DNA of 64,000 nt, taken from positions 62,001-126,000 of the forward strand of contig CDMY01000238.1 in NCBI GenBank assembly GCA_001179505.1, read 5' to 3'. This document shows, piece after piece, positions 1 to 64,000 of the stretch (positions are counted from its first letter, which is position 1; every line of letters begins with the position of its first letter). This stretch comes from Vitrella brassicaformis CCMP3155. Taxonomy: Eukaryota; Protista; Chromerida. Below the pieces are notes generated by a model. It made no database searches and was not told the origin of the DNA. It was given only the letters and a program-made list of their open reading frames with translations. The translations under genes were made by a program, and so were the position numbers.

Positions 1-109
1 GTCTCTCTGAGTACACGAACGGAGTGACGTCCAATCTTTTAAAAACATAGGTCTGTCTTCACGTCATGGGACGCAACTAGTAGCTAAACCGACATCAAGA
101 AAGCGTACG

Positions 110-1734
110 TCACAGGGCCCTCAGCTGCAGCACCGAATATCGCTGATAGACGGCCAGCTCATTCAGGACTTTTGGCAACTGCGCACACACACGCACACAC
201 TCGTCTATGCCCACACACGAAGTACAAGTATGTGTACGAGTGAGTGAGCAGCATGACCACTCACCTGCCAAATTCCATCGATGACGAAATGCGCGCCAGC
301 CCGATAGAGCTGCTCGTATACGGTTTTGATGCGGTCACTCAGCTGCCTGCACACACCCACACACGTGGATGGAGTCTTTCCACACACGGCGAAGGGCCGC
401 CTCACTTGCTTATCGACCCATCGATGTCGGCATCGGCTCTCTCGCTCACGAGACGACTTGTACGCGCCACACCTACTGTCCAGCACCTATGGACACATCC
501 ACTCACAGGCTGCACACGCACAGATAGGCTCCCAATGGCTTGTGGTACCCGGCATTGAGCCCCTCCTCTATGCCGCTGGCCGTGCTGCTCACGCGGACCA
601 CACTCGTGGCTGGGTACACACCTGCATAACCATGCAAACACGCAAAAAGCATGTGTTATGTGTGTCACGTGTACATGTGTTGTGTGTGCCTACCCAGTCT
701 GTGCATGAGGTGGAACACCAGCCACGGCTGGGGGGCCTTTGGGGAGGTCTCTCTGGTCGACAGAAAGGCGTCAGGCAGGAAACCCTCGCCGAAATACTCT
801 GCTCGGAGCTTGAAACCCTCAAGGGCCTCTGGAGGGACACACACAGTCGCATCGAAGCCTGTGTGAGGGCTGATAGATGTGCGTGTAGGTGTGCCGACCT
901 TCGTTGCAGTCAGCAATGACGGCGATCTTCAGCCCAGCCTCCTGAGTCGACGGGAAGAAAGGATATCTGAATTGGCGTGACGCAATGAGAGTGAGGTCCC
1001 CTCTTTGTCATTGCAGCAAACCTTGAGGCTCTTCAACGTCTCTGTGGCGTTCTGCAGGGGCATGTGTGCAGATGCCTCCAGATGTGCCCATATGTGTGTC
1101 TAGTGTGTGCACACGTACCTGTATCGGTTTGGATGTCCTCACAGTCTTCACGTACTCACTGTCAAAGGTCTGCACACAGGCGCAAGGATCAGGCCTCTGC
1201 GTACCTGGACAAATGAGCGCACCTGTATGAGCGATGGCACCACCCAGGCAGGGGCAGTGACGTTCGGCAATGCAAGATCAGTGGCCCCCTGAGCCGCCTC
1301 GCGCATACGATCTGCACACACACGCATCGCAACCAACGGTATAGGTCTGTCTGCCGTGTACAGGTAGGCATCTCACCTTCTGTCTTTTGACAAAGGTCCC
1401 GCAGCAATCCCACCTTGCCTGTGGCGTCCTGCACACGTGCAGATCTGCGTGGTTTTTCTCACTCACAGGGTGCTCCTGACTCACCATTGGGTGCGGGTCT
1501 CCCTCCACAAGGCGCGTTTCATCCTCACTCAGCTCAACGCCCTGCACAGAGCCACACACACACACACACACACACGAGTGCAACAGACAAAGGCAGAACT
1601 TCACTCACTCGCGATAGAAAGCTCTCTCGGAGTGCGTTCTGTGTGCCGTGGAGGCCATGGTCGAACCACACGCCTTCCAGATCAAGAATGACGGCACGCA
1701 GATCTGCAGATCCGTCGGAATGGCTGCAAATCAT
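110..1734 (-). CDS. Phosphonoacetaldehyde hydrolase (PhnX)-like HAD protein, multi-exon, degenerate motifs II/IV
   Basis: Spliced exons read LRAVILDLEGVWFDHG (cf. PhnX DWAGTTVDYG), [79 protein letters not shown] and LYRAGAHFVIDGIWQLPKVLNEL...RAL*. Stop at 110-112. The 5' end is uncertain. Confidence 0.8.
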
Positions 1735-1988
1735 GAATGAATGTACTCTTTCTTACCAACAGTGGCCTTCCTGCAGCGAAAGCCAGGGTCAAAAGGCGCC
1801 TCTCTCGCCAGCATCCGCCTCTGCGAGCTTAAAAGCTTGCGACCCAACCAACGGCCGCGACAAAACGGCCTCCGGCAGGAAAACCTGATGACGGAACAGG
1901 AACAAGGCAAGGACAACAGGGATACAGCGGGAGGTGCAGGGGAGGAAGCAGCGCATGAACAAGGGCACTGCAAGCGGCAGCAGTGGAG

Positions 1989-3168
1989 ATGCTTCCCTTG
2001 CCCACGTATACGTTGTCTGAGCGCATCAGGGATGCACAGCGACAAGGCAAGACGCGCGTCGCCGTGCTGATGCTCTCTGGCGCACTCAACCCTGTAAGGA
2101 TGGATAGACCGATGAAGACAGGTAGATCCAGTCAACCGCTGACAGTGTGTCTGTGGGTCGCTGTGTTCAGGTACACAATGGCCATTTGGAGGCCATGGAG
2201 GTGTGTCGCGCCGCCATTGAGACGTTCTTCGGTGTGGCTGTCGTTCAAGGTTGGTCTGACTTCTTCTGACACACAGACACGCCAGACACACAGACACAAT
2301 GCTGCATGGACTGATGTGTAGGTTATGTTATACCGTCCTCCGAGCGGTATGTCGACGGCAAGCAGGCCAAGAAAGGGCAGCCCTCGCTGAGCCTCGCCGA
2401 CCGCGTCACGCTGTGCGAGTTGCCTGCCAGGCACACCGGCCACCCCACAGGGATGGGGGCTGGTCGCCCTGGCTGTCGGTCTGCTCATGGGGTTGGCACT
2501 GCAGCTGGGCACTGGCCGAGTGAGCGATTGAATGATGGGGTGTGTAGGGAATGGTTCTTCGAATGAGCGTGTGTCTGGCTGGTTCGTTCAGGGAGCTTGC
2601 TAGCACCATCCCTCAGCGCATTGATATGAGGGGCATCCAGCTCGGTCCGTGTGTACTCACAAGCGGAAGCGGATCAGCTGAATGTGTGGCCTTGTCGTGT
2701 CGTGTTTGTTCAGAGGTGTGGGAGGTGGCCGGTGCGGACTTCGCTCTCCGTCGCAAGCTGTGGCGCCCACCACATTCACTCGACGAGCAGAGACACCGGC
2801 GTATCATCTGTTTGGAGCGGCAGCCAGCCACCGACACCATCAGACACGAGATTGTCCGACACACCCACCACCTGCCCCTCACTGCCACCGTGCGACAGCA
2901 GCACGTGACCGCACACATCGTGCCCTTCAGCTGCCATGGCAACATGCTTGTTGTCGGCGGCATGTTTGTGCTGTTGACCGGGGCGGGGACGCTGATGCGG
3001 CTGAGCGACGCCAGCAGCACACGTGTGCGGAAGGAGCTCGGGCGTGACGGTGGGCGTGAGATGGTGCGTGCCGGGTGGATGAGCAGAGAGGTGGTCGAGG
3101 CCATGCAGGGCATGCACTGGAGGCAGGAAGGAAGCTATGGTCGGCACAGACGCAGGTCGGGGGCCTAG
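1989..3168 (+). CDS. NMNAT-like / cytidylyltransferase-family (HxGH) nucleotidyltransferase with one apparent 1-nt frameshift
   Basis: Spliced: RVAVLMLSGALNP|VHNGHLEAMEVCR..., DRVTLCEL(fs)ACQ...WLSVCSWGW, VWEVAGADFALRRKLW, IICLERQP, DASSTRVRKEL...MSREVVEAM. Downstream exon phases only work with a frameshift near 2422. Confidence 0.72.
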
Positions 3169-3655
3169 CTGGCAAGACGTATATACACATATGAGGAGGG
3201 GGGCGTGTGGGAGGCAGTTGAGTGCCTGTCTGCTCTCCAACTGTCTCTCTCACCCACAAATGCGCGAGAATGGCCGAAAGTGAAGACACATAAGGGCAGA
3301 TAGACGAATGCAATCATGGCACTGATTCCATGTGTCTGATGAGGCTACTTTGAATCCGTGCGCGCGTGCGTGCGTGCTGGATAGCGGGTCTTTTCGTGAT
3401 TAGCAACGCATCAATAGACGAAGGGCAAATTACATATGCAAAAAGTCTGTGTATAGGCATTCGTATGCAAGAGAGGACATTCGAGGACAGACATAACGAA
3501 AGACGAAAACAGAGGATCACGCCGTTTTCTTTGCGCGGCTATTAATTGTGAGAGGGAGATGACGGGAATAGTGCGCATCTCTCCCGAACGGTCTCTCCCA
3601 ACGCGTTATCTCCCTCCCGGCCGTATCTTTGCACCTTTCTCCTCCATTTTGCAAC

Positions 3656-4947
3656 ATGGCAAACACAATGTCAGCGCCGCAAGCCCCTCAGCAGCAGCAG
3701 CAGATCAAGGTGACAAGCAAATCGCAAACAAGCTGGGGTCACTCTCGTCACACAGAACGTGGTTGTGTGTGTGTGCGTGTCAGATGGACGTCGAGAGCAC
3801 CAAGCAGGCATCTTCCTCGAGTCGCGTGTTGGTCATCGTCGGCAGCACTGCCCTCTATCTCGTGACGATGGCCGCCGTCTTCGGCCTCTGCTTTGCCGCC
3901 GTGCAGCGTCAGCCAAGCCAGAGAGGCCGACACACAATGACCTGGCAGCTCTCTCGTCATTTTCTTGTGTTTGGCAGTGTCGAAGGATATGCGTGTGTCT
4001 GAGGACGATCTGCTGGTGAGCAACAAGGACCAGGTGCCGCTGCGATTCAGCGAGGCCCTCAAGTTCGTGCCGCTGGAGGGCTTCGCCTTCCTGCCGCTCG
4101 CCGAGATGCAGAAAATGGCATCGCTGCACATCATGGTGGGCCAATGTGACACTCTGATGGGCCCTCACACTCGTGTGTGTTCTGTGTGTGTGTGCAGATC
4201 GGCAAGGACGGCGAGCGTGTGTACAACATTGAGGCCGTGTTCCGCGACCGCAAGACCAACACCACCGAGGCGCACCTGTCGCTCGGACACAAACTCGTGT
4301 CCGCACCTGGTCGGCTGAAAACACACACGCGGAGATCACTGTGGACACGGACGCTCGGGCACACCACTGTGATCAATGTGTGTGTGTGTGATGATCAGGC
4401 AAGTTCTCGTTAATTGACGAGAAGGGTGAGGTGGTCTACGCAGGCGAGTACGAATACGAGATTACCACGCTAGACAACGCCGTCAAGATCCACAAGGAGG
4501 GGGCGGTCGAGGAGAAGGGCAGCAACAGGCGCAGATTGATTGTCTCAAAAATTAGTGAGTGAAATGACCGCTTGCCGTGGGCGCATCATCCGCACAATTG
4601 CTTGAATGTGCGTTGTTGGTTCAGTCAACAAAATCCATTCCATCCTGGGGGGTGGCTACTATGGCGGCGGCTATTACGGTACGTATGCACATCGACACAC
4701 AACGACACGCGGCCACTGACATGTGTCTGGGCGTTTCTGTGTGCAGGTGGCGGCTATGGTCCCGGCGGCTATGGGGGCCCTGGCTACGGTACCTCTGCAC
4801 TTACAAAGCACACTTAGGCGCACCCACACCCGTGCTGACATGGATCTGTGTGCGTGTGTGTGAGTGTGTGCAGGCTACGGCAGAGGCTACGGCGGCCCCC
4901 GTTATGGATATCCCGGAGGATATGGCTATCCCTATGGCGGCTGGTGA
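3656..4947 (+). CDS. Hypothetical membrane-anchored protein with RRRL motif and Gly/Tyr-rich C-terminal tail
   Basis: Hydrophobic segment VLVIVGSTALYLVTMAAVFGLCFAA, then a globular region, then SNRRRLIVSKI and GGGYYGGGYYGGGYGPGGYGGPGYGYGRGYGGPRYGYPGGYGYPYGGW*. The tail is spread over three short GT-AG exons. Confidence 0.7.
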
Positions 4948-5825
4948 ACACGGCAGCCGTGAGCATGAGCAGCACTTTCTTTGTCAATTCGTACACACGA
5001 GGGAGGGAGGGATGCAGGGAGAGAGGAAACATACATACGTATCGCACACAAAACGCTTCATAAGTAGTCCCAGCAGTGTTTTTGGGTTTTGGCCTGTAGC
5101 GAAACGAGCGACGAGATGCACAGATCCTAGCATTGCGCACGATTGACTCATGGCAGGCGCCACATTTTCTCATGTGTACGTGGGTGGGTGCGGGTGTGTT
5201 GTAAGTATTTCATGAAGTTCATGCGAGAGAGGACGGCGTGGCGCGAGGAAAGGAATGGCATTGGCTTTTACGTCACTCGATGCTACCTGTACACAGCACG
5301 CGTACACACACACATGACTCAACCGTGGCAATGGCTCTGTACACGTCTGTATGCGTATGCGGTGCGTTCGTTTAGTCAAACACACGTGTGGCACGTGTGA
5401 GTGAGTTTTTGTCTTTTTGTGAGTACACGTACACAGGAAGGATTGAAGCACTAAGGTGTGCGTGGAAAAGGCCATGCGAGAGAGCGGACGAGGACAGACA
5501 GACAGATGAGGACAAGCACGTATCGATCTGAGTGCGATACATCAGAGGGGCAGTGCAGCAGAGCAGCGAATTAAGAGTAACGAGGCGGACATGCAGTGCA
5601 GTCTGTGCTGCGGGGAATGCCGAACACTGAAGAGGATTTGCGTACAATGAATTCGATCCATCAAGCGCGCGGTCGGAAGAGGAATAGCCGAAAAGGGACA
5701 GGGAAACTTTCCGACGAACAGCCGAAAGGGACAGGAAAACTATCACATGAAGGGCACATGTAGATGGGTGAGTGTCCACACGCCGGGAATCGCCAACGAT
5801 CCGTGCAGGCGATTCGTTGGCGTAG

Positions 5826-8800
5826 ATGGACCCTTCGGCGCCTGAAAGCAACAGGACGGAGCGACCGGACGTCAGGCATCTCTCCGATCTATCGCGCCTG
5901 CCCCGAAATGAGAAGGTCTGTGTACCCTCACAGAGAAGTTCCATCTATCACCTGCCTCTGTTTTCATTTCGTTTGTGTCTGTCAGGTGACGTTTTCAGCC
6001 GTCGTTTGGGAGGTGTCAGCATGCCCACTGGACCCAAACAGCGCACGTAAGCATCAGTGTGTCCAACAAAGACGTGCTCACACTCGGGATGATCCATTCA
6101 TGTGCGGGTGTGTATACAGCCTGTGTGAGGGTCTGGTTGGTGGATCAGAGTTTTGCCCCTGACAGAGCAACAAGGCCGTCGGTGGCCCTCAAGGTGCGCT
6201 GGACGGTGGATGCACACACCCGTATATGCACCACCTGGTGCTGTGTGCTGCGTGGCAGCTACCTGTCGACATTCCCATGATGGCGGCTGGTGATATCCTC
6301 CATGTCGATGGGGCAACGGTAAGCAGGCCTGCCACCACACGCAGGCGCTCTCTCTGCACATGACATGTGCATGATGTAGGTCGACCCCAAGACCGTCATG
6401 ACGACCACCATCGTGCCCTCTGGCGACACATCTGCGTACGTCTGGCCGTCCTCTTTGCCCGAGCCCCCTTCACACGAGAACGCCACCTATGTGCTCGGGC
6501 CGAGCGGTGCGGTGGACGCTAGGATGGCGACACAACTGTGGGCGTGGGTGCAGACTTGGGGGAAGAGGCCGGCTGGCGGCAACGGGCAGACAGACATGAT
6601 TGGAGAGGTGAGCACATACAAACCACTTATGTACGGCCATCAGACCACCTTGTGGATTTGTTGCAGGTGGAGGATGTCAGTCTGTCGCCGTGCTTTCGAG
6701 TGAAGCTGTCGGCTGCTGACCAGACCCATGACGTGTGGGTGCTGTCTGAGGCACTGGGCTACCACCTGAAGAAGGCAAGACCACAGCAGACGGAAGACCC
6801 CCCACACACATTTGTCGCACTTCAGGGTGTAGAGGTCGGTGATATCCTTCATCTCAGTCGTCTAGAGCACATGCCTGGCGGCACAGGTACGATCCCCAGA
6901 CAGCAAATCATGCCTGCACACGCGACGCTTGTTGTCTCCATCCCAGGCTACATGTACACGACGTCGTCGTCCGCCGTCACCCGTCTGCCTGCCACCCACG
7001 CCGCTCGGCGCTCCACCTCTCCCCCGACAACCATCGCCCCCAGCTCCTTGGCAACCATCCCCGATCCATCTGTGTCGCCACGGAAGCCACCCGCAGCACC
7101 ACACATGCCCCCTGCCAGCAACGCAGCAGACAAGCCAGCAGACGTAACGGTGCGAGCGGTTGCATTGCCGACGACGGCTCTATCTGGATTCCCTTTAAAG
7201 GTCGCGCAGGCAGGTCGTGCCGTGGCAGCGGGCAAGGCTGACGGGGTAAGGGCTGTGGGCAGGGGGACGCCGATCGGCAGCAAGGGAGATGTGTCGGACT
7301 CATCAGACGGTGACCAAAAAGTGGATCGGACAAGGTGACCACATGACACACACACAGTGCACGTTCACGAAAATACACAAAGCTCCATCTGCACCCCTCT
7401 GTCTGTGTGTGGGTGCGCTTAGTCGCCCTGCCAACATCCGCTCGGTGTCAGCCACACCGACGCCGACGCCGACGCCGACGCCCACGCCCGTGATCGGCGA
7501 CCATCCATCACTGGTTACGGCCTGCCTGCACGTGCAGGACGGCGCCAACCGGGAGGGCCTCGGCGTGTGCAAGAAGTGTTACAACAAGGTAGGTAGGTCG
7601 GGGGATACCATACATACCGAGACACACCACTCACTCGATCGAACCATCCACAGTACAAGGACTGGGTGTGGGCGGAAGGGCGGCTGTCCGAGCGGCTCAT
7701 CGATGCCTTCAACAAGGGAGGGGACCTCGGGTTGGTCTTCTCCGAGTACGTCTTCCCATCCCCCAACAAGGTAAGCAACCGTGCCACGGCCGCAGCACAC
7801 GTGATGCACAATATCATGTGTGTGTGTGGTTGTGGGTGTGGCCAGTGCATCCCGCTTGCAGCCTTGGCAGAAATCAGGACAGGCAAGCTGACGCCCAAGC
7901 TGACCAAGAAACTCGTCAACGGCCGCAACGGCGGCCTGGACGAGATCGACGTCACCTGGTTCGTACTGAGGCAGATCCAGGTAGGTGCCCTCCTCCCCCT
8001 CCCCGTCCCCGCAACACAACACCCAATGCATGTGGGGATCGGGGTTGTGTTGCAGGAGCGGTATCAGCTCCCAGAAGGTCGCAAGACAGCGGTGTTCGAG
8101 CTGCCCACCAACATGACCGACGAGCCGCCGTCAGTCATCCGCAACAGAATGCCGCTGCCGGCGAATGACGACCAACCAGAGAACGAAGTCCCCCGGCAGA
8201 GGCGTCGCGCCCGCACACCAGCACCAGCACCCAACACGCTCACCAGTGCGGCCCCACCACAACAGAACAACTCATCAGAGGCAGCATTTGACGCCCCCGT
8301 GGCCCCCTTTGTCAGCAACGGGGCCCAACAGGGGGGTGATGGTGGCCTGATGGCCATGGCAGATGACGCAGAGGTACGTAGGACAAAAGACATGCGCAAA
8401 CGTCCTCATGTGATGGCCTTCATGTGCGCAGGTGTGCGTCAGTGTAGCAGTAGCACCAGCAGCTGGCGTGACTTTCAGCGTGGTAGGGTGGAATGTGATG
8501 TACGAGTCGACCGTGGGCACAGGGGCCACCAGCAAGCGCCGGATGGTCGTCAGAGCGATGCACAGCCACCTCCAGCCAGAGATCATGCTCATGCAGGTTT
8601 GTACGTATGTTCCACGGAGAGGAAAACATTTGTTTATGTGCCGAACATGTGTGTGTGCAGGAGGCCAGGTCCGTGTCTGAGCTGGTGGACGGCTCATATC
8701 GTATTACTGCTACAGGTCGGCGTGGTATCACACCTCTGTGTGCGAAGCCGTATGTGTGTGTATGCCTTTGTTTCAGGCGGTGTCGGCAGGGAGGATGCGG

Positions 8801-9985
8801 CCATCGCATGGGACGCCCGGCGTGTGACGCTGACGCCGATCCCGATAGATGGCGACATCTGGACGGTAGGCATCCACACACAGAGAACCCAGACATGGAC
8901 ATGATGGACATGATGTGTGTGCTGCACATGACGGTTGTGTGCAGGATGCGCTGAGTGCTCTAAAGGCCAGCGAGGCCTTCAACCGCGACTTCCGCATCCC
9001 AAAGAGGTACGTGTGCATTTGTGGGAAGGCACAGAGGCACGTGTGTGAGTGTGTATGCCTATGCAGGCAAGATGCGGAGGCCTTCATTGACGGCCTGCTG
9101 GCGGGTGGCGGCGCTGACCGACACAGACTGTGTGTTGGCCTCGTCACTGCAGAGGTGCAGTCACACATACTTATGGCCCTATGTGCGTGTGTCGATCTGT
9201 GTATGTGTGTGTGCCTATGAATGCAGGAGTCGCTTAGGTGTCTGGTGGCGTCATTCCACAACTACCACTGGCGAAGAGAGAACGAAACAGCATTCAACGC
9301 CATGACGGTACGACTGCACTGCAGAATTGTGTCTGTGCGCACAGAGGGACGGGCACTTTGTCTGTCCGCACACAGGTGGTTTTGGAGTTCCTGCGCATAG
9401 CGAGAGAGAGCGTTGCCGACGGCAGATACCCAATCCTGCTCCGTAAGTGCACACCATTCAACACAGATACGAATCCTTCTGGAGATTCGTCTACACGTGT
9501 GTGCCTGCAGATGTGGACGCCAACATCAACTTGGCCAAGCCACCAGGCCGTGATCCCCTGCAGCATCCGCCCATGGACCAGACACCATGGAAACTCCACA
9601 CGTATCAGGTATGCCCCCGCATGCCGTATACGCTTCATATCTGTGCTTGCGTGTCTACAAATGCCTTCATGCAATGCAGCCGTCTGCGCGCCGATTGTCC
9701 AAGTCGTGCATCGACTACTTCCTCTCCCTCAACCCGACTGCTGAGCGTGGTGGCTGTGTCATTGACGTGAAGGACGTGACGGCTGTCGACCTGAAGGAAT
9801 GCATCATGAACGAGAGTGTGGTGCCTCCCGCAGCTTTGCAGGTGATGAGAGACCAGGTGGCGCTCTCATCGCGGTCCAAGGATGGGTCCACTGTTGACTT
9901 TTCGAGAGAGGCTCTTAGCGAGACGCTAGATCACGACCCCATTAGGTGTACTGTCGTGTTGTCTGAGCGGCCGCCTACGGCATGA
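5826..9985 (+). CDS. POT1/TEBP-alpha-like tandem OB-fold protein fused to an EEP (exonuclease/endonuclease/phosphatase) domain
   Basis: OB1: VTFSAVVWEV...VRVWLVDQS...LPVDIPMMAAGDILHV...VDARMATQLWAW. OB2: DMIGEVEDV...VEVGDILHLSRL. A Pro/Ser linker follows. EEP motifs: VVGWNV, QPEIMLMQE, VASFHN, ILLHVDAN, SCIDYFL, LDHDPIR. Exons from 6380 to the stop at 9985 splice in phase; one junction (6318/6380) does not reconcile. Confidence 0.65.
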
Positions 9986-10181
9986 ATGTGGATAGGGAGG
10001 GATGCGTGAGAGGTGTCTGCAGTTGTGACGCAATGAGTTGCTTGCACGGAAACAAACCGGGATTTCACAAGTGCACTGCTGTCACACATCATCGTGCAAC
10101 CTGCCTTGTCCTGAACTCGCGTACATCGTGTTTGTCATGTGTCCTTGTGTGTGTGTGTGTGTGTGTGTGTGTCTTGCGCAG

Positions 10182-10720
10182 ACGGTGGTAGAGGGCAGCA
10201 CGGTGGCCAGGGTGTACGAGATGTTCATCTGCCAGTGGGTCGGGACGCCCAACAAACGGCTTCGGCTGCTCTACCGGTATGCACATTCACCCCCAGCCCC
10301 CTCCACCTATCGCTAGCCTAATCTCACTCTCTACTTGTGTGTTCTCCGTTTAGCGCCACACGCGATGGCCCGACGTACGGCGATCTCCTTCGGTGCGTGG
10401 GCAGCACCAAGGGCCTGGTCTTCGTCGTGCGCAAGAACCAGTACATCTTCGGCGCCTACATCAGCGAGGGCATCAAGTTGCCGGATGCTCCGATGCTCTA
10501 CAGCAGGTACGAGTGCGGCGGGTAGCAATTCTGCCTCAGCGGCAACTTTGACACGCCGACCAAGATAACCATTTCTCGACCGTACCTCGAGAGGTTGCCC
10601 GGAGGGACGGGGCAGCGGAGATTTGTGGGAACATCAGTATCAGGGGGCATATCTGTTCGCGCACCTGTGCCTGGGCCATGCCGAGACAGACATGGGTTTT
10701 TGTGCCGACATGCGCTGCTG
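10182..10720 (+). pseudogene. Decayed TLDc-domain gene
   Basis: RLRLLYR|ATRDGPTYGDLLRCVGSTKGLVFVVRKNQYIFGAYISEGIKLPD is TLDc-like. In-frame TAG at 10523-10525 is followed by QFCLSGNFDTPTKITI; later family-like pieces (EVARRDG..., HLCLG...ADMRCC) lie in different frames. Confidence 0.7.
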
Positions 10721-11885
10721 CTGTGAGCCATCGATGTGCATGAACTGCCTGCGGGCTATCGGGGGTATGTGCACGAGCCAATCTCTTTCCCTGCACCGCT
10801 CGTTCTGGCAGCCGCATGAGCTTCCTGGCTGATGAGCTGGAAGTGCTCAGTGTGGTGTGAGCACCAGCAGCATGTGTGTGTGTGTGTGTGTGTGTGTTGA
10901 GAGGCTGCTGGTCGTCTCTCTCTTTAGCAGTGCACGTGGTGATTGATAATAGTCTGTAGTGCATCTATCTGCAGATGCATGGGTCATTGACATACGTGTC
11001 ATTCACTGTCTTCCGTGCAAAAAAAAAGACGAAAACTTACAGAAGCTGAGAGCGCTTATGCTTATGGGCCGCAGGCGAGAATTCTCGTCGGGAGACAGAA
11101 TTTACAATTCTATATATAAAACAAAACACCTGGTGCCGCGCCTTCAGTTTTTTCTCTTTCTGGCAGGTTTTCCTCGCGTCCCAGCCGCCTCATCGTCGCC
11201 CCTCCTCCCTTCCTGCAGGCGGCAGCAGCGGCAACCAACAGCCTCGCCACGTTTATCGGCCTGCCTGCTGCCAACGCGGCATCAGCCAGCTCGGCCAAGG
11301 CTCCATGTCTGACTGTCCACTGCATCGCTTCCTTGAATCCTTGTCGGTCGGTGTTTGTTTCAGAGGTAAGTGTGTCAGCGTGTGGCTCGTCGAAGGGACA
11401 TGTGTGTGTGTGTGTGTGTGCCTGTCTTCCGTTGCACACACGTCCCATGGCCACGGGACAGGGAGAAGAAGCACTCCCGCCGAGAGACGGGGTGAGCGAA
11501 AAAAGGAGAAAAGAGATTCTTCACTTCTGCCTCCGTGTTTTGTCACATCAGGCCCTCCTCTTCGTGGTGCACACACAGGGGCATCTTCCACCGCCGGCCC
11601 TAGCGGGGCTGAGCTATTCGCCTGCGACATCAACCAGACGAATGTCGAGCCCGAGTCCACGGTAAGTGGGAAGAGAAACACGTCAGGATGTTTTTGAGCA
11701 TCCCTGCAGGAGCCACCCAGCTAAGCCAGCTTTCGCTTCCGCGTCGGAAACAAACAGCAAACACTCCGTTGCACCCGGTCCGACGCCTCCTGACATGCGA
11801 CGGCCAAGCGGTAGGCAAGACACGCGCCACCACACCCACACACATCAGATCATCACGACCAGTAATTTCCTGGCGCCTGTGCCTC

Positions 11886-12268
11886 GTGGATATCACCGAG
11901 CAGCTGACCCAACGGCTCTTTCCCTCAGTCTGTTTGTCTGACCGTCTGTCTCACTGTCTGTCTTCTACTCCAGCTTGCGCGGGCAAACAGCACAACGCTC
12001 GCCTTGCTTCTGCCCGCCGTCGAGCGAGACCTTGGCCTTCAATTCGGACCCCTGAGGTCCAAGATACACAACCATTTTCAAATCGGCATCAACAAAACCG
12101 CCCGCAAGGTGCTATTCATATCTGCACTCAGTAATTGTTTGCATATGGGGAATCACATGACTAAGTCACGATGGCTCCGCATGTCTCAAAAATGGTGCAT
12201 CACATTTTCTGTCTGCACTGCAGATTGCGAGAGCAAACAATACAACTCCCGCCGTCGAGAGAGACCTC
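11886..12268 (+). repeat. Copy 1 of a ~385-bp dispersed direct repeat containing two exon-like units
   Basis: Near-identical to 14233-14617 from gtggatatcaccgagcagctgacccaacgg to gagagacctc. Encodes ARANSTTLALLLPAVERDLG and IARANNTT...PAVERDL. Confidence 0.9.
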
Positions 12269-12474
12269 ATCGCCGCCCTGCCCACCTCCCTTCCTACAGG
12301 CGCCATCCTGAGAAAATCACTGGCCGTGATGATGGTCACCGAATCGTACCAGGACACAGACAGATTGAGTCAATGTATTCATCACTTTATCTCAGACAGA
12401 TAATATATTGATGGAATAAGTGTGAGGAAATGAAGAACGTCTGAGTGCCAGGCATGATGTGTGTGGCTTTGCAG

Positions 12475-13502
12475 GGCCGACAAACAGCGGAAAATACTGT
12501 GCGGCATCTACGATGTCATCATGCGGCGCGGCCACCCCTTCCTGCTGCCCATGCGCGCTGATGGAGACCCCCGCGCACTTCTGTATCGTCATGCCGCTGT
12601 GCACAGGGCCGGATCTCACCACCTGGCAAGCATGAACCCATGACCATTTCAGAGGATGACTGCAGGTATCATTGATAGAATCGGCTGGTGAGCCATAGAC
12701 ATTGCCTAGCCTGCGGTGTTTCTGTGTCTTTCGATATTTCCAGACGAATAATCAAGACTACGCTGACAGCCGTCTCTCACCTGCATCGGAATGGCGTAAG
12801 TGCGTAAGCACAGAAAGACACGTCAGCCGTCTGTTTGGTCAATCAGGTAATACATCGTGATGTGAAGACAGACAACATCATCTTTTTTGACGAGGGAGCG
12901 CACGACATCGCCTTATTCGACTACGATGCCTGCATCTTTGCCCATGATAAGGAGATGAAGACAGCGGGCATCGGCACTCCAAACTTCATGGTACATGCTC
13001 ATCGATTGAGTGCCGATGATGGAGTCTTCTCTATCTGCATTTGCAGGCTCCCGAGGCGTATGACGGCGTTTACACGTCAGCGTGCGACCTCTTCTCTTGC
13101 GGATGTATTCTATTCTCGCTTTTACATGGGTATGAGGCATTTGATACCGCCGAAATGTCGCTGGAGGAGGCCAAGAAATCCATCCAAGAGGTACATGCAT
13201 GTCTTCGTGTCTCCATGCGTCTGTGCCTCCTGCAAAGCCAGAAAGACACACACTTCTCTTTGCACTCATTCAGGGAGCCACAATCTCCCCAGAGGTCCAT
13301 GAGAAGTCGCCAGCCGCCGTCGACCTATTGGAGAAACTTCTCAACGTTGACCCTGAGGAGCGACCGACTGGTGAGCCGTGCGGTATGTGATATTCATCCG
13401 ATGGTTCCACTGTGTGACTCCAGCCATGGAAGCGCTCGACCATCCCTGGCTTCAAGATTGTCTTGTGCTGGATACCGTTACCGAACGGGACTTCTTCCGG
13501 AG
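12475..13502 (+). pseudogene. CAMK-like Ser/Thr protein kinase, disrupted
   Basis: HPFLLPMR(fs)METPAHFCIVMPLCTGPDL with a frameshift near 12557 and TGA at 12633-12635. Then VIHRDVKTDNIIF, LFDYDAC (DFG position), GTPNFM|APE, CDLFSCGCILFSLL, DLLEKLLNVDPEERPT|AMEALDHPWL. Confidence 0.78.
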
Positions 13503-13934
13503 TATGTGCTTTGTGCAAAGCAATACAATTATCGTAGGGAGGTTGTTGTTTGTGGCTTTGTTGTGAACAGGGGAATGCGATCGCCTTGTTTCGGACAGGA
13601 TCAAGTACAGCTTTGCTCTGTGTCACCACCTCGAGGAGGCCAACGTAGGCGTTTGTGTTCCTGCTACGCACATGGATTTGCATTTTGTAATGGCTGATGA
13701 TCAGGCGAAATGTCATCAGCTGGAAGACGAAGTAAGCCCACAGGTAAGACGAAGTGAGACAGGTACACACGACGTATGTCTCTTGCGTCTCCACTCGCCA
13801 GGTCATCGACGTTTCCAACCACCAAAAGTCGCGCTCGAGCGTAAGTGCAGTAGCGGGCAACCACGAGTGGCACATAGGTCGTGGCCTTGTCTGTATACGT
13901 TTTCAGGACGAGTCAAGTAGTTTGAAAACGTCGC

Positions 13935-14260
13935 ATACAATCTCACCAAGCTGGTCGTCTGTCAGGATTTTGATCTGGATGCCGACGCGGAGTGGACACC
14001 TGGCGTATACACATTCCACCACGCCGAGCAGGAAGCTCTTCTTGCGGCGTATCAAGAGGCCAAGTGCATATTGATCGCCTCAACACATCCCAACGTTGTC
14101 AAGCTGGTCGGCGCCCGTATCGACTTGCTCGGCCGGCAGATTTTGATGGAATACGTAGAGGGGCAGAACTTGAGAGATCACGTCAATGGCAAAGGGGCTT
14201 TAGGGATGAAGCAGCTGACCTGTGAGAGGCTTGTGGATATCACCGAGCAGCTGACCCAAC
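13935..14260 (+). pseudogene. Truncated protein kinase fragment (subdomains III-VIa), no catalytic loop
   Basis: QEAKCILIASTHPNVVKLVGARIDLLGRQILMEYVEGQNLRDHV...RLVDITEQLTQ then runs into the repeat. No HRD or DFG follows. Confidence 0.65.
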
Positions 14261-14617
14261 GGCTCTTTTCCTCAGTCTGTTTGTCTGACCGTCTGTCTCA
14301 CTGTCTGTCTTCTACTCCAGGTTGCGCGGGCAAACAGCACAACGCTCGCCTTCCTTCTGCCCGCCGTCGAGCGAGACCTTGGCCTTCAATTCGGATCGCT
14401 GAGGTCCAAGAGCGCCCATTTTCAAATCGGCATCAACAAAACCGCCCGCAAGGTGCTGTTCTCAGTCATTGTTTGCTTGTGGGGAATCACATGACTAAGG
14501 CACGATGGCTCCGCATGTCTCAAAAATGGTGCATCACGTTTCCTGTTTGCACTGCAGATTGCGAGAGCAAACAACACAACTCTCGCCGTCCACCTTCCCG
14601 CCGTCGAGAGAGACCTC
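14233..14617 (+). repeat. Copy 2 of the ~385-bp dispersed direct repeat
   Basis: Visual alignment with 11886-12268 shows few substitutions and small indels. Confidence 0.9.
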
Positions 14618-16153
14618 GGGCACATTTCTATATCGGCATTGGCCAAACGCCCACAAGGTACTCCACGTAAGAAAGCCAGCCAGCCAGACAGAATGGAAAA
14701 AAAGAGGGCACGCAGGCGAAAAGGCAACTATGGATCGATTGCTGCAGGCGAAGAGGTTTGGGATGCATACCGATCATGCATGTGAGCATGTCTGTTGTCA
14801 GGAGCTGGAGACACATGGGCGCGATGGCGATGCATCTGGGACCCGTCCTCGGAAGTGCAAAGCCCTCAAGTGCCAATGTGGCTGAGATGAAGAGGGCGAC
14901 CGCTACATTGCTGCTTATATTTTATATTGGCGGAGACAAATATACACACGCCACCAGCCCTGGAAATATGCGATGCAGATGACGATCAGGTACATACAGA
15001 AAATTCCACAGAGAGATGGTGTCAGATCGGTGGCTGCATTTCACAGAATCACCGACTTGACAGCTCGCGCCTGAGCAGGGTCGAGGACCGCATGGGCGAG
15101 CATTTCGAGATGCTGGCTGATTACCCGATCCCAAGCACAGGATATCACGCGATACATCTCAGGACTTCGAGAGAAAGGCGACTACGGTGCTGGAGCGGCG
15201 ATTACAAGGAGAAGCGCTCAGGAACATTCGCGTGGGCGACTTGTTGGACATGATCAAAAGTCGACTGCCGGGCAGCTCAGCCTCAAGTATGATAGCAGGA
15301 GAGCTCATGATGTCTCAGTGCTCATGTCTCTGTTTGCTCCTGTCTGTGTGGATCACTCCACTTCATTTACACACACGACACGTGCTTGTGGGTGCTGTGT
15401 ACAGATCGTCCACGCGTCAAGTCAGTGTTCGCCAACATCAACGTCTAGAGCTGACGTTGACGTCTCTGACTCACTGCTGTGGCGTGAGGGACATTGCTGT
15501 CTACATTCTATATCTCGAGAGAGCTGCTTATGTGCATTACAGAGCCTTGATTTCATGTCTCCTTCCTGGCGCTTGACGTCAAGCGTCAGTGTTGGTTCGT
15601 GTGAGTGGATGGAAAGACATATACAGAACTGAAACCAGCTTGAAGGCGCATATGTAATGTCAACTGATTGTCACCAGCCATCTGCAAGTGCAAAGCACTC
15701 ACCGCAAGAGGCAGAAATCATAGGCAGAAGTCACGCACGTGATGCTTGGCGTGGTTCCTGTACATCACACGTGCACAAACGTAGAGACGCCCAAAAAATG
15801 AGTGTGCTGGTCTATCTGCGTCCCTTACCCTCAGTATGGCATTGTCCTGGATCAACCTCCGACTTGCTTGAGGCTCCAAGGCAACATTCGGCAGCAGGCC
15901 TTTGTGTTTGTGAACTCAATGGATATGTAAGTGACTTCCATCACTTTGTGTCGACAAGTGGGGGGGAATACATTGACTCACAGTGCAGAGTCTGTCGGTC
16001 TCATGAAATGAACTGCGTCAATCGACCAACCCTCAATCATACGACAAACACGCCAGCACCATCCTCAGCGCCCGCCTGGCGTATCTTCCAGCGGCGCCGC
16101 CCACTACGCAACAGACAAGCAATGCCCTAAGCGAATCGACAACTTCGAGTCAC

Positions 16154-16790
16154 TCACATGTTTTGTACAGAGATCACTCTGACCTGCTCTGACCGATACA
16201 CGACTACCTCCACACCCGACATAAACCCATGCACTATCACCCCGTCATACCCCTCAGCCGCCAGCGACTCGTAAGTCACGTTGGGGGAGTTTGCCCGATA
16301 GACGTGCTTGGGCCTGCTCATAAAGATCTCCGCCGTCACCATGCAGCCGTGGTTGTGGGCCTTGCGCTGAGTCTCGTTTGGCCGGATGGCGAAGTAGATG
16401 CCGCGCCCAGCGGCCCCCGACGAGCTGGGCCGCATCACGCGCGACTGGCTGATCTGCTGGCCGTGCGCTGAAGAGGTCTGATGATAGCCGACACAGCGGC
16501 CAGAGGTGCAGAGTGCTTGCAGGACGGGACAGTTCATGGCGCAGTGGTCGCTGTCCTTGGTATGGCAAACTCGGCAGTAATGCTTAGCGTGGTTCTGACA
16601 CAACGCACAAAGCACATGAGGGCGGTGTGGTGCCGTTGTGGTCATCTGTCTGCACACATGCGTACCTTGGTGCAACCGGCAGCCTATCAGAGACGCACAC
16701 ACACACACACACACACACGTGTGGCCCGATGGTAGAGTGTGTGTTGTGCGCTGATCTATCCGTCAGATCCCTCACCTTGCAACGTGGCAT
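16154..16790 (-). CDS. Compact Zn-finger + H-Y-E ADP-ribosyltransferase (PARP/Gig2-like ART), 157 aa
   Basis: Three phase-0 exons (16776-16790, 16666-16683, 16154-16594) give MPRCK|AAGCTK|NHAKHYCRVCHTKDSDHCAMNCP...GYHQTSS...AAGRGIYFA...EGYDGV...GVEVVVY. Confidence 0.82.
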
Positions 16791-16913
16791 TACACACTAC
16801 ACTCCTGTCATCCTACACAGCTAGGAATGCCGTCCTGTGGACTCGCGACCACATAGGCTCAAAGGTAGGGATATCGGATGGCTTCGGGATCCGCTAAACT
16901 CAGCCGCATATTC

Positions 16914-18245
16914 TCACTCAGCCATATCGAGCCTGACGAATCGGGAATGGCCGCCGAGGTCCCGCCACCACTGCATCGACACCACACGGCCGCCGAAGTC
17001 GCCCGAGCCGTCCCTCTTGGCGACCGCCCCTTGCAGCACCTCTGGATGGGACGAGTCAGTCTCCAACCACACCTGCAGCAAAAAGGTAAACAGAGAGTGA
17101 CAGCAGGCAGGTGCTGGGCTGCAGAGGGCCTTATCACCTGCCGCATGCCGCCCTGGCCGTGTGGCTTGAGAAAGGCGGCCATTCTGCTTGCCAGTGATCG
17201 GATGAAAAACATGCCATCGGCGCCGCCGTCAAGGGCGCCGCTGTCCTCATAATCCCTGACCACATAAACAGTGACGCACAGCCATCCACAGTATCTGTTT
17301 GATGGCCTTTTGCTGTGTGGGCTGACCTGACTTCTGGCTGGAGTGTCGGGATCTCAGCCGTCGGGATATAGGGAGGATTGCTGCACACACCCCCAATCAA
17401 ATGCGCTATGGATCGCCAACAATGCCCTTTTTCTCCTCACCTGACGATCAGATCATAGCGCTCGTCGTCTGGCGGCTCGAATGTCAGCATGTCGGCCTGC
17501 AGGCACTTGTAGCGATCGGCCAGGGACAAAGTGGCCGCATTCGCCGAAGCAAGCCGAACTGCATGTGGGCTCAGATCAATCGCTGTGCACCTGAAACGAT
17601 GCACGAATGACACACAGGGGAACAATTAGACGGCCATCACCTCTCTCTCTCTCTCTCTCTCGTTCACACACCTCGCTGTCGGCAATTGTTTGAGCAGCGC
17701 CAGGCCAATGGCGCCCGTGCCGGCCCCTACATCCAGCAAGTGAAGGGCCCTCTCGCCCCTCACCGACCGCCGCACCTCTTCCAGAATTAGCTCAACCAAC
17801 TCCTCCGTCTCGGGCCTGCACACACAGAAAGATCAGCGTCCATCATAGCCTCTCTCTGCCTGTGTGTGCTTCATGTGTACCGTGGGATGAGCACCGGCGG
17901 TTCACACTTGACGGAGATATGGTGGAAGTCCCACCGCCCCACCACATACTGCACAGGCATCCGCCGCAGCCGCTTGGCGCATAGCGAATCGAACAGCCGC
18001 CGCTGCTCCTCAGTTAGGGCCGTCCGCACCAACCTCTTGGGCAGATTGAGTGTGTCGGATGACAGCACGTGGGCCATCAGACACCTGGCCGACACGTCGG
18101 GCTCCGATATGCCGGCAGAAGCGAACCTCTCTGATGCTGCCGTCATGAGTGCATCAACTGAAACACCATTCTTGTGGTCAAAGGCGGACAGCGGTGGGTG
18201 TTGTGAGCGATGGCGTCGTCCTGCGAGGATGAAGCGCCTCTGCAT
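16914..18245 (-). CDS. HEMK1: Release-factor glutamine methyltransferase HemK/PrmC (likely organellar)
   Basis: KRLRRMPVQYVVGRWDF...VLIP|RPETEELVE, LDVGAGTGAIGLAL, AIDLSPHA, YDLI|VCSNPPYIP, EDSGALDGGADG, WRDLGGHSRFV. Confidence 0.93.
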
Positions 18246-18705
18246 CTTCCGGCTGGCGGCACCGATTTCATGATAGATGAAGAGAGCACCGATGATGGAT
18301 GGGCACTGCCAGGGAAAATGCGCGAGGCTGAAGTGGAGTGTCATCAAGGCTGCCGAGGGGTAGATCCTTGGCCTTCGTGCGACGAGATCTTCCCTGCGAG
18401 CTTGGCATGCGGGAGAGGATGCCTGAAGATCTTTGAACGCGTAGTGTTACTGCTCCTGTGTCCTGCCTTCCCTTCTCGAATCCCGATCTGAGTCTGACGG
18501 CCTTCTCGTTCCGTTTTCTGCAATCTCGTTCCGTTCTTTTATGCGTGATGATGACGTGCTGTGATGTGATGAATTGATGCACGAGGAGGGCGGCCCACAC
18601 GCAAACAAACACACTGTTGTACACCTCTCTCATGGCCTTCGTTTTTTTCTTGTGATCTTCAGGCTCAAATGGTCCGCTCTGAGGGAGTTGTGGTCCTCGC
18701 CGGCG

Positions 18706-19741
18706 CCTCGATGGAGGCAATGGATGCTGGGCCGCTTTGGTGCCATGAGTGTGGGTTCTTCTCTCTGTGCAAGTGCCTCGATGTAGGTGGCAGAGATGAC
18801 ACTCCGTCTGGCCGGCTGCTCGACGGAGGCGCCGCATCACTCGAATGAAATCGCTAAGCCAGACGAACACACGGGTTTCGTCGTTGTACTTACTGTCATT
18901 TCCTCAGGTACGAGGCCGAATTGGGCAAACAGATGTGAGCAAACAACACAAGCAACGAACACAAACGAACGAAGACGCGAAAACGCTATCGAACGATATA
19001 CGCTTACGAACGATACGAACGAACGAACGAACGAATGGCGTCCTTCTGAGCACAAGTGAGAAAGAAGAAAATCACCCCATGTGACGTTTTGATTGATCCA
19101 TCGAGTGTCATGTTGCAGGGCCTCGTTGGAGGTGGTGGTCGGGGGGAGCCTGAGCGACGGTCGTCTCGATTGACGGTATCTCTCTCAGTACAAGTAAGAA
19201 ACAAAAATCCTCACGTAAGCGAGCGTCTTTATCTTATCTCTGTGTTGTTCTTTTCTGTATTTTTCAGTCGCCTCGAAGGAGGTGGTGCTGGGAGTGCTAC
19301 GACAAAGCACACAAAGACGAAAGGGACGAAGTCTCTCTAAGCAAGTAAGCGACAACCAAATGGCTGGCGAGCCTACACACACGTGTGATCCCAATGTCAT
19401 TTCAGTCCCTCGATGGAGGGCGCTTTCGGGGACGCAATACGCGATCGTCAGAGGCATGAGAACGAACGATACTCGAACGATGAGTAGCCTCTGAGCACAA
19501 GTAAGGGAGAGCACGTTCTTCCGCTCTCCAGGAAGGCCCATCCATCGCGTGTGATGGATTGTAGGGCCTCGAAGGAGGCAGTGCTGAAGGGGCGCAGGGC
19601 TCGATTGAGAACGATGCGAATCGGTTTTGTTCTGCCAAGCCAGGTAAGAGGACAGGAATGCCTGACGTTCAACTCAACGAGTCGGACCGATCTCTTGTGG
19701 GTGTTTCAGGGCCTCGATGGAGGTCGCTTGGCAGGACTGTG
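18706..19741 (+). repeat. Degenerate ~145-nt-period array, each unit with a CCTC-GNNG-GAGG hairpin just after a YAG and ending near GTAAG/GTGAG
   Basis: Hairpin cores start at 19121, 19271, 19408, 19567 and 19712, with weaker copies at 18706, 18776 and 18819. Donor-like sites at 19056, 19194, 19345, 19501, 19644 and 19742. Confidence 0.55.
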
Positions 19742-20503
19742 GTGAGAAGAGCCTGCCTCTTCGCTTGTCGGTCGATTTGATTGGGTCCACCACGTCACTT
19801 TCCTCCGCCGTTCTCGATTGAGAATTGGAGGAGAGGGGCGCTGGTTGGAAGGCCTGCCTTCCTGCAAGGTGAGCTACACAGGGAGGGGTTTCATGCTGGT
19901 GTGTGATGGGTGTGGGCCGCCCTCCTCGGCAAATCACAATGTCCTTGTCTGTCGTGACGGTATGGGCTTTACATGAGACCGTTGCATTATGCTGCCCACT
20001 TGTCGTCTTCGTCGACAATGTGAAGGATGTGCGTGGGGCATTGCTGTATTGTGTGCATGACCTCCTTTCTCCTTCTTACCTTTCCTTACTGTTACGCACA
20101 CATACTCTGATTGGTGCACGTGCACGGTAGACCATCGTGTTGGCAATTTTGCTGGCTTTGCTGTTTTGTGGCTCATGCATGAACAGGCTGTGCATGTGTG
20201 CTTGACGCAATGCTGCGCGTGTTCGGAAACATGATTTCAATCGATAATCATGCCGCAAAATCTGCGAGCTTGGCGTGCAGAAGAAGGCCAGCAGTTGTCG
20301 ATTGTATTAGGCGGGACAGAGCCGCTGCTGCACAATGTCGTTTCTCGCCCGTTCATTTCTGGAAGATCCTCCCCTGGAAGTGCGAGGCCATGCCTTCTCC
20401 GCGTCGCCCACTGACCAGCACACCACAAGAACTAGGCCAAGTGCCGGTCCAGGCCTCACAAATGACCAATTTAACGTACACACAACAAAGATCAGATGAG
20501 CAG

Positions 20504-23500
20504 ATGAGCGCTCGCGTGAGTGTCCGCTTGTCACAGGTCGGAACCATCACGCCTTTTCTTTACGACGAGAGGCAGAGGGGCAGCGCCAACAAGAGCCACA
20601 CCACGGTCGCTGCTGACATAGAGGGCCTTTTCGATGTCAAGACGACAATGGTGCCTGTCTGGTAGGAAAGGAGGGGCACGGTCAAAGCCATCCACACTCA
20701 TTGGTATCACTCTGTGCAGCCGTCGTGTGCTGCGGCGGCCCGAAGATGCGCCGTTTTTCGGCCCGATTCCTCCCCCAGACATGGGCGATGACACGCCGGA
20801 GGGAAGCGCGCGCATCATTGCCTTCCTCTACAAGATGTTCCACCCGTTTGATGAAAGGTATGAGAAGGGAGAATCTAAATGGCGAGCGGTGGTCGATTGT
20901 CTGGTCCTTGTCGCGTGTTGCAGGCCTCATCCGTCGGCCATACTCGGGCCCTATCTGGTCAGGGTGGGCGCGGTGCAGTGGAAACACAGGCCCAGGTGCG
21001 CAGCCAGCCAGCGACAATGGCGTCACTGATCAGCCTATGGTGGTGTTTGGACAGGTGGAAGGAGGAGGATTTGGCGCATCCTATCGGCCGCCTTGTGCGG
21101 TCCCATCTTGTGGAGCGCGGCATCCATCCCCCGCTCCACCTCTACGTGCCGCCCGACAGCGCCCACAACGCCAATATCGCCCTCTCCCCCTATCGCATTC
21201 TCACACCCAAGGACGCCAAGCCCGAGCAAATCAACTGTGCCAGAAGCGGCCATCTTCTCATCAAGATGAACAACACGGACGCCCTTGTTCTCGGCGGGTT
21301 CACCCCTGACGCTCTTGACATGACCCCGGTGTCGGACGAGGCGCCTCCTGCCCCTCCAGCTGTCCCAACTGCGTCGTGCAATGCGCCGACGAGGAGCCAG
21401 GCGGCCACGGGGAGGCGGAAGGAGCAAGTGCTGGATCCAGCTGTGCTGCTGCGGGTGGGGCAGTTCGTCAACCGCAGCGGCTTCAATCCCAGGAACGAGC
21501 CCATCGTCTTTCTGCGGCCCCTGGACGTCCACACGTCGTCCCACTCAGCCCCCGAGCCATCACTTCGCCGGTCGTTTGCGACGGGCACCTACTTCAACGG
21601 CTCGGTTTTCGCCTATGGCGGCAAGGACGCATCCGACCAGCTGACCAACTCATTGCTGGTGTACAAGCCCATCGGCATGCCGCACTGGTCCGTCCAGCCG
21701 GGCCCAAATGGGCAGCTGGACCGGCCGACCGACGTGCATGAAGAGACGCACGGGAGTGACGAGCTGCTGTACCAGAGTGGCCTGAAGGATGGAGTGGCCG
21801 GTGAGTGGGCTGTGTTTGACGTGAGTGAGAGCGGCAGGGTGGGCGGGTCTGGACCTGGGGCGAGATGTGAGGCTCTTGGCTGTCGCATTGGGCCCCTGTG
21901 GATCATCTACTCTGGTTAGTTGAAGGAAACGGGGACACATGGGCACTCACAAGTATTGGCTTGTTCTTGTTTGGTCGGGCTTCCGCGTCGTCAGGTCGCA
22001 AGAAGGGCGATAAGGTCGCTAACGACATGTTTTGCATCAACCTACTCACTCTGCAGTGGTAGAGATCACGCCGCAGAAAGGTCGCCACGGTTACACATTC
22101 CATGATCCTTCCAGGTCATCCGTGGGCATTGAGGGCCTCATTCCCAGCCCGCCCAAACTCCACCACGTCGGCGCTTACCGAATTGGCCCATATGTCGTCT
22201 TCGGCGGTCAGAGCGACATAGACAGCCCTCCCAAGTACAACTCCAAGGACCCCCATCCCTGGTCGTGTGGGCCGGCATTCGAGCTGGCGATGAGGGGTCA
22301 CGAGTGTGTGGCGCGCAACGTGTGGAGCTACAAGGCTGTGAGCAGAGTCAGCGGGCAGGATCTGTTTCCCGCCGATGATCGGTGGGTCGCGCAGCAGTGC
22401 GTGCAGGGCATGACACATGTCGTCGGTAGGGGAGCGAGCCACCGCAAGCAAGACACAGATGCACCTGCGGCAACCAGGTCACTGCCTCATCCTTCCCTCC
22501 TTCAGATGAGTGCTTCCTGACGCTCGAGTACAGACCGTTCTCCATCCTCCACCCCAACCCGCCTGAGTGGTCTTCGCATTCGCAGCTGTACCGGGAGGAC
22601 ACCGTGCCGACAGTGCCTGTGGCGTCACCCCTGGACATGGACTGGGATGCAGATGGGTCAACGAGGCGAGTCGGGGTCAGGCCATGTGTGCCGCTGCTGT
22701 CATACTCGCAGGGTGAGTGAAGGATGGGGGGCGCAGACGCACTTCTGCAGTATATAGTGGTGCCTTTCCTGTTTGCGGTCTGTAGGCAGCCCCCACTTGA
22801 CAGGCGCCTTGGTGACATTCCATCGGGGCACTGACCCAAAAGTGAGTGAGAGAGTCAGCGAGCGCCACAAAACGGCTCACTGCACCTTTGCGGCATCATC
22901 ATTCTCCTGTCTGCAGGATTTCCGAGGCGTTCTCAGTTCGCATGAGCTGCCGTGTGAGAGCCTGTGGACGTCACAGCTTTTCGAGCCGCCAGTGCCGTTC
23001 AACTACCCCCCTGCCTTCTTCCTGCTCGAAATGCAAAGGTGAATAAATACGATGCTGGAGAAACGCCCTGATTGACGCACCCACACAAGTGGTCTGTCCG
23101 CCTGTGTCATGCAGGTTGTTTGATCGAGGCTACTGCGCCGACTATGTGCTTCACGTCGACAAGGGTGACGACGGCGTCCACCTCCACCGGTTTCTCCTCC
23201 CCTCTTCGCTCGCCACCCAGCTCGACTCAGTCTGCCAGCCGTCATCCAACTCGCCGCAGCCCGTCCTGCTCTCATCCCTGCTTCAGGGCACCCCCATCCC
23301 TCCCGCCCCACCGTCTGTCGACCGGCTCGCGTGCCTCCGGTCTGTGTGCCAGTACCTTTACACCGGCCACTTTGGTCGGATGGAGTGGTGGGCGAAGCTG
23401 CCCCGGCTGCTGTCCACCGGCCCTGCTGATGGGGAGGGCAGGAGCGACACGCAATTCGGGATGCTCTTTGACATGCGGGGCGATCCTGGGGAGGGCATGA

Positions 23501-25636
23501 TGACACAGGAGTGTGTGGGCGAGATGGCGAGGCTGGCGGGGTGTCTGGCCCTTGAAGGTGCTGGCGACGCGCTGAAAGGGGTGGTGGTGACGGGCAGCGG
23601 GTGTGCGGCTGGGGCACATGATTCACATGGAGGTCCGTTTGAGGAAGAGAGACAGGACAGGACAGCGTGATAGCACTTGGAGCGCCTGTGTGCAGTGATG
23701 CGTCGAATGTGGGAGCTCCACCGAACTCAGAAGAAATCCGACATCACCATAAAGGTGTGAGGAACTGCGCCATGATTTCGTCGCCGCCTCACGGTCCGCT
23801 CGTCCCCCTCTGTGTGCAGGTTGAGTCGTGTGAGTTCGAGTGTCATCGGGCCGTGTTGTCTTGCCGCAGTCTCTACTTCAACAACATGTTCACTTTGGGA
23901 TTCAGTGAGGCCACCGGAGCCCCAGACGACTGCCCCACAGAGTCGCCCACCAATGGCGGTGAGTAGACACTCGGGGAGGGAGCGAGGGAGGGAGGGTCGG
24001 AGGGAGGGAGCGATAGAGGGATGGGCACACACATGTCGTCTTGGTGCAGACCCCTCTGAGTTCCGCCCGGCGAGTGAGCTGTTCTTGCAGGAGCATGACG
24101 ATCTTGCGTCGAGGAGAGGTGTCAGCGGCGCCTCTTCTGTGCCGCCCTCGTCGGTCACTCTCCAAAGCATCAGGTGGATTTAAAGATGGCACGATCCCAA
24201 ATGGTCTGCAGCACTTTGTTGTACGGTCTGTCGATTCAGTGCGGATGTGTTCGAGCATGTGGTCGCTTTCGCTTACGACCCGCTCCACGGCCCAAACATC
24301 CCACCAGCAATGCTCTCGCAGGTGTTTCAGTCGTATGCTATCATGCACCCGTGCGTATGGCAACACTCGACTGATGTATTGGCCGCCTGGTGTAGGTATT
24401 GGAGCTGAGTCGCTTTCTGGGCATGCCGTCTCTCCAGCGGCTGTGCGAACAGCGCCTCATACAACACATCAACGTCAAAACTGTCATACAGGTATGCACC
24501 ACACACATACCCAGACAGCCAAGAGGCCCATTCGCGCTGGTTCCCTCTTGTCAGATCTTCCATTTCGCCATCGAGATGCGGTGCGCCTTTCTGCTCTACT
24601 TCACGTTGCGCTTCCTGCGAGTCTTCCCTCTCCCGCACAAAGTCAAGACCAGCCCAAGCCTTTGGGAGCACCTGCCCGACGCGGCCCTGCACCACCTCTC
24701 CCACTGGTTTGGAGTCGACCTCGTCATGCTGCGCGACAAGAGACGCGCCAAAGACAGTGGCGAGCCGCGTGACCGTTCTCCTGCCCCTCCTGCTGCTGAT
24801 GGCGAGCAGACGGCAGAGGCCAAGCCTGCTGATGGCGAGAAGAAGGGTGACGAGAAGAAGGGCAAGGGCAAGCGGAAGACAGCCAAGGAGAGGAGGGAGG
24901 AGGAGAGGACGGCCAGGCAGCGCGCCAAGAAGGAGAGGGAGACGGCCTACCTCAAGGACCGATTTCGGCGCGTGACGGACATCCTGTGGATGGAGAGGGA
25001 CGTGCGGGTGCTCTTCCAGGTCCTCACACACGCATACTTCGGGTATCGCGAGAAGGGCGACCCTGGGGTGAGGTACGGCACGGAGGGGGCGAGGATTGGT
25101 GGTCTCACTGCGACGGACGAGGACGAGCCGGACCCATTCGATGAGTACATGGACCGGATGGCTACTGAATGGGACTACACCTACCGCCCTGACCTCGGTG
25201 GGCAGCTGGACACCTACCGGTTTAGGGATTCAGTAGGTCATTTGTGTGCTGTGTGTTTGTTGCAGATGCGGAGTTCCGGCTGTACTATCGCACCTTGGCC
25301 CAGGAGAGTGACCTCCGCTTTCTCCACCCTCCATCGTCTCCCAAATCCCTCTCGGCGTCACCCGTCACGCGATCAGGTCGCCAAGACAGAGCCACCACAG
25401 CATACTGTGTTTTTATTCTGCTCGTGGATCCGTCTCTGTTTGGTGTAGGTTCGGATTTGTGTGTGGATGGGCGCGGTGTGTCGTCAGGTTTAGGTCGTCA
25501 GATATCTGAGCTGATCCGTGACATGCGACACAAGAACCCATTCGACGTGCTCAAAGAGGAGATGCATGACAATGGTGACGACGATGATGATGCGTGTGAG
25601 AGTGACGAAGAGTGTGAGCAAGATAAGTTGACATAG
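20504..25636 (+). CDS. Kelch-repeat + tandem BTB/POZ protein (LZTR1-like architecture)
   Basis: Kelch-like NGSVFAYGGKD...NSLLVY and GPYVVFGGQS. BTB1: CADYVLHV...VHLHRFLL...CQYLYTG. BTB2: FECHRAVLSCRSLYFNNMF...FSEA, FEHVVAFAY, LELSRFLGMPSLQRLCEQRL. The start is uncertain. Confidence 0.8.
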
Positions 25637-25869
25637 GCCATATGTACGTGCGTCGTCAGGCAGGTTTGGTCAAGTCATGTGATGATTGATTGCATGCGAT
25701 ACGACATAGAGGTGTCCTCAATTCATTGTTCGCCCCATGCACACTGACTTCACTTCAAACTGCCCCGTCCCCCACCCCTGCCCTCGCCGTACACGGCGAC
25801 CAAAAAAGGCGGACACACGCACGCGCACACGCACACAAGCGGAAGAGAGCGACGAGAGGGGGCGGTCGC

Positions 25870-27345
25870 TCATCCCCTCTTCATCGGCTGGTTGGGCTGG
25901 TTCTCGCGATTGGAAGGCTTGGCCCACTCGACCTGACATAATGAAACCCAGCAGAAGGCGACGTTGCAGAGGTACGTAAGATTGCCATCCGCACACACAG
26001 GAATGCTCACGTTCAGGATGAGGTGGTCATATCCATGTCCATTGAGCCGCTTGATTGCCGCAGCCGCATCGTCCCGCCGCGCGTAGGTCACGAAGGCGAA
26101 GCCCTTGGACTGTCGGCTGTCCTTCTGTTTGGCGAGGAAGATGCGGGAGACCTTGCCGATGGAGCCGAAGAGCTCGCCGAGGTCGGCCTCGCGGACATCC
26201 TCACTCAGGTTGGTCACACGCACGGTGCACTCCTCCTTCTGCTGCTGCTCCTGCACACACAATTATACACAGAACACAGACAATGGATAAACACATGTGT
26301 TGGGCGAGGGTGGTGTGTATGTGTGTGTGCGGCTGACCAGCTGCCTTGCGCCAGCCCTCTGAGAGGGCGGGACGTATTTGCCGGGTTTGCTGGGGTCGCG
26401 AGCGGCCTGCTGGGGGCCGGTGGGGTCCTTGACGTCCACCTTGTCAACGACCTCATCCTGCACACACAGACCAGACATGATGGATGGGATGAGAATCGGT
26501 GTCGGCAAAGCTTCACTCACACGAGTGCTGACCTTTTTCTCTTCCTCGTCTTCCTTCTTCCTATATTTGGCCCAGATGTTCTGCTTGGGCTGCAGGTCGA
26601 ACGCATACCAATCGTCGTCACCCTCCTTCTCTGCACATGCATGCGCACACAGAGACCGGTCAACGGCGCGCTGTGGTGGTGTCGCGGCGCATCGTGTCTG
26701 ACCCTGCATGATGGCCATGTATGCGTTGTTCTGGGGCATCTCGATCTGCAGGTCCTCGTGGTGCGGCACGGTCGTGCTGTCGTCCTCCTGCATACACGTA
26801 CAAGCAATTTGAGCATCTTCTTGCCAGCGTGTGTCTGTGCCTACCCCTCCGGCAAGCGCTCCGAATCTGACGAGGTCCTTACGCGCCTCGACGTTCTTGT
26901 TTAGGCGGTAGCGACGCACTCCAGAACGGATGCGCTTCGTGATCTGAATCAACACACCAAGGAACAGCATCATGCCTTGGCCAGCCATCCGTCTTCCGGT
27001 GCTTTGCCGACCTTGAGTGTCTGGCCCCGGTCATTCACCTCATAGTATGTCACCGTGCGGATACCTGCACACACACCATCAGACACACACACACGTCCAT
27101 GTCAGGTCTCCATGTGCATGTCTGCTGTCTGTCTGTCTGTCTGTCCTTGCAGACTGCATACCGTTCTCGTCAGGCGCAGACTCGAATCGTTCGTTGCGGT
27201 GGTCGCCTCCCCTTAGCAGGATGGGCTCGTCATCGGCCTCATCGGCCCACGCGCGGCGCTCAACTGAACAGGCACACACACACACACACGCACACACACG
27301 TGGGAAGACGAACAATCCGATGTGTCCATGTCTTGAGACAGACAT
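25870..27345 (-). CDS. EIF3G: Eukaryotic translation initiation factor 3 subunit G
   Basis: RRAWADEADD, GKYVPPSQR, and the RRM CTVRVTNLSEDVREADLGELFGSIGKVSRIFLAK...SKGFAFVTY...AIKRLNGHGYDHLILNV|EWAKPS. Confidence 0.95.
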
Positions 27346-27651
27346 TGCGCTGCAAGCGTCAGCCTGTGGGTGATGTCGTGTCTTCCCTTATCTGCCTCAT
27401 TACCCCTGCCTCGCCCTGTCCTCTCCCCTGGTGCGTCATCGCTCACCTGCTGCTGCCATTGTCGTCGAAGCTTCTCAAAGATTTCGCTTCTTGCTGCCCT
27501 CCAACACGCCTGCAGGCCTCTGTGACTTCCAGTCAGCCCCGGACTTTTGTGCGAGCTTGAGTGCGAGCTTCCTCGAGCAGGGAAAGGAGGAGGAGGGACA
27601 AAGGATTAGAAGGAGCGTCTACGTTTCTTGCTGCTCGTAGCTGTTCGTCCC

Positions 27652-28223
27652 ATGGTGTGCGAGAAGTGTCAGAAGAAGCTCTCGAAGCTCGTGACGCCCG
27701 ACGCGTGGAGGGACGGGGCACGCAACACCACCGGAGGAGCAGGTGGGTCGGTCGCGACACAAGCGGACAGGGAATGCCATCGTTCATCGTCTCATCTTTC
27801 GTCGCTCCGTGTCTTGTGTTTCGCCAGATGGTGGGAGGAAGGTGGGAGGCAATGTTTTGACGGACAAGAAGTCCAAATTCAGGTTAGTCCATACTCGCAA
27901 CTGAGAAGGAGACTCAGTTTAATCAAGATGGTTGTGTGTGTCGGTGTGTCTGTGCGGTCAGGGCAAGTCCGTATGGCTTGGCTGCTGGCCACTGTAAGCT
28001 GTGCAAGTCGTCATTACACCAGGCCGGCGTCTACTGCAGCGACTGGTGAGTACCGGCACTCACTGACAGACAATGACAGCACGACCGACAACAGAATCGT
28101 GTGGTCCTGTGTGTGTCCGTGTCTGTGTATGTGTGGTTCTGCAGTGCCCATAAGAAGGGGCGGTGTGCGATGTGCGGCAAGAAGATGGTGGACGTGTCCT
28201 CCCACAACATGGCCCTCACATGA
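27652..28223 (+). CDS. CRIPT: Cysteine-rich PDZ-binding protein CRIPT
   Basis: MVCEKCQKKLSKLVTPDAWRDGARNT...GGRKVGGN...CKLCKSSLHQAGVYCSDC|AHKKGRCAMCGKKMVDV. Confidence 0.92.
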
Positions 28224-28981
28224 CGATCGGACGCTGCGAATGGTGGCGCGGCGTCATATCGTGACGGGTGAGCTACCAGCGCAGCAGCGTTGCTCTGGAG
28301 GCGGAATGGCTGACATATCTTTCTTTGGTGTGTCTGCTGGTGCGGTTTGTCTTCAGGTAGCTTTCCTCTTTCTCTTTGCTCTTTCTTTATCGCACCTCTG
28401 TTGCCGACTCCCTCCCTGGGTGTGAAGCGTACCATTCTGTATGCTATGTGCTCGTCTTTCTGCAGCGATATGATTGAGCACCGCTGATTGACATCGTGTT
28501 CACACCCACATCTCACCTGCTGATGTGAGCGGGAATATGATGTGTTGAGCGATGGTCAAATGTTGCCGCAATGGGCGTGCGAGTGTATATGCTGTTGGCT
28601 GGACGAGGCTATCTGCGTCTTTTTGTGTGTGATGGCCGGATGGCCGCACAGTGCATGCGACAGACCAATGTGTGTACAGCCCTGACGGATTCATGATATT
28701 GCATTCACGTGTGCAGAGAGAGGCTCTTGCATCAATACGTACAACCACCAACTCAACGTTGGTTTGTCGACGGTCGGTCTCCATTGCAGGGTTCGGTCTG
28801 CAGGGTTCGGTGCTGGGTTTGGGTTATAGGGCACTCAAACCCGTCACCAGCGCCGGTTTCGCCATCACTCCCTTTCCCCTTTCCGCCTCCCCACCAGGGG
28901 CTTAGAGGCTATCTATCCTTCGCTGATGCCACCATTACGCGCCCTTCTTCCAATCTCGGCGGATGGTTCGCCGCCCATCTC

Positions 28982-30548
28982 ATGAACCGTTCTCCAGGCA
29001 GCTTCACAGAGCCTGCCGACACACTGGACAGCACAGGTTATCCCTTTCCGCCTTTCCCGTCACCCTCTTCTGCTGCTGGTCGTCGCGTCAGACCAGCGGC
29101 TGACAGAACAAGCGCCGAGAGCGGCAGTCCTCCACTGGCTGCTTCACATGGCGGGCATATGGTGAGCACAGCGATAGAAGTGACCACGATGAGTGGCTGT
29201 GCAATTGTTGATGCTTGTGTTGATGTCTGTTGTGAATGGCTCAGGAACGAGGAAAGAAGCGGAGTTTGGGTCCTCTCGACGAGGCAATGGTCGAGACGCG
29301 CTCAGACAAGAGGAGGAGGTGGACGCCCGACATTGAGCCGCCATCCAGCAGTGGAAGCGGTGACGACGAAATCCTCTCGGGGTCAGTAACGAGGCGGGAC
29401 GATCATCTGGACTGAACTGCAGCCAGAGATCACTGTCTGTGACATTTCAGGTCCACAGCGCCTCCATCTGAGTCGGCTCCTCTGCTCTTCGGCCCCTCCC
29501 CTCCCCCTCCCCCGCCCTCCAGCGCCCACAGGCAGCCATCTCCACCTCTCCCCTCACGCCATCTGTTCGAGCCCCCAGTGACGCACCCCTCTGTGCCGCC
29601 GTTCCCCTTCAACAGCCACGGCGATGCCAACAAGAAGTGGCCTCACCGGCCCCCATCGCCTCCTCCCCTCTCGAGCGGATCGTTCTCGTGCGTCAATCCC
29701 CCTGTTCTGGAGGGGCAGCACGACACTGGCGGCCCCATGTTGTCCCGCTATCGGTCGGAGGACCACCATGCGAGCGCTAAGCACGCCAGCGGAGCGCCGC
29801 GGCCACTGGTCCAACAGCAGGCTGATGTTGAGATGCGGCCATCAACGCCGGCCATCCCGCTCCCCTCCCCCCGGCCGTCCCGCTCGACGTCATCGTCCGG
29901 CTCGTCGTCGGGTGCGTCGCCCCAGTTTCGCGGCATGTCGTTGAATCCGCCGCCCGGTCGGCTGCTAGAGCTCGGAGAGAGGGAGGCGGGCCGAGGGGTA
30001 CGGCACTTCTCGCATGCCGCCTCCATGGGTGGTGTGAGCGGCGCCATGACGCAAGAAGAGGTGAGAGAGATGAACGAGGCGACTCTCTTTATTGAGGGAC
30101 TGCAAATCACGCTTTTGTTGGTTCCTCTATCCGTGTTGAGCAGATTCTGCGCGTGCGGCGGGCGCGTAAACGGCCCCGCAAGCACACCCCTCCCCCGTCC
30201 CACCTGGTCCCCCACCTCCCCCACCGTCGCGTACAGGCCACTTCGAGCGCCGCTGCCGGGCCGCCCCAGCCGGCCGGTCGGCTGCCGTGCATCCCCGAGT
30301 TGGACGAGAACGAGGAGGAAGGCAACAACGACACACCGCCAGCTGAGAGGAATGCTGGCGGTGAGAGCGAAGAGAGGCGGGCGGATGGGGATAGCCACGG
30401 CCACGGTCACGGTCACGGGCAAGGAAGCGAGGAGTGCGGGTGTCACCGTGGTGGTCAGCCTGGGACTGGCAGATGTCCAATGGAGCTGTCGCCAGTCGTG
30501 CAGTCGCCCACCGCAGCATCGGCACCCCATCCCCACCCCCCTGCATAA
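28982..30548 (+). CDS. Hypothetical Pro/Ser-rich low-complexity protein
   Basis: GT-AG exons join KKRSLGPLDEAMVETRSDKRRRW, the long ORF 29578-30060, and MTQEE|ILRVRRARKRPRK...PHPHPPA*. No domain recognised. Confidence 0.5.
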
Positions 30549-30659
30549 CGATGAACAAGATTACATACATGGCCTCTTTTGCGTTCGAGGGGTGTGCCGT
30601 AGCTACTCTCTCTATCGCTGATGTCAGTGGCTGAGCGAGTGAGTGGAGCGATTTTTCGC

Positions 30660-33447
30660 GTCATGCATCCTGCAGATGGGTGGCTGTATGAGATATCTAT
30701 CGCTCGGGCTGGGGGGGGAGGGGGTATGCAGAGGAGCGTTCGTACAGTGGATATGCAGACAGCCAGATAGACAGGCGAGTGCTGCTTGCTCCCATGTGGT
30801 GTGGGAGCAAGTGGTGCGAGGCTGTTCATGTTGGTCAGATTGGCCAAAGCGCTCAAAGAGCCAAATGGCACACGTGTACCCATCCATACACACATGCATG
30901 CTGTACAGATACCCATACATCCTTCCACACAGCGAGAGACGAGAGAGAGAGAGAGAGAGCTCTGAACTGATGTGGCAGGAGTAGCCAAACAGGCAGAGAG
31001 GAGAGGAGAGGATGATGAGTGCAGTCGGTGCGTACAGATGTAGTCGGCGGCTGCTGACTGGCTGGCAGCATGGGTGCACTTACTCTGTGGTTGCTGACGT
31101 GTACGTCACAGCGACAAAGATGATTTTTGAGATACGTGAACATGTATGCGTGGACAGAAACATGCTCCACGAGTGTCAGCTGCTGAATGAGTGGGTCATT
31201 CTCGATAATACGAACATGAACACACGCTGCGATCAACACCACCCACTGCCACCAGCAATGTCCGCCTGGCTGTGTTGCTCGCCACTCGCTCACTCATTAA
31301 GTGCCTGTCTCGCCTGGACTTTCTGGCCTTCTTAAACCGGCTCTTGCGCACCTCGCACCACCCATCGCCGCCCACACGCACCATCCCCTCCTGCCCTTCC
31401 TTCTCCTTCTGTGTGGTGGACGTGATGGACATGGCACTGTCACTCGACGTCGAACTGAGCTGCGACAGACTCTCATCAGCGTCACGCGACTGAGGCACAC
31501 CCACGCACACGCACCCCAACACCAACAGATGAAGAGACGGATGGCTCTGTGCGTGTGCCGTGCATCGTGTGTGTGGACCTCATCCAGGTGCGATGCGGGG
31601 ACGTCGTGCAGCTTGCGCTTGGGGGAGGCCGACAACCTGAGCAGACACGATCGGATGGATGGCCCCACAAAGAATGGCGGTGTTGTCTGTCGTCCACCTA
31701 CGTGCGTGGCCGGTCTTTGGTGTCGGTATAGGATGTGGTGTTTGGGCTGGTGGAGGTGGAGGTGGGAGGAGGGTCCTGCTCGTGACAACCGATAGCCGAG
31801 TACTGCGACACACACGCAGCCTCGTAGTCGTAATCGTCGAGGACAAGGTCTTCCTGACGTCGCAGGCATTGTACGGAAGAGAGAGAGACGCTCGTCCGTC
31901 TTTGTGATAATCTGCGTACTTGTGTGTCGTTGGTTGGCTGTATGTGAGTGTGTGTTGCATCGTCCGTGTCGCCGATCATGCTCAACAGCCGATGAATCGC
32001 GCGGCTCGTGTAGGGATCCTCCACCGCGCGACCCGACGCCTCAAACGCACACACAGTAGTCTGAAACACAGAACAACCCGCCACACCACACCACACACAG
32101 TCGTGTGCATACCATGCTTATGTCTCCTTTGGCTGTGTGCTGACCTGCCGATCGATGTCAGCCTCGCCACTGTCGTCTTGCTCATCATCCCGTTCCAGGG
32201 TGATGATGGATCTCGACGTCTCGTCGCTGCGCACCAGAACCACACTGCATCCACAAAGACACACAAATGACAAATGGGGGTGAGGTCTCGAGATGTGTGT
32301 GTCGTGTGCCTTTGTGTGTATACGTGTCGTCTTTGGATAGATCCATGGTCCATGAGGTGCCGTCGTCGCATGTCAGCAGATCATCGAAGCTCCTCAGACA
32401 CAAACAGACTTGCTGCAGGAAATCCATCCATCCATCCATCCATTCATCCATGCGGTCGGTGTGTCTTGGAGTGTGGTGTCGGCTGACCGAGTGCATGATA
32501 TCGAGTGTGGGCTCGATGCCCTCCATCCCCTCACGCATACGATAGTCGTGGATGAAACGAACCTGACGCAGGCTCACAGAGACACAGGTAAGCTGCCGCA
32601 AGTGTGTGTTTGCGTGTGTGTACTTTGACGATGTCTGGCACGGCGGATCTGTTGTCGACGCCAATCTCGCCCTCCTCACGCTCCAACTTACTGCATGTAC
32701 CACACACAGACGTACATGCGAGGCGGAACCTTTGTGTGTGAGTGTATTGGTCGCAATAGCACCATCTGACGTAGTCGATGGCTGCCCACACACGAGCAAC
32801 AGTGGAGGGAAGCCATCAAAACACAGGCTGGCCAAGTTGTTTCGGTTGTTTGTTTGCTTGCCTTGCATCTCCTGCTGCCCGTCGCCGATGACGACAGCAC
32901 GCCCCACCACACCGTCCACCTTCTCAAACACCTGAGCAAATGCCTCCTCCTGCACAACCACACACACACAGAGCCGCAAACCAACGAATGAATGATAGAG
33001 TGGTCTGTCGCCCTCACCCTTGCCCCATGCTTTTCTGACCTTCCATGTGTATGGTGTCGTCTTGCCGCTGAAGAGGTCGCGGGCAGAGATGATCTCCACA
33101 CCTTCCTCGATGAGCAGGCCCCACAGCCGCGGCATGAAATCCTGCATGGTGTCCCTGATCCATGGCATTCTGCCGTTGCTGACAATCACCACCACACTGC
33201 GGCAACATCCGCCCAGCCCGCCGTCGCCGCCACAGGCCTTGCTGATGAGGTCCAGGCAGGCGCTCTCGTGGTCGAAGATGGCCGTGGCGAAGCAGCTGTT
33301 GACCTTGTATCGTTTGTCGTACTGCTGCGTGGTCATCCACGATGTGTAGAAGAGCGTGTCGTCATAGTCGAGCAGCCACAGGGTGATGGGGTGTTGCGGA
33401 CGGGCAGCTGGACGGGCAGGGGAGGTGCCGCCAGTGATCTCCGCCAT
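30660..33447 (-). CDS. HAD-superfamily protein with long disordered C-terminus
   Basis: Motif I LLDYDDTLF, motif II VIVSNG, IISARD...WK, motif IV VVIGDGQQE. Further in-phase exons continue to about 30.7 kb; the 3' end is approximate. Confidence 0.72.
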
Positions 33448-33697
33448 CGTATGACGAGCTAGCGCGGCCTCTTCAACACTGATGGCTCCACAAACGATTT
33501 GCAAAGAGAAAAACCAACTCCGAGCCGAAAGGCAGAGGTCTGAATGTTTACTGTGAGTCAATCAGTTTCACAGACCTCTAACGTTTCAGAGACCTCTAAC
33601 GCAACCACGGGGGAGAGTGATCTGCCTTGTATGCCTTCGATGCACTCTTCCATGCAGCAGTTGGGTCCACATTGAGCTGTGATCTACGTCAAGGTCG

Positions 33698-34235
33698 ATG
33701 GCGACGGGCCTCCTGCGTGCCGGCAACCTCAGCGCGTGTCTGAGGCAGGAGAAGGCCTCATGCCCCGCCATCGAGAACATCGTGTGAGCACAGCAAAAGC
33801 AACAGAGAGATGCAGCGTCTCAATGTCATCTGCCTTCATTCGCTGTGCTTTTTCATCGTGGCAGGCTGTATGAGTTGTCTGGCGGGGTGGTCGCAGCTGC
33901 AGAGAAGGCAGACGAGGAGCAAACAATCATCGTCGGTGAGAGGGATCAAGGCAGTCATCAGTCTGTGCTGTGACCCTTGCATCCCTTCTCGCTCTGCTGC
34001 TGCAGGTGCTGTGTTAGTGAATGTGTACACCGAGTACATCGCCTTCTCGGAGCAGTCCAACCAGCCGCTCAACACGGTGCTGCTGAGCACACAGCACAAG
34101 ACGATAGCCATGACGGCCATCGGCAACCTCATCCTCTGTGTGGTCGGCACCAAGGACGCACCACCAGGACTTCTGCAAAACAAGGTCTGTCAGGACACAC
34201 AGACATACTAGGCATCAGTGCACCTGTTCCCTGGC

Positions 34236-34271
<36 letters not shown>

Positions 34272-34327
34272 AGATGGAGCTGTTGAGAAACAACCTGACG
34301 CCGATATTTCGGGCGCTTGGGTATTGA
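33698..34327 (+). CDS. Roadblock/LC7-fold protein, LAMTOR2 (Ragulator)-like
   Basis: MATGLLRAGNLSACLRQ...GAVLVNVYTEY...VLLSTQHKTIAMTAIGNLILCVVGTKDAPPGLLQNK|MELLRNNL parallels LAMTOR2 MLRPKALTQVL...VAITRVANLLLCMYA..V.FGMLKAK. Confidence 0.65.
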
Positions 34328-34651
34328 GGCCTGCCTGTACGTTCCTGTAGAGTGCTCGTGGTTGGTCTTGACCAGGGGTGTGCTGTACAGAAGCTGTATG
34401 AGCCCGAGCGTACTTACTCACCGATGTGTTCCAATGCGACATTTTCACGCAGACACACCAGGGAAAACTCACATTAAACATATCCGAACACGCACTCTCG
34501 GGTCCCGCCTCAACGCGTAGCCAGTTGGACACACAACACGGCTTAGAATGGTGCATAAAAACTCATTCTAGTGTTAACAAAGTCAAACAAACAGCCTTCA
34601 AAGCCGACCGAACCCCATCGCTTCCCCTTTGCCTGCGTGTATGTCTCACTG

Positions 34652-36225
34652 TTACAGGTCATGATGCGTGATAGGAATCTCTGCTTTGGTCGCCATGTCC
34701 CACACTTTCCTCAGCCTGACCTGCTGCTGACTAAACACAATGTACTCGTCCCCGGTGACCATGGCCGTCACGTGTATCGAGTCGTACTTTTCCTGCTGCA
34801 GGCTCTGGAGGGTGTGCTGGGCGATCTGGGCCTTGGTGATGGTCTTGACCCTCCCCAGGTACACTCTGGCCTCGATCATGCAGCCGCGGTGGAGGGCCTT
34901 GTTGTTGGTGATTTGCTCGGACGCCGCACTGAAGAGACACACACGCGCGCACGTACATGCAGAGACAGCACATTCACGCCATGATGTGTCATGTGCTTAC
35001 AAGTAGATGCCGCCCCCAACGAGACCGCCAGTACCAGGCTTCATGTTGCGACCCGCCGCGATCGCCTGACCTGCCGCTATGGATGTCTGGTGGTACAGCG
35101 TGACGGCCTTGGGGCAGTCTTTGGCCCAGTGCTTGCTGTCCTTGTCGCCAGACAGACGGCAGTAGTGCTGCTTGTGCTTCGTCTTGCACCCCTTGACGAG
35201 ACATTTCATGCAGTCCCTGGTCAGGTGGTCGTTGATCTTGCCGCATCGACGACACTTGTGTCTCGAGTGGTCCTTTCGGCAGCCCCGCACAGGGCAGCGA
35301 GGTGGGGATGGAGAGCGGCCGCGAGACGACGAGCCGCCGCCCTGCTGAGATGAGATCGTCAGGTTGCTGAGCAGCATGGCAGCCAGCAGCCGCTGATCGA
35401 CCGCCTGAGGGAACAGACAGGTGCATGCAGGTGAAGAGCCAGACAGTGGTGTTTGTGGTGGGCGCGTGTGCCCACCGGGGCTGCATTGGCGCCCTGTTCG
35501 TTGCTGCTGTTCTGCTGGCATGAGGCGCCTGCTGGTGGCGACTGCATCATCGATGCCAGCAGCTGCGCCGTCAAATGCTGCAAAGAGACACAGCATCGGA
35601 GTCACTTGCACCCGTACGTCAGGGCACTTCTGCACCTGCATCAGATCGGGCTGCATCGGGTTGTTGCCGGCACATGACGTCGAAGAGGCCGACGTGCTGG
35701 CCTGCGACCGTGATCTCCGTCGGGACCGCCGGCCGGATGCGCTCGAACGAGCCTGACACAGACAGCATCAGCCATAGGAGACACGATTCAGCCTTCACAT
35801 CCACCAGCCCCGTACAAGTCACCTCCGAGTCAGACTTTGAGCTGTCCGAGTCATTGCCGTCATCTCCTTCTCCGCCCGAGTCGCTGTCGCCGGCCTCCGG
35901 TGAGGGCTTCTTGAGCGTGGGGCATGCAGACGAGTAGTGATCAGAGTCCTGCAGCCAGGCAAACAGACGGAAACGCATCGGTGTTTCGGTGCATCATTGG
36001 CATTCGTTCTTAGTTGAACAGGACCGTGTCGCCGCAGGTTTTGCAGTAGTGCTTGCCCGTCCTCTGGCAGTTGGGGTGAGTGCAGGAAGGGATCTTGCAG
36101 CCGCCGGACTTACTCGCCTGACAGACAGACAGACAGACAGACAGGGACGCATCAAGCACCGAAGTGAGATGTGTCCAGGATGAGCGAGCGGTCCGTCATC
36201 AAGCCAATCTTCCCACCTGCGACAT
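34652..36225 (-). CDS. Three Zn-finger modules + H-Y-E ADP-ribosyltransferase (PARP/Gig2-like ART)
   Basis: In-phase exons: MSQ|ASKSGGCKIPSCTHPNCQRTGKHYCKTCGDT|DSDHYSSACP, then a linker, two more fingers (CPVRGC..., CLVKGC...), TLYHQTS, GLVGGGIY|FAA, CMIEARVYLG, KYDS and TGDEYIVF. Confidence 0.85.
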
Positions 36226-36485
36226 TTGACGATGCGCCGGTTGCCGCACCACCTCCCACACTCTTCAGGGCGTTCCCAGCTCCCTTTCTGTCGTGTGCGA
36301 GCTAGTCTCGTAATCCTGTTCCTTCGACCTGCGACGCCTATTCCTGGAGAGTAGCTATGCCTACCTCCCATTCCTTTCCCTTCCACGGTGACGTCGAGGC
36401 TCGTTTGTGCCCTTCTCTTGCCGTCCCTGACCATTCAGATCTCAGCCGATCTCTTGTTTCTCTCATCCGCTTCGCACCTGCCTCC

Positions 36486-39400
36486 ATGCCTATTTCCAGC
36501 CAAGCGAAGAAAGCGAACTCAAAAAAGAACGAGGACAACCGCTCCCACTTTGAGCGTGTGCAGCAGTTCTTCGGTCTTGGCAACGGAAGCAACCCCATGG
36601 GCTGCCGTGTGAAGGGCTGCACTTTCCAAAACTGCCAGAAGACGGGCAAGCACTACTGCAAGAGCTGTGGCGACACGGACTCGGACCATTTCGCCTCGGA
36701 CTGCCCCCGCTTGCGCGGCGGACAGAACGCATCGAAACACTCGGTAGGCAGGCACAACAACAGACCAACTGTTTCTTGCGTGTGTGTGCAAAGCTGATCT
36801 GCTGTCTCTTGTGTTTCCGTTGCTGTGTGGCCTGCAGGGTGGCTCATCATCGTCAGGGCGGTCCCACGGCCACCACCCGCCCGACAGCCACGGCCACCAC
36901 CGCGGCTACCAGGACAGAGATCTCAGCCGCTCGAGGCAGCCAAGTTATGAGCCCAAGCCCCTGTCCTGCCGTGTCAAGGGCTGCACTCACCCCAACTGCC
37001 AGAAGACCGGCAAGCACTTCTGCAAGAACTGTGGCGACACGGTACCTAATAAAATCTCATGAGGCTTCGCCTGGGCTGCATGACCCTTTCTTTTCTCGCC
37101 TGGCTGCTTGCGTGCAGGATGCTGACCACTACTCGAAAGATTGCCACAAGAAACCCGGCATGCCCATGCCGCAAGCGATGCTTGACTGGGGACACACATC
37201 CAACACGCACTCGGTAAGTGAGCAGAACACACCATGCCAGTGCTGTGTGGGTGCAATTGGTGTGTGTGGTGCTCTTCTCTGCTCCGCTCTCTGCTGCAGG
37301 TGCATTCATCGCCTCCGCTGTCGTCATCGTCTTCCTCGTCTTCACCTTCGGCAGGCCTGTCGTCTCCCAGAGATGAGGGCTCGTCTCTCGTCGTCCATGC
37401 CATCCTCACCCACCATGCGGCGGAGCACGGACGCGCAAAGGACCCCGAGGACGTCACTCGTCTGCTGAGCGTGCTGCAGCAGCAAATGGGCGGCCAGGGG
37501 ATCTCATCGACCACGTTCCGTGGCGTGGAGAAGCTGTGGACCTCCATCTTCATCGACGAGACGCTGCCCGTCCTGTGTGACGTCCTGTCCAAGAGCGACC
37601 TCAGCTTTCCTCTCCGCCCCCCATGCAGCAACCCACACAGCAAAATGGAGAGACGGATGATGGCTCGCGAGTGCTTCGCCCTCGTCGGTGCGGGCTTCCT
37701 CTGCCTGCACAAGCACGACGATCCAGGCAGCCTCAACTTTGACCGCCTGTTCGACAACAGCACACCCTCGGGCATGGCCAAGCTGCAGTGCTTCATCAAC
37801 TACCTCGACACCATGGCGCGGGCCATCAAGGAGAACAAGAGCACCGAGACGGATCGTGTGGTCATCTTCCAAGCCCTGCATAGCCCAGCGGCGGGGCTTC
37901 AGGAGTGGTCGGAGTCGACTGCCACTCTGGTGGACGTGCGATTCGTGGAAGGCACCCAAGCATCCATCTTCGACTCGGAGGGCATTAGGGGCGACTTCGC
38001 CAACGAGGACATCGGTGGCGGAACGCTGGGAAACGGTACGCAGACCACCTCAGGGGACCCACATACCTCCTTGAATGTGTGTCTGTGTCTTGCCGCGTCT
38101 GTGTGAGTATTTCAGGTGCGGTGCAGGAGGAGATTCTGTTCTCGATCGAGCCCGAGTGCCTCGTCGCCCGCCACCTCTTCCCCAGGCCCATGGGATCGAC
38201 TGAGGCCTTCATGATCATCGGCTCGAGGACATTCAGCAAAACATCCGGCTACGGCCGCGAGACCCTCAGCTTCGCCGGGTCTCTTCTCGACACCGCCACC
38301 ATGATTCAGACACAAGCGGGTTCGTACCTGGACAAGTACATCGTGGCCTTCGATGCGGTCAACTTCGGCAAGCACGGGGGCGGTCAGCAGTACGACAAGA
38401 CATGTGTGCTGCGGGATCTCAACAAGGCGTACACGGCCTTCCACTGCAACAGCCTGACGGTCGTCGGTGGCATGCCATTCGCGACGGGGCAGTGAACCAC
38501 ACGGACGGAATGACAGTCACTGCCATCCTCTCTGGCCTCTTCATCTCTGTGTGTATGCGTGTATGTGCCCGTGCAGGCAATTGGGGCTGCGGTGTGTTTG
38601 GCCGCGATCCCCAGTGGAAGTTCCTCATCCAGTGGTGTGCTGCGACTCTCGCTGGGCGAAAGCTTGACTACTACCCAAGAGACGAGAAGAGCCTGATGGG
38701 CGCCAAGGACTTCATGCACAGCCTGAAGGACGCTGGGTGCGACACTGTGGGGGGATTGGTGCAGCTGATGTGCGATGGGCGCGTACGGAGGGCGATCGGG
38801 CCTCACATGTCGGCATTCGACGCCATCATGGCGGCGCTCATCGAGCAAAACACTCCGCCCTCGCCATCGAAGGTCAGCCGCCTTTGCGCGCCTTCCTGCA
38901 TCAACCAGACTGAGTGCTTGTGTGTGTGTGTGTGTGTGTGTGCTTGCAGTCCCACCTGACCTATCTTCCATTGTCAAACGGGCACCAGACCTATCGGCAG
39001 GCGTTGACCAACGGGCTGGCAGCACCACCACCGCCACACCCGGGAGATGGTGGATACGGCATGGTGAGCCAACTTGCCGTCGGAGGTGCAGCTGGCAATG
39101 TGCTCGTGTCTGCCTGTCTGTGTGTCTGTTTGTCAGGTACCATCTGCGGCCCTTCCTGAGCTGTCGGCCCCCACCGCAGGGGGACACTACACCAATGGGG
39201 AGAATCCAAGAGAGGTCGGTCGAGACACGACGCTCACACACATGTCACTGCTGTCTACTTATCTGTAGGCTGTTTACGAAGGGACAGCAGCGAAGAAGGA
39301 GCGGCCTCCAATGCTTCCGCCGCAGACAAACACGACGGCCAGCCATGCGACCGAGTACGCCAAAACAAGTAGAGAGGGGAGACGCAATGGTCGTGTAAGT

Positions 39401-39703
39401 GTTTGCTTCTGGTGCGCTGTGCTCAGATTCAATCACGTTTTTGAGTTCACGTTCCCATGCACTCGCCCCAAGCCTTCAGTGGTGCTGCTGGCGGGCTCGT
39501 GGGACGGCTGGAAGTTTGCTTCAATGCGGTGGTCAGCAATAAACAACAGATTCTACCGCCCCATGCATCCCCCCCCCGGCAATTACGAGTACAAGTTCTT
39601 CGTCGACGAGGAGTGGCAGTGCTGCAATGACCAGAAGATGGAGAACGGCCCGTATGGGCCGAACAATGTGGTCACCATCCGGCCTGACGGACACGCGGTG
39701 TGA
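36486..39703 (+). CDS. PARG: Two Zn-finger modules + poly(ADP-ribose) glycohydrolase (PARG) catalytic domain + C-terminal CBM48 (AMPK-beta-like glycogen-binding) domain
   Basis: GDFANEDIGGGTLGN|GAVQEEILF (GGG-x7-QEE), IVAFDA, RDLNKAYTAF, GNWGCGVFGRD, KFLIQWCAA. CBM48-like VLLAGSWDGW...PPGNYEYKFFVDEEW...NNVV. One splice donor near 38487 is ambiguous. Confidence 0.87.
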
Positions 39704-39847
39704 GAGACATGGCTGGCAATGTGAGGCCGGGAGGGGGGAGGGGCGGGGAGGGTGAATGTGTAAGGCTGCGTCGGAACTTCAAGTAAGGCGATCAGGTCCC
39801 TGATTGCGTAGTCGTAGTCTCGCTCTCTTTTCATCTACGGTGGTTTT

Positions 39848-40147
39848 TGATGACTGAATGAAGTACGTGTGGGTGTTGCGTGAGAGAGAGTGCTTAAGGT
39901 CGTTTCGGCATTCGCCAAAAGGCAGTCAGGCATCGGAGCGGCGCATACTACGAGTGAGTTTGATCAAGGGAGGGATGCGGGCTGTCTTAGCGATTTCAAG
40001 CTAAGGTAGAGACAGGTTGTGGGGGTTTTTGATGAATGAATGAATGAATGAAGTCCGCGTGGTTGGTGCGTGAGAGGCAGTGTGATACTGCCAGAGGCAG
40101 CCAGGCATTCCGTTGCTTACATGCGTAGCAGTGAGTTTGATCAAGGG
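39848..40147. repeat. Degenerate ~180-bp direct repeat pair
   Basis: Shared blocks ttgatga..gaatgaagt, gcgtgagag, gcca(a/g)aggcag(t/c)caggcat and an identical gtgagtttgatcaaggg. Confidence 0.5.
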
Positions 40148-40623
40148 CTGCCCGACACAGATCGGCGTTGGGTCAAATCGCGTGTGAGTGCCGCGTGTGT
40201 GTGCGTGACGGCTGCATTCGGATGCGAAAGACTCATGCTTCTTCCATCTTTGCATCGGTTGAAGTGCGCTGATTGCATGCATCCCTTGGTCTGTCCCTCT
40301 GTCCATCCATCAATTTGTACGGACAGACAGCCATGACCAGACAGACAGACAGTCAGACAAACACACAGCCACGACTATTCACATCCCACAGGAACGGAAA
40401 CGAAACAAGCCGCATCATCACTACACAACGACGTTGCAGCCAAGCTACAATGTACACACGCCTCGTGATTGTTGGTCATGCACATAAGCTCACACCACTC
40501 CACGCCACGCCAGCCCCGTCCCCACCATATCAGTCAGCCGGTCTCTCCGGTCTCTCCAGATCGCGGCAGGCTCGTGGACAGCCTGGTAACATACATGCTG
40601 GCATCAGCGGCAGGTAGATATGC

Positions 40624-40740
40624 TCACACCACTTTGCGCCCCCACTCATACCTGAGAATCTTGATACAAGTGTAGAAGACATCTCTGTTGTACTCGCTGT
40701 CGAAAAAGAGGAACACCTCCCTCTGCAATACATCCACACA

Positions 40741-40774
<34 letters not shown>

Positions 40775-41864
40775 TGTGAGCACCTGAAGCGCGCGCGCGT
40801 GTGTGTGTGATCATTGCGATTTTTCACCTGATTGTCGCCTTCGCCTAGCTGCAACCCCACACATCGACTGGTGGTCGTCTCGGCCGAGAGAGAAGGCAAC
40901 TGATGAAACGCACGGGTGCAGGCAGCAAAGTTAACTGTACGCCAATACGCATCATGTATTTGTGGGTACTCACAGACCTTCTCTGCGACTTGCTGGTTCT
41001 TCCACACCGACACCACCTGCCAATCGCCACACATGCAGACAGACAGACAGACAGACAGACAGACAGCAGTGCATGGGTATGATGCCTCGATGCAGCCGCG
41101 CGCTCACGTCCGTCACGGCGCAGCTGTCGGTCTTCTTGCCATCCTCTCCACGCAGCTGGAAGCTCTGATCACCGGACACAACAACGGATGTATCATGCCT
41201 GTGCCACGTTAAGTGGATTCCTCATAGCTCTCACCTTGAGGTATCCATCCATGAGGAACACATTGTCCGCCGTGCTCCCATCAGTCGGGTCGATGACGGA
41301 GACGTCGATGCCCTTCACAGCGTCCTGCAGCACATGCGCAACACGTCTCACACCAGCCGATAGACACGCAGTATGTGTGCTCGCGTCCTCCCTCACCTTG
41401 GCGAACTGTTTGACGAGGGTCTGCAGCCGCGCCTTCTCTTGCGCCTTCATGACCACACACACACACACCAATCATACAAGATTCATTCTTATCCGCGCCG
41501 TTCCCCAGTGCCCGTACCTTTTCTGCGGGTGTCATTGAAGCGGCCGTGCGAGAGCCGCCGCCGGCATCCTGAACACGGCCCGGGGATAACGAACCGCTCT
41601 TCTTGAGCCGTTTTATCTCCTGAGCCTGCCGCCAGGCGAAGGCGAGAGCCAGGACCAGCGCCACAGTAAGTCCCAAGGCAACCTGCAAAAAAGGTGGACT
41701 CACTGCATCGATGCGCCTGCTCTGTTCGGTCTGTGCTGCCTTGGGTTGCGCACCTGTGTAGTGATGTCTGTCGAGGACCCTTCAGCTCGTCGCGATGAGT
41801 CACAGTTGACGCCGGTACTACTGGAACACAGCAACAACACGAGGACCATTGCGATTGCCTCCAT
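40624..41864 (-). CDS. Signal-peptide/TM protein with C-terminal PH-like domain (ISP-type alveolate fold)
   Basis: MEAIAMVLVLLLCSSS, TM VALGLTVALVLALAFAW, then KGIDVSVID..., RCVGLQLG...|EVFLFFDSEYNRDVFYTCIKILR. Confidence 0.5.
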
Positions 41865-42081
41865 TGCGGTTGCACAGGATAAGAGAGGCAGAAGCTCTTC
41901 CCTCTCTCCCCCTTGAGCTCGCATAAGCGCGCGGGCAGACCGAAGAAGAGGAAGAAGCAGAGAAAGGAGAAACCGCTCTCTCTTGAGCAGAGAAAGGAGA
42001 AGAGGTCAGTGGAACAGCAGAGATATGAAAGAAACACCTGCTCATTGCCGTCATGACGTCGTGTGTGTGTGCTTCAGGGTC

Positions 42082-43072
42082 ATGAGTTCGTCTTCATCCG
42101 CGAATGCGCCAGTCGGCGGCCTCACAGCGGCCCAGTCATCGGCAGTCCAAGATCTGCTCCGCCCCGAGAACGCCGAGGTGGCCAAAAGCGTGCTGATCAG
42201 GCTGCTGACAGACCCGACCACGAAGGAGCAAGCCAAGAATGTCGTTGATGAGGGTCTGAAAGACGTCTGGCGGACCTCAGACGAAGCCACGGGTGAGAGG
42301 GAGGTGCATTCGTCTCGCGTACACAAGTGCATGCGTCCACACGCCACCTACTTGTGTCACACGGACACCCGATTGCACGTGTGTGTGTGTGTGTGTGTGT
42401 ATGCAATCAATGCAGCCCTGTTACCAAAGAAGGAGGGCACGTGGAGCCTGGACATCATCGACCAGAAAGACCCCAGGAAGGCCAGGGTGCCTGGCTGCGG
42501 CGAGCCGGGCACAGAGCACAAGGGCACCGTCAACTTCGTGACCGGCAAGGTCAGCGTGCCGATCTACGGCGACGACTTCAACAACCAGCACATCTACTCC
42601 ATGCGCCTGCAAAAGGACCGAAACGGCAAGTACGTATGCAGGCACGTCAAAGAAGCATGTGCCCTGGTGAGGTGTATACTTCTTCATCTGTTTCATTCAG
42701 GTACCTACTCTTCGAGGCTCAAGAAGTCCAGCGCTGGGGGTGGCGGGACGTCACCTTTGATATGACGGCCAAGGTGAGGCAGACAGCCATCGACGACGCG
42801 TACATGGGCATGAGAAGACCTGACATGAATTCATTTGTGTCTGGTGTGTGTAGGTGCGTGTCCAGGTGAACGGCATGGGAGAGGAGCGTTTGGTCGGCGA
42901 CGCCGAGTACACCTGGACACAGCGTCGCAAGCCCTACCACGAGCGCAGAGAGAAAGACGGAGATCCTGACTGGGAGATCGACAGTGATAGGGACGGGTCC
43001 AAGGACCTGTGGGAGTTCACCATCGTCGGGGGCACCTTCCAGCCTCAGGATGGCACCGATGGCACCGCGTAG
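42082..43072 (+). CDS. Hypothetical protein
   Basis: Four in-phase GT-AG exons from MSSSSSANAPVGG to ...KDLWEFTIVGGTFQPQDGTDGTA*, with coding-like codon usage. No domain recognised. Confidence 0.6.
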
Positions 43073-43924
43073 TCGCCATCCATTGGCGGGCACACCCACG
43101 TGGGTCCCATGTAGAAGGACAGTGCTTAGTTTGGCGACACGTTTTCTCTTACCATCTGTGTCTATAGAGAGATGGGTCTGGGCATTTATGTAGGGATGTC
43201 TACGACCGGCAGGCGTCACGATTCATGTGCACACCTGAGTGCGGTGTAGACAGACAGGGGCTTCTGTGCGTCGACGAGAGACGGACGGAAGAGACAGAGA
43301 AGTGCTATTCGTGCCTGAGTGGGCTACTTGGCGTCACGGTGTTCCCTACCCTCATGTACGTATGATGCAATCATGTGGCTCTGTGACTGGGGGGTCTGCT
43401 TGATCATCGTGGTGGTTGTGCTCGTGGTGGTTGTGCTGAGCAGCTGAATTCGCTGGCTGCGTGCTTGGTAGAGAATGTCTCAACGGCGTGACGCGGAAAG
43501 CTTCGGATTTCATCCACACGCCTTCTTCATATGCATGCATCCATGCGCACACGAACGCAGTCAGTTGAAAGCACGAGTGGGTGAACGAGTGTTGAAATCC
43601 GCCACGCCAGATAGTAGCTACGTTGGTAGTCTCTCTCTCGGACAGGCAGGCAGGCAGCCACAAAGAAACAAACGGATGGATGGATGAGGATGTCCGCAGG
43701 GGAGAGAGGCTGGCTGCTCGCTGGCTCACTGGCATGCACACTTAAACATCACACACACACGTGGACTGCTCGCCCTCCCCTCCACGATCCGTCTCACAAA
43801 GCTTAGCCACACTGGTCTACTGGCGGCTCCCTCCCTCTCCCCGTCCCTCGCTCAGTGTGGCCAGCCTTGCTTGAGCAAAGACGGCCAATCGGATGCAAAA
43901 ACGACGAGCAAGAGAATCAAAGGC

Positions 43925-43955
<31 letters not shown>

Positions 43956-43997
43956 ACGAAGAGTGCGCCGTGCTCTCGATCGGTCTACGCATCTTGT

Positions 43998-46900
43998 CTA
44001 GGAGAGGAGGAAGCTGCCCTGTCCCTCGTTGATGGCGACGAGCAGCCTCTCCCGCATGACGTCCTTGGATGTGAAGCGGGGCAGCTTGAGGTAGTTGGTG
44101 CACGTCATGACCGACGGCAGGTTGCGGTCGGGGGACTGCGGAGAGGGCGTCTCCTTCACCACCACTGTCAACAGGGGCCTGCAAAGAGACACATAGATGA
44201 CATGCCAACATAAATTGAGGCCCGTGCGTGCGTCTGGGTTGATTGGTTGCGTACTTGAGTGCTCCGAAGCCCTCGAGGGGCAGTGCGGGTGCGCCGGTGG
44301 CGAACTGGCAGAAGAGACGCCTCTCCTTGGGCGACAGCTCACTCAGCACCTCCAACAAATACCGGAACGGCGCTGAGTCCCTCTGGTAACTGCACACACG
44401 CCGAGAGGGAGATAGAGCAACACGAAAAGTCCACATGCAGGTGTCCATGTGCACATGTCTCGCCGTGCGCCGTACCCGTGTGCAGGTTTGATGTATGTCT
44501 TGAGGTGGTCCAGTGTCCAGTACTGGTTGTCCGCCGCATCACCGCCGGCGATGAGCTGCGTCGCCAGCTCCACAGGCTGAAAGCTCAGCAGCGCCTCCAA
44601 CGGCAAAAACAACTCGAAGCCCTCACGGAACGCATGTACCTGCAGAACACCGCACGAGCAGTGCAGACATGAATCAACAAGGGGCGTGGTGGTCATGGTT
44701 GGTGCGTTGGTGACCTGGAGTGCGATGCCCGAGTAGAGCATTGCGCGTCCTACTAGCTGCAGGTACTCGTCGAGGGTGTCCCGCGTCACCACCATGTCCC
44801 TACCGCCGTCCCTCAGCTCATACAGTGGCTCAGGACCTGCAACACACACCGTGCACCGCACCTATGGCGATAGCTCCCTCGGCCATGTGTGTGTGTGTGT
44901 GAGCGCCAGACTTACCGGGCACGGTGAATATGACGCAGAGCTGCTCCAGGTCGAACCCCTGTGCCTTCATCTCCTTCATCTTCTGCAGCTGGTTGTAAAA
45001 CGACGGCGACACCTGCACACACAGCCAAACATACCCACAGAGAGAGACATCCGTCAATCCACGAGTGTCTGTTCGTGTCCCCGCCCTGTTCGTCAGCCAG
45101 CACAGACCTGCATGATGTCGGCTTCGTAGGACAAGGTCACCCGTGCCTCCATGCCCTTCTTCTCGTCCTCCTCCTCGTCCTTGTTCGGCTCGTCAGTGAA
45201 CGGACACAGAATGGGGAAGTGACCACCGCCTCCCGGCCGCTGCCTTTTGACGTCCACTTCCCGCGCCGCGTCCGACAGCACCAGGCGCCAGAAGACCGGG
45301 TGCAGCCGCAGGTCCATCAGGCGCTGGTCGGTCAGCGACTTGGCCACCAGCATCCCCAGCAGCTTGAAGTGCTTGTACAGCTTCGACTCGAACGTCCGCT
45401 CCAGGGGGTGCCGCTCATCGCGTTCGGGTGCGGTCCACTCGCTGCTGTTGTGGGCACGGCCGGCGCGCAGCAGGCCGCTGCGGGAGGCGAATGCCGAGCC
45501 CGCTGGGCCGTTGGCGCGTGTGTCCTTCTTGGGTTTGGCGAGCAGTGTGGGTGCGACCTTCTGGAAGTCGACGTGGTAGGCCTGTGGGAAGAGGAGGCCG
45601 TTGGGCGGCTCGAGGAACAGACGGGGGCTCGTGGAGTCCTTGAACGCTTGCGCAACCTGCATTACACACACGGAAGGTCATATGTGTGTGGGCGTCTTCC
45701 ATGCGTGTGTGTGTCGTGAACGAACCAGTGCGTAGAATTCGAGTGTGGGTCCAAGTCCTGATCCCGACTCGTTGTAGTACTCGACCTCCAACACGGGCTC
45801 CACACGGTGACGCTGGCTTCTCACACACTCAAACACCTACATATACGAAAGAAAAGAACAGTGACGGGCCTCTCTGCGAGACATTTGTGGTTGCGTGTGC
45901 GTACCTTCCAGGCATTTTCTATGATGGGTGTGCGGCCGATACGGACCTTCTGGCGAGGAAGCGTCGTGTGCTGCGAAAGAATGCCACACACGAGGTGGAT
46001 GATTGATGCCCATTTTCTTTTCCCTTCACCACTGACCCTACTGACCTCTTTGATTTGGTTGAGTATGTCCTTTTGTCTCTTACGGCTCATCCGCCCGCCG
46101 TAAGGGCCCAGACCCATCATCATCATCAGCGCCGTGTCCGCACCCTTGGTCGCATTGGCCGTACCAGACCCCGCCCCTCCCTGCCCCTCGGCCTCCCTGT
46201 CCGCCCGCAGGTCATCCCCCGACTCGGACGGCGAGGGGGGCGGCGACGGCATGTTGTCATTGCTCCCAGCACCGCCGGCCCCCTGGCCGCCACGCCTGAC
46301 CTCGATCTCGGCCGCGTCACTGAGCCATCGGTGGAAGAAGTGCATGGAGCGCTTGGAGCCCATGCCCGTGAGGTAGAGCAGACGACGCCTGGCTTCAAAA
46401 AAGAAGAGGTAGGGGCAGGCCACGGCCAGCCGGGAGATCCATGTGGGGATCTGGTTGCCGATCACCGCCAGGGGGTCTGTCAGCTGCCGCAGCACCTTGG
46501 ACGACAGAGATGGGCTGCAGAAGGCGTCAGTCAGACCGATGCGGTCGCCGAAGGTGGTTTGGCTTTGGGAGAGGGCCCGATCACGCTCAAACCGGCCGGT
46601 GGAGAGTCGGGACATGGATGCGGTGGGCGATGGGACGGGGGATGTGTCGGTCATCATGGGGGCGAGTCCGTTCCCCTCACCGTTGCCATAGCCGTTGTCA
46701 GCCAGGACGTACGTGTTGCCCCCCAGCGCCACGCCCGTGTAGAGCTGCTGCAGCCGTTTGATGGCCCACACGCAGTTGTGGAGGCCCATCAGCAGCTGCA
46801 CCACCGCTGCGAGGTCCTCGTTGGTCTTGAGGGGGTCCTCAGGAGGCGGGAGGTTGAAGGACACCTCCTCGGGCTCATCATCACCCCCGTCAGCAGCAGC

Positions 46901-49900
46901 TGCTGCTGCGGATGGGGCGGCAAGTCCATCTGCAGACTCAGTGGGCACAGGCTGATCCGGCCCGGGGGCGTCGGTGCTGTCAACAGGAACAGCGGCAGCA
47001 GCCTCGCTTGTCTGTTGGGCGGCAGGGGATGTGTCCCCGCTGCTGAACGCCCTGTCCTTGTCTGCACCGTCCTCGTGGGCAGCGGCCTCCTGCTGCTGCT
47101 TCTTGGATTTCTTCTTTTTCTTTTTGCTCTTGTTCTTCTTCTTCCGGTTGCCGGCGGCGCCCCCCGCGTCCTTGTCCTCCTCACCCTCTGGCCCCTCCTG
47201 CCCCTCGACGGCGCCACCTGAGCCGCCAGAGTCGACCAGGCTGCTCGATGACGTCTTGATGGAGATGCCCTTGGCGTCGGCTGTGTCGTCCTTGCCCTCG
47301 CCCGCCTTGCGCTTCCTGTTGCGCAGGCTCTCGTCGATCTCGGCGTCGCTGGCCATGCCGGAGGGGCAGGAGAGCCCGCGGATGAAGCGCATCCGGTGGA
47401 GCGTCTCCAGATGCCCCCTGACCAGCTTGGCGGCTTCCGAGGTCACGATCGACTCGGGCGCGCGCGTCAGGTCGTCGTGCAGCTGCAGCGGTTCGTCAGC
47501 CGATGCCGATGCTGTCTTCTTATCCTTCTTGTCACCCTCCCCCTCCCCCTCCTGCTTGTCCGAGCCGCCCTTCTTCTCCCTCAGTAGCACCCTGTAGGTG
47601 AACTGCTGGTGGGGACCGCCCCACGGCCGCACCAGCATCGCCGGCGCCCCTGAGTCCTTCTCGCCATCGGCCTTGTCGGTCTCCTGAGGCGTGAGCGAGC
47701 CCTCATCGCCTCCGACGTAAAACCGCACGGTCGGCCCCGACGACTCGCCCTCCTGCTCTTTGGCCCCTCGGCCGCTGGCACGGGGCGCGACGGTGATGGA
47801 GATGCCCCGCCGGCCTCCGGGAAAGACGGAGACGTCATCCGGCTGCTGGTACTGCTTGGGGATGGGCGATGCCGTGCCGTATTTGAGGACGGCCTCGAGC
47901 ACCGGGATGTTGGACGAGAGTGGCACGTTGTTGAGGAACAGCTGGATGGACATGTTCTTGGACAGATCCTCGGGCCTCTCGGGCCGAGTGGGTGCCTGAG
48001 GGGGCTGCGCGGCAGCAGCAGCTGCTGCTGCTGCCGCGGCAGGAGGCTCGGGAGGTGCGGGGCTGGCCGATGGTGTGGGTGCGGTGGGTGACCCAGCGGC
48101 TGGCGACCCTGCTTTGTTCTGCTGGGCACGCTTCTTCTTCTCCCGCCTACGGGCGCTCCTGCTCATCGGGGGACCGCCTGCACCAGCCGCAGCCGCAGCG
48201 GCTGCTGCTGGTGAGCCAGCAGCATCGGGCTTGTCCCCCTGGCCATCACCACCCATGGCCTCGTCACCTTCCATCGGGTGGTCTGCGGGCTCTGTCTCAG
48301 GTGGTGCTGGTCCGGGTCTGGCGTCATCGTCGCCCCATGAGTCCATCATGTCCATGTATTCGTCGCCGATGCCGCCCTCCACCCTCCTGTGTGGCGGGGG
48401 TGAGGTGGGGGACTCCTCGTCGGGGTGTGGCTCCTCAGCTGCGTAGTCCATGCCCGCGTCGATGGCGTGGGGCGGGCGGTGGCCGAAGTCATCCTCATCC
48501 TCATCATCTGACAGAGACCATGACACACACGAGATCGGCCTATGTGTTTCGACGCGTCTTGTCGGGTGTCTGCGGTGCGAGTGTGTGAGTTGCCACACCT
48601 TCTTCATCGTAGTCGGGCTCGAATCTTGACCGTTCGTACATGACGTCCTCTGGCGGGCGCTCCTCCACCTCATCCTCATAGTCGTAGTCGTCATCCATGA
48701 ACTCCGCGCCCTCAGCCGGCGGGCCACCCGCCTCATCCATCGCCTCTGCACGAGCCATCTCCACGTCGCCGTCGTTGTCCCGCGCACCACTACCATCCCC
48801 GTCACCGCCGGAGGCCGCTGCCGCACCCTCCCTCCGGCCCTCGTCCATGGCCGCCCTGCTGACGGGCGACCCCTCCTCTGATGTGAAGTCCTCAGTGCTC
48901 ATGGGGGGTGGGGGGCCGGGCTGTGGGGGCATCTCGCTGGGCGGGTGGTCCTCGCGCCCAGCAGCGCTGCGCTTGATCATGTCCCGCATCTGCCGCATCC
49001 GCTCCCACGACGCCTCGTCGGGGTCGCGGTCGCCTTCCTTCTTGCCACCAGCCATGGCCTTCTTGGCACCCAGACGGGCTGCCATCGACGGCGGCATGTC
49101 ATAGTATGCTCGGGCCGACCGGAATGCGGCAGCGGATGAGTTGGGGTCCTCACGTCGGTTGGCTGCCGGGGTGCGGGCGATGATGGTGCGTCGCACGTAG
49201 TCCTCCAGGTAGGCCACGGTGGTGGTGGCGTCAATGTGCACGCCGCTCTCGAACAGCTCAAGGCCGTCCGGGCCTCGCATGCGGCGGCCAGCAGCCGGGC
49301 GAGGAGGGCCCATACCGTAGGCCATGGCCATCTCGAATCGCTCCCTGTCCCTGTCTCGGTCCATCATCCTCTCCCTCTCGTATGCCAACATGCTGCTCGG
49401 CTCCATGCTCATCCGCTCGTACATGAGCGACCGCTCGCGGTCGACGCGGTCCATCAGGGCGATCATCCGTGACCGCTCCCGGTCCCGGTCCCGCCGCTCG
49501 TCGTCCTTGCTGCGCTGCATGCGTCGGTCCATGAGGCTGTGGAAGATACTCGGGCGGTCTCGGTCTCCCCCCTCTTCTCTGTCCCAGCCTGATGGGGGCG
49601 GAGGGATGCCAGACGGGCCAGAAGGGGGTGCTGCGGCCGCCTTGGCCGCCACAGATCGGGAGGGAGGCACCTTGGGCTGGTGGTCCTGCGCCTCCTTCTT
49701 GTCACCCTTGTCCTTCTTGTCCTTGCCATCCCTGTCAGGCTTGTCCCTGTTGTCGCTCTTGTCGCGGCTGCCCGTGCAACCGAACGGGGGGAAGCCGAAG
49801 TTAGTCAGCCACGAACTCGGCGCCTTGTCCTTCTCCTTGTCGTCACCACCATCCTTCTTGCCGCCCTTGTCCTTGTCGCCCGCGTCATCCCCACCGCCAT

Positions 49901-52900
49901 CACCGCCCTCCCGGGGCGCCCCTTCCTTGGGCCTCAGGAACGAGCTGGGGATGAGGCGGCCACTCGCTGGCGGCACTGCCGGCCTGGGGAAGGGCGGGCT
50001 GCTCTTCTTGTCGCCATTGTCGGGTTTGTGCTCGATGGGTGAGAGGTTGGCCCTGAGGGGCTCCTTGAGTGACCGCAGGAGTGTCAGGGGGTTGGCGTAG
50101 GGGTTGCGGTCCTCGCGGTCAGTGGTGCGGGGCCGGCCGCCGCTGTTGAGGTATCGGTAGACGTGGTGGGAAAACTCACGGTGGTGCCCAGAGCCCTCAC
50201 TCTGACCCAGCATCAGCTCAGCCCGTCGGCGTTTGGCGTCCTGAGCACTCGGGGGCCGCAGGTGGGCGGGGAGCGACGCGTCGGCGTCAGCAATCTGCCA
50301 GTAGATGCGCACGGGGAGCCGCTCGGCCCGGCTGATGGACCGGACACACAGCTGCACCAGCCGCATGAGTGCCGTGGTGTCGCCCTTGTGGGCCAGGGTG
50401 TCGAGGAAGAGGTACAGCCGCCGAAAAGCCTCCTGCCGGTCCCTCAAGAGGGCCGAGCCGTTGTCATCGCCACCCGACTTGTCGTGATCGTCGGTCGCCA
50501 TGTCGGTGTGCTCGCTGCGCACAACGCCACCGAAGAGGAACGAGCACAGCGCCTGGGCGGTGCCTGCACAAACAGAGAAGACACGACAGGCTCATCCGTC
50601 AGCACGCCCATGAATGTGGTTGTCGCTTCCGTGACATACCTGTGTGTAGGAATTCGTATGGCGAGAGGTCCTCTGCGAGCAGGAGGTGCTGCAGCTTGCT
50701 CAGCGCCTCCTTGGCGCTCGACAGGTAGGACGTGTCCACTGGGGGCGCCGACACGGGCATCATCATCTTGGGCCGAGCCGGCGCCACCACCGACGCCATG
50801 GCCGCCTCCATCTCCTCCGGTGACAGGTGGTCGCTCAGCGATTGGGCGCCACTGCCGCCCGCCACACCCATCGTCACATCGCCATCGTTGTCTGCCTCGT
50901 CGTCGGTCGACTGCTGGATGGCTGGGCAGCTCCTGCTGTCGCGCTTGAGTTTGGTGGTGATGGTCTGCAGCTGCTTGAGGTTCTTGTTCTCGGCCACCAT
51001 CTCGGCCACGTACTGCTCCAGCACGGCGTCGGCCGTGGCGCCGATCATCCGGTGGAGGTCGTGGTCGGCGGGGCCGGTGTGCGTCTTGGCGTCCTGGCGG
51101 GCGCGTCGCGGCTCGCCAGTGAGCTTGTAGATGGCGGCGATGAGGCCGTGGCGGACGAACGGCTGGGCGAAAGCGTCGTAGTCGATGGTCAGCACCTCCA
51201 GCACAACAGACAAGGCCGCAAGGATCTGACAACATGCAAGGGCAGCACAAAGACGTGACAGCATGGTACCCTGGTGCTTCTGGCCAGCACTTACCGTGGT
51301 GGGTGATGTGGATGAGGTCAGCAGCCCGGCCATGAAAGAGCTGAGCTCTGTGGCGTCCATGCACTCCAACACCTCCCGCGCCTGCGATATGTCCATGTGC
51401 CCGTTCTCGCCGCCAACCACAGTCCAGCCGTCAGCAGACTCCTTGTGGCTCGACTGCGGGCCCCTCAGCGCGCATGCGAGGTCGGGCTGGACACAGTGGG
51501 AGAGGCACGTGACGCACACCACCAGCATCGACACGGCCAGCGACTGGGTGGCGGAGGAGCCGGCCATCTGGCTGACGTTGATCGACACCAAACGGGGCAG
51601 AAGTGTCCTGCATACAGTCATCACACAAAATGACGCAGACCAGACCGTCCGTGTGTTCCTGCCCTTGCTCACTTCATGAGTTGCTCGATGTGCGGCCAGT
51701 ATGCCCGAATGACCTCCATGCGGCTGTAGTCGAGCACCAGGGCACGCTGGCGGTGCCGCGCCGACCCGCCCCGCGGCCACCTCTGCCGGTCGCTGCCGGG
51801 CGATGGGGCCGCCTCCCACTGGGGATTGTAGTACAGCATCGGCAGCATCGACGCAGCCAGACACAACACGCGCAGCATCAACACGCCCTCAGCACCATCC
51901 TGCAGAGAGGTGGAGAGAGACAGACAGACAGACGGGGGAGATGTGATGATGTGTGTCGTTTTGTTCGTGTGTTGGTGGCTGCTTGCTTACGGCTTGAAAG
52001 AAGTCCCTGAGAATGATGGCGAGGTTCTTGGGCTCCTGTGCGAGTGCCCTTGCAGCGACTTGGTCAGAGTAGTGGGTCATGACCGACACGCAATACGACC
52101 CCCACAGCACGGTGCTCAGGTCGCCCACCTCCCCGGCAAGCCCCTTGGATATGACGTCCAGCAGTCTGGACAGCGGCCCCTCGCCCATCTCGGCAAACAC
52201 CTTGGCGACCAGCTCACCCGAACCCTTCTCCTGGGGCGCCTCATCCTTCTTGTCCTTGTCACCACCAGACGATGATGCCGGTGCCGCGGCCGCGGCAGCT
52301 GCTGCTGCTGCCGGTGGGGGGCTGCCCTTGCGCTCGGGCGGAGCAGCACCGGAGAGCATACTCGCGCGAAGGGCGCTGGAGAGAGAGAGGGATCAACATG
52401 TGATGCCTGGATCTTGTGTATTTCCCTGTGCTGGGTGTGGTGTGTGTTACCTCGATATTTTGGGTGGTGGTGGCTCGTCCGGCATTGTGACCTCGTGGGG
52501 CCCATAGAGATCCACTATGTTGTCTACCACTGACACCCAGCACTCACCAGCATGCTGAATAACCAAGCCACCAGGATACAGGCATTATCAGAGAGACAGA
52601 TGGCCTGATGTGCGTTTGGGGTAGTGCATCGCATCCTACCTGGAGGACTTGTGGGTCGTCGTGCACGAGCAGGTTGGTGAGTGATGAGATGGACGGCTTC
52701 ACCTGATTCACGTACACGTCGCGACTCGGGATGTAGTGCAGCTGCCCTGTTCGACACACACGTGACAGACACCAAACATTAGGGTGGTCCTGGGCTCGGC
52801 GGTCCTGGTCTGTGTGATTGTCATACGTGCGACGGCGGTGACGACGGTTCGGTGGATGGCGAGGGACGGGAAGAAGTCGACGTATTTGAGCATGGCCTCC

Positions 52901-54380
52901 ACACCGCCGGCCTTCAGAATCGCCATCGGCTGCTCGTCCGCTATCTTGCCTAACAGCTGCTCACATCACACAGACATACAGAAGAGTGAGCTGGTTCGTG
53001 GCTTGTCATGTGGTGGTGGTGGCTATGAGTGGGTACTGTACCGATAGGACTGAGTCGATGAGGTCTTCGTATGGTGTCTGGTTGAGCTTGTTACACATCA
53101 CCGGCACACCACCTGCAGTGCAACACACCGGTACACACACGAATCGTGATCCAATACATTCCGGCGGGCCTGCCCTCTCTGTGCGTGTGGTGTGTGCATA
53201 CCTGAGTTGACGACGAGTGTGATGGCCGGCGGCAGCACGTCGATGACCTGGTAGAGGCAGCGCGACGCCATGAGCATCCTGTTGGCGTCGTCGTTGCCGA
53301 ACTGGAGGTTGAAGTGCTGCGCCTCGTCCCCCAGGGCCATGGCCAGCTCCAGCGCCACGGCCTCGTCCACACCGGTGTTCTTGCCCCCGTCCTTGTTCTC
53401 GAGCAGCTCGATGAGCAAAGGCACGAACTCCTCCAGCGGCAGCGACATGACCAGCTCCTCCGACCCCATGAGCAGCTGGTTGCACAGCTCGCTCAGCGCC
53501 AGGCTCTGCGCCTGCGAGTCGGCCGACCGCAGCGACTTGAGCATCTGACTCCACCGTGACGACCCCCCGCCGCCACCGAATGGGTCCCGCAGGTGTCTGC
53601 GGAACATGCCGCTCATCCCACGCACCTCCTCGTCGAGCGGTGAAGCCGCAGCTGCCGCAGGTGGCTCGTCATTGACGGCACCTGAACATACACAATCACA
53701 CATTGATGGACTCGTGGACGCGTCGCCTGTCTCTCTCTGGCTGGCAGCTGACCTGAGGCGGCCGCTGCCGCAGCGTTGGTCTGCCCCTCCTGCCCCTCGT
53801 CCCCCTTGGGACCGCTGGCCCCTCCATCCGACATCTTGGCACGCTTGCTCTTGCGAACACGCCGCGGAGCTGCCGCCTCGTGCTCCTGCTGTTGCTGTTG
53901 TTGCTCTTCCTGTTCTTCTCCCTCTTCCTGGTGATCGATGTCGAGGTCGATCTCTGACGACTTGCGCTTCCGACCCTTGAGCTTCCGGCCCACGGAGGAA
54001 CGACGCTCGCCCACACCTGCTGCAGCAGCCGCGGACGCTCCTGCTGCAGACGACGATGGCCCTGGACCACCCGCCTCCTCTCCCTCCTCCTGACCCTCGC
54101 CTCCCTGCTGCTCAGCCCGTGGTGGGGCAGCCGATGCCGCCCGCCTGGACCGTTTGCTGGCTCGGTTGGCCTCCTTCTTGGCTCGCGCCTTCTCCCTCCT
54201 CTCGTGTCGTCGGTCCCTCTCCGCCCGCTGCTCCTCAACAGACGATGCCGCCGCTGATGCGTGGGCTGGTGGTGCTGGTGGTGCTGGTTGGTTTTGAGGA
54301 TGTGATGCGTTTGCCCTGTGTGCTTGAGACCGCCTCGGGACTGGGGCGTTCTCCCGCCTATCCTTGGCCTTGGTTGACAT
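43998..54380 (-). CDS. TRIP12: HECT E3 ubiquitin ligase, TRIP12/UPL3/Ufd4 type (ARM repeats + HECT)
   Basis: LSELCNQLLMGSEE, ARM region, FCSPSLSSKVLRQLTDPLAV...ACPYLFFFEARR, EVEYYNESGSGLGPTLEFY, GLFPQA, HFKLLGMLVAKSL, QFATGAPALP.GF..L, LPSVMTCTNYLKLPRF...AINEGQGSFLLS*. Confidence 0.93.
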
Positions 54381-55015
54381 ACACAGAGGGGAGGCACGCG
54401 GGCATCAGTGAGCGGACCAACAACAGCACCCACAGACTGACGGTAGGATCAGGGACAGATAGGCCGAGGGGCGAAGGGAGGGAGAGAGGGAGGGACGAAG
54501 TGAATGCGATGCCGAGGGACCAAACGTGTCTCAAGAATCACCTGCAGACACACATAACACATCGATGTCTCGTTCAGACTGGCCATGGTGACGCCAGCGA
54601 GGCGCCACAGGCACCCAGCTAAGCCATGCTGTGTCCGTGCATGTCTCTCTGATCATAGACGGACCTCGGGTGATGCAAGGATGTCGTATGCTGCCGTGCC
54701 TGACACTCCTGTTGACCCTCTGCTGGGGTAGTGAGCTGTGTCGGCTGCCGGAGTCTCGTAGCGACTCCAACGCGCAAGATCAAAGAAACAGATACTCTAC
54801 AACGCTCTCTGTGGGTGAGCAGCTGCACAAGAGCTCCTCTGTGAACGCCAGAGCCCCTCCAATGGCTCTTTTTCAGCCCTCTGGAAGGAGTGCGAGCTCG
54901 CCCTGGATCGCTTTCCCTCAGCTCGCAGCCGAAGAAGCGACGTCTCCCTTTTCACTGCATCCTGTGAGCCCCTATTCGGTGCTCTCGCGGTTCGTCGCAA
55001 AGATCTGCAAATATC

Positions 55016-58000
55016 ATGGCTTATCGAGGTAGGATGACTCATCTCCCTCACTGGTGAGTGCTCATTCGGGCGCCTCCGTGTGCGCCTCTGTGTCTGTGTG
55101 TGTGCAGATGACGATTTGGTGTGCGCGTGGCCCGTGCCGTCTGACCTGGACATTGCCCAGTCCATCGCGCCCATCCCAATGCAGGAGCTCTCCGCCAAGA
55201 TGGGGCTGGCACAGGAGGAGATACACTACTACGGCAGATACAAGGTCGCACGGGGCACTTTGTGCTGACGGATGAGTCGGCCATGAGTCAAAGTCATCGT
55301 CTGATGCTCTGTGTTGTCATGGTTGTCATGTGTGTCAGGCCAAGGTGGATCTGTGTGTGCTTGATCGGCTGAAGGACGCGCCCAATGGCAAATATGTGGT
55401 CGTCACGGGCGTCACGCCCACACCGCTGGGCGAGGGCAAGACCACCACAACGGTAGGCGCCGCGCAAGGGATGGACAGACGAACACCGATAGAGAGGCCA
55501 TCTGTTTGTCGTGTGTGTTGTCAGGTTGGTTTGAGTCAGGCGTTTGGCAAGCACCTGGGCTGCCCGGTGTTCACGTGCGTCAGGCAACCCAGCATGGGTG
55601 AGTGACTAAGTGAGTGAGTCACCGACACGCAGGACGAGAGGACGACAAAGGATGCTCGCTCACTGCCTCTGCGGGTGCAGGTCCAACCTTTGGGATGAAG
55701 GGAGGCGCGGCTGGCGGGGGATACTCACAAAGTGAGTAAGGTCGACGACGAAGCGAGCACGCGAATGAATGGCCGTTTCCGTGTGTCTGTAGTCATTCCT
55801 ATGGAGGAGTTCAATCTGCACCTCACTGGGGACCTCCACGCCGTCGCGTAAGCACTGACAGCCCAGACACGCACGGGATGGTGCCCTTACTGACTCTGTT
55901 TCTTTCCCCATCCATTCGTGTAGGATTGCCAACAATCTGGTAAACAGACACCGCCCGAACGCGTCTGACTTTCACCACTCTTGTCTTTCGCTTCCCATGA
56001 TGTGGTCCACCAGCTCGCGGCTGCCATCGACACACGCATGTTCCACGAGGTGACCACACACAACGACAGCCAGGCCCTGTGGGCGACTCAACAAGCAACG
56101 CTTTGCCTTCTACGTGGCTGCAGTCGACGCAGAAGGACGAGGCCCTGTTCGACCGGCTCGTCCCGAGGGACTCCGCGGGAGGCAAACGGTGAGTAAGCCC
56201 ACACCAACACACAGCCGCGGGCCAATGGTGAATTCGATTCTGTGACGCAGGCGCTTTGCCCCCGTCATGAAGAAGAGACTCGCCAAACTCGGCATCGACC
56301 CAGAAATAGAGTAAGGACACGCCTCAATCAACAGGTCGATTGGGGTGAATGTGTCCTCTCTCCTGTTTCAGTGGCGACTCGTTGACAGCCGAGCAGAAGG
56401 GTGCGTTTGCGCGTCTGGACATCGACCCCGACACCATCATCACTCGACGAGTCGTAGACGTCAATGACAGGGCACTCAGAGGAATCACCATCGGAAAAGG
56501 TCACACATTCTCACCCCACACGCAATTACGCAACCACCATGACCCGCGCACACGTAGGTGAACGTCTTTTTGGCTGCAGGCGAGAACGAGAAGGCGCCTC
56601 GCGAGACAGGTTTTGACATCGCTGTCGCGTCTGAGGCCATGGCCATCCTGGCTCTCGCCCAAGACCTCCCGGATCTGCGGGACAGACTGGGAAGGGCCGT
56701 CGTCGCATCTAGCAAAAATGGTACGGTGCACATACAGACAGTGGGAGATATGATCCATACACTGCTGTGGTTGTCGTTGCTCTCTGTGTGCAGGCGATGC
56801 GATAACGGCCGACGATTTGGGTGTGGGTGGTGCCATGACGGTGCTGATGAAGGACGCACTGATGCCCACCCTGCTGCAGACACTCGAGGGCACTCCGGTG
56901 TTCGTCCACGCGGGGCCATTCGCTAACATCGCTCACGGCAACTCGAGCATCGTCGCGGGTGAGCCACAGTGCTCGCGAAGAAAGGACGAGGCACTGAGAA
57001 GGATGGTGACATTCGTCGTGTGCAGACAAGGTGGCTTTGAAGATGGTGGGCCCTGAGGGATTCGTCATCACAGAGGCTGGTGAGTGGGTGCGTCAGACAT
57101 ATGTTTCGACGTATCGACACGTGTGCCTTGGTGCGTTTTAGGATTTGGTGCTGATGTTGGTTTTGAGAAGTTTTGCGACATCAAGTGCCGGTCCAGCGGG
57201 CTGCACCCCGACTGTGCCGTCATTGTGGCCACCGTACGGGCACTCAAGGTCAGTGCTGACACACCGCCCACGGCACACCTGCAGCACAAACATTGTCGCA
57301 CACGTGTGTGTTGCGTGCAGCTGCATGGCGGTGGCCCGCCAGTGATCGCGGGGAAGCCCAAGGCACCATGCTACACGGTGAGTAGAGGCACAGACTCACT
57401 CTGACATCGGTTTGCGTGTCTTCTGCACACCGATGTGTGTCGGCTCGCTTGTGTGTGTGGGCAGTCTGAGGAGGTGGATCTCGTCGAGAAGGGCTGCTGC
57501 AACCTGCAAGGTCGGCACAACACTCACTCCTACATACGGACACACACAAGAAAGCCATCTTCATTCATTGATGTGCGTTGGTGGGGCACGTCCATCTGTC
57601 CATCCATCTGTCCATCAGTGCATGTGCGCAACTGCCGCAAGTACGGTCTCCCAGTGGTGGTGTGCGTCAACAGACACCCCACAGACACCGCCCGCGAGAT
57701 CGACATCGTGTGCCAAAAGGCAGTCGAGGCGGGCGCGAACAAAGGTACAGACACCACACGCCGCACATCACCTTGAGTCTCCCATTCGTCTGTTTGCTTG
57801 TGTGTCAGCTGTGTGTGGTGAGCACTGGTCGAGTGGCGGCAAGGGGGCCGTGGCGCTGGCAGAAGCCGTCAAAGAGGTCAGTGACCAAAAGGCAGCACAG
57901 CAAACCATGGGCTCGTGGGCAATCGACGCCTTTTATGGTCCGTGCTGTTACTCTTTGTGTGCGCCTTTTCAGGCGTGCTCGCTGCCAGAGAAAGGTAAGT

Positions 58001-58769
58001 CCGGCAGGCAACAGAGAATGTCTCAGCACCAACATGGGTCATCGTTGTGCTTGCAGCCTTCAGTTTCCTCTACCCCCTGGACATCAGCATCAAGGAGAAA
58101 ATCAGTGAGAGAGACCGACACACACAAACATGGTGACTATCCTTCCGCACCACACGAGTGTGTGTCCCACGTGTGCAGGCGCGATATGTGTGAACATATA
58201 CGGTGCTAAGGACGTCGAGTACTCTGACGTGGCCAACGCCAAAGTCGAACGATTCGAAAAACAAGGTGACCCCGAGACGCCAAGACATATATACGCCCAC
58301 ACCACCTCTCATCGCCTCATTCTTGTGTGTGGTCAGGTTTCTCTGGCATGCCCATCTGCATGGCCAAGACCCAATACTCACTCAGCCACGACGCAGACCT
58401 CAAGGCAAAACAAACAAGCCAACACTTACACACATACACGCACCCATATGTGTGTGTGTGTGTGCTTGCTGCCATGTATGTGTGCTCAGGGCGCTCCCAC
58501 GGGCTTCACTGTCCTCGTCAAGGACGGTGAGCACACGGTTACAAGACAGCACAACACAGATCCGTGTGTGTGCAGTGCGTGCGGCAGTGGGTGCCGGCTT
58601 CATCTATCCTCTGCTCGGACCCATCATGACCATGCCAGGTGGGTCGACCACACCACCGACCACCATGCGTAATCGACCATGGCCGTTGTCTGCAGGTCTG
58701 CCCACCCGCCCCGCGTTTTACGACGTCGACATAGATTTTTCAACAGGCAAGATCACGGGGCTCTTCTGA
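55016..58769 (+). CDS. fhs: Formate--tetrahydrofolate ligase (monofunctional FTHFS), highly intron-split
   Basis: [42 protein letters not shown]|[72 protein letters not shown]|[13 protein letters not shown]...GLF*. Confidence 0.96.
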
Positions 58770-58939
58770 AGTGCACACTACTGCTCCTGGTGGATGGCAG
58801 TAGTAGGGATGCGGGAGGGCTGCATGCTCTCACGTGTGCAGATACATCCACTAACTCTTGCCTCCTTTTTATGGCTTTTCGCTGCTCCACCCGTGTGACT
58901 GATGGTGGTGGTGCAGCGCATAGGAGGGGTGGGGTGGGG

Positions 58940-60530
58940 TGCTGTATGTCTGTAAGTACTTACCAGAGCTGCACGCGCGCGTTTTTTTTTATTCATCTGA
59001 CGGACAGCTGGTCAACTGAGTGGGAGGAAGGAGAGAATCGGTATGTGCTCAGGGAGGTGTTAGCACAACTGCCACTGCCCTCGTCGGGGCTCCGCTACAG
59101 ACCACAATGCGGGTTCGAACTCCGCCGCCTCCCTCTCTATACTGACGTCTTGTCGCCTCTCTCGTCGTGCGGTGCGCAAAGCACAGATGGATGTGATGGT
59201 GTGGCGTGTTGTCTGTAAGTTACTTGACATGGCCACACGCGCAATTTTTCACTCATTTGACGGGCAGCTGACTGAGTCTGGGGAAGGAGAGAGCTGATGT
59301 GTGTTCAGGGAGGTGCTGGCACAACTGCCACTGCCTTCGCCGGCTCCAGCAACCAGCAATGCGGGTTCGAGCCCCGCCGCCTCCTCTTTCTTGCACACGT
59401 CCTGTCGCTTGTTCTGTCGTGACATACGGACGGCCCGTCCTGTCTCTCTGTTTGCGACGATTGACTGAGTGCCCAACCGCCGTGTACAGAGCGCCAGCCA
59501 GCCAGCCACCACCCACCCCACACATACATACCTATGTGTACATGGATGGATGGACGGATGAGTGCAGTACGTGCGCGATTGAGACGCCAGTCGTTGATTC
59601 ATTCAACGATTGTCACAAGCAGCCCTTTTTCCCCACACACGAAGACAATTTTTTGCGGCGTGTGTGAGAAGTGGTGGTGGCGGTGGTGTTGAAAGGTGTG
59701 ATGGCGTGGTGTCTGCTGTCTATTGTCTATAAATACACAGGCAATTTTTCATCGACCTCACCCACAGCTGACCATGGATAGCAGGTGGAAGGAAGGGCGG
59801 CAGTGATTGTGGTTAGGGAGGTGTTAGCACAATTGCTGCCACGATCTACCGCTAATTGATCACAATGCGGGTTCGACCCCCGCCGCCTCCTCTCTCTTGC
59901 ACACGTCCTGTCGCTTGTTCTGTCGTGCAGTGCACGCAAACGGCCCGTCCTGTCTCTCTGTGGTTGCTCGCCCGCCCGCCGTGTACAGAATAGCCACCCA
60001 CCACCACCACCCACACACCCACCGACCACACACATACACACCTATGTGTCTATGGATGGATGGCTGGACGGACGGGTGCGATGCATGTGCATGATGCACG
60101 TCAGTGAGAGAGACCGAGACCATTGACACGCGATTCATTGATTCAACGATTAGTCGGAAGCAGCCCTTTTTTCCCACACACGAAGACGGTTTTTTGTGGC
60201 GTGGATGAGAAATGCTGGCGGTGGTGGTGAAAGGTTTGATGGAGAGGGACGCCCTTTGCTTTGCAGCGAGGTGTTGGCACAATTCTGTTGCTGCCTTGAC
60301 ATCTAGCGATTCACCACAATGCGGGTTCGAACTCCGCCACCTTCCTCTCTCTCCACCGACGTCATGCCGCTTGTTCTGTCATGCGGTGCAGTGCAGTGCG
60401 AACGGCCCGTCCTGTCTCTCTTGCTGAATTCACTTATTGCCCGCCCGTCGTGTACAGAGGGGCCGCCCACCCACCCACCCACCCACCCACATACAGACAG
60501 ACCTGCGTGTACCTGGACGGATGGACGAAG
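58940..60530 (+). repeat. Tandem array of four diverged units (~250-500 bp), each with a tRNA-shaped element
   Basis: Shared blocks gtcctgtcgcttgttctgtc, acggcccgtcctgtctctc, cgtgtacaga and gattcattcaacgatt...gaagac recur. tRNA-like cores at 59053-59132, 59309-59384, 59817-59890 and 60267-60344. Confidence 0.85.
59817..59890 (+). ncRNA. Best-preserved tRNA-like element of the array (pseudo-tRNA or SINE head)
   Basis: GGAGGTG pairs with CGCCTCC. A-box-like TAGCACAATTG. T-arm GCGGG-TTCGACC-CCCGC. Imperfect anticodon-like stem around the CCGCTAA loop. 74 nt. Confidence 0.5.
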
Positions 60531-60543
60531 TCATGTGCAACAT

Positions 60544-60614
60544 CGCTTCCGCAAAGGATTGAACTTCGATCTTCCGGTTTACGGCCGGATGCTCTTCCAT
60601 TGAGCTACAGAAGC
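60544..60614 (-). tRNA. tRNA-like cloverleaf, anticodon GTA (Tyr) on a Thr-like body; possibly a pseudogene
   Basis: GCTTCTG TA GCTC AATGGAA GAGC A TCCGG CCGTAAA CCGGA AGAT CGAAG TTCAATC CTTTG CGGAAGC G. All four stems pair. It has C at position 33 and no intron. Confidence 0.7.
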
Positions 60615-60732
60615 TTGCTTCATTCTAGAAACACTCTGCTCACTTTGACGCGATTGTCACGAGCAGCCACCCACGTCCACACACGCATACGGACATGCAG
60701 AAGTGTCCCTGCACTCACCCACCCACCCACCC

Positions 60733-61032
60733 NNNNNNNNNNNNNNNNNNNNNNNNNNNNNNNNNNNNNNNNNNNNNNNNNNNNNNNNNNNNNNNNNNNN
60801 NNNNNNNNNNNNNNNNNNNNNNNNNNNNNNNNNNNNNNNNNNNNNNNNNNNNNNNNNNNNNNNNNNNNNNNNNNNNNNNNNNNNNNNNNNNNNNNNNNNN
60901 NNNNNNNNNNNNNNNNNNNNNNNNNNNNNNNNNNNNNNNNNNNNNNNNNNNNNNNNNNNNNNNNNNNNNNNNNNNNNNNNNNNNNNNNNNNNNNNNNNNN
61001 NNNNNNNNNNNNNNNNNNNNNNNNNNNNNNNN
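60733..61032. other. Assembly gap (300 N)
   Basis: Run of N flanked by (ccca)n-like simple repeats. Confidence 1.
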
Positions 61033-61103
61033 AACCCAGCCAGCCAGGTCAAAAGTATCTCTCTAAAACCGACAGTCTTAAAGCCAACGCACGGCATGGA
61101 CCG

Positions 61104-63977
61104 TCACGCGTTCTTCACAGCCAGCAGCTTCCTCTCTCGGATGGCCATCTTGCCCTCCCTGATGCAGCCCATAAACGCATCCCGATCCGATGCACACATG
61201 ACGTCCTCCATCTCCCGCGTCCTCGTCGAGTGCAGCAGCTCGCTGCTCAAAGCTCGGTACGCCTCGTCCATGACACCGATGACAAGCGGCGCTGTCGTCC
61301 CTTCCTGGGTGACGATCGTCCGCATGGCGTCAGCTAGCGACTGAAGCTCGTTAAGAGAGAGGTCGGGGAGGGACGGCAGCAGGCCTCTCACGGCCAGCAC
61401 GAGCACTCGCGTCATGTCCCTTGACAGATGGGGCAGCCTCGCGAGAGCTTCAAGCGCTAGCGCGTGCGTCGACGCCGAAATGACCGATGGGGTGCGGTAG
61501 GCCGTGGTGAGCCACTCCTCGATCACAGTCTGGTCTCGCGCTGTCTTGAGCAGGTGCATGCCGCCCCACACCATCATCTCCCTCCCCTTGGTCGCCGCAT
61601 GGCCCTTCTTGTCAGACAGATAGCGAGACGCTGACGCCAAAATGTGGTCGAAGAGGTCTCCTCCCGCAGTGACGACCTTCTGAGAGTCCTGGCCATGCTG
61701 CGCCATTCGCCCCACAGCCCACATGAATCGCCCCCAGTCAGCCGCGTTGAACTGATCCACACGCGAGGGAGAGGCCAGCTCCGCCAGCAGAGAGGGAACG
61801 AAGGCCAGGAGGTCGCCGTGCTGCCACAGCACCGGGGTCCCTTCCGACGGTCGGTGCGGTGCGTTTGGGGGGTGGATGAGCAGACAGAGGGAGGAGATGG
61901 CCCACAGGACGTCCAGCAGAGCTCGTGTGGGGGCGGATGGGAGAGATGACACATCGGGCATCGAGGGAAGCAGGTGGCGGTACATTAAGACGGATGCTGC
62001 AGACAGAGCCACACACACACACACACACACACAGGGCATCCAGCAACGCCCCCTCCTTCAGGCATGTATCTCCCTCACCTTTCCGTTGATCGTCTGGTCT
62101 CGCAATAGCGGCCACCATCCACATGATGTTCCCCACCCCATCCCAATCCACCGCCCTGCTGCCCGCCACCACCCTCTCTATCGCACCAAAGAAGCCGTCC
62201 ACAAACTCGCCGCTGCCGTCACCCTCCCACTTGCGCGTCCAGCGCCTGCGAGCGAACGCCCAGCCGATGAGCTTCAGCTCGGTCAGGGAGAGGGTGTCGA
62301 GAGAGATGGATTCTGCGACGGAGTGCAGGAACGTCTGTTCGGCGGATGTGGTGAAGAGGGGCAGGTGGACTGCAGCCCAGGTGGACATGGCGAGGCCCTG
62401 GGGGGTGAAGAACCATGGATCCTGCACACATAGCAGCAGAGATACGTACGTTCACACATGTGTCTCTGCCATTCATGAGTGTTCACACACCTTGTGTGCC
62501 ACCAGCCGTCCGCCAAAGTCATCCCTGAATCTCCCAAACAGCCTCCCGTCCAGTCCGGAAAGCTCCGTGTACACCGCCGCGTACATGAGTGACGCCACCT
62601 CCCTCCCCTTGAGCCACCGGCCCTCCACGCGATCCATCGCCTCACCCCACAGCCACAGCAAGCTCTCAGCCTCCTTCTGGGTCACGCTGGCCGTTGTTTC
62701 CTTCATGCGTCTGGCTATTCGATGCAACGCTGTGACCAGGTTGATGGTGCTCACGCCGTCCTTGGTCTGCATGGCGGCCGCGATGGCCCGAGTGACTGTG
62801 GCGATCCGCCCGTCGGATGTGGTGATGTTGGTGTTGAGGGATCGCTGTGCGGTGGAGGACGGGGGGTAGAGTGTGTGTGGAATTGGCGCGGAGGAGGTCG
62901 ACTGGCGCGGAGGGAGGAGAGATGGAGCAGACGGTGTCACCTCGTCGGTTGTCAGTGCATCCTGAAGCCTGAAAGAGGCAACAAAGAAAGCATGTCAAGT
63001 GACGTCCACACGGTTACTGCCACGGCCCTTCGCTCACCTCAAGAGTGTGGCGACATCGAGCTGCGCCTTGACCCATCCGTCTTCCTGCCCGCCCCGCCCC
63101 TCCCGCACAGCCGCATCCACAGCGCCCTTGACGCCGCCCACGAGCAGCGACGAACACGCACGGCTTTCGTCAATCAAGAAGCTGTCGATCCTGCTGGGAT
63201 GGGTGGACTCTGTGTACCGCTGGATGAGCTGTGTCTGGAGGGACAGCAGGCTGACGATGAAGGCGGGGGCGAAGAGGGTCGGAGAGGCGGGGAAGAGCGA
63301 ATGAATGGCCCAACTGAACGGGAGGAAACATGAGCAGAAGCAGATTGGAATGAGCAACACTCGTTGGGAGCGTGTGTGTTGTCTCCTCACTTGTTAAATG
63401 CCAATTGTTGCCGTATCGCATCCCTGTCAGCTCCTGGACAGCATGCCACCATCAGCCCACTCAGCGCCTCCACCAGGGCGCCCATCACACCATCATGCGG
63501 CCGATTCACTCCCCTCTCAGCCCTCTCATCCATAACACACGACGAGACGTTGGCCCCCCGCTGGCTCGGCCAGTTGACCCGTATCGCCGCACAGACGTCA
63601 GTGACCCATCGAGCCAGCACACCATCCATCTCTCCACCTTCTGTGTCCAGAGCCCTCCACAGCGCCGTGTCCCTCTTGTACATCGATTTCACCAACCGCA
63701 CCACCGCAAGAACCGACCTGCCCGGCATCCTGTTGTCGCGGAGCAGAGACAGCGACGCCCCGAGGATGGGAATGAGGGCGGCTGGCGGCATCAGAGTGGG
63801 GAAGAGGGACGGCAGCGCCTGTGTGACGGACACCAGGGGCGATGGGGGGAACGACGGCAGCCGGGGGAGTATGGTGTGGTGGAAGACGTGATGCAGATCC
63901 TGGGAAAGCATCGGCAACATAGCCGCGGGAACGTCATCTATAACACGGACCAACAGAACACGGGAGGCAGTGTGCAT
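61104..63977 (-). CDS. Large alpha-helical repeat protein, OPR/HPR/RAP-family-like (probable organellar RNA binder); 5' end beyond the window
   Basis: In-phase exons contain STINLVTALHRIAR, LKGREVASLMYA, FTPQGLAMSTWA, LSLTELKLIGWAFAR and FNAADWGRFMWAVGRM, which match the typical F.PQ.L.N..WA-type repeat pattern. Confidence 0.55.
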
Positions 63978-64000
63978 CGTTCTCGATATACCGACAAGTG

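Follow-up and report, generated by a model that had tools for sequence, protein, structure and literature searches.

The chromerid alga Vitrella brassicaformis, a free-living relative of apicomplexan parasites, encodes a 938-aa protein in which an apparently complete EEP-type nuclease/phosphodiesterase domain stands at the C-terminus, behind a long modular front. The gene lies at 5826..9985 on the forward strand of the window, the 64,000-nucleotide stretch of contig CDMY01000238.1 that was analysed here, and it is one intact expressed gene, neither a pseudogene nor two genes. To explain this layout we propose that the front consists of nucleic-acid-binding modules and tethers the EEP domain so that the protein acts on DNA ends or gaps, a reading to which we give somewhat better than even chances. 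In this scheme a Mg2+-dependent EEP phosphodiesterase/nuclease (aa 603-938) would be connected through two long disordered linkers to a beta-rich front of ~245 aa, a zinc knuckle with four ligands and a short HhH-like helical region. These front modules would bind nucleic acid, most likely single-stranded-type DNA or single-/double-strand junctions, and keep the EEP domain close to DNA ends or gaps, so that it could cut or trim phosphodiester-linked groups there. Enzymatic activity of the EEP domain, nucleic-acid binding by the front end, a nuclear location and a DNA substrate are all parts of this proposal that we infer.

The gene model is drawn from the sequence together with spliced RNA-derived contigs. 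Its 21 exons, all on the forward strand, are found at 5826-5915, 5986-6046, 6120-6193, 6259-6318, 6380-6607, 6667-6774 and 6826-6886 (exons 1-7), at 6947-7334, 7423-7588, 7654-7770, 7846-7980, 8056-8373, 8432-8596 and 8661-8715 (exons 8-14) and at 8777-8865, 8945-9006, 9067-9154, 9227-9307, 9376-9442, 9511-9608 and 9680-9985 (exons 15-21). They make up 2,817 nt of coding sequence, 938 codons and a stop, in which every junction is in phase. Translation starts at the ATG at 5826, which has an in-frame TAG upstream, and the stop codon is at 9983-9985. The 20 introns are 51-88 nt long; 19 are GT-AG and one is GC-AG. The 5' leader seen in RNA-derived contigs (5675..5825, +) contains upstream ATGs at 5747, 5758 and 5764, which open short frames only (32, 1 and 51 codons, respectively).

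A public spliced contig of 2,996 nt spans 5675-10013 with all introns removed. Since this is a single contig and its length equals that of the exon model, the N-terminal and nuclease parts are carried by one mRNA in one open frame, as the original prediction had supposed. Further RNA-derived contigs cover the 5' third (from a second study) and the 3' half (from a third run), and their junctions are identical. The prediction had also suspected a phase break at 6318/6380; what lies there is a normal phase-0 GT-AG intron of 61 nt, and two runs, each belonging to a separate study, show it removed. Its claim that the exons splice in phase from the second OB to the stop holds for the entire model, with one correction: it had overlooked the GC-AG intron at 6775..6825 (+; GCAAGA...CTTCAG), which is 51 nt long, in frame and stop-free. 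This intron is absent from the spliced RNA-derived contig, where the joint reads 6772>6824 and the placement of the cut can move by 3. Its removal takes 17 aa out of the putative second OB.

The C-terminal part, aa 603-938, is apparently an EEP-type domain with its catalytic positions complete. It is encoded by nine exons (8432..9982, +), and its motifs follow one another in canonical order: GWNV with N623 (8492-8494), LMQ|E with E658 (8661-8663), SFHN with H766 (9257-9259), VDAN with D807 (9516-9518) and N809 (9522-9524), CIDY with D849 (9713-9715), and LDHD with D921 (9929-9931) and H922 (9932-9934), all on the + strand. E658 is the first codon of its exon, so that the QE motif is created by splicing. 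The N, E, H, D/N, D and DH positions listed beforehand were thus all found, and they were scored with a self-built profile of ordered blocks, applied exon by exon with no block crossing exon ends. In this test, whose blocks were selected after the earlier motif list had been seen, the domain reached 51.2 bits as against 29.9 +/- 5.1 in shuffles, a score matched by 3 of 20,000 shuffles and by none of 569 decoys. For calibration, divergent true EEPs from outside the profile scored 37-55 bits. The blocks coincide with the motifs of the earlier list, and two of them adjoin exon ends as splicing predicts. The ordered-block test took the place of the best single local match per exon to the EEP profile, which did no better than shuffles.

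By alignment, motif 3 is of the His type (SFHN) found in CCR4, DNase I, TDP2 and sphingomyelinase, whereas APE1/ExoIII types have Tyr/Asn; in the G-D-x-N motif, V stands where G is usual, and the domain is interrupted by two insertions, one of about 40 aa and one of about 50 aa. None of the EEP exons matched Pfam (PF03372 and its clan) at E<=10, and the locus was unflagged in a six-frame genome search. A blank from Pfam is expected, because the domain is split over nine exons of 18-101 aa. The last exon found no credible relative, and no self match, among 1.84 billion representative proteins (phmmer), and gave no usable match in the ESM Atlas. Four repeat proteins with many short phmmer matches to this exon were judged spurious, and a phage-like contig from a metagenome scan with the same exon was rejected as chance, being a seeded 8-mer match only.

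Upstream of the EEP domain, the middle of the protein alternates between linkers and small putative modules. Linker 1 (6991..7522, +; ~aa 246-390, containing the intron 7335-7422) is rich in Ala, Pro, Ser and Thr and includes a (TP)n run. It is followed by a four-ligand Cys/His knuckle, C391-x-H393-x12-C406-x2-C409 (7523..7579, +), which has no Pfam family match when searched exon-wise. The middle helical region comes next (7654..7980, +; exons 10-11 with the intron 7771-7845). Here, within exon 7846-7980, the stretch GKLTPKLTKKLVNGR at 7882-7926 (+) provides a weak lead toward a helix-hairpin-helix-like motif. Against a local ComEA-type HHH_3 profile this exon scores 4.9-5.2 bits, the highest among the 21 exons, and its score was equalled by 9 of 5,000 shuffles (p about 0.002); Pfam itself gave no match to the exon. 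Single-sequence AlphaFold, run on the read-through middle region, returned a helix-loop-helix at low confidence (pLDDT 40.1), and aa 381-520 had no family match in exon-wise searches of Pfam and PDB. Linker 2, which by composition is Ala/Pro-rich, occupies exon 12 (8056..8373, +; aa 497-602). It carries a basic cluster, RQRRRAR (8194-8214), possibly serving as a nuclear localisation signal; neither a signal-peptide-like start nor transmembrane features are visible in the translation.

The N-terminal ~245 aa are proposed to be beta-rich and may form two OB folds, each a five-strand barrel. The first of these, with the helix that follows it, would take up aa 1-171 (5826..6607, +; exons 1-5) and contains LVDQS at aa 57, LP..GDILHV (GDILHV at 86) and ATQLWAW at 145. 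The putative second OB (6596..6990, +; ~aa 167-245) reads DMIGEV...CFRVKL...GDILHL...GYMYTT, with DMIGEV at aa 167 and GDILHL at 212. In fact, all the strings originally quoted from the N-terminus, the C-x-H...C-x2-C segment and the EEP domain are present in the sequence. When 6667-7000 was modelled by single-sequence AlphaFold, with its two in-frame introns translated along, the result was a low-confidence structure (pLDDT 37.7) made of strands only. An internal-repeat test of the two putative OBs found a common block of 5 residues, GDILH, which the second OB shares with exon 4 (p=0.005), and no significance for the remaining exon pairs.

Could this front be a true POT1/TEBP-alpha OB pair that sits on the (TTTAGGG)n G-strand overhang and makes the protein a telomere-end-directed nuclease/phosphodiesterase? 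We consider this the most serious alternative, possible yet well short of probable. Its attraction lies in the three short motifs LVDQS, LP..GDILHV and ATQLWAW, whose order and spacing would be those of OB1 and the adjoining linker helix in human POT1. In addition, (TTTAGGG)n is the telomere repeat of the Vitrella genome, found at contig ends, and a PF02765 search of the whole genome showed no alternative POT1 candidate, with 0 matches there and none in the control genomes either, which makes this blank uninformative. Against it, none of the tools used (exon-wise Pfam, PF02765, PDB, Atlas) gave a POT1 match that would bear out the motif-by-motif alignment originally described, LP....GD(I/V) ahead of a strand is common to many OB folds, and OB2 of POT1 is much longer than the second OB would be here. 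The N-terminal exons, searched one by one, matched nothing in Pfam, PDB or the Atlas and no paralogue; exon 5 had 0 matches to PDB by phmmer, and in the ESM Atlas it reached thioester-domain clusters at 0.87, below a meaningful level. More broadly, 17 exon translations submitted singly to Pfam at E<=10 returned nothing, and a PDB sequence search with three pieces returned nothing besides one weak Dps match (E=1.4).

The boldest form of the telomere reading, that Vitrella's sole POT1-type module shares one polypeptide with an intact EEP nuclease, with HhH-like and zinc modules in between, so that the (TTTAGGG)n overhang would be recognised and processed jointly, we regard as slightly less probable still. 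In a variant, the protein could be the lineage's POT1, with a nuclease replacing the TPP1-binding half. The literature searched contained no paper connecting Vitrella with POT1, none that spells out the POT1 motif strings, and no description of a fusion of POT1-type end recognition with EEP end processing. The architecture had originally been put forward as undescribed; this stands insofar as no such fusion was found, but EEP domains tethered to DNA-binding modules as such are known (EEPD1, APE2, TDP2).

Instead of DNA, the substrate might be RNA, the protein being a 3' exoribonuclease (deadenylase) of the CCR4/Nocturnin/PDE12 kind with an RNA-binding OB, S1 or cold-shock-like front. OB-type folds frequently bind RNA, and the motif 3 His is shared with the CCR4/DNase I/TDP2/sphingomyelinase group. 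We find this unlikely: no deadenylase family matched in the exon-wise searches, and DNA is what the HhH-like motif and zinc knuckle would suggest. Less likely again is a front unrelated to nucleic acids, joined to an EEP domain whose substrate is a lipid, an inositol phosphate or protein-linked. The EEP superfamily, whose fold is a four-layer alpha/beta sandwich, does take in sphingomyelinases and inositol 5-phosphatases, and exon-wise searches found no family for the front end; yet the translation offers neither transmembrane nor signal features, and the basic cluster, zinc knuckle and HhH-like motif better suit a nuclear DNA protein.

The gene is single-copy: queries with six of its pieces against its own genome recovered this one locus and, besides it, nothing but (TP)n matches of low complexity, which are noise. 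The Vitrella genome contains many retroelement-type EEP open frames; neither these copies nor any paralogue matched the searched pieces. A decaying or mis-joined gene, be it a pseudogene, two genes (both originally foreseen as refuting outcomes) or a retroelement endonuclease remnant, as the abundance of such frames and the suspected phase break might have suggested, is hardly credible given one 938-codon frame on a single spliced contig, 20 of 20 introns spliced in phase and exons that match no retroelement copy or paralogue.

Should the weak HhH lead prove right, the closest known architecture would be that of EEPD1. EEPD1 consists of two (HhH)2 domains and an EEP domain (PMC12988330, PMC4684289), and a 2026 structural study describes it as mostly metazoan and not found in 'lower eukaryotes', with key catalytic residues lost in Metazoa, where it clamps DNA rather than cutting it, and with an unusually long beta11-beta12 loop (PMC12988330). 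Both proteins would place N-terminal modules first, then unstructured linkers, then the EEP domain, DNA binding being known for the modules of EEPD1 and presumed for those of Vitrella, among them a possible HhH motif of the middle region. The Vitrella protein also has a long insertion between its last two EEP motifs, a possible counterpart of the long loop of EEPD1. Unlike metazoan EEPD1, it keeps all catalytic positions; it has at most one weak HhH, and carries ~245 extra beta-rich residues and the zinc knuckle upstream. The sequence gave no match to EEPD1. A tryptophan-handshake dimer interface in the EEP domain is a further mark of EEPD1.

The comparison with POT1/TEBP-alpha (PF02765) is limited to the N-terminus, where both would have two small tandem beta-rich modules, the second being far shorter in Vitrella than POT1 OB2. 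The C-terminal, partner-binding half of POT1 is OB3 with an inserted domain; in its place the Vitrella protein has a linker, the zinc knuckle, the helical region and EEP. APE2 joins an EEP nuclease to a C-terminal Zf-GRF finger that binds single-stranded DNA, and TDP2 joins a UBA to EEP. We propose a similar logic here, in which an accessory module leads an EEP phosphodiesterase to single-stranded DNA or damaged ends. The accessory modules differ, however, no sequence similarity was detected, and motif 3 is of the His type rather than the APE type.

To our knowledge, the end-binding proteins of chromerid and apicomplexan lineages are poorly known. Should the front bind single-stranded or telomeric DNA, nature would have joined a reader of DNA ends to an active EEP nuclease in one protein, and DNA binding by the front end would offer a direct handle on chromosome-end or single-stranded-gap processing in these lineages. 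Were the HhH lead borne out, the protein would count as an EEPD1 counterpart from outside Metazoa with its catalytic residues preserved; with neither the DNA-binding nor the HhH reading correct, it would be an EEP enzyme particular to its lineage whose N-terminus is an orphan. EEP folds that act on telomeric repeat DNA do exist, as in the endonuclease of TRAS1, a telomere-specific LINE, and they show that this fold is able to work at telomeres. Unlike such LINE endonucleases, which are retroelement domains lacking OB folds, the Vitrella gene is spliced, single-copy and cellular.

The gene at 5826-9985 lies on the + strand and was modelled from positions 5400-10400, translated in three frames. 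It opens with an ATG at 5826, immediately after an in-frame TAG, closes with a stop codon at 9983-9985, and comprises 21 exons with 2,817 coding bases (938 codons plus the stop). All junctions of its 20 introns (51-88 nt each, 19 GT-AG and one GC-AG) are in phase, which extends to the whole model the earlier claim that the exons from OB2 to the stop splice in phase. The phase break once suspected at 6318/6380 is absent: this junction is an ordinary 61-nt GT-AG intron in phase 0. The GC-AG intron at 6775-6825 (51 nt, in-frame, GCAAGA...CTTCAG), which had been overlooked, is missing from the X8 contig described below, and its excision takes 17 residues out of the putative second OB. This intron is also stop-free, and two protein isoforms are possible via its retention, which would add 17 residues within that OB. 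The 151-nt leader contains three upstream ATGs within 5747-5825, opening 32, 1 and 51 codons only; two of these have short frames that overlap or pass the main start. Such upstream open reading frames suggest translational control.

At the RNA level we compared the model with contigs from four public sequencing runs, placed on positions 5600-10100; contigs of X8, X7 and X1 match it. A single 2,996-nt X8 contig spans 5675-10013 with the introns removed. The exon model predicts exactly this length, so every one of the 20 modelled junctions holds, among them five not individually listed. X7, from a second study, covers the first four junctions and reaches about 400 nt farther upstream, while X1, from a third, covers junction 8373/8432 and the last five. 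Because introns are absent and splice ends canonical, these contigs are hard to explain other than as RNA-derived, although the runs are not recorded as RNA. A spliced X8 contig and an open, in-phase model thus refute both "two genes" and "pseudogene" outcomes in favour of a single transcript from an intact gene. Short bits of unrelated contigs in runs X1, X6, X7 and X8 also fall on intron or low-complexity sequence at 6332-6367, 7988-8010 and 8784-8801, and are probably dispersed simple sequence.

The C-terminal part (aa 603-938) very probably has an EEP fold. Local alignment of whole exons to our EEP profile, built from 23 domains (20 PF03372 matches in Deinococcota genomes and three from Vitrella), had no power. 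We therefore sought the best ordered placement of the eight most conserved profile blocks, the canonical catalytic motifs, on nine exon translations, confining blocks within exons with none across exon ends. The gene scored 51.2 bits against 29.9 +/- 5.1 for within-exon shuffles, a value reached by 3 of 20,000 shuffles and by none of 569 natural-like decoys (maximum 41.2), with blocks picked knowing the originally proposed motifs and two of them divided at exon ends. A first version, with one block unsplit, gave 41.7 versus 21.9 +/- 5.2 (reached by 1 of 2,000 shuffles). For calibration, leave-one-out profile members scored 43-100 bits and divergent retroelement EEPs outside the profile 37-55 on seven blocks. 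The placements are VGWNVM; PEIMLMQ at an exon's very end and EAR at the next exon's very start; ASFHNYHWR; RYPILL at an exon end and DANI where the following exon starts; then KSCIDYFLS and, last, ETLDH. Only splicing brings together the QE pair that binds metal. As had been proposed, the catalytic residues N623, E658, H766, D807, N809, D849, D921 and H922 are all present, and the predicted domain is likely to be catalytically competent. It departs from the norm in a V, instead of the usual G, before D807, and carries insertions between E658 and H766 (about 40 aa) and between D849 and D921 (about 50 aa).

Sequence searches were run exon by exon, the joined translation serving for phase, length, motif positions and composition. 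Exon-wise, Pfam returned no match for 17 translations at E<=10, PDB sequences no meaningful match and the ESM Atlas no usable lead. In a phmmer search of 1.84 billion representatives, the last exon (101 aa) did not retrieve itself; the sole matches were four repeat proteins, and hence no credible relative of this exon emerged. A metagenome scan gave one phage-like match, judged chance.

The front end is somewhat better read as an OB-type fold than otherwise; true membership of the POT1 family is doubtful. The front end does contain the strings quoted in the original prediction, in an order and at a spacing that may resemble those of OB1 and the adjoining linker helix in human POT1. No tool returned a POT1 sequence or match for the exon-wise front end, PF02765 was blank across the whole genome and likewise in the control genomes, and we found no paper printing POT1 motif strings. 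The two putative OBs have only GDILH in common (p=0.005), other exon pairs being non-significant in this internal repeat test. AlphaFold of 6667-7000, reading through two in-frame introns, gave strands only (pLDDT 37.7), too poor for a fold search.

In the middle region, C391-x-H393...C406-x2-C409 forms a four-ligand knuckle without a family match. Exon 7846-7980 includes GKLTPKLTKKLVNGR then GGLDEI, a segment that resembles a ComEA/EEPD1-type helix-hairpin-helix (HhH). When aligned to a local HHH_3 profile built from 20 bacterial sequences, it scores 4.9-5.2 bits, exactly at the hairpin-second-helix columns, top among the gene's 21 exons and reached by 9 of 5,000 shuffles. Correction for the number of exons raises the probability to about 0.04, and we therefore treat it as a lead only. 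AlphaFold of 7654-7980 places a helix-loop-helix there, but at pLDDT 40.1. EEPD1 joins two (HhH)2 domains to an EEP domain through unstructured regions; it is reported to be mostly metazoan, with lower eukaryotes lacking an orthologue, and to have lost key catalytic residues (PMC12988330). If the HhH-like motif is real, EEPD1 is the nearest described architecture.

On balance we lean towards a nuclear, nucleic-acid-tethered EEP phosphodiesterase, whose N-terminal binding modules would anchor a complete active site close to gaps or ends in DNA or to single-/double-strand junctions. A comparable tethering is seen in APE2, which acts with a single-strand-binding zinc finger of its own. EEP domains with DNA-binding modules are already known; what is new is this combination, in a protein without detectable relatives, and greater interest would follow only if the POT1 or active-EEPD1-like reading holds true. 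A telomere-specific version, a subset of the tethered phosphodiesterase, is possible but unlikely. (TTTAGGG)n arrays in telomere orientation do stand at contig ends of the Vitrella assembly G000 (72.7 Mb, 1,064 contigs), as at C20:1-233, C292:4-101, C376:7-62, C421:7-118 and C539:1-134, a 5-unit probe giving 237 matches versus none for a reversed control; some other listed arrays, such as C130:184555 and C571:265866, may be internal. An RNA 3'-end enzyme is improbable, and a substrate other than nucleic acid more so. A dead or chimeric gene, as the supposed phase break might have implied, is scarcely credible given the spliced transcript.

Six pieces of the gene matched only their own locus in the genome. 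The gene is thus present in a single copy and has no kinship with the genome's many EEP frames of retroelement type. A family of closely similar endonuclease open frames of this type (441-1,051 aa), likewise unrelated to the gene, occurs in at least seven places (loci L015, L017, L019-L022 and L024). Two full-length PF03372 genes without introns, L013 (G000:C405:1396-2151) and L014 (G000:C356:320368-321045), are also present; one is ExoIII/APE1-like, and the other's nearest fetched relative, at 28% identity, is in a Trueperaceae bacterium. Just 3' of the gene a (TG)n microsatellite lies at about 10140-10175, and beyond it, within 10140-10530, another + strand gene begins, with exon translations resembling a TLDc-type domain.
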